Below, in pieces: positions 1 to 32,000 of a stretch of DNA of 32,000 nt (its first letter is position 1; the number at the start of each line of letters is the position of its first letter). This DNA is from Acaryochloris marina MBIC11017 (GTDB taxonomy: Bacteria > Cyanobacteriota > Cyanobacteriia > Thermosynechococcales > Thermosynechococcaceae): the NCBI RefSeq assembly GCF_000018105.1, contig NC_009931.1, forward strand, positions 2,962 to 34,961. The letters are read 5' to 3'. A program made the position numbers and the translations under genes. The notes beneath the pieces were generated by a model that ran no database searches, was not told the DNA's origin, and saw only the letters and a program-made list of their open reading frames with translations.

Positions 1-642
1 CAGGCTGATTTGCAGTAGGTGCAGGCAAAGCATGGACAGTTCTTGCATCGCCGTTTGATTACTGGCAAAGTCACCATTCTTTCCATAGAAGATGAAGTCA
101 TTGGCACTATTCCAATTCTCAACGACATTCAAGCCTTCATTGATCTCTTGCCGTAAGGCTTCATCATGCAAATACTGGCACAGGAAGATGGTCTTAATGG
201 CTCGCCCTAATTCAGCCAAAGCCAAGTAGGTGGGGTGCTTGATGTTGTTGCGAGTGAATCGACTCAGAATGGCTTCAGGTTCGGCAGTGCCTTGCTTCAT
301 CGCGGTTGTGAACTGGATCATTGGCTCATATTGCTCCCGAACCAGATCCCAACGAATGGGTCGCTTTAAAATCGCCTTAAGATGGAAATACTTCTTCTTC
401 TGCCCGGACATCGGCAGGTAGAGCTTCTGCTTGTTGATGCCCTTAAAGCGAGGCATCAGCTGGAAATTCAATAAATAGCAAAATGCAAACCCCACCTCGC
501 TTTGGCCATGGGTATCCACATAGCTTTTATTCACTGACATTTGCGTGCAGTGTCGAAGTACGCCCTTCACCATAAAGGCCACCTCCGAAGAAGAACACTT
601 CTTCAGTTGCGAGTAGATACATACGGATTTTTTCTCGACATG
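1..642 (-). CDS. tnpA: Tn3-family transposase TnpA, exon 2 (DDE/C-terminal part; 3' end runs off the window)
   Basis: The minus-strand frame is open over all 214 codons from 642 down to 1. My translation reads [77 protein letters not shown]..., typical of the Tn3 DDE region. It continues the frame of 3097-5226 once the intron is removed. Confidence 0.85.
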
Positions 643-683
643 GTTAACCTAAGCCGGAGGATCACTCCTCCGACTTGGCTTCA

Positions 684-717
684 AAACCGTGCGTAAATCT
701 TTCGATTTACACGGCTC
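684..717 (-). ncRNA. Group II intron domain V
   Basis: The reverse complement is GAGCCGTGTAAATCGAAAGATTTACGCACGGTTT. This is a 34-nt hairpin with a GAAA tetraloop and the AGC triad position. It starts 19 nt after the intron ORF stop, matching the bacterial group II domain V consensus as I recall it. Confidence 0.85.
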
Positions 718-736
718 CTCAGTGGCTTGGTGCTTG

Positions 737-2467
737 TCATACATACCATTTGGCCTGAGAGGACTTCTCCTTGGCCGTTTTAACATAATGACAATGTCTG
801 TGTAGTAGTTGAAGATTCTTGTATACGTCCAATCCTCCCATTGATGTAGGGAGAATGTGATCCACTTCAAGTAAATCTTCTTCTCGGAAGAACATGCCGC
901 ACTGAGCGCATTTCCCCTTCTGCTTCTTCAAGAGCATAGATACTCTCTTCGGAGCTTCTGGATGCTTCCCAGTCCTTGAACTCCAGTAAACTAGATTGCC
1001 ATTGTAGGGACTTGCATCCCCCTTGACTTTGACATGGCGGATAATTGGAGTCTGTCGATGTTTGAGTAATTTTTCGGTTCTAGATTTAGTTACTCTAGTC
1101 GCGAAGACCCATTTATCTCCCCCGACAGTTTGCCAATATTTATTCACCACCCATTTCCTGGATTTGCCAGGATGGCGGTGGTTAGCCCATGTTTGAAGCT
1201 TTTGATACAGTAAATGGTCTAGACGGGAGAAGGTCTCTTTACTAGCCATGGTCGAATAATATCTCGTCCATCCTCTAATCACGGGATTGAGGTGGCGGAT
1301 TAATGCCGCTTGCGGCGCTGCCTTATGGGCGTTGATGATACTAACGAGCCGATTGTAATGTACTTTTTGCTTCTTTCGACTGGGGGTAATGATGGTCTTA
1401 AATCCCAGCAATGTCCCGCATAATCTCCCCGATTGATGTTGACCGACCGGGAATTGTCTAACTGAGAATCCTAGAAAATCAAATCCAGGGTTTTCAGCTT
1501 CATACCTTTTGAGAGTATGGGATATATGCGTTTTGCTAGGTTTTAGTTCCAACCCCATGTCTTTTAGCCACTCATGAACTAAGCTCTGACATCTTTGAAC
1601 TACGGATAAATCCTCGTGAAGAATCACGAAGTCATCACAGTATCGAATGACATCAGGAGTAGCAATTCTTTTTCGCTTATTCCCGTCGGCAATCTTTCTG
1701 ATAGGAAAGGCTTGCTTGATTCGATACTCTAGGCCATGGAGGGCTACATTTGCCAACAAAGGAGAGATAGTCCCCCCTTGAGGTGCTCCTTCAGATGTCT
1801 GTAAGAACTGATGACCATCAATTACCCCAGCTTTTAGCCAAGTTTTTATTTGTCGGCGTAGAGTGGGAAAGGTCTTCAGCTTTTTGAGCAGTGCTTCGTG
1901 GTTTATTCGGTCAAAACATTGGGCTATATCAGCGTCCAACACATATTTTGCTTTCTGTTTAATGGCTGCAAAAATTTGTTCTATCGCGTCATGACATGAA
2001 CGGCCTGGTCTTGAACCATAGGAGTTTGGTTCGAAAACCGCTTCCCATTCAGGTTCCAGGGCTAGTTTGACTAGTGTCATTCTTGCCCTTTCATACAGGG
2101 TCGGTATACCCAAAGGACGTTGTTCGTCTTTTCCTGGTTTAGGAATCCACACCCGTCTGGTGGGAGGGGCCTTTGAGCCGAGTTTAAGTTGACCCACTAG
2201 GGGCAGACGAGCTTCTGGGGACAGAGATTTAACTCCATCCACACCTGCCGTCTTTTTTCCCTGGTTGTCTTGTGTGACCCGTCTAACTGAAAGGCATTTG
2301 GCTGACCAGGACCTCATCAGAGTTTTCTGGAGTCTATGTACTACTTTGACATCGCCACGTTGTCTGGCTCTGAATATGCGCTTTTGCAACTTAAACACTT
2401 TCCGCTCTAGTTTTGGCCAGGGGATTGCGCTCCATTCCATCATCGGTTTGACCCGTGCTTTAGACAT
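737..2467 (-). CDS. Group II intron-encoded protein: reverse transcriptase / maturase / HNH endonuclease
   Basis: 576-aa ORF. It has RT motifs (GIPTLYERA, RYCDDFVIL = YxDD), a maturase X region (RGWTRYY) and a C-terminal HNH region (CAQCG...EVDHILP...LQLLHRHCH). Confidence 0.95.
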   Translation of the reverse strand: MSKARVKPMMEWSAIPWPKLERKVFKLQKRIFRARQRGDVKVVHRLQKTLMRSWSAKCLSVRRVTQDNQGKKTAGVDGVKSLSPEARLPLVGQLKLGSKAPPTRRVWIPKPGKDEQRPLGIPTLYERARMTLVKLALEPEWEAVFEPNSYGSRPGRSCHDAIEQIFAAIKQKAKYVLDADIAQCFDRINHEALLKKLKTFPTLRRQIKTWLKAGVIDGHQFLQTSEGAPQGGTISPLLANVALHGLEYRIKQAFPIRKIADGNKRKRIATPDVIRYCDDFVILHEDLSVVQRCQSLVHEWLKDMGLELKPSKTHISHTLKRYEAENPGFDFLGFSVRQFPVGQHQSGRLCGTLLGFKTIITPSRKKQKVHYNRLVSIINAHKAAPQAALIRHLNPVIRGWTRYYSTMASKETFSRLDHLLYQKLQTWANHRHPGKSRKWVVNKYWQTVGGDKWVFATRVTKSRTEKLLKHRQTPIIRHVKVKGDASPYNGNLVYWSSRTGKHPEAPKRVSMLLKKQKGKCAQCGMFFREEDLLEVDHILPTSMGGLDVYKNLQLLHRHCHYVKTAKEKSSQAKWYV

Positions 2468-3096
2468 ATTTATTGCTACTTGTTCCTATTCATTCCAAGT
2501 CACCGTGAGTCTGTCTGCTTATCCTCACCATTACAGTGGGGCTTTTGCTTTTGACCCAATCCTTCCCACCGCCTAACTTCTGGTTAGCACCTACTCTTAG
2601 CCAATCGACCTCCAAGAGAGATAGGCGGGGGTTACTTCGTTCCTAATAGCCATTGATTGAACTGTTAGAGTGATGCGCTCCACCGGGTTTATTGGAAGTG
2701 CTAACTGGTCGCTACTGGACACGCCAGCTCCGTATATCCTTGCCCTTTTGGGACTCCCAGCGTTATCAACCTAATTTCGCTGGTTAATGATTACGGTGGG
2801 TTAACCACATCTTCGCTTTCGCTACTCATAAGTTCTTGCTCGAAGGGGTTCAGAGCTAGGCTCCCTGTTACCTCCTTTTTTCCCCGCTTCAGGCGTTGAT
2901 GGCTAGTCGCGAACCTGGGGGAAATGCTGTCACCGCTGCACCTGCGGGATAGGACTAGAGCGGTCTAGGATACTGACTCTCACCTATATGGCTATTAAGT
3001 TGTCAAGGTACAGTTGGGATATTTTCCCCTTCTTTACGCTTGCGGCTAATCCCCTCAAACCCTATTCAGGTCTAGTTTCTAGCCAACGAATCGCAC

Positions 3097-5226
3097 CCAG
3101 TAGATCATCACCCCCCGGCCGCCATAGCGAACGTGCCATTCCGTCATCAAATTCTGGTCCCAAGATTCAAAGTGCCGAGAATCAGACGCACAAGCCGTGG
3201 TGGCTTCCCCCCAGATATGAGAAAGGCGAATCCGGAAAATCGCATTGGCCACATCCGTAATGGCACAGCTGAGGGCAATCTTGCTTAAAAACTTGCGTCG
3301 GACATAATGCAATTCAAAGTATCCTGCATCGGCTTCTGAATGAGCGATGCGCTTAATTCCTAAATTGGTGCCCAGTCCGTAAATACACAACAGTAGGCGC
3401 TTTCGCAGGGACTGGGGGCTCAATATTTCACGACTAGCCGCACTCTTGAAATGCTGGGTGAAATCAATCCGAAAGTCCGCTTCTTTGAGGACGTCCAATA
3501 AATGCGTTAGGGACCACCGGTGGTTGATCTCTTCCTTGAGTTTTTGAATGTTCATGGGTTCCGGTTGTGCCTCAAGCGGGGACACCTTAATTCGTCCTCC
3601 TCGCTTACTCAAGATCTCAACTTTGGAATTGTGAGGCATTCCCTGATTCAGTAGGGTCAAAGCGTTTTCCATATCAGTCTGGATTTGAGTGATGAAGGTC
3701 TCCACCTCTAGGGGCTGTTGTAGATCCTGGTAATACTCCTCTCGCCGCTCGTCAAAGTCTTGGGGTAAATCCAGGTCGGGATTTCGATAGCGATTGGCAC
3801 CGGCGACCCAAATTTCCTTACACCGTAGTTTCTCTCGCAAGGCCCTGAGGACGCACATCTCATAGGCGATGCGATCTACTTTGTCTGGCTGGTCTTCATC
3901 CTGACCCAATACCGTCTCTTGCCAGTCTGCACTGACGACCCCTTCGATGGGAACGTCGTCTGCTGAGGCATAAGGTTTTCGGGGGGTGTCCACATAGGCT
4001 TTGAGTAAATCCACAGCCTGCAGGATGGGCTGGTATTGCTTGTTATTGCACCGAAAGTCAATCACTTCCAGTACCGCAGGAAGCATTTGCCGATAATGAT
4101 GACCGTAGGAAGAACGGATCCTCGAGTGTAGAAGTTGTCGGTAAGTCTGACCGCCATCATTGTAGGAGTCAACAAATGCTTCCAGAGTTTGCTCACTGGC
4201 AACGGGGTAGATAACATCTCTGACCAAGCCATCTGGTGTGGCTAGGGCTGCGGTGGCCACCTGATAAAACAGTTGGGTGTGAGAGTCCGTTTTTTTGACT
4301 TTAGCGATCACCTCTGACGTCACTTTATTCTTGCTGCGTGTATCAATGCGATGGACGATCTGAATCAGCAAATCCATGATGTTGTCGATGATCTCTTGGC
4401 ATCGCTGCCAGCAAAAACTCGCGAGTAAGGTGAGTCGGATGACTTTGGGGTGATGCCTCAACTCTGATAATGTTTCCGTTTCCACTCGGAGCCGATAACA
4501 CTCCAGAACTCGTGGGGTCAGATGAGAAAACAAGGTATCTGGCAAAGCCACTTGGCGGAGTCGTTGGAGTTTGATGATTTCTGAAAGCAGGCTATTGAGA
4601 CCGACTGGTCCTGGGTCTTTTTTCAACGCACTTAGGGGAGGATCTGGGATCTCTTTACCTGGGGTCACCTTGGGTTCTTGGATCAATTCATCAAGCTCAG
4701 TTTGAGTTTGCTTGGACAACTGCTGGAGAGTTGAGGAAAAAAGCTGATTCTCAAATAGGCGTTGAGCAGACCGAATTAAACGCTCAATTCTAGCAGGAGT
4801 GGGAGGTTCAATCTGAAGGGTACGCAGTTGAGCATAGACCTTCAATTTCAGATGATGATAATCCTGCTCTTGACTCAAGACGGTATCGACTAACCAAGTG
4901 CGTAGTTGGTTTTGGTCCGCCACAGTGGCTTGTCGAAACCCGGTGAATTTACGAATCTGGGCCCGGTGATAATAGCTATTTCTCCCATGCCAGTCATAGC
5001 TTTTGAACAGCTCGGGCAGTAGTGCTAACTGGTCTGCAACGAAGGTCAAGGCCATATGAGGTATCTCATACTTCTGTTCAGGAAAGCGTCCTTCATATCG
5101 GAAGAATTTAAGCAACAGGACAAATCCTAAGCAGTTTGCTCCTTGACGTTTGGCCAACAAATGCTCTTCGTCAGGCTGGATAGACCAATGCTCAAGCAGC
5201 TCTTCTGGATGCCATTTACGTTTCAT
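3097..5226 (-). CDS. tnpA: Tn3-family transposase TnpA, exon 1 (DUF4158-type N-terminus and central region)
   Basis: ORF 3079-5226 begins MKRKWHPEELLEHWSIQPDEEHLLAKRQGANCLGFVLLLKFFRYEGRFPE, a typical Tn3 TnpA N-terminus. The coding sense ends at ...WHVRYGGRGVMIYW. The last 6 codons of the tracked ORF (VRFVG*) are read-through into the intron. Confidence 0.9.
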
Positions 5227-5399
5227 GCAATTACGCTCCTATGAAAGTGAATTCATTAGAGCGTAAGGCAAGTTTTTGTACTATAAGTGTAGATTATGAA
5301 TTGAGGGTGATGGAGGTCAATAGAATTTACAGTTCTTAATGCCTATAGCCGTTGCTAGGTAAGGATTTCAGCCTTGATTGCAGCTGGTGTCAGCAACCC

Positions 5400-5415
5400 T
5401 GACACTGTTGGCGAA
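5400..5415. repeat. IS left terminal inverted repeat
   Basis: TGACACTGTTGGCGAA is the exact reverse complement of 7216-7231. Confidence 0.8.
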
Positions 5416-5543
5416 ATATTCCGCAATGATCTAAGTCGGCTGAAAATAGCTTCTAACACTTGATGCAGTAAGCCTTTTGTGGATTGAGGTATGGTACTGC
5501 TAAAACTCAAACTCAATCACGCTCACTCTGGAGGCTCATTGTT

Positions 5544-7205
5544 ATGTCTATGCGCCCGACAGACTTGTTGGACATCCCCAGTGAAACCATTGAAGTAGCT
5601 AGGGCTGCCTTTCCTGATGGCAATCTGTATATGCAACTACGTGATGAACTTGGCATTATCTATCACGATCACGATTTTGCTGATCTGTTTCCGAAGAAAG
5701 GACAACCAGCTCTATCCCCCTGGCAGCTTGTGCTAGTTTGCATCATGCAATTTCTTGAGAATCTTTCAGACCGTCAAGCGGCTGATGCCGTTCGAGCCCG
5801 GATAGATTGGAAATATGCCCTGAGCCTACCGCTGAGAGACTCTGGATTTAATTATTCTGTTTTGAGTGAATTTCGCAAGCGTCTGATCGCGGGTGACAAG
5901 GAACAACAGCTATTTGATAGCTTCCTTGAGCACCTTCAAGCAAAAGGGTTCCTTAAAGAACACCATCAACAACGAACGGATGCGACCCATATCCTAGCGT
6001 CGATCCGAACCCTCAATCGGTTGGAGTTATTTGGTGAAACCTTTCGGGCTGCTCTCAATAGTTTGGTTGTCGCAGATCCACAGTGGTTAAGCGAACACAT
6101 GCACGATGACTGGTTTGATCGCTATGGTCGACGAATAGAGAATTATCGCTTGCCCAAACCCGATAGCGAACGCAAAGCTTTGGGCAGTACTATCGGTCAA
6201 GATGGTTTGACACTGCTTGACGCCATATATGCCCCTAGTTCACCACCGTGGTTAAAGCATCTACCTGCAGTGGAAACTCTGCGACAAGTCTGGCTCCAGC
6301 GATTCTACCCGCCCAATGCAGACGGCACAGTCGAATGGCGAAAAGTGAAGGATATGCCCCCTTCTGATTCATCCATTCATTCTCCTTACGATGTCGAAGC
6401 CCGCTATAGCAATAAAAGAAGTATGGATTGGGTGGGCTATAAAGTTCATTTAACAGAAGTGTGTGATCCTGAAAGTCCACGTCTCATCACTCATGTGCAC
6501 ACCACCAGTGCAACGGTTCCAGATGATCAAGTTGTTGAACCCATTCACCTGGCTCTGGCTAAAAAACAGTTGTTGCCTAAAGAGCATTTGTTAGATGGGG
6601 GTTACCTCTCGGCAGAGCATTTGGTGAATAGCAAAGCAGAATATGACATGGATGTTATTGGTCCAGTGCGTCAAAATCATAGTTGGCAAGCAAAGGCAGG
6701 AAACGGATTTGATTCGAGCTTCTTCCTCATCAGTTGGGACCAACAGAAGGTTGTCTGTCCTCAAGGCCACTTCAGTACGAAATGGTTGCCTGGAAAGGAT
6801 ATTCACGGAAAGGATGTCATTCAAGCAAGGTTCCAGGGGACCACTTGCCGAAGTTGTCCAGTGCGATCTCAATGTACGAAATCAAAGACCCAGCCAAGAG
6901 AGTTGACGTTCCGTCCCCGTGAGTTACATCAAGCCCTTAATGAACGACGTCAGGTACAACGAACTACTGAGTTCAAGGAAAAATATAGCCTGCGGGCTGG
7001 TGTTGAGAGTACCCATTCACAGGGAATACGGCGATTTGGCATGCGCCAATCAAGGTATATCGGGTTAGCGAAGAGCCATCTACAGAATGTTTTCTGTGCC
7101 ATTGCTCTCAATTTTGTCCGCTTAGACGCTTGGTTTAATGATGTTCCACTAGCAAAAACTCGTGTATCTCTTTTCAAGAGGATACTTCAGCCATTACCAG
7201 CGTGA
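5544..7205 (+). CDS. IS1182/IS5-like DDE transposase
   Basis: ATG at 5544 is preceded by GGAGG (5530-5534). The N-terminal region LSPWQLVLVCIMQFLENLSDRQAADAVRARIDWKYALSL resembles the InsH/DUF772-type domain. A C-terminal Cys-rich tail (CPQG...CRSCPVRSQC) is typical of IS1182-family transposases. The tracked ORF start at 5484 is a TTG and is less likely. Confidence 0.85.
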   Translation: MSMRPTDLLDIPSETIEVARAAFPDGNLYMQLRDELGIIYHDHDFADLFPKKGQPALSPWQLVLVCIMQFLENLSDRQAADAVRARIDWKYALSLPLRDSGFNYSVLSEFRKRLIAGDKEQQLFDSFLEHLQAKGFLKEHHQQRTDATHILASIRTLNRLELFGETFRAALNSLVVADPQWLSEHMHDDWFDRYGRRIENYRLPKPDSERKALGSTIGQDGLTLLDAIYAPSSPPWLKHLPAVETLRQVWLQRFYPPNADGTVEWRKVKDMPPSDSSIHSPYDVEARYSNKRSMDWVGYKVHLTEVCDPESPRLITHVHTTSATVPDDQVVEPIHLALAKKQLLPKEHLLDGGYLSAEHLVNSKAEYDMDVIGPVRQNHSWQAKAGNGFDSSFFLISWDQQKVVCPQGHFSTKWLPGKDIHGKDVIQARFQGTTCRSCPVRSQCTKSKTQPRELTFRPRELHQALNERRQVQRTTEFKEKYSLRAGVESTHSQGIRRFGMRQSRYIGLAKSHLQNVFCAIALNFVRLDAWFNDVPLAKTRVSLFKRILQPLPA

Positions 7206-7215
7206 CTTCTTGGAA

Positions 7216-7231
7216 TTCGCCAACAGTGTCA
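7216..7231. repeat. IS right terminal inverted repeat
   Basis: TTCGCCAACAGTGTCA is the exact reverse complement of 5400-5415. It lies 10 nt after the transposase stop codon (7203-7205). Confidence 0.8.
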
Positions 7232-7689
7232 ACCCTTCAATTACCCCTTTTAAGAAGTATCACGTTGGCCCACAGGTTGGTGAAAGTGATGCAGCCGTAG
7301 AATTGTTCAGCGACGAAACCCGCGAAGCTGACGATAGAGCGCTATTGCTCAAAGTTCGAGACATGGTGCGCGGTGCGGCTGATATCGCCAAGTTCACCCA
7401 AATTGTTGAGCAGATGCGAGATGCCACCGAGCGGAAGATTGAGGGTAACCCGGTCACTGCCGTGGAGGTATTAGGCGATAAGCTCAACGTTAATCAGGAA
7501 GAGCGCTCTGGAATTCTCACCCATCTGATCCAGGGTGGCGACCTGACAGCTTACGGCATGATGAACGCTGTCACCAGAACATCCCAAGATGTTGAGAGCT
7601 ACGACCGAGCCACGGAGTTAGAAGCGATGGGATCTCAGGTTCTGAGTCTTCCCAAGGCTACCTGGCGAGAGATTGCGGTAGCTCGGTAG
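7232..7689 (+). pseudogene. 5'-truncated remnant of a conserved plasmid/phage-type gene, further disrupted by the IS
   Basis: The frame is open from the IS boundary to 7689 (...GDLTAYGMMNAVTRTSQDVESYDRATELEAMGSQVL...). Deleting the IS plus one ACCC copy extends the frame only to a TAG at 5356-5358, with no in-frame ATG or GTG (only a TTG at 5374). The family is not securely recognised. A weak memory links it to the C-termini of DUF932-type ICE/plasmid proteins. Confidence 0.5.
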
Positions 7690-7751
7690 TTCTGTCCTCA
7701 GCCCTGGCTATCTGCTGGGGCTGAAGCCGATCAGATTCAATACCCTATTAT

Positions 7752-8018
7752 CTACGACTTATCTTTGTAGACATCTCTCCTGTGAGCAATATTGACAACC
7801 AGTATGGTGAGTTTTTTGTCTTGAATCTGATAAATGACGCGATAAGCCCCCTTCCTGATTTTCCAAAGATCTTCAGCCCCCTTTAATTTTGCCGATCCAG
7901 ATGGGTGTGGATCATCGGTCAAAGTTTTAAGGATGGGAACAATCTGAGCCTTAACTTTATTGGGTAGCTTTTTGAGTTGTCGCTCAGCGGCGGGTGCTAG
8001 GAAAACGGAATAGGACAC
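7752..8018 (-). CDS. relE: RelE/ParE-family type II toxin
   Basis: VSYSVFLAPAAERQLKKLPNKVKAQIVPILKTLTDDPHPSGSAKLKGAEDLWKIRKGAYRVIYQIQDKKLTILVVNIAHRRDVY matches the RelE/ParE pattern. The GTG at 8018 lies 7 nt after the upstream gene's stop. The tracked ORF start at 8048 (GTG) would overlap the antitoxin. Confidence 0.85.
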   Translation of the reverse strand: MSYSVFLAPAAERQLKKLPNKVKAQIVPILKTLTDDPHPSGSAKLKGAEDLWKIRKGAYRVIYQIQDKKLTILVVNIAHRRDVYKDKS

Positions 8019-8025
8019 GCTTAGG

Positions 8026-8409
8026 TCAATCCTCAAGCCCGATTTCACTTAAAACGTCTTCCAAAGGTCTAACCCCTACTAATCGAGCCTCGGCAATAGC
8101 TGTTTGGGCCTCGGCTAGATCTAGAGCATCTTGGAACGCTTCAATTGCTTCCAATTCCAAGATGGCTAAATTTCCCCTACCGATTTGTTCAAGAAACTCA
8201 GATACCGAGTATCCATATTTTTTGGCAGCTTCCTGAACTCCTGACCAGCCCTCATCAGTTAAAGAAACACCATGCCGACTCTTAGTAGATTCATGCAAGG
8301 TTGTTCGTCCGGGAGATTTGCCGGGGCGAAGATTTTGAAGACTTTTAGGGTTGATCTTACGTTTAGTTCCCACAATTTTAGAAGAGAGAGTATTCCATAT
8401 TAATAGCAT
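8026..8409 (-). CDS. Putative antitoxin, unusually long at 127 aa
   Basis: It lies directly upstream of the RelE-like gene in the canonical antitoxin-toxin order. The C-terminus (AILELEAIEAFQDALDLAEAQTAIAEARLVGVRPLEDVLSEIGL) looks like RelB/ParD-type antitoxin tails. The N-terminal 75 aa (KRKINPKSLQNLRPGKSPGR...VSLTDEGW...YSVSEFLEQ) is an extra basic, DNA-binding-like part. Confidence 0.6.
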   Translation of the reverse strand: MLLIWNTLSSKIVGTKRKINPKSLQNLRPGKSPGRTTLHESTKSRHGVSLTDEGWSGVQEAAKKYGYSVSEFLEQIGRGNLAILELEAIEAFQDALDLAEAQTAIAEARLVGVRPLEDVLSEIGLED

Positions 8410-8440
8410 ACTTATTCAGGTAGAAAGCAGTAAAAAAGCA

Positions 8441-8470
8441 TTGACAATCTATATATATTCATAATATTAT
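8441..8470 (+). promoter_or_regulatory. Sigma70-like promoter candidate
   Basis: TTGACA (8441-8446), an 18-nt spacer, then TATTAT (8465-8470). It sits in the divergent intergenic region and points toward the 8670 and 8919 genes. A 7-bp inverted repeat ATCTATA/TATAGAT (8447-8453 / 8468-8474) overlaps it and could be an operator. Confidence 0.4.
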
Positions 8471-8598
8471 AGATATAACAACAAAAGACCGGGCGACAGC
8501 GACCTTCCCCCAACCGCTAGCAACCACCTGGAGCTGGTGATGCGACCGTAAGGCGATGCCGACTAAGGCTAAAAACTAGAGACAAAACTTTCATTGAA

Positions 8599-8639
8599 AG
8601 AGCCGCTGACCTTCCGTGACAAGAAACCTCAGCGGCTCT
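8599..8639 (+). promoter_or_regulatory. Perfect 11-bp stem-loop in the putative 5' leader
   Basis: AGAGCCGCTGA (8599-8609) pairs with TCAGCGGCTCT (8629-8639) across a 19-nt loop. No U-tract follows. It ends 30 nt before the ATG at 8670. Confidence 0.4.
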
Positions 8640-8669
8640 GACTCTGTAAACCTACAAGAGGTACTACAA

Positions 8670-8852
8670 ATGTCTGACATTCTAACCCAAGCTTGGCAAC
8701 CCAGAACCGACGCTGAGATGAGCCAGCCTTGGACTACTCCTAAGAAATGGCTCTCAGTCCCGACCCAGGACGGCTACCAGCATCAACCCTATGATTCTGG
8801 AGATTCTCGTCATTTCGTCCCTGATACCCACCCAGAAGACACCTGGAACTAA
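8670..8852 (+). CDS. Hypothetical small protein (60 aa)
   Basis: ATG at 8670 with AAGAGG 8 nt upstream. It has the same orientation as the next gene and is close to it. No family was recognised, and the composition is somewhat low-complexity. Confidence 0.4.
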   Translation: MSDILTQAWQPRTDAEMSQPWTTPKKWLSVPTQDGYQHQPYDSGDSRHFVPDTHPEDTWN

Positions 8853-8918
8853 CCCCAGGTCAAGCAAGGGGCATCTCTTGCCCCTGCCCCGTCTCAGGCA
8901 AGTTCAGAGGACCAACTT

Positions 8919-9263
8919 ATGACCATTACAGAAGCAACCCAAGCCACCACTATTGCCCAGCTCAATGACCGCTTTCGTCAAGGCGACCATACCCTAGGCC
9001 AGGTCTACACCACTCAGCTTGTTCAAGGTCTTTCTTCAGAAGAGCAGCAAGAACTCTTCCGACTGGTCCGCACGTTTGATGATTTCAATCTCAGTAATGA
9101 TCCAAGAGGAGAGCATAATTTTGGGCGCATCAAATTCAAGGGTGAGGTCTTCAACTTCAAGATTGATTACTATTCCCCTGACTTGATTCATGGCTCGGAG
9201 GACCCAGAGGATTTAACGATTACAATCAGGGTTCTAACCCTTATGCACTCCAGCGAATACTGA
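8919..9263 (+). CDS. DUF3768 domain protein
   Basis: LNDRFRQG...NDPRGEHNFGRIKFKGEVFNFKIDYYSPDLIHGSEDPEDLTITIRVLTLMHSSEY matches the DUF3768 signature as I recall it (NDPxGEHDFG ... WKIDYYD ... RVLTIMLAxEY). AGAGG RBS upstream. Confidence 0.8.
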   Translation: MTITEATQATTIAQLNDRFRQGDHTLGQVYTTQLVQGLSSEEQQELFRLVRTFDDFNLSNDPRGEHNFGRIKFKGEVFNFKIDYYSPDLIHGSEDPEDLTITIRVLTLMHSSEY

Positions 9264-9277
9264 CGCCCCCTCCCGCT

Positions 9278-9303
9278 GCACCCTGGCTTCCGGGCTGGGG
9301 TGC
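9278..9303 (+). repeat. GC-rich stem-loop Ha (family member, terminator/leader-like)
   Basis: GCACCCTGGC-ttccgg-GCTGGGGTGC forms a 10-bp stem including tandem U.G/G.U pairs. It starts 15 nt after the DUF3768 stop and is followed by CCTTCTTGGAGAGTGATT, the same leader type as after H1, but with no ORF. Confidence 0.6.
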
Positions 9304-9511
9304 CCTTCTTGGAGAGTGATTAAAACCGGGGGATATGTTGATATACCGTCTTTAGAACGACATTCATCTAGCAAAGATTGAGTTGATTGGAGGGAATTCC
9401 AAAACCTTTGCTATAGCAGTAGATCACTTACCTAAGCAATCTCGCTTAGATGCATGTGTTGGAAAGCCGGAAGCCCCACTCTACATAATTTCCCCCGACA
9501 TTATTCACTTT

Positions 9512-10624
9512 CTACACAAACATAAATACCGAATTAGTCAAGCTTAGGCTCTTAGTATTGGCAATGAAAGCAATTACTTCATCAGCGCCAGGCGTATTAA
9601 GAAATAGGAGGTGGCCTGATGAATAGGATTGGAGGCGATAGTCTCCACTGCTCCCTGACAATTGAATTTGATCCCCTTGGACACTCTGAAAGTCATAGAT
9701 ATAGGCATAATTAGCTGTGCCATAGGTGTTGTCGATGCCATCGTTATAGAAAACTGCTGACGCATCTCCTAAGACAAACATATCTGCATTCTGTCCACCC
9801 ACAAGCACATCTACCTGGGAAGCTGAATTGGGTGAATTTGTATCAACGCCTATCAATGAATCATTGCCGGCACCACCCCAAAGGGTGTCATTATCAAGTC
9901 CGCCATACAGCTGATCGGCACCAGCATCCCCATAGAGCCTATCTTGTCCAGCTTCTCCATAGAGCATGTCGTTGCCAAATTGTCCCCGCAGGATATCATT
10001 TCCGCCACGACCAAAAATGTTGTCATTGCTGTCTGTACCGATGAGTTGGTCGTTGCCAGGGGTCCCCACTAGCGGTGCTTCAACGGGTGGTGTCAGTGGG
10101 GGATTGACTGGGGCAGGCGGGGTGTTCGGATTGGAGGGGTTACCAGCTGTAGTATTGCCATCGGTTTGAGCAACATAGGTGCCTGTGACACCCCCTGCGC
10201 CAAATACTTGAGTCCAGTAGTGGGAGTAACGCTGATTGCCAGTATCGTTTTCAAGCAAATCATACCCAATTCCCATGTGTGTGAAATTAGGATTTAGAAT
10301 ATTGGCCCGATGCCCGGAGCTGCCCATCCAGGCATTGAGAACAGCCTCTGGTGTTGCCTGCCCTGCAGCAATGTTCTCCCCCCAAGTGGACCAGCCAGTG
10401 TATCCTGCTGCTTCAATACGATCTCCAGCGCTGGTTCCAGTTTGTGGATCTCTATGGGCAAAGAAGTCACCCGTTGCCATGCGAGCAGAATGCTGATCAG
10501 CAGCTTGATCAAGATTCTGGCTGAGTTGTAGGGGTCTCAGCCCGCGAGATTCGCGTTCCTGGTTTACAAGATCTAAGAGTTGTTGATCAAAGCGATCCTG
10601 TTCAAGGATTGTCATGTTGTTCAT
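9512..10624 (-). CDS. Secreted-type protein: N-terminal CAP/SCP (YkwD-like) domain plus RTX calcium-binding repeats
   Basis: The CAP domain region reads LVNQERESRGLRPLQLSQNLDQAADQHSARMA...GENIAAG...AWMGSSGHRANILNPNFTHMGIGY. It is followed by tandem GGxGxD-type nonapeptides (GNDQLIGTDSNDNIFGRGGNDILRGQFGNDMLYGEAGQDRLYGDAGADQLYGGLDNDTLWGGAGNDSLIG). Confidence 0.9.
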   Translation of the reverse strand: MNNMTILEQDRFDQQLLDLVNQERESRGLRPLQLSQNLDQAADQHSARMATGDFFAHRDPQTGTSAGDRIEAAGYTGWSTWGENIAAGQATPEAVLNAWMGSSGHRANILNPNFTHMGIGYDLLENDTGNQRYSHYWTQVFGAGGVTGTYVAQTDGNTTAGNPSNPNTPPAPVNPPLTPPVEAPLVGTPGNDQLIGTDSNDNIFGRGGNDILRGQFGNDMLYGEAGQDRLYGDAGADQLYGGLDNDTLWGGAGNDSLIGVDTNSPNSASQVDVLVGGQNADMFVLGDASAVFYNDGIDNTYGTANYAYIYDFQSVQGDQIQLSGSSGDYRLQSYSSGHLLFLNTPGADEVIAFIANTKSLSLTNSVFMFV

Positions 10625-10776
10625 TGTTCCTCATTTCATCGCGAGTAATGTTATCGCTCACCAGTGAAGATATAGTGAATTTCGACATTCAATAGATTGG
10701 CCTCACTGCAACTCAGTCCAAGTCTTTCCCACCCAATAATTTAGACAATATCCCTGTGCTTTCTCCCACACCAATC

Positions 10777-10803
10777 AGCCCCCTGGTTCACCACTGGGGG
10801 GCT
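10777..10803 (+). repeat. GC-rich stem-loop H1 (family member, in the leader of small ORF U1)
   Basis: AGCCCCCTGGT-tcacc-ACTGGGGGGCT forms an 11-bp stem with tandem U.G/G.U pairs. It is followed by TCCTTCTGAATCACTGGAGGTAATCCC and the ATG at 10831, with 27 nt intervening. Confidence 0.65.
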
Positions 10804-10830
10804 TCCTTCTGAATCACTGGAGGTAATCCC

Positions 10831-10980
10831 ATGAAAATCCAGGCTGCCAAAATCGAAGTCTGGAATGGTTGCTCCTTCCAGTGGATTGATTTCCAGATGG
10901 CTCAAACCCAGAACAGTCTTGGGGCAGTCCAGGCCATCCTAGATCGGACCAAGCTAAGGTTTGCTGATTCCAAAGCTTGA
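10831..10980 (+). CDS. Small protein U1 (49 aa), paralog family with U2/U3
   Basis: My translation is MKIQAAKIEVWNGCSFQWIDFQMAQTQNSLGAVQAILDRTKLRFADSKA. A GGAGG RBS is present. It is too short for the ORF track and is recognised through its paralogs at 11349 and 12022. Confidence 0.55.
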   Translation: MKIQAAKIEVWNGCSFQWIDFQMAQTQNSLGAVQAILDRTKLRFADSKA

Positions 10981-11175
10981 TGCCAGCTTTTCTTTTCCCT
11001 GATTGGTTGAGAACTTGATTAATATGTACCCAGATTTACAACTTGATTCGGTCTAGAGATGTAGTCTAATACCCTAACAATAAGTGGCATTATCCAGTAT
11101 TTAAGCCTCAATACATCATTTTTAAGTTTCTTCTCTCACCGATTGGGTTTGTCACTCGATCTTCGGCTACTCCCT

Positions 11176-11213
11176 AAAACCCCGGCATCTCCTGTCTGGG
11201 GTTTTCCCTTTTT
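11176..11213 (+). terminator. Intrinsic terminator-like stem-loop Hb (family member) with U-tract
   Basis: AAAACCCCGG-catctcctgt-CTGGGGTTTT forms a 10-bp stem and is followed by CCCTTTTT. The next bases, AGCCACTGGCGGAATATATCC, resemble the H1 leader (CACTGGAGGTAATCCC), but no start codon follows. Confidence 0.6.
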
Positions 11214-11292
11214 AGCCACTGGCGGAATATATCCAAGCCTTGCCACCCAATGACAGCCCCCTCCCCGAACCTTTCTCTTTCATTTCTTATTT

Positions 11293-11321
11293 AGCCCCTT
11301 AGCATCCCCCGCTAAGGGGCT
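11293..11321 (+). repeat. GC-rich stem-loop H2 (family member, in the leader of small ORF U2)
   Basis: AGCCCCTTAGC-atccccc-GCTAAGGGGCT forms a perfect 11-bp stem. The ATG at 11349 follows after 27 nt. The 3' arm is also complementary to 11249-11260. Confidence 0.65.
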
Positions 11322-11348
11322 GTCATTAGATTTAGCGGAGGTGACTCT

Positions 11349-11504
11349 ATGAAAATGTACATTGCCAACATCCTGGTCTGGAATGGCCGAGAGTTTATGA
11401 TGCTCCCCTTCCAGCAAGCTCAAACTCAGGAAAATCTTGGGGTAGTCATCAGGGAGTACGTTGCTGCGATGGGGTTGCGGCTGGTGTATTGGAGTAAGGT
11501 TTGA
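11349..11504 (+). CDS. Small protein U2 (51 aa), paralog of U1/U3
   Basis: MKMYIANILVWNGREFMMLPFQQAQTQENLGVVIREYVAAMGLRLVYWSKV, with a GGAGG RBS. Third-position-only differences to U3 across the AQTQ codons argue for coding constraint. Confidence 0.6.
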   Translation: MKMYIANILVWNGREFMMLPFQQAQTQENLGVVIREYVAAMGLRLVYWSKV

Positions 11505-11546
11505 GGCTGAGGTTGAGAAACAGCGGATATTCCAGGAGAATTCTGT

Positions 11547-11888
11547 ATGGATGTTTTAATCCTAGAAATACTCTCCATTCATCTCAAGGTTGGCGATGTC
11601 TTAGAGTTAGCTTTGATTGACAAGAAGTTCGCAACGGAGCAAATGATCGAAATCCCTATTGCTTGCAAGCTGGTAAAAAAGGATGCAATCGTTGTTCACT
11701 TCCACCACCATGAATTGGACTTAGACTTCAATACGGTAGACATACACTCCAAAAATGACCATCGGTATCTGACCATTCATAGTCTGGAGATTGTTGATCC
11801 TGAGAAAGGATATCTAGTCATTAATGAAGAGGATGGAGCTGTTCGCTATCAAGTGGCATGGAAGAAAATATCGACTACTTACGAATAG
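11547..11888 (+). CDS. Hypothetical protein (113 aa)
   Basis: ORF with an AGGAGA RBS 7 nt upstream, lying between U2 and U3. No family was recognised. Confidence 0.6.
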   Translation: MDVLILEILSIHLKVGDVLELALIDKKFATEQMIEIPIACKLVKKDAIVVHFHHHELDLDFNTVDIHSKNDHRYLTIHSLEIVDPEKGYLVINEEDGAVRYQVAWKKISTTYE

Positions 11889-11960
11889 AGTGAGCATCAT
11901 ATCCTTTCCCACTCCTCCTCCCCCAAACCTTCTCTTTTATTTCTTATCTTTTTTAATGCA

Positions 11961-11987
11961 GCCCCCTGGTATCCCCCACCAAGGGGC
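11961..11987 (+). repeat. GC-rich stem-loop H3 (family member; also terminator-like)
   Basis: GCCCCCTGGT-atccccc-ACCAAGGGGC has 9 of 10 positions paired and the same loop as H2. It is followed by CTTTTTC. The relic start codon ATA at 12016 lies 28 nt after the stem. Confidence 0.65.
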
Positions 11988-12021
11988 CTTTTTCATGATG
12001 CCCAGAGGCAATCCCATAAAG

Positions 12022-12171
12022 ATGTACGTCGCCAAAATCGAAGTCTGGAATGGCCGCTCTTTCCAGTTGATTGATTTCCAGCAAGCCCAGACCCAGGAAA
12101 GCCTTAGGTTAGTCATCAGGGAGTGTGTTGCTGCGATGGGGTTGAAGTTAATCTATTGGTATGAGTCTTAG
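12022..12171 (+). CDS. Small protein U3 (49 aa), paralog of U1/U2
   Basis: MYVAKIEVWNGRSFQLIDFQQAQTQESLRLVIRECVAAMGLKLIYWYES. The codon corresponding to the U1/U2 ATG is ATA (12016-12018), so the next in-frame ATG at 12022 is used. This is the same frame as tracked ORF 11824-12171. Confidence 0.6.
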   Translation: MYVAKIEVWNGRSFQLIDFQQAQTQESLRLVIRECVAAMGLKLIYWYES

Positions 12172-12213
12172 ATTCAATTATTAGATAAGACATTGGATAT
12201 CTTATCCAAAACG

Positions 12214-12717
12214 ATGAAACTCATCATTCTAGATAAGGACGGAACTCTCACTACCCCCAAAAGTGGCAAGAATTTTGTGCAAAAACCAGAGGACCAAATT
12301 TTACTTCCTGGTGTTTTGGATGCCGTGAGATGGCACACCTTACAAGGGCATATGCTTATCATCGCCTCAAATCAGGGAGGTGTATCAGCAGGGTATAAAA
12401 CGATTGCGGAAGTGATCTTAGAAATGAAATATTGCTTACATCTACTCCGTGGGATACAGTCAGCCTATTTCTGTCCTGATTTTGAGGGCAATCAATGCTG
12501 GCATGTAGAACGACAGAGCAGCTCTCAAGTAGAGGTGCTGAGGTTCAGGGGCAGAATGCGAAAACCTGGAGATGGGATGATTCAGCAAGCGCTTTTAGAC
12601 CATCCTTGTGTGTCTGAAATACTATTCATTGGAGATCGTCCAGAAGATGAGCAAGCGGCCCAGGCTGCTGGAGTCGATTTCCAAGACGCAGAGAGTTGGA
12701 GGCAACCCAGAGAATAA
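12214..12717 (+). CDS. HAD-superfamily (IIIA-like) phosphatase, GmhB / polynucleotide 3'-phosphatase-like
   Basis: MKLIILDKDGTL (DxDGT motif I), IIASNQGG (motif II), RKPGDGM and FIGDRPEDEQAAQAAG (motifs III/IV). The start is set at the ATG directly before the DKDGTL motif. The tracked start at 12193 is a TTG. Confidence 0.8.
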   Translation: MKLIILDKDGTLTTPKSGKNFVQKPEDQILLPGVLDAVRWHTLQGHMLIIASNQGGVSAGYKTIAEVILEMKYCLHLLRGIQSAYFCPDFEGNQCWHVERQSSSQVEVLRFRGRMRKPGDGMIQQALLDHPCVSEILFIGDRPEDEQAAQAAGVDFQDAESWRQPRE

Positions 12718-12805
12718 GACAAACTTCGACATGAGCGGATGCGATCACTGGCGGTTCATTTGCAATCGCATCCACCTACAAGCTAGCTCAAATCATTTCC
12801 CTTAC

Positions 12806-12839
12806 TTCACACCTATTAATCCATTTCACACCTATTAAT
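12806..12839 (+). repeat. Tandem direct repeat, 2 x 15 bp (TTCACACCTATTAAT), 19-bp period
   Basis: 12806-12820 and 12825-12839 are identical. The repeat lies between the HAD gene stop and stem-loop H4. Confidence 0.7.
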
Positions 12840-12840
12840 T

Positions 12841-12862
12841 CCCCTGGCTGATTCGCTGGGGG
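12841..12862 (+). repeat. GC-rich stem-loop H4 (family member, in the leader of the 177-aa gene)
   Basis: CCCCTGGC-tgattc-GCTGGGGG forms an 8-bp stem with the same tandem U.G/G.U pairs as Ha and H1. It is followed by the leader ...ATCTGGAGAAAATCCT and the ATG at 12887, with 24 nt intervening. Confidence 0.6.
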
Positions 12863-12886
12863 GTTCGCATATCTGGAGAAAATCCT

Positions 12887-13420
12887 ATGACTGTTTCCGT
12901 TCCTCCCCCCACACTTACCTCAAATTCTCAGATCCCTTCCCATCAGACCTATGTGCGTCCCCTTGGATTTGGTGAGAGTCCTTCTGGCTTAGCTATATTC
13001 TGCAACCGAGCCAATACGAACACTTGGTATACCCTTAGTCAAGACTCTCAGCCCGTGGAACTCCCCTATCCTGCGCTCACGGGCTATCTGACCAGCATTG
13101 AATTTATCAAAGGGGAGTATAAAAGGAAGCCCACCTGCAAACTCCGATTCAGGATGATTGCCCATCGTCCCTGTACTCTAGAGGCGGGTTCCGAGTCCAC
13201 GTTCACGAAGGGGTTCTTGAGTGCGATCGCAAGCTTGTCCCCGGAGCAACTCCGCAGTCCGATCACCATCGAAGCGATTCCTGCTGATGAAGAAACTGTG
13301 CTTTTTTGTTCGGTATGGTCGGGAGGTCAGAAGGTCAGAACCCAATGGGATGATCAGACCAACTGGCGAGAGGTCGCTAGACGAGCCAAGGATAATGTGG
13401 CTCAACTTCAGAGTAGCTGA
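12887..13420 (+). CDS. Hypothetical protein (177 aa)
   Basis: ORF with a GGAGAA RBS and the H4 leader upstream. No family was recognised. Confidence 0.65.
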   Translation: MTVSVPPPTLTSNSQIPSHQTYVRPLGFGESPSGLAIFCNRANTNTWYTLSQDSQPVELPYPALTGYLTSIEFIKGEYKRKPTCKLRFRMIAHRPCTLEAGSESTFTKGFLSAIASLSPEQLRSPITIEAIPADEETVLFCSVWSGGQKVRTQWDDQTNWREVARRAKDNVAQLQSS

Positions 13421-13628
13421 TGAATCCAACCTCGACTGGCAAGCACTGAAAACTCTGACGGAGTATTGCCGGGAAGATATCAAAGGCTTTTTCGAGGATG
13501 AGGGATTCCAGATTTATCCTGGTCGCCTCCATCCCTACCAAGCTCTATTTCTCAGCAATTTTTTTGTGCAACTGGTCGGTACGCGAGGGGTATTGTGCTT
13601 ATTACTGGCAGGCCCAGTAAGCCTTTGA
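13395..13628 (+). CDS. Possible small hypothetical protein (77 aa), overlapping the previous gene's end
   Basis: An in-frame ATG at 13395 lies within tracked ORF 13221-13628 (MWLNFRVADESNLDWQALKTLTEYCREDIKGFFEDEGFQIYPGRL...). The RBS spacing is poor and no family was recognised. Confidence 0.3.
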   Translation: MWLNFRVADESNLDWQALKTLTEYCREDIKGFFEDEGFQIYPGRLHPYQALFLSNFFVQLVGTRGVLCLLLAGPVSL

Positions 13629-13713
13629 GTTGTTCTGGGCAGAGCTACCGGATGATGGCAGTGATAGCCAGCTGACGAAATCTTGATGGCTTGGTGTGAG
13701 GGGAGCTTGAGAC

Positions 13714-13746
13714 AAAAAAAGACAGCTTCGGTAACGAGAAGCTGTC
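13714..13746 (-). terminator. Intrinsic terminator oriented for the minus strand
   Basis: A 9-bp perfect stem GACAGCTTC/GAAGCTGTC (13721-13729 / 13738-13746) has an 8-nt loop and is preceded on the + strand by A7 (13714-13720). On the minus strand this reads as a hairpin followed by U7. No minus-strand gene is evident to its right. Confidence 0.5.
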
Positions 13747-14167
13747 GAGATATGTTCTGATAGTTATGGAGAAGTTATCCGTACTCATAACTATGAGGAT
13801 GCCCCAATTGAGGCAAAGGATGACAAAATAGTATGGAAAAGGGCAACTGGAGTGTAGTGTGTCGCCCCTAAAGAGATTGCTGTTCACAATCGCATCAGAA
13901 TTTACCACAGCAGCAAAATAATCTGTTCGATGTTTATAAAATCTTTTGCCGCTGAGTTAATGAATTTAGTGAAAGGGCAATTCATAGTTAATAAAATTGC
14001 CCTAGTTAAAGCATTTTGTGCTTCTATTTCCTAATAAAAAATCTATCATATTTATCAAGATAAACCTTGCTAGGTAGATATTTCTGCAAGTTCCGCCCTA
14101 CTGTATTTATGAAGAATTTAGGCAATTACAATAGTTTTGATTCCCACGTTATTTTGGGAGAATCATT

Positions 14168-14552
14168 ATGGCAATCACCGTCATTAACCTTCGCTACAAT
14201 CGTAATGTCAAGGGCTACCGCTGCGACCGTGCCAGCGTCCTTGGTAATCCCTTTCACATGTTCCAAGAATCTGAGCGCCTGGCAGTCGTCGCCGCATTCC
14301 GCGAATACCTTCATGAAGTTGCCAATCTGGGAGCCAATCCCGTTGATGTGGTCCTTCTTCTGGCTGAAAAGTACTAACGTCACGGTTTCTGGAATGTGGA
14401 AGCACCCCAGTCGTACTCAAGTGATGGCAGAGCTAGTCAAGCTGGAGGCCATGCCAGACATGAAGTTGCTGTGTTGGTGCGTTCCCTTGGCCTGCCACGG
14501 CGATGTCGTTAAGTCCTACCTCGAGTGGAAGCACGAAGAAGCTTGCAGATAA
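14168..14552 (+). pseudogene. DUF4326 domain gene with a +1 frameshift
   Basis: The N-terminal part is in the frame of 14168-14377 (MAITVINLRYNRNVKGYRCDRASVLGNPFHMF...REYLHEV...LLLAEKY*). The C-terminal part is in the next frame (...RTQVMAELVKLEAMPDMKLLCWCVPLACHGDVVKSYLEW, ending at 14552). Together they give the DUF4326 signature (VINxR ... GNPF ... CWCxPxxCHGDV). Removing one A from GAAAAG (14366-14371) would restore a single frame. Confidence 0.7.
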
Positions 14553-14574
14553 GGCTGTCTTGATAAAGTGCGTG

Positions 14575-14609
14575 AAAAACAAAGAGGCAGTTTCGTTGAG
14601 AAACTGCCT
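14575..14609 (-). terminator. Stem-loop with its U-tract only on the minus strand
   Basis: A 10-bp perfect stem AGGCAGTTTC/GAAACTGCCT (14585-14594 / 14600-14609) is preceded on the + strand by AAAAACAAAG. It lies 33 nt after the DUF4326 stop, so it could also act weakly for the + strand. Confidence 0.4.
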
Positions 14610-14808
14610 AAATTAGACAAATGATTTTTTGTTCAGAATTCCCACTGAAGAAGTGCAGTGAGCAGTCCTTATCTAGTCATTCTAGATACTCTTGCAAGAG
14701 TAATTCAGATATTACAGAGCAAATTTATAAGTAAAAAGGCGACCCCCATCTAGGAAGAATCGCCTCAAGTTGAATCGTTGAAAATTTCCTATCTAGGAGA
14801 AATCTATC

Positions 14809-15090
14809 ATGTTTCAATATCAACCGGTGCGGCTCTAAGAGGTGCCGTTAGTTCGTTGTTGCCATAGTGGTCGCAAATTGAAGTTTGCGATGGTCTCCGA
14901 CCGGCCTTAGGCCATCGCATCTCAAGTCTTGATCCACAAATCCTCTGGTCGCCCCTGCTGTCGCTGGCTGTGCAAAGACTGCGGTAAGTCACGGGGAATT
15001 TATCCGACACCAAAATTTCTGATGAATCTGCGAGAGATGGACGAAGGAGGCGAGACGGAGGTGGGCCTGAAGGTCTTGGCCCAAGTTTGA
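14809..15090 (+). pseudogene. Small Cys-rich (zinc-ribbon-like) ORF interrupted by two in-frame stops
   Basis: ATG at 14809 with AGGAGA 8 nt upstream. A single frame reads MFQYQPVRL*EVPLVRCCHSGRKLKFAMVSDRP*AIASQVLIHKSSGRPCCRWLCKDCGKSRGIYPTPKFLMNLREMDEGGETEVGLKVLAQV*. The in-frame stops are TAA 14836-14838 and TAG 14908-14910. It ends 14 nt before the next gene. Confidence 0.3.
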
Positions 15091-15104
15091 TTGGAGAGAA
15101 AGTC

Positions 15105-15572
15105 ATGGCTATCTATTCCGCATCCTACTTCGAGCCTCATAACCATCACGGAGCGCTGGTATCCATTTCGAGATCGCACCCCCGATCCTTCCAGGTCGAT
15201 GATCGGTTGCCCTTCCTGGCTCCGTCCCGGCAATTGCTTGACGATTGGAAGCATCGCCAGCTCACCGAGGCAGGATATACCGACCGATATCGCCAAGAAC
15301 TACAGCAGTCTTGGTCCCAGGTAAATTCTTGGTTAGCCTCAGTAACCCCAGAGGGAGATTGCACACTTCTGTGCTGGGAAAAGGCGGGCGAGTTTTGCCA
15401 TCGAAACTTAGCGATGAAGGTTATTCGCAAGCATCGACCCGATTGCTACGGTGGCCGCGATATTTCCGCTGATCCGGGCCTGAGATGTTCGAAATGCCAG
15501 ACAGTCATTATTCCAGGGTTGGATCAAAGTTTTTGCCCGTGCTGTGGCGAGTGGTTAGCTACACCAATATAA
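15105..15572 (+). CDS. DUF488-like protein with C-terminal zinc-ribbon
   Basis: MAIYSASYFEPHNHHGALVSISRSHP...LAPSRQLLDDWKH...YTDRYRQEL...DCTLLCWEKAGEFCHRNLAMKVI matches the phage/plasmid DUF488 pattern (IYTSSY ... ISIS ... LAPS ... LLCYExxxxFCHR). The tail is CSKCQTVIIPGLDQSFCPCCGEW. ATG at 15105 with GGAGAG upstream. Confidence 0.7.
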   Translation: MAIYSASYFEPHNHHGALVSISRSHPRSFQVDDRLPFLAPSRQLLDDWKHRQLTEAGYTDRYRQELQQSWSQVNSWLASVTPEGDCTLLCWEKAGEFCHRNLAMKVIRKHRPDCYGGRDISADPGLRCSKCQTVIIPGLDQSFCPCCGEWLATPI

Positions 15573-15792
15573 ATACTAGATTCATCTATACCTGGAATAT
15601 CAAGGGCAACCCACGGCAAGAAAGTTGCCCTACTACAACGCATCAGTTTCCGCTAAGTGAAATTTACCACGTTTACCCACAGCTACATTCGGCTCCCCTG
15701 CTGATAGCCGCCACAACAAGATTATGACTTCAACAGGAGGGTGAAATCGTCATCCTTCTGTTTGCTTATCAATAGAAATAGGAGACAGTTCC

Positions 15793-16008
15793 ATGCGCAA
15801 TTTAGTGTATTCGCCTCAGCATTACCTGGTGTACTTCCTCGGAACGCTCAGGAGACAAAACGGCACCCGTCTCAAGGTGTTCTCAACAGTCTCCAGACAG
15901 CATGTTCTGATGATTTCCAAGGACAAATCCGGGAAGTGGAGTAAAGACTTCACCACTGTCAGAATCACGGATTTACACCCCGCTGTCCGATTCAGATTGT
16001 GTTGTTAG
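15793..16008 (+). CDS. Hypothetical small protein (71 aa)
   Basis: ATG at 15793 with AGGAGA 6 nt upstream. No family was recognised. Confidence 0.4.
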   Translation: MRNLVYSPQHYLVYFLGTLRRQNGTRLKVFSTVSRQHVLMISKDKSGKWSKDFTTVRITDLHPAVRFRLCC

Positions 16009-16095
16009 GAGGTGAGGAGTCTGTGTAAACTCAATATTTCCCAGGCTAAACTGCCTCTCAAAGCTGGTGCAAATGAGTTGACTGAGTTACAAATT

Positions 16096-16452
16096 CTATT
16101 CTTGAGGCAGATGGCTTTGAATGACTTCTAATAACTCTGAGAATCGAAAAGGCTTATCAATAAAGCCATCTGCTCCTAATCCCAGAGCGAGATTCTTTTT
16201 CTCGCTATATGCAGTGAGTACAATAATGGGCAGCGTAAAGCCTTGCTGACGAAGGGTTTGGAGCACTGCCCTGCCACTAATGATAGGTAGCCCCAAGTCA
16301 AGTAGAACAAGATCATAGGATTCATGATAAATCTGATTCAAGGCTTGCTCTCCATCTGTAACAAGGGTGGGACAATAGCCATGTTTGAGCAGCCCTTTTT
16401 CGATAAAACTGGCGACACGCTTTTCATCTTCGACCAGGAGAATCCGCTTCAT
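16096..16452 (-). CDS. Stand-alone response-regulator receiver domain (CheY-like)
   Basis: MKRILLVEDEKRV...YDLVLLDLGLPIISG...PIIVLTAY...GADGFIDKPF carries the canonical receiver motifs (DD/E pocket, phospho-Asp in LLDLGLP, T, K). There is no output domain and no adjacent kinase. Confidence 0.9.
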   Translation of the reverse strand: MKRILLVEDEKRVASFIEKGLLKHGYCPTLVTDGEQALNQIYHESYDLVLLDLGLPIISGRAVLQTLRQQGFTLPIIVLTAYSEKKNLALGLGADGFIDKPFRFSELLEVIQSHLPQE

Positions 16453-16790
16453 ATGAATTGGGAGTTATAAGCCCATGCTAATACTCCGATGTTACAGAAG
16501 TCCTGCAATGGATATTCTTTGACGATATCTCAATTTACTACTACGAAAGATTAGAGAATTCTCATCCTCTCTGAGGCACGCCTCTAACCTATACCATGGC
16601 TTACGAATATCACAGAAATCCTGATGAGTTTTTGATCTGTGAAGGGTTCTGGGTTGCGGCCCCTGGCTTTATTCAAAACAAAGTACATCGACCGAATTAC
16701 TTTGAACAGACCTGGCAAGAGGCGACCGGGAAGGTTAAGCAGCTCTCGCTAGTTTGAACGACTTGAAAAATAATATTTGGAGGGTTTCTG

Positions 16791-17376
16791 ATGGTAGTAC
16801 CCAGAGTCCTAAACGACTTCTATCCCACTCCAGCCACCGTTACAGAAAAGCTCCATAACTCAGTCTTCATCAGTGGGAATGTCTTTGAGCCATGTGTGGG
16901 CAATAATGCAGTCACTGATGTTCTAAACCAATGTCTAGGTATCACCGCTATAGAGTCTGATCTACGCTGAGATATTCCGGAATGACACACTACGAATGAT
17001 GCAACCCATTCAAGGTTCTGGAAGGAGTGGGGTAAGTCTGAATTGTTAGTAAGTGACTAAGCCGCCTTTTAGCACGGTGGAGAAAATACTACCTCTGGCC
17101 TATGAAAATGCCGATGTTGGTGTTGCTTTTCTGTCGCGCTTCAGCTAGATGGAACTCTTTAACAGTCGAGCGAAGTGGATGGAAGACTATACAGATCATT
17201 TGCAGACAATCATCGTGGTCAGATCCTGCGTCAAATTCCGCACTAACATCAATGGATCTGATTCTGTGACCTGTGCCTGGTTTGTGTGGCAAAAGAATTG
17301 GAGCTGGAAAAAGTTAGGCGTAGATTGTCCATTTCAAATTTTTACGAAATTGGAGGAATTGAACGATGGAAAATAG
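16791..17376 (+). pseudogene. Decayed SAM-dependent DNA methyltransferase
   Basis: ATG at 16791 with a GGAGGG RBS. MVVPRVLNDFYPTPATVTEKLHNSVFISGNVFEPCVGNNAVTDVL shows DFYPTP plus a motif I-like region. In-frame TGA stops follow at 16968 and 16983, then a TAA at 17058. A +1 shift then reaches VTKPPFS (motif IV-like NPPF) from 17053. An in-frame TAG follows at 17146, and the C-terminal piece 17149-17376 contains CAWFVWQK. Confidence 0.65.
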
Positions 17377-18136
17377 CGAAATTGAGTGGACGAACCACAC
17401 GTTCAATCCCTGGATCGGCTTTTCACACTACAGCCCTGGCTATGTAAATTGTTATGCTGAGACGCAGATGGATAAGCGGTATGATCGCGTGAAGTGGGGG
17501 GTTGTGGGCACTAGAACACGTACCTCAGAATCTTACTGGAAGCTGCCCTATAAGTGGAATCGCAAGGCCGCTGAGCGAGGGGGCACTGAAACGGTATTCT
17601 GTGGTTCTTTGGCTGATGTGTTTGAAGATAGAGATGATCTGATTGATTGGCGATTGGATCTGTTTGATACCGTCATCGATAAAACCCCGAATCTAACTTG
17701 GCTGCTACTCACCAAACGGATTGATATGGCTGTCCTTTTCCTGACTTGGGTGCGAGTCCCTCCTAATGTTTGGCTGGGTCACAGCATCTGCACCCAGCGA
17801 GAAAGCGATGTTGTCATTCCCAAGCTGGCAAAGCTCCAGCATAAAGTAGGCGGCATTTTCCTAAGTTGTGAACCCTTGCTTGAACCCTTGGACCTGGGTG
17901 CCCTTCCCGTGAATTGGGTAATTATTGGAGGTGGCTCTGGCCCTAGTGCTCGGCCTTGTGATGTGGCTTGGGTTCGCTCGATTCGAGACCAATGTAAATC
18001 AGTAGATGTCCCTGTGCTTATCAAGCAGCTCGGCAGCAATCCCGTAGGGGTTCCCAAGCTTCGTTCTGCGAAGGGTGGAGACATTCTGGAATGGCCCAAG
18101 GATCTTCGAGTGTGGGAATTCCCGGAGTTTGGTTGA
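17366..18136 (+). CDS. DUF5131 (phage Gp37/Gp68) family protein
   Basis: MENSEIEWTNHTFNPWIGFSHYSPGYVNCYAE...FCGSLADVFED...WLLLTKR matches the IEWTDxTWNPxxGC...GCxNCYA ... LTKR pattern. It overlaps the methyltransferase remnant by 11 nt. Confidence 0.85.
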   Translation: MENSEIEWTNHTFNPWIGFSHYSPGYVNCYAETQMDKRYDRVKWGVVGTRTRTSESYWKLPYKWNRKAAERGGTETVFCGSLADVFEDRDDLIDWRLDLFDTVIDKTPNLTWLLLTKRIDMAVLFLTWVRVPPNVWLGHSICTQRESDVVIPKLAKLQHKVGGIFLSCEPLLEPLDLGALPVNWVIIGGGSGPSARPCDVAWVRSIRDQCKSVDVPVLIKQLGSNPVGVPKLRSAKGGDILEWPKDLRVWEFPEFG

Positions 18137-18151
18137 TGGAGGTGTCGGTGG

Positions 18152-18556
18152 ATGAAGAGAGAGTACATTCAGGGCTGGCGAGTTGGCATCACGGATCATC
18201 CTGGTAGGCGGGAACTTGAGATTGAGGGACCGGGGGAGCTGCATATCGTGATTCGGAAGTTCAAAACTTCTAACTTTTACCAAGAGAACTACATCGGCTA
18301 TATGGAAGATGGGAGTTTTGATGAAGTCCTGATCTGCACCTATATCTGTCCAGGAGGAACCAGTCTCTACCAAGAAGATGTCTGGCAGCAAAATAGTGAT
18401 ATCAACTTTGAAATCTTCTACCTGAGTGAACCCGCACATGCCTATTTGTATATTGGCTGTGCCCACTGGTTTATTCCAGTGGCGTTTGCGGAGAGACTAT
18501 TCAGCGTATTCCAGACGGGCAAGGCCAATGCTTGTCCAGGTTGGACAGCGGATTAG
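18152..18556 (+). CDS. Hypothetical protein (134 aa)
   Basis: ORF starting 15 nt after the previous gene, with GGAGG upstream. No family was recognised. Confidence 0.6.
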   Translation: MKREYIQGWRVGITDHPGRRELEIEGPGELHIVIRKFKTSNFYQENYIGYMEDGSFDEVLICTYICPGGTSLYQEDVWQQNSDINFEIFYLSEPAHAYLYIGCAHWFIPVAFAERLFSVFQTGKANACPGWTAD

Positions 18557-18708
18557 CGAGGTTCTTCACTTTCCTCTATCTGGTGTCTTTTGAGAAATGA
18601 TTCAGCACCTGCGCTCCCTCAATGCTCAAATCCAAAACATTATTCAAAATAGAAGTAAGGATATCAATTCAGGCTAATGTATCTTCCCAAGATTTAGAGG
18701 AGAGAGCC

Positions 18709-19194
18709 ATGAGCGAGTATGGCGATTTTAGTAATCATATTCCTACACCCCAGCTTGACCCTCTGCGTGTGGGAGAAGTCATGGGTTCGGATGCATTCTC
18801 CGTGGGAGATTGGGCGTTACTCAGAACCTGGGAGAATAAACCTGTTAAGGTTACGAGTCTTCACCAAGACCTTATTTTCGTGGATCGAGGGAGAGGAGAG
18901 AGTCTTGAGGGTACCCTCGCGAATCATTATCCAGCAGAGCTGGGTTACCCCTTGGATCATCGGTTTTGGAGTCTGCATCAGAAGAAAAGTTATCTACGAT
19001 GTCATTTTGACCGCAGGCTTCTCAAACGATGGGAGAAAACTTCTAGAGTTTTCGATCACTTCTCTGATGTCCTCAAAGCTTTCCTTATAGGAGCGATGGT
19101 TAGTATATTTGCTCTGATGATTTTTGGGTTTTGGTTGTATTACAAGGTATCCGGTCGGTTTAGTACTGCAATCAATAGTTCATCCAATCCATAA
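18709..19194 (+). CDS. Hypothetical protein with a C-terminal transmembrane helix (161 aa)
   Basis: ATG at 18709 preceded by GAGGAGAGAG. The C-terminal stretch AFLIGAMVSIFALMIFGFWLYY is hydrophobic. The tracked start at 18622 is less likely. Confidence 0.6.
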   Translation: MSEYGDFSNHIPTPQLDPLRVGEVMGSDAFSVGDWALLRTWENKPVKVTSLHQDLIFVDRGRGESLEGTLANHYPAELGYPLDHRFWSLHQKKSYLRCHFDRRLLKRWEKTSRVFDHFSDVLKAFLIGAMVSIFALMIFGFWLYYKVSGRFSTAINSSSNP

Positions 19195-19329
19195 CCCCAT
19201 CCCCATCGTGAGCAAGTCTGATTGCTCCACTTTGTCCGAAAGCCAGAATTCGGGTCTTCGTTCACAATGGGGATATAGACCTGATGCCAGATCAGCGCAT
19301 CCTCTTGAAACCGCTGAGGGGGTCAACAC

Positions 19330-19800
19330 ATGCCAACCTATGATTTTGAGCAGCAGTTTGAGATCGGGACTCATCATGAACAAACCCTCGATGAGTATTT
19401 TCAGCAGTACTTCTGGATTGAATCCACATCTCGTCAGGAGCAGCGACAGGGGATAGACCGCTGGTTTCAAGCACCCGATGGGTCATGGATGTCGGTCGAG
19501 TATAAAGCGGATAAGACAGCGGGCAGGACGGGCAATGCATTCATCGAAACGATCAGCGTAGATGTCAGAGCGGTTCAGGGCTGGGCCTATTCGTCCGAGG
19601 CCGATGTGTTGGCCTATTATGTTCCCCCTCGCCATACCGTTTGGCTGATCTGCTTTGTAGAGTTGAGGCAATATCTAGCTGAGTGGCACCAGCGTTATCC
19701 TATCCGTCAGATACCCAATCACGGTTATTGCACTGAGGGTCTTCTAGTCCCCCTGGTCTTATTGAGCAATATTGCGTTTGAAGTTTGTCATGTGACGTGA
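19330..19800 (+). CDS. Hypothetical protein, possible PD-(D/E)XK-fold nuclease
   Basis: ORF with a GAGGG RBS. GIDRWFQAPDGSWMSVEYKADK gives a D ... ExK arrangement compatible with the restriction-endonuclease-like fold. The assignment rests on this motif only. Confidence 0.55.
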   Translation: MPTYDFEQQFEIGTHHEQTLDEYFQQYFWIESTSRQEQRQGIDRWFQAPDGSWMSVEYKADKTAGRTGNAFIETISVDVRAVQGWAYSSEADVLAYYVPPRHTVWLICFVELRQYLAEWHQRYPIRQIPNHGYCTEGLLVPLVLLSNIAFEVCHVT

Positions 19801-20064
19801 AACGAGTTTTTGGGGATCTGGTTGGTCGTAAGCGGGCTTCCAGCCTAGAAGGGCAGTCGCTGCATCCAAGTATTCATCACAACTTAGTCGTTGCCCAACC
19901 CCCATCAGGAACACCTGAGATATCGAGCAGTCATAGGTAGATAATTGGTTTGCTTATGATGACATTTCTACTCACCCTCTGCGCTTAATTTATTGAGACA
20001 TATAGATTAGTGGCTTTTGGGGGATGAATGCAGATGAAAAGTATCTCCTTCATAAGGCAAGCTA

Positions 20065-20706
20065 GTGGCAGTATTACCAGGCATAACAACATCTTCTTCC
20101 GTCAATGGGAGTCAGGTACTCGAAAAAGTCTATCAGGGTCGCCAGACCTATGAATTTCGAGAAGGCTTCAATATTCCGTTACATCCGCATGATGTGTGGA
20201 TTGTTTGTCGAGGGGTGGTGCAATTAAATACTTTTCATGGTGATGGGAATGAAGCCATTCTTGGGTTAGTGTATCCAGACATGCCCTTTGGTGTCCCCCT
20301 AACCCAAGTCGATCCATATGAAGCAATTGGATTGACGAATGTCGTATTGATGCGGGTCAGTCAGCAAGAAATAGAACGGTCTCTACATTTATCTCAATGG
20401 ATGCTGGTTCAGTTACAGAAGCGTCTACAACAGACAGAAGCCTTCCTTGCCCTGAACAGTCAACGTCGCGTTGGAGACCGTCTCCAGCAATTGCTGCTGT
20501 TGTTGACAAAGGACGTGGGGGAGGTAATACCGGAAGGAATGCGCCTCAAGGTGCGATTCACTCATCAACAACTCGCAGAGCTAGTGGGAACGACCCGAAT
20601 CTCAGTCACTCGAATTCTCGGATCATTCCGCAAAGAAGGTTGGTTATCCATCGATGGGACTCGTCACTTTGTCATCCACGAATCTTCCGTTGTGGATCTC
20701 CAGTAA
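20065..20706 (+). CDS. Crp/Fnr-family transcriptional regulator
   Basis: It has an N-terminal cNMP-binding-like beta-roll region and a C-terminal HTH (FTHQQLAELVGTTRISVTRILGSFRKEGWL). The start is a GTG at 20065, and there is no in-frame ATG nearby. Confidence 0.85.
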   Translation: MAVLPGITTSSSVNGSQVLEKVYQGRQTYEFREGFNIPLHPHDVWIVCRGVVQLNTFHGDGNEAILGLVYPDMPFGVPLTQVDPYEAIGLTNVVLMRVSQQEIERSLHLSQWMLVQLQKRLQQTEAFLALNSQRRVGDRLQQLLLLLTKDVGEVIPEGMRLKVRFTHQQLAELVGTTRISVTRILGSFRKEGWLSIDGTRHFVIHESSVVDLQ

Positions 20707-21024
20707 TGCTTTGCATCTGCACACTAATCATTAGCTCTGCCTAGTCTCCCTCCCCCCAACGATCAGAAACCCTAATCCTCCAATCCTTGTAGCACCAGAG
20801 CATCCACGCTACCCTAGTGACTAGGCAGTGGGACTCCCCCACCCAGAGTTTTTTCTCCAAATCCACCTCACCACGACTCCCCATCGAGCCTGATTTTTGC
20901 TGAGGGTATATTCTCACGCGAGGTCAAAACAACCACTTGCGTTTTCTCAATATCCACATGCCCGACTCGCTTACACATGCCAGTCGTGCCCTATCCACTA
21001 TTCATTATTCAAAGGACAACACTC

Positions 21025-21705
21025 ATGAAATTGATTACTTCTATCAAACTCCAGCAAGCCGATCACACCGAGGTCATCGACAGTGCTGCTACCCAAGTGG
21101 GCCTAGCTGCAAACAAAGCCTTCCTGTTCGTCGTCCGCAAGGAAATCCAAGGCTGGAAAAACTTCACTGCCCTCTGCTCCTGGTGCCTGTCCAAAGTGAG
21201 CCAGAAGCATGGACCCATCTTTGAGGAGGTCAAAGAGCGTGCTGTAGCTGTCTACCGCAAGGGCTGTCAGCAAGAGACAGCCTTTGTCCAAGCGCTTATC
21301 AAGTCCCAGATCACGGATCGGCTTGATGCTCACTGGAAGCTTCACGATCAGGCTATCGATTGGTTCAAGGACCAGACCCAGGCATTCCTGGCCGACAGCC
21401 CGGTCGAGGATACTTCTGAGGTCGAGGTTGAGGATCTATCTCCTGACAGTTCGGAAGACCTGGAGGAGATTGCACCTGTGGATGAGGGTGAGGAGCCTTC
21501 TATGACTATCTTGGATGAGGCTCCGGTCCCGGTCCTTGGTCCGCCTGTTGATCCTGACCCACTGGATGATGAGTTGACCGTTCCTCAAGACCCGACTCCT
21601 GTTGTGGCTAGTGGTGGAGGAAAGCGTCGGACTAGGAACAAGTCCAAGAGAACACCGCTTGGTGCCATGATGCTTAGCCAAGCCAAAACAGGAAAACCTA
21701 GTTAG
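21025..21705 (+). CDS. Hypothetical protein with an acidic, Pro-rich, probably disordered C-terminal half
   Basis: ATG at 21025 with AAGGA upstream. The tail reads ...SPVEDTSEVEVEDLSPDSSEDLEEIAPVDEGEEPS...GGGKRRTRNKSKR. It lies directly upstream of parA. Confidence 0.65.
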   Translation: MKLITSIKLQQADHTEVIDSAATQVGLAANKAFLFVVRKEIQGWKNFTALCSWCLSKVSQKHGPIFEEVKERAVAVYRKGCQQETAFVQALIKSQITDRLDAHWKLHDQAIDWFKDQTQAFLADSPVEDTSEVEVEDLSPDSSEDLEEIAPVDEGEEPSMTILDEAPVPVLGPPVDPDPLDDELTVPQDPTPVVASGGGKRRTRNKSKRTPLGAMMLSQAKTGKPS

Positions 21706-21879
21706 ATATCTGGCGTACCTGGCTCCTGGGGAGACCTGGGAGCTGGTTAGTTGGTGCAGACTAAATTTCTACAAATATTTTTAGTTTTATTAAGGGATTA
21801 ATAGAAAAGAGGATGGTGTAATTTGCTTTGACCTAATCTATCATTGACAGGAATGTACAATGACTCTTCTACAAAAGAT

Positions 21880-22608
21880 ATGACTGTTAGTCGAATTGCT
21901 GTTGCTGGTCGTAAAGGAGGTGTAGGAAAAACAACAATTGCCTGTGGAATTGCATCGATTCTAGCTAGTATGCAGCAAAGAGTACTAGTTATTGATATGG
22001 ATCCCCAATCGAATGCTGCTTATGTGCTTGGAGTTGATCCAACAAAGCCTGGAACCGCGTCTCTGCTGGTTGGTGATCATCTAGAACCCTTGAAAGTGGG
22101 TGATTACCTATGGGTATTACCAGGTGGCCCTGAACTCATGAATCATAATATTCAATCCTGTGATCAAGAAGAGCTTGCTGATGCAGTTTTTGGTATGGAT
22201 TATGATGTCGTTGTTTTTGACTGCCCTCCTGGGAATGAACATTTAGAAAGACTTGCAATAAAAGCTGCTGATACGGTGCTCATAGTTTCTGATGCACATC
22301 CACTTGCATTAGTTGGAGCGAGTCGTGTAATTAAAGAATTGAAGCTAAATAGTCAAAAAGGTAGAAAAGGAGCTTCAAGGTGGGCGATTATTCAATCAAA
22401 AATTGATGCACGTCGAGCCATGGATCGTACTTTTGATTCTGATCTGGCAGAGTCATTTCCAAATTTACAACGGTTTGTTGTTCGCCAAGACACACAGTTA
22501 TCCCTTGCTGCTGCAGACCAAATCCCACTCATGACTTACGATGCTAAGTGCCGTGGAGCCCAAGATTTGATAGTTGTTGCACAGTGGGGACTCAATGGCT
22601 CAGCGTAA
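21880..22608 (+). CDS. parA: ParA-family partition ATPase (short, type Ib-like)
   Basis: A deviant Walker A motif (AVAGRKGGVGKTT) comes right after the ATG at 21880, followed by VLVIDMDPQSNA. Alternative upstream starts are 21853 (ATG) and 21844 (TTG). Confidence 0.9.
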   Translation: MTVSRIAVAGRKGGVGKTTIACGIASILASMQQRVLVIDMDPQSNAAYVLGVDPTKPGTASLLVGDHLEPLKVGDYLWVLPGGPELMNHNIQSCDQEELADAVFGMDYDVVVFDCPPGNEHLERLAIKAADTVLIVSDAHPLALVGASRVIKELKLNSQKGRKGASRWAIIQSKIDARRAMDRTFDSDLAESFPNLQRFVVRQDTQLSLAAADQIPLMTYDAKCRGAQDLIVVAQWGLNGSA

Positions 22609-23395
22609 AACCAATACAAAGCGTTTTCAACAAGCTTTAAATGTAGCTGATGATATGTCAGTGATTGACCAAGCTATATCTAATGATACTAATTCAAATC
22701 GATACTTAAAGACGGCTATCTTATTAGATCAAATAAAGCTACGCAGTGAAGACACTAGGGAACTAAATCAAGATCATGTATTTGCTTTATCAGAGTCGAT
22801 TGAGGTATTGGGATTAATTGAACCATTAGTGGTTGATACTAGGAATCGGCTATTGGCTGGAGGTCATCGCCTATCAGCAATACATTTCCTCCGTGACAAT
22901 AAGCAGGAACGATATGATGAGCAATTTCCTGGTTCTAAGATACCTGTTCGAGTAATGCCTTTTGATGCGGATCAAGATCCTGAAAAAGCTTTGCAATGTG
23001 AAGTAGCGGAAAATGAACACAGACGCGATTATACAGCTACAGAGGTTAGGAATTTAGCCGAAAGGCTTAAAAAAGCTGGATACAGTCACGGCAAGGGACG
23101 GCCAAGAAAGGGAAAGAAAGCCTTGCTACCTGCACTAGAGGTGATTATTGGTAAGCATACTAGAACAATTCAACGCTATCTTAGTGACCATCAAAAAGAA
23201 AATACGACAAATGTCGCATTAACTGCTGAAACCAAGAAACTGAAAAGGATTGAGAAAGATCTTCTGGCTTGGAAAAATGAAAATATGCACTGCACTGCTA
23301 ATTCCAAGAAGGCTTTGCTGCTTAAACGAATTCCATCAATGGCAAAACTAATCAACCAAGTTCTTACGGAAATTCAAACTCAAGATGGGAATTAA
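22595..23395 (+). CDS. parB: ParB-like partition / nuclease-domain protein
   Basis: The ParB N-terminal domain motif IEPLVVDTRNRLLAGGHRLSAI is present, with a basic HTH-like region (GRPRKGKKALLPALEVIIGKHTRTIQRYL). The ATG at 22595 overlaps the end of parA by 14 nt. Confidence 0.8.
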   Translation: MAQRKTNTKRFQQALNVADDMSVIDQAISNDTNSNRYLKTAILLDQIKLRSEDTRELNQDHVFALSESIEVLGLIEPLVVDTRNRLLAGGHRLSAIHFLRDNKQERYDEQFPGSKIPVRVMPFDADQDPEKALQCEVAENEHRRDYTATEVRNLAERLKKAGYSHGKGRPRKGKKALLPALEVIIGKHTRTIQRYLSDHQKENTTNVALTAETKKLKRIEKDLLAWKNENMHCTANSKKALLLKRIPSMAKLINQVLTEIQTQDGN

Positions 23396-23499
23396 TTTTT
23401 GTCGAGATTACTATCAATCAAATCATTCTGAGGGAATGATTGTTGAGTGTTCAATGCAATCGGTAAACTGATTGCTCATACTTGTCAAAGATCTTCAGA

Positions 23500-26400
23500 C
23501 TAATTTTGCTGCATGAGCCTTAGCAGTTCATCAGTGCTTACCTTGCCACTCATGTCGGCCCCTTCTAAGAGACTATCTGCCAAGTCTCGCTTTTGGTTGT
23601 GCAGTTCAACAATTTTTTCTTCAATCGTACCCTTTGCTACAAGTCGATAAATTGTAACGGGACGCTGTTGACCAATCCGATGAGCCCGATCTGAAGCTTG
23701 GTCTTCCACGGCAGGGTTCCACCAAGGATCCATATGAATGACATAGTCTGCAGCCGTGAGATTTAACCCAGTGCCTCCTGCTTTAAGGCTAATCAAGAAA
23801 ATCTCACCCTCTCCAGCCTGGAATGCATCCACTCGTTTATGCCGGTTTTTCGCTGGGGTACTACCGTCTAGATATTGATATTGGATTTGTTGTTCATCTA
23901 AGTAACGGCGAATTATTTCGAGATGATCCACAAACTGGCTAAAGACTAATGCCTTATGTTTGTTATCGAGCAATTCATTGAGTACCTCTGCAAAGAGCTG
24001 CAACTTCGCACTGGGTAAATCTGTTTCTGGAAGGACCAAGCGAGGATTACAACAAGCCCTTCGTAAGCGCATTAGTTCAGCCAGAACCTGGATATGTTTA
24101 GGACCACTGGCAGCGTCACTCTCGTTCAATTTTGCCAATGCGTCCTGTCTTAAAGCCTCATAGAAGGCTAGCTCTTCTGGGCTTAAATCGACTTGTAGAA
24201 CAATTTCAGTTCGAGAGGGCAATTCCTCTAAGACTTGGCTTTTCGTTCGTCGGAGGATGAATGGTTGGATTAACTTCTTTAAGCAACTCCGAGCGGCTTT
24301 ATCTTGGTGCCGTTCAATCGGAATGGCAAAACGTTGATTAAAGCTATCTAAAGATCCCAATAATCCTGGATTGATGAATCGAAATAGGTTCCATAATTCA
24401 CCTAAATGATTCTCAATAGGGGTGCCCGTTGTAATAATCTTCAATTCACCCTGGAGTTTCATAGCGGCTTGAGATCTTTTCGTTGAAAAATTCTTTATCG
24501 CTTGGGCCTCATCTAGAACAATTGTTTGCCACCTCACCTGAGCTAACATCTCAGCCACTTCCGCTTGCTGCAAGAGCCCGTAGCTACAAATAAGCATGTC
24601 AAAGGGCTTGAGATGCTCTAATAACTGTTGCCGATTACTATTGTCAAATTGCAGTGGTGTGAGAGTGGGAGCATATCTTTTGGCCTCCTTGTGCCAATTC
24701 ATGCCAACAGAGGTGGGAGCCACAATCAGAGTTGGACCATGAGGGGCACGGGTAAGAATCACTGCTAGTGCCTGCAGAGTTTTTCCCAGACCCATGTCGT
24801 CTGCAAGACAAGCTCCAACTCCCCAATGGGAAAGTTTAGCCAACCAGCGAAATCCTTCAATTTGATAGTCTCGCAATTGGACTTGCAATGTTGAAGGAAT
24901 CTCAGGTTCAAAATTTTTTATCTGGTTTAGCCTTTGTTTTTGATCACGCCAGTGTTTATCTGCTTGTAGGTTCCCGATATCCTCAACCAGATCTTCTAGG
25001 GCTACTGAGGCTAGAGGGTGAAACCTTAAACCCTTCCCATTGGGTTCGGATAAAGCCTGCAATTCCGCCAGTCGCTTGCGAAAAGACTGGGTTAGGGCCA
25101 GAAACTGACCCTCTTCTAGTTTGATAAACCGCCCAGATGTCTCATCGAGCAAAGCCAATAGCTTTTGAAGGTCTAGGACAAGAGTGTTATCAACATTTAC
25201 CTCACCTTGGATCGCAAACCAATCTTGTTGTTGGCTAATCTTTAATTTGAAATGGTCTAAGTCTGCTCGATGTGAAATCCGAAATTTTTCGCCTTCGGGC
25301 CATTCCACGATGACTTGATCGGAGAGGGATTGTAGAGCGTAGAGGAGTTCTAAACAGTCTTCTGGCTCCGTGATTTGCCATTCTCCATTATCATCTCCAT
25401 ATTGGCTAAGGGTGGGGCATGAATGGATGGTCTTCTGTGCCAATTGTTCTTCTTCCGCTAAATCGCGATTGGTTTGCAACCGTCTTCCTTCAATTTCGGT
25501 AATCACCGTGCTCCCCCCAGATCCAGGAGGAAAATAAGAACCACAGTTCCTAAAAGGCCGAACCCTAATCATGGCTTTGAGGCCATCCCCTGCAGGAAAG
25601 AGATGGACATGAGGGATCGGATGGGGCGCAACTAACTCAGCGTTTTCAGTGCCACCGCCTATATCCGACTGAACTGTAACAAGTCCTGATATAGAGCTAA
25701 TAGCTGAAAGCACTTGCTCTTTAGCCGTCTTGGGTACATTGAGGCAGTTGTATTTTCCCAAGATCTTGGCAATGCGGCGGTGACTTTCATTGATTTCAAT
25801 GACTTTCAGGCGAGTGGGTGTTTCTTGAGTGACCAGAATGTCTTTCGCTCTGGGTATTGGAGGATGTAGTTCTAAAGTGAGCTTTCCCTGATCTTTTTCT
25901 TTGACCAATAGCTCAGGTTCGCCTTTGATGATGTCAATGCGGGTGGAGGGCAGACCCGCCCAAAAGACAGCGGGATGACCCACCAATTGAGCAATGGCTT
26001 GTTCCTTGAACTGATATTCCGTTTTATGGTAGCCAAAATAGTAGCTCACTTGGTCTTCAATCTCAGCACAAGTTTTCAAGTCTTGAGTTGTGAGATAGCC
26101 CAGGCTTTTGGGTTGATTGAACAGACGGCTCAGGGCAATCTTGCGCCCCTTGCTCCACCCTCCCTTGGCATTGCGTTTCTGTTCTTTGGGTTCGAGTGTG
26201 ACGTTCTCAGATCCGATAGACACAAACCAAGCCAGCCGAGAAATGGCTCCCGTTCCGTCATTTAGTAGAAATTCGGAATTTAACTGTTCTAAGGCTTTTA
26301 AGCTGAGCTGCCAATCCTCCTGAGCAGTGACTAATTTGGCTAGGGGAAACTGAGGTGTCGGCAGGTCAGGCAACTTTGGTTTAGTAGCAGGTTGTTCAGA

Positions 26401-27720
26401 AGCCAGTTGTTGAATTAAAGCTTTCGCTTCAGAAGCCAGCCAACCATATCCAGAGTTATAGGCTTGACAACAATATGGAACAAGGACTTCGACTAAAGCT
26501 GTTTTTGCTGAGCTGGGGTCAACCCAATGGACACATAATGCACTGATCAGGGTTTGTAAGCTTTGGCCATATTGGTAGGGCAGTACAGAGGTATTGATCA
26601 CTGAGTTTTGGTAGGATAAGTCACCTTGTTGGATCAATAGGACTTTTTTGAGCAGGGAATAAATCTGAGAGAGCCAATGGTCTTCGGACTCAAGGATCAA
26701 GTCGATATAGCAAATCGCTGAACTGAGTGATGCCCTGGATCCTTCATGGAGGAGTGTCAATAAATAGAAAATGCCGCTGATGGACTCAAAATAAACTTTG
26801 CGTTTGCTAGTGAGTTTCCTTAATGCTTTCAATGCCTCCACATATGCAGCAATCGCGGCATCAAAATTACCTTCCAAACAGGCCAACCATCCTTGGATAG
26901 CCAGGGCATCATGTTCATAGTCTGCAGGGATATCAACGAGACAGGCTTTAGCTTCTTCAATCCGTCCTCTTAATATCAGTTGTTCGGCTAATACAATACT
27001 GAGATAGTTTCCGCCTACGTCCTCACAAATTTCAATGAGAACCTCTAACTTGTCATCAGCAGAGAACAACATGAGGGAATCGGTGAGTAACCCATTGACC
27101 AGAAATAGATCAGCTAGTTCCATGGGAATGGTCCAAAACCAGTACCGATCAAAGGGATTATTACAAACGAGGTCAAGAACCTCATCTAACGCAATCTTGT
27201 CACTCCTGTAGCCGTAGGCATAGTAATCTTGGCAATACTCAGCAATGGCTTCAAAATCTTTCTGATAAAAGCCCATGCGAAAAGCACGGATAAATTCCTG
27301 GTAATCATCAAAACTCAGTCCTTTACCATTCCATCCTGGCTTAAATGGAATAATGGATTCTACCGCTTCAACCATTGCTTTGAACTTACCTTTGGCCACG
27401 GCATCTCTTGTGGCAATCTCAATGATTAAGGGGTGTACTCGGAGCTTAGTATTCTCCATCAGTAGAACTTCTAAGTTAAGGAGATTTTCAATGTAGGGCC
27501 GAATGGTTGAGCTAGTCAGCTTTTTTTGCTTTGGGCTAAGGGTTCCTATCGTTGCCAAGCAAGATAACAGGGCAGTGCGGCTTGTGGATGTGTAAATAAC
27601 TGAAACAGCTTGAATAATTTCTCGTTCTAGATCAGAAAGTTGTTCATACTTGTTGACTAGGCTTGCTCTAACGGCAGATAAATCTTCCTGCTTCTCGGGG
27701 GAATTTGTGGATAGGGACAC
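23500..27720 (-). CDS. Large SNF2-family helicase (1406 aa) with a long N-terminal extension
   Basis: The C-terminal third carries SNF2 ATPase motifs: LRDYQIEGFRWL, DDMGLGKT, VLDEAQAIKN and QASDRAHRIGQ. The central region resembles the SNF2-helicase-associated domain. The first ~480 aa are helical-repeat-like with no motif I recognise. GTG start. Confidence 0.9.
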   Translation of the reverse strand: MSLSTNSPEKQEDLSAVRASLVNKYEQLSDLEREIIQAVSVIYTSTSRTALLSCLATIGTLSPKQKKLTSSTIRPYIENLLNLEVLLMENTKLRVHPLIIEIATRDAVAKGKFKAMVEAVESIIPFKPGWNGKGLSFDDYQEFIRAFRMGFYQKDFEAIAEYCQDYYAYGYRSDKIALDEVLDLVCNNPFDRYWFWTIPMELADLFLVNGLLTDSLMLFSADDKLEVLIEICEDVGGNYLSIVLAEQLILRGRIEEAKACLVDIPADYEHDALAIQGWLACLEGNFDAAIAAYVEALKALRKLTSKRKVYFESISGIFYLLTLLHEGSRASLSSAICYIDLILESEDHWLSQIYSLLKKVLLIQQGDLSYQNSVINTSVLPYQYGQSLQTLISALCVHWVDPSSAKTALVEVLVPYCCQAYNSGYGWLASEAKALIQQLASEQPATKPKLPDLPTPQFPLAKLVTAQEDWQLSLKALEQLNSEFLLNDGTGAISRLAWFVSIGSENVTLEPKEQKRNAKGGWSKGRKIALSRLFNQPKSLGYLTTQDLKTCAEIEDQVSYYFGYHKTEYQFKEQAIAQLVGHPAVFWAGLPSTRIDIIKGEPELLVKEKDQGKLTLELHPPIPRAKDILVTQETPTRLKVIEINESHRRIAKILGKYNCLNVPKTAKEQVLSAISSISGLVTVQSDIGGGTENAELVAPHPIPHVHLFPAGDGLKAMIRVRPFRNCGSYFPPGSGGSTVITEIEGRRLQTNRDLAEEEQLAQKTIHSCPTLSQYGDDNGEWQITEPEDCLELLYALQSLSDQVIVEWPEGEKFRISHRADLDHFKLKISQQQDWFAIQGEVNVDNTLVLDLQKLLALLDETSGRFIKLEEGQFLALTQSFRKRLAELQALSEPNGKGLRFHPLASVALEDLVEDIGNLQADKHWRDQKQRLNQIKNFEPEIPSTLQVQLRDYQIEGFRWLAKLSHWGVGACLADDMGLGKTLQALAVILTRAPHGPTLIVAPTSVGMNWHKEAKRYAPTLTPLQFDNSNRQQLLEHLKPFDMLICSYGLLQQAEVAEMLAQVRWQTIVLDEAQAIKNFSTKRSQAAMKLQGELKIITTGTPIENHLGELWNLFRFINPGLLGSLDSFNQRFAIPIERHQDKAARSCLKKLIQPFILRRTKSQVLEELPSRTEIVLQVDLSPEELAFYEALRQDALAKLNESDAASGPKHIQVLAELMRLRRACCNPRLVLPETDLPSAKLQLFAEVLNELLDNKHKALVFSQFVDHLEIIRRYLDEQQIQYQYLDGSTPAKNRHKRVDAFQAGEGEIFLISLKAGGTGLNLTAADYVIHMDPWWNPAVEDQASDRAHRIGQQRPVTIYRLVAKGTIEEKIVELHNQKRDLADSLLEGADMSGKVSTDELLRLMQQN

Positions 27721-28076
27721 GTCGGTAGGGACTCGCTAGTATCTAAACCAGTTTAGAACGGGTCTCCATTACTCATTAGATCTGGAAAAACTTTTTTAAG
27801 TCGTCTTTATCGACTCCAGAGACTATGCAGGCGCCAAATCTATCTCACCTGTATATTGTTCCGGGTTTTCTTAACCTGTATAGATTTGAAATTTGCCGTT
27901 CTGTTGATTAGCCAACACCGAAGTAATTTGTCTGTTCTTGGATTTATTCTAAAAATATGCGTTCTTCCCCTCCCTAACTATGTTTCGGGAGGGATTTCAT
28001 TGCTCATTACCAATTCTTGTTAATCTAGTTTGCATCTGACTGCTTAATCTTAAGGAGACTCATTAGAAGAACCATT

Positions 28077-28571
28077 ATGGCTAGGAAATCTAAAGGTTTT
28101 AGTGAATTACTCCATCAACAACAAGATGATGAGCAAACAACCGCTCAATCCTTCAATCGGTTGCAAAAAAAAGTTAAGAAAACAACTGGAAAAGACCTTA
28201 TTAAGGACATAGCCACTAGCCCAAAGGGCATTACCAAAATGTCTGACGTTTTGGAGGAATTTATTGATCCCTACAAAGAAACAACTTCTAGTTTTGAAGA
28301 TGTGGAATCCTTGCTGAGTATTGCTGTTCTTGCCTGGAATATCGCCTTATTACCCGATGAGGACCGCCAAGAAGCTATAGAAATTATTTTGTCAGAAGCT
28401 GCCTCTGGGATGAACCAAAAGAGTCGAGCGGAGTTGCAAACCTTAATCCATCAGATGATTGAGCGCAAAGACTGTTATTTTTCAAGTTTTCAGCGCTATA
28501 TTGCTAATTTTGACTTGCAGCCTCAAGGAGATAGTTATTTCCTTTCCGTTGCTTCTTCTCTCAAAGAATAG
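28077..28571 (+). CDS. Hypothetical protein (164 aa)
   Basis: ORF with an AAGGAG RBS upstream, transcribed divergently from the SNF2 gene. No family was recognised. Confidence 0.7.
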   Translation: MARKSKGFSELLHQQQDDEQTTAQSFNRLQKKVKKTTGKDLIKDIATSPKGITKMSDVLEEFIDPYKETTSSFEDVESLLSIAVLAWNIALLPDEDRQEAIEIILSEAASGMNQKSRAELQTLIHQMIERKDCYFSSFQRYIANFDLQPQGDSYFLSVASSLKE

Positions 28572-28984
28572 ACTTTATATTATCTTCTCAATCAGTGTGA
28601 ATTAGATGAGCCTAATGCTATGGGCGCTGTGATGGGGAAGTTTAACCGTTCTCAGTTAGAAAAAGAGGAAGCTTCTTTTTCCGCAATCACGGCAACGGTA
28701 CGGTCTGATTCTGATAACCAACAGGAGCTTTTCAGCGCAGTTTTTATGTCTAGACCGTTTTAGGGCAGTGCTATTACAGTGACTACATCTCTTAGCCATG
28801 AGTCCACCCAGGCTTGTTGTCTCAAGTCTAAAGGAAGAGCCAGATAGTGTCAGTTAAGAGTAATACACATACCTTTAAGCTGACTTACATTTATGGGGTA
28901 ATTTGCCTGTCTTTCGTCCCCCAATCATTGAACTCAACGAGTGGGTTTTGTATGGATATCTATGTCACCGAAATTCAATTTTAA

Positions 28985-29134
28985 CCTCAATGGTCACGAG
29001 AAGGATCTGGTATGGGCTTAGCGATTGATAAAGCCATTGCTGAAGCCCATCGAGGTCGAGTCGAGCTAATAAGTGAGCCTGGGGTGGGTTCAACCTTCAC
29101 TATCAGCATCCCCTTCAGAGACAGTATGAGTTGA
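28985..29134 (+). pseudogene. C-terminal remnant of a histidine kinase (HATPase_c G2 box region)
   Basis: PQWSREGSGMGLAIDKAIAEAHRGRVELISEPGVGSTFTISIPFRDSMS* matches the G2 box and C-terminus of a histidine kinase. An in-frame TAA lies immediately upstream (28982-28984), and nothing recognisably kinase-like lies before it. Confidence 0.6.
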
Positions 29135-29492
29135 TTCAACAATGGCTAGAAAAGAAAGCTGAAAGGATGCTTCCCCACCAAAACTAATACACCCCATGGA
29201 GAGTAATCTGATCATTTTGAAACCGCTATTCAAGCAAAATTCGCTTTGCGGCTGAAGGTAATGAATTCAGCCTCCGCCACTTAAAAAGCTTTTTGCCACC
29301 CGCTTTTCAAAAGCCAATCGGTTTCAAGTTGTGGTCCATTTAGGGATTGATGCACGGGAAATGCAAAATCTATCGCTAGTCTGTAACCAGCAAGGTTCCC
29401 TTAGCCAACAGCAAAGACCGCAGTGATTAGAAGGATTCTTGTCTCTCAACTCATCGTAAACTGAGGAGCCGACAGCGCAGTCACTCTTAGAA

Positions 29493-29687
29493 GGGTTAGT
29501 GAAAGCGTACGCAACGAAGTGCCATAAGAGCAAAAATAAAGCCTGAAACAACGTAAACTCGTTGAGCGATCAAGGGATATCTTATTTCATAGGACTATTA
29601 TAGTTCAAAAGAAATAAGCTATAACCTTTATTTAGTAATGCTTTCAGGCTTATTACTCTTGCTTTCAGCTACGCTTTCACCACCCCA
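29493..29687. repeat. Imperfect long inverted repeat (MITE-like or long 3'-UTR hairpin) abutting the metE stop
   Basis: Arm 29493-29548 (GGGTTAGTGAAAGCGTA...AAGAGCAAAAATAAAGCCTGAAA) matches the reverse complement of 29641-29687 (GGGGTGGTGAAAGCGTA...AAGAGTAATAAGCCTGAAA). The collinear blocks are 11/11, 5/5 and 9/9. The centre is about 92 nt and AT-rich. Confidence 0.45.
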
Positions 29688-29690
29688 AGT

Positions 29691-32000
29691 TCAACAATTC
29701 GTAGCGCGAAGTTTTGATGCGGTCTCGACCATATTGATAAGTGAAGGCTTCACTTCCGACCATTGGCGAGTCTTGAGACCACAATCCGGGTTGACCCAGA
29801 GGTGCTCACGCGGTAACACAGCTTCCGCTTTTGACATGAGATTACTCATTTCATCGGTGGGGGGTACCCGTGGTGAGTGGATGTCATAGACACCTGGACC
29901 GATCTCATTTGGATACTTAAAGTCTACAAAGGCATCGAGCAGCTCCATATTTGAGCGCGAGGTCTCAATGGTGATGACGTCAGCATCCATAGCGGCGATA
30001 GAGTCGATGATATCGTTGAACTCGGAGTAACACATGTGGGTGTGGATTTGGGTTTCATCCTCCACACCGCAAGCACTGAGGTGAAATGCCTTCACTGCCC
30101 AGTTGAGATAGTTATCCCACTCGCTCCTGCGTAACGGCAGACCTTCACGGAAGGCCGGTTCATCGATCTGGATGGCGGCAATCCCGGCAGCTTCGAGGTC
30201 CACCACTTCATCACGAATGGCCAGGGCAATCTGATGTGTGGTGACGGAGCGCGGCTGGTCGTCACGCACGAAGCTCCACTGGAGGATCGTAACCGGGCCG
30301 GTTAGCATCCCCTTCATCGGGCGATCCGTCAACGATTGAGCATACTCAGACCAGTAGACAGTCATGGGCTTGGATCGGCTGACATCGCCAAAAATGATCG
30401 GTGGTTTCACGTAGCGAGTGCCAAAGCTCTGCACCCAACCCGTGCTGGTAAAGGTAAAGCCTTCGAGATTTTCTCCAAAGTATTCCACCATGTCATTGCG
30501 CTCGAACTCGCCGTGAACAGGCATATCAATCCCGATCTCGTCTTGGAACGCAACGCATTTAGCAATTTCTTCCTTCATGAACTGGTCGTAGTCCGCATCG
30601 CTTAGCTTCCCTTTTTTCCACTGGGCGCGTGCTAGGCGCACCTCCTTGGTCTGAGGGAATGAGCCGATGGTCGTGGTCGGGAATTCCGGCAAACGGAGTT
30701 TGGCTCGCTGCTTGGTCTGGCGTTCAACGAAGGCTGAGGCGCGATCGAAATCGCTGGGCTTAACCCCAGCAAGGCGCTTTTTCACAGCATCATTGTGGAT
30801 ACGCTTGCTAGACTTTCGAGAAGCAACGGCGGCACGGTTGGTTTCAAGCATTTCTTCACTTCCGACTTCATCGAGAAGCTGCCGGAGTTCGGTGACTTCC
30901 GTGAGTTTCTCGTCGGCAAAGGCCAGCCAACTTTTCAGCTCATCATCCAGCTTTTGTTCGTTTTGCAGGGTGACGGGCGAATGTAGCAATGAACAGCTAG
31001 GTGCGACCCAAAGCCGATCCGCGCCAACAACAACCTTGGCCTTCTTCAAAAATTCTAGTGAGGCATCGTAATCATTTTTCCAGACATTGCGGCCTTCGAC
31101 GATTCCTACGGAGAGAATTTTGTTAGTCGGGAAGGTATCCAGAACAGAGTCAATGTCTTCTGAACCTCGCACGAAATCAAAATGCAAGGCGTCAACCGGC
31201 AACGCAAGGTAGTCATCAAGATTATCTCTCACGCCACCAAAATATGTGGTGACGAGCAACTTTGCTGAGCCTTGGACCTTAGAGAGACGATCGTATGCCA
31301 CCTTCAAAGCTTCGCGCTGTAAATTGCTCAGGTCGGTGGAAATAATCGGTTCATCGAGCTGTATCCATTCCGCCCCTTCGGCGGCAAGCTTGTCGAGGAT
31401 CTCTACATAGACGGAGACAAGATTGTCGAGGAGAGTCAACGGATCGAAGTCCGGGTTGTTAGAACCCTGTACCTTGCCTAGGGAGAGATAAGTCACGGGA
31501 CCGACGAGCACTGGCTTCGCGTTAATCCCCAGTTCCTTAGCCTCCGCGAGTTCATCAAAGACTTTGGTGCTGCTAAGGGAGAATGTTGTGTCCCCCCGAA
31601 ACTCAGGCACGATGTAGTGGTAATTCGTATCGAACCACTTTGTCATCTCGCTAGCAAAAGTGGAAACCTTGCTCGTCTGGCAGTCCTTCTCATCCTCAAC
31701 CCAAGAAGTGCCGCCTTCCGTACCACGAGCGATGGTGAAAGCGGTGTTGATGTCTGTCTGCCCGCCTTGCCACTGAAAGCGCGGTGGCACATTGCCAAGC
31801 AGGCAGCTCATGTCGAGCACTTGGTCATAAAAGGAGAAGTCATTGACCGGGATGAGATCTAGTCCGGCGGCCTGTTGCTTCTTCCAGTTGGTTTCGCGCA
31901 AAGTCTTGCCCGTGACGAGCAGCTCGGAAAGAGGAAGGTCGCCTTTCCAATAGGCTTCCGTAGCCTTTTTTAATTCACGCTTGGCTCCGATGCGCGGGTA
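29691..32000 (-). CDS. metE: Cobalamin-independent methionine synthase MetE (5' end beyond the window)
   Basis: The frame is open to position 32000. The reverse translation of the last bases is YPRIGAKRELKKATEAYWKGDLPLSELLVTGKTLRETNWKKQQ..., the MetE N-terminal signature. Zinc-ligand regions are visible (HMCYSEFNDI, NPDCGLKTR). About 10 codons are missing. Confidence 0.95.
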   Translation of the reverse strand, partial: YPRIGAKRELKKATEAYWKGDLPLSELLVTGKTLRETNWKKQQAAGLDLIPVNDFSFYDQVLDMSCLLGNVPPRFQWQGGQTDINTAFTIARGTEGGTSWVEDEKDCQTSKVSTFASEMTKWFDTNYHYIVPEFRGDTTFSLSSTKVFDELAEAKELGINAKPVLVGPVTYLSLGKVQGSNNPDFDPLTLLDNLVSVYVEILDKLAAEGAEWIQLDEPIISTDLSNLQREALKVAYDRLSKVQGSAKLLVTTYFGGVRDNLDDYLALPVDALHFDFVRGSEDIDSVLDTFPTNKILSVGIVEGRNVWKNDYDASLEFLKKAKVVVGADRLWVAPSCSLLHSPVTLQNEQKLDDELKSWLAFADEKLTEVTELRQLLDEVGSEEMLETNRAAVASRKSSKRIHNDAVKKRLAGVKPSDFDRASAFVERQTKQRAKLRLPEFPTTTIGSFPQTKEVRLARAQWKKGKLSDADYDQFMKEEIAKCVAFQDEIGIDMPVHGEFERNDMVEYFGENLEGFTFTSTGWVQSFGTRYVKPPIIFGDVSRSKPMTVYWSEYAQSLTDRPMKGMLTGPVTILQWSFVRDDQPRSVTTHQIALAIRDEVVDLEAAGIAAIQIDEPAFREGLPLRRSEWDNYLNWAVKAFHLSACGVEDETQIHTHMCYSEFNDIIDSIAAMDADVITIETSRSNMELLDAFVDFKYPNEIGPGVYDIHSPRVPPTDEMSNLMSKAEAVLPREHLWVNPDCGLKTRQWSEVKPSLINMVETASKLRATNC

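Follow-up and report, generated by a model that had tools for sequence, protein, structure and literature searches.

The window, a stretch of 32,000 nucleotides, belongs to a megaplasmid of Acaryochloris marina and is about 99% identical to pREC2. It contains a small gene array of about 4-5 kb, found on Acaryochloris plasmids, in which the genes for DUF932 and DUF3768 proteins, several small genes and a 177-aa gene are co-directional, with the gene for an HTH regulator ahead of them on the minus strand. This divergent gene, of the Cro/C1 type, is conserved upstream of every array. Given the presumed polarity of transfer, the array probably occupies the oriT-proximal (leading) side of Acaryochloris MOBF megaplasmids. 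Its intergenic DNA carries, on the coding strand, a family of hairpins of 21-31 nt with stems of 8-13 bp. The hairpins and the features associated with them all lie on the plus strand of the window.

Hairpins, leaders and genes of the array

The first hairpin, H0 (class A, 7698..7724; TCAGCCCTGGC/tatct/GCTGGGGCTGA), scores 27.5 bits against the covariance model of the family and folds at -20.8 kcal/mol. It is located 8 nt past the stop codon of a truncated DUF932 ORF (7162-7689), and a convergent ParE gene comes next; orthologous copies after DUF932 are present at the related loci L005, L006, L008 and L026. The original prediction had placed six related hairpins between 9278 and 12862, a set that is indeed non-random, and H0 adds a seventh member outside this range. 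The second hairpin, Ha (class B, 9278..9303; 32.7 bits), has an uninterrupted stem and lies 14 nt past the DUF3768 stop codon (9263). In the window the unit downstream of Ha has been lost, and a minus-strand CAP/RTX gene stands in its place. At the orthologous positions of L005-L009, L011, L018 and L026, the hairpin is followed by TGnTACAAT, a promoter-like box that is invariant in the other plasmids, so that the hairpin there precedes the probable promoter of the next gene.

Three paralogous small-gene cassettes follow, each with a class C hairpin. In cassette 1, hairpin H1 (10777..10803; 40.2 bits, -19.3 kcal/mol) opens a leader (10804..10830) that consists of the pyrimidine tail UCCUUCUG, the Shine-Dalgarno (SD) sequence GGAGG and the ATG, with a weak predicted helix between tail and SD; the small gene itself (10831..10980) encodes 49 aa and is a paralogue of the 51-aa family. 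It is followed by Hb (class T, 11176..11213), an element like a canonical intrinsic terminator, in which the stem (11176-11205) precedes CCCTTTTT, with 5 T in the 8-nt tail, and which has orthologues at L005-L010. Hb had been thought to be followed by a relic of the cassette leader. Instead, the sequence after it (ATATTGGCGGGATATCTCC...) is a conserved spacer that is found behind the equivalent terminator in other plasmids; it spans 11214..11291, comprises the near-palindrome GGAATATATCC, the element TTGCCACCCAAT and a polypyrimidine tract, and holds no conserved ORF. Cassette 2 begins with H2 (11292..11322), a stem of 12 bp with the loop AUCCCCC (-21.8 kcal/mol, z -6), and its small gene (11349..11504) encodes a 51-aa protein that is 100% identical to an A. 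marina protein. In cassette 3, hairpin H3 (11961..11987) carries a C.A mismatch on the plus strand that divides the stem into 5 + 4 bp (-15 kcal/mol). The same mismatch occurs at L010 and L026, and its conservation on the sense strand of H3-type copies counts against the reading preferred below. Small gene 3 (12022..12171) starts with an ATG at 12022; in the alignment, the start codon of its paralogues falls on the ATA at 12016. Genes of this 49-51 aa family are found in Acaryochloris only.

The last hairpin, H4 (class D, 12840..12863; 30.1 bits), belongs to the leader of the 177-aa gene (12887..13420), which has homologues on Nostocales plasmids; the remainder of the leader (12864..12886) reads UUCGCAUAUCUGGAGAAAAUCCU. 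Directly upstream of H4, TTCACACCTATTAA occurs twice as a direct repeat with a period of 19 nt (12806..12838), a candidate promoter or operator that is kept in 8 of 9 loci.

The stems of Ha, H1, Hb, H2 and H4 thus proved to be uninterrupted on the plus strand where they had been placed, that of H2 reaching 12 bp if it is taken as 11292-11322. H3 had been listed as equally perfect and is uninterrupted on the minus strand only. The distances of 27, 27, 28 and 24 nt from the stems of H1, H2, H3 and H4 to the start codon are correct, the third being measured to the ATA; this codon had been read as a decayed start, and a usable ATG follows two codons later. A leader of common design had also been proposed. 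Those of H1-H3 are alike by paralogy, and the likeness of H4 amounts to a pyrimidine tail and CTGGAG(A/G), the Shine-Dalgarno region. The resemblance among H1, H2 and H3 themselves results from tandem duplication of the whole paralogous cassette, including about 110 nt of upstream sequence.

A related, strand-specific hairpin family

The motif CCCTGG-N4-12-CTGGGG, the core of the hairpins, occurs four times in the window, always on the plus strand, where 0.03 occurrences are expected from shuffled sequence. The covariance model yields 43 matches of at least 21.9 bits in the window, L001, L005-L011 and L018, and 9 further matches of 20.6-33.5 bits in L022-L026; every one of them lies inside an array and on the gene-sense strand. 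Above 15 bits, no match was obtained in L012-L014 and L021 (185 kb of pREC2) or in the remainder of the window and loci; in all, the plasmid DNA scanned beyond the arrays without a match exceeds 300 kb. Rfam searches gave no match in the hairpin region (best E = 1.4), the only hit above threshold in the window being a group II intron at 643-719. The family is therefore real and strand-specific, it is not a generic repeat, and, as had been supposed, it does not correspond to an element described in Rfam.

At least 11 related loci display the same hairpin design at fixed syntenic positions, namely after DUF932, after DUF3768, before the small gene and before the 177-aa gene, and canonical U-tract terminators of the Hb type likewise recur among them. 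Hairpins are missing at L019, L020 and L022, where the genes abut or overlap. The homologous loci of Nostoc and Calothrix have no match to the family, and their homologues of the 177-aa gene are accompanied by unrelated terminator-like hairpins at the equivalent place.

Base pairing is preserved across this set. All copies form stable GC-rich RNA hairpins (-13 to -22 kcal/mol; -14.6 to -21.8 kcal/mol for the hairpins of the window), and 90-91% of the aligned stem cells are paired, compared with 42-62% in slid controls. Covariation was anticipated for a larger alignment and is found there, with double changes at 6 of 11 stem pairs. Within the window, the compensatory pairs that distinguish H2 from H3 (C-G vs U-A, A-U vs G-C) and the tandem U.G/G.U pair of Ha, H1 and H4 are as first reported. 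In the diverged copies at L024 and L026, U-A, C-G, G-C or A-U stand in place of the U.G/G.U pairs, which indicates that pairing is conserved rather than a particular sequence. Two C-G pairs are invariant among 34 distinct copies and the U.G pair is nearly so. The loops range from 3 to 11 nt and are not conserved in sequence. Stem cells include 68 G.U and only 6 A.C combinations, so the structure is better formed on the sense strand; in agreement with this, minus-strand RNA folds more weakly in 5 of 7 copies. An alternative pairing proposed for H2, between 12-nt complements at 11249-11260 and 11316-11327, does exist. The mutually exclusive structure that it would create is peculiar to the window copy, is not its minimum-energy fold and is not conserved.

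Probable transcript punctuation by positional class

The hairpins differ in the neighbours to which they are linked. Classes A and B (H0 and Ha) are situated 8-14 nt after the stop codons of DUF932 and DUF3768. Classes C and D, which are situated 23-28 nt ahead of a start codon, remain linked to the gene that follows them, whereas the one that precedes them changes between HAD, ankyrin, the CAP gene and a gene on the minus strand. The proposed link to start codons consequently holds for the H1-H3 and H4 types; Ha and H0 follow stop codons and Hb would terminate the preceding gene. The single family that had been envisaged is thus a related set on one strand, and not one functional class. The number of U in the 8-nt tail also differs, with 4-6 in class T, 3-6 in class C and 3-4 in classes B and D. 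Class A (2, 3, 3 and 5) mostly has no U tract and class D offers only UUUCG, observations that were both counted against the preferred reading. In Synechococcus, intrinsic terminators have been defined by at least 4 U in 8 nt together with a hairpin below -10 kcal/mol, and U-poor hairpins are not established as terminators (PMC12642595). By the U count, class T and most of class C qualify, classes B and D are borderline and class A mostly fails.

The most likely interpretation, with a probability of roughly 0.55, is that the elements are RNA stem-loops on the sense transcript, comprising terminators or attenuators and leader hairpins, that punctuate the array according to positional class. As judged from its stem and U tract, Hb is predicted to be a canonical intrinsic terminator of the preceding gene. 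Hairpins of classes A and B may create the 3' end of the preceding message or protect it, and class B would additionally insulate the promoter-like TGnTACAAT box that follows. Between the hairpins of classes C and D and the ATG there is no room for a promoter, so these hairpins would have to be transcribed within the 5' leader of that gene. With a strong stem and a partly U-rich tail, they could act as leaky terminators (attenuators), as 5' structures that protect the message and keep the SD region in a defined context, or as both. We thus infer action in RNA, through termination, attenuation or stabilisation depending on the class. If this interpretation is right, the family represents an ordinary kind of element in a version specific to this lineage.

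Alternative readings and known systems

The CCCUGG...CUGGGG core is common to four positions with non-homologous flanks. A generic terminator would not require so much sequence conservation, which may point to recognition by a common factor or to gene conversion. A shared RNA operator is accordingly a possible, though doubtful, alternative, in which a plasmid or host RNA-binding factor would recognise the CCCUGG/CUGGGG stem and co-regulate the units of the array, for example through regulated antitermination, translational control via the adjacent SD, or processing. The common core, the near-invariant pairs noted above and the confinement of the family to the array would suit such a factor. 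However, the tandem G.U pair becomes Watson-Crick in diverged copies, the loops are variable and the array proteins have no detected RNA-binding domain. As regards an SD-sequestering (thermometer-like) leader, RNAalifold places in classes C and D a helix of 4-6 bp between pyrimidine tail and SD directly beside the hairpin, but this helix is weak and not dominant in single-sequence folds, and pairing of a pyrimidine tail with a purine-rich SD is trivial.

A role in single-stranded DNA is unlikely. Here, folding would take place in the transferred strand while conjugation proceeds, and the hairpins could, for instance, prime synthesis of the complementary strand across establishment genes or be recognised for it. 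On the plus strand of pREC2, a MOBF-type nic-like sequence (an inverted repeat followed by GCGTATGGTGT GG), which presumably resembles the nic sites of F and R388, is found between the leading side and the mobF operon. The array is on the 5' side of mobF in 6 of 6 plasmids and divergently transcribed from it, which would make the hairpin-bearing sense strand the T-strand. Since the sense strand is probably the conjugative T-strand, strand asymmetry cannot separate RNA from single-stranded DNA. As DNA the hairpins still fold (-5 to -12 kcal/mol), but with about half the stability of RNA. Moreover, the U/T tracts of class T make sense in RNA only, the hairpins are positioned relative to stop and start codons, the arrays and mobF are 19-87 kb apart, IS elements and cargo genes intervening, and the polarity of transfer is presumed. 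Known ssi/Frpo signals are structures of 100-300 nt with promoter boxes (PMC11541004).

Double-stranded DNA operators are more improbable than this. Such inverted repeats would be bound by a dimeric repressor, e.g. the divergent HTH_3 protein, which would shut the array down once establishment is complete, in the manner of Reg576 on p576. Repressor-controlled establishment genes have a precedent (PMC6294495), the HTH gene accompanies every array, class B overlaps the -35 position of the TGnTACAAT box, and CCCCAG, complementary to CTGGGG, is present in the oriT-proximal iterons. A palindromic DNA operator was rejected on the arm spacing of 3-11 nt and on the transitions (T/C, G/A) that make the arms consistently asymmetric as DNA and account for the excess of G.U over A.C cells; in addition, the outer stem positions are not conserved but covary from class to class, and all copies share one orientation. 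Finally, a mobile or recombinogenic repeat (REP/MITE-like or attC-like) marking the boundaries of gene cassettes, originally raised as a boundary element moving with them, is very improbable: gene content between conserved units does vary among plasmids, and at L024 a hairpin-plus-leader module precedes a different short ORF, but inserted HAD phosphatase and ankyrin genes bring no hairpin of their own, more than 300 kb of sequence beyond the arrays holds no copy, neither an integron integrase nor a RAYT gene is nearby, and the three window copies are explained by tandem duplication.

Among known systems, Rho-independent terminators and attenuators resemble the family in their GC-rich stems of 8-13 bp, short loops and sense-strand, intergenic location, and the likeness extends to the full U tract of the Hb type and the C-type tails with 4-6 U in 8 nt. 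The family departs from intrinsic terminators in the poor U tracts of classes A, B and D, in the lasting association of classes C and D with the leader of the next gene, and in the one core sequence that the copies have in common. Hairpins that stabilise mRNA include those of the ompA 5' UTR and the T7 phi10 leader and REP-stabilised 3' ends. They share with the present elements a multi-gene transcript context and a strong stem-loop a short fixed distance before the ribosome-binding site or right after the stop codon; for the present hairpins, a position at the 5' end of a transcript is hypothetical. REP/BIME sequences are likewise short, imperfect GC-rich palindromes in intergenic DNA, but a dispersed REP/BIME or MITE repeat was rejected for a family confined, within the plasmid DNA covered, to an array of about 4-5 kb, in a single orientation, syntenic and without a RAYT gene. 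Integron attC sites are also structured and lie between small genes that share an orientation but vary in content, and strand-specific folding could arise in transferred single-stranded DNA. This candidate was rejected because the hairpins measure 21-31 nt instead of 57-141 nt, lack the R''/L''-L'/R' boxes (RYYYAAC...GTTRRRY) and extrahelical bases, and are tied to specific genes rather than to the 3' end of each cassette, in arrays without an integrase. Frpo/ssi elements (PMC11541004) share the leading side of conjugative plasmids and strand-specific hairpins. They were set aside in view of their far greater length, the absence of -35/-10 boxes from the hairpin stems and the orientation of the array, whose divergence from mobF makes the sense strand the presumed T-strand, the opposite of Frpo logic. 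On p576, the operators of Reg576 similarly provide a recurrent motif upstream of several establishment-type genes and involve a small divergent regulator gene (PMC6294495). The p576 motif, a dual heptamer, is recognised in duplex DNA (PMC6294495), whereas the recurrent motif here behaves as a base-paired single strand, and the better analogue of that operator is the pair of TTCACACCTATTAA direct repeats upstream of H4.

Sense-strand hairpins with a conserved helix

When both strands were scanned for stems with 9 or more pairs (G.U permitted) and the sequence itself was checked, all six hairpins of the original prediction were recovered: Ha (9278-9303), H1 (10777-10803), Hb (11176-11205), H2 (11293-11321), H3 (11961-11987) and H4 (12841-12862), all on the plus strand. 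The scan also added a seventh member that had been missed, H0 (7698-7724, plus strand; TCAGCCCTGGC/tatct/GCTGGGGCTGA). The description of the stems as perfect applies to Ha, H1, Hb, H2 and H4, which are uninterrupted on the plus strand, but not to H3, in which a C.A mismatch splits the plus-strand stem into 5 + 4 bp and only the minus strand is uninterrupted. The 12-nt complement proposed as an alternative partner of the H2 3' arm exists, but it is confined to the H2 copy and the alternative is not the MFE fold. RNA folding energies of the seven hairpins range from -14.6 to -21.8 kcal/mol, with five of them folding less strongly on the opposite strand, and the window contains four instances of the strict core CCCTGG-N4-12-CTGGGG, always on the plus strand, against 0.03 predicted by dinucleotide shuffles. 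The mismatch of the H3-type variant (loop AUCCCCC) is kept in the window (11961-11987) and in two comparison loci (L010 5945-5973; L026 3942-3977), and this variant also carries a compensatory C-G to G-C change at one outer pair; the C.A could be a tolerated or a protonated A+.C pair.

Covariation, which the original prediction had proposed as a check, bears out the pairing. In a MAFFT alignment of 25 copies, the 11-pair helix shows 91% standard pairs, versus 42-61% when the 3' partner is slid, and six pairs have changed on both sides; a second alignment, built from 39 model hits of which 34 are distinct, shows a matching pairing result. The non-Watson-Crick cells comprise 68 G.U versus 6 A.C, which marks the helix as sense-strand-specific. 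The tandem U.G/G.U gives way to U-A, C-G, G-C or A-U in the copies that have diverged furthest, so that the pairing, and not the wobble itself, is conserved, and the loops differ in both length and sequence. A symmetric operator in duplex DNA is disfavoured by the double-sided pair changes, the excess of G.U over A.C, the wobble replacement and the variable loops.

A covariance model of the family (R1) matched 43 copies in Acaryochloris arrays and nine in extra contigs, all on the sense strand. Above 15 bits it found none in a further 185 kb of pREC2 (the plasmid of Acaryochloris marina MBIC10699 to which the window is ~99% identical), in the other 27 kb of the window or in the locus flanks. 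The search suggested earlier thus places the copies exclusively in the arrays, as judged from the window, the plasmid loci and the 185 kb of pREC2. Nostoc and Calothrix loci encoding a homologue of the 177-aa array protein gave no model match, and unrelated terminator-like hairpins occupy the equivalent spot there. By simple count, strong GC-rich hairpins reach ~1.3/kb at 7.6-12.9 kb of the window, versus 0.45/kb in the rest of the window and 0.68/kb in the other 185 kb of pREC2. One GC-rich hairpin elsewhere in the window (CTGGCTCCTGGG/gaga/CCTGGGAGCTGG, 21719-21746), 14 nt past the stop of the ORF at 20977-21705, is not matched by the family model. The hairpins were unmatched in Rfam at gathering and permissive thresholds, and literature searches returned no account of them and no Acaryochloris TSS or 3'-end maps, in keeping with the earlier remark that this is not a described element. 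Identities as attC, Frpo or DNA operator, and as REP on the plasmid DNA searched, were ruled out on defining features; the family belongs to no REP, attC, Frpo or Rfam family. It is real and lineage-specific, its sense-strand stem-loops punctuating a single plasmid gene array.

Positional classes in the gene array

The hairpins sit within a co-directional run of small genes. Its order in the window is a truncated DUF932 gene, a ParE toxin/antitoxin pair (opposite strand), DUF3768, an inserted minus-strand CAP/RTX gene, three copies of a 49-51 aa gene (the small gene), a 113-aa gene, a PNK3P-type HAD phosphatase and the 177-aa gene, beyond which lie DUF4326, DUF488 and DUF5131 and, further on, ParA and a 1406-aa SNF2 helicase. 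Acaryochloris is noted for its many plasmids, and the comparison took in homologous loci at seven further plasmid sites (L005-L011), later joined by a second array on pREC3 (L018), the metagenomic/ENA contigs L024 and L026, and Acaryochloris sp. RU_4_1 (L022). Across these loci the hairpin design is repeated at matching syntenic positions, which define five classes. Class A (H0) lies 8-12 nt past the DUF932 stop, ahead of a convergent gene; class B (Ha) ~14 nt past the DUF3768 stop; class T (Hb; ACCCCGG...CCGGGGUUUU) ~30 nt past the stop of the gene preceding the small gene; class C (H1-H3) 26-28 nt before the small-gene ATG; and class D (H4) 23-24 nt (17-24 when folded automatically) ahead of the 177-aa gene's ATG. 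The distances of 27, 27, 28 and 24 nt originally reported between H1-H4 and their start codons were confirmed. Classes A and T accompany the upstream gene, and classes C and D stay with the downstream gene while the upstream neighbour varies (HAD phosphatase, ankyrin protein, minus-strand gene or CAP gene). No hairpin is found where genes abut or overlap (L019, L020 and L022).

Several sequence elements accompany these positions. In other plasmids, class B is followed by an invariant TGnTACAAT box 12-13 nt after the stem and by the SD and ATG of the next gene ~45 nt after it; this extended -10-like box lies at approximately L006 5510-5518, L011 5460-5470 and L018 4016-4024. In the window the unit is decayed (9304-9330) and the minus-strand CAP/RTX gene (9512-10624) stands in its place. 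Immediately upstream of H4 are two direct repeats of TTCACACCTATTAA (12806-12819 and 12825-12838; 19-nt period), kept in 8 of 9 loci, which look like a transcription-factor site or promoter element of the 177-aa gene. H1, H2 and H3 form parts of three tandem cassettes alignable over ~300 nt, from an upstream C/T-rich region through hairpin and leader into the coding sequence; they are paralogous, and cassette duplication partly explains the family.

The small-gene protein has 29 relatives, every one from Acaryochloris or unlabelled metagenomic contigs. Its 51-aa family (10831-10980, 11349-11504 and 12022-12171) has a predicted beta-beta-alpha-beta fold (pLDDT 94), whose weak best structural neighbours are T7 Gp2 (TM 0.70, E 0.18), RNAP epsilon/YkzG, the UDG inhibitor p56 and Dmd, all small phage or host-interaction proteins. 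In the metagenomic relative L024 (910-1008), a hydrophobic ORF of 33 codons follows a class C-type hairpin and leader, and the stop of this ORF overlaps the small-gene ATG (ATGA). Pfam, PHROGs and PDB sequence searches yielded no RNA-binding candidate among the array proteins. The window also contains mobile elements. An IS element (DDE_Tnp_1_6/DUF772 transposase; 5484-7205) lies directly upstream of the ORF at 7162-7689, whose match to DUF932-type proteins covers only their C-terminal third (phrog_1362 positions 255-386 of 391), so the DUF932 gene of this plasmid is disrupted. On the minus strand, a group II intron (643-2467; Rfam domain V/VI match 643-719, RT-maturase-HNH ORF 737-2467) adjoins a Tn3-family transposase ORF (3079-5226) truncated at 134 of 389 DDE-domain positions, and may interrupt that gene.

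Probable terminators and leader hairpins

The roles appear to be mixed, as far as sequence and position allow this to be judged, with some copies probably acting as terminators or 3'-end hairpins and others as leader hairpins. Class T copies satisfy the usual definition of an intrinsic terminator. In the other classes, the 8-nt tail contains 3-6 U (class C), 3-4 U (B and D) or 2-5 U (A). A study of Synechococcus required four or more U among 8 nt together with a hairpin energy below -10 kcal/mol, and found less read-through with more U in the tail (PMC12642595); on this scale the non-T classes would be weak to moderate terminators. The 23-28 nt between class C or D hairpins and the ATG are too short for a promoter, and the hairpin therefore lies within the leader of the downstream gene; a sigma-70 consensus scan performed at chance level and placed no class C or D promoters. 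The simplest reading is that these leader hairpins would serve as leaky terminators (attenuators) and/or protect the 5' end. RNAalifold also suggests a short helix between the pyrimidine tail and the SD, flush against the hairpin; this helix is weak, and it does not dominate when single sequences are folded. A polypyrimidine tract of 60-80 nt (CCCCCTCCCCCAAACCTTTCTCTTTCTTTTCTTATCTTTCTT...) with no predicted structure separates the Hb-type terminator from the class C hairpin (window 11258-11291 and 11907-11955; L005-L011 about 5860-5945); its frames and stops vary, and no conserved leader peptide or ORF was found in it.

If the hairpins are plain terminators, the finding amounts to routine annotation. 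Cyanobacteria are without Rho, and canonical terminators end only a minority of their transcription units (PMC12642595), which makes the family a convenient natural test set: compact, conserved, covarying hairpins with graded U tracts and known positions relative to genes could reveal which features decide whether a hairpin in cyanobacteria terminates, attenuates or stabilises.

Possible establishment module and presumed transfer polarity

In gene content the array resembles an establishment or anti-defence module, with DUF932, DUF3768, DUF4326, DUF5131, PAPS reductase, Dcm and MT-A70 methylases and SNF2 helicase among its genes. Plasmid-borne genes for a sigma-70-family factor, AbrB and HU lie a few kb upstream of arrays (L001 8269-9093; L010 1-199; L011 1-308), and pREC2 also encodes priA, dnaG, recA and several aminoacyl-tRNA synthetase genes. 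The MobF relaxase operon of pREC2 occupies 24.6-31.1 kb on the minus strand, and the gap beyond mobF contains, on the plus strand, an inverted repeat and then GCGTATGGTGT GG, an arrangement that resembles the F and R388 nic regions. This putative MOBF oriT (31352-31395; CATCATACGC/GCGTATGGTG, then TGT GGTATTTT) is followed at 31400-31610 by ~12 iterons nnTTG(C/T)CCC(C)AG with an 11-nt period. In each of the six plasmids compared, the hairpin array is found on the putative-nic side of mobF, with transcription running divergently from mobF. The family delimits a conserved array of genes, oriT-proximal in Acaryochloris MOBF megaplasmids.

In other MOBF plasmids the relaxase enters last (PMC11541004). 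If transfer polarity is the same here, the array falls within the leading half, with its sense strand being the one transferred, and the hairpins would then form in incoming single-stranded DNA too; their energies as DNA are -5 to -12 kcal/mol. The U tracts and codon-linked positions favour a role in RNA, and on sequence evidence one at the DNA level is less likely. A core common to four positions with non-homologous flanks leaves room for a common recognising factor. It is unlikely that the hairpins are a dedicated recognition element of a plasmid establishment programme, whether read in the T-strand or in mRNA. On such a reading, the shared CCCUGG/CUGGGG core and the confinement to arrays would reflect recognition and not mere stability. 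Read in mRNA, the hairpins would allow a plasmid factor to co-regulate the units of the array; read in the T-strand, they would, for example, prime complementary-strand synthesis across each establishment gene, with the sense strand apparently the one transferred here, unlike in classical leading regions.
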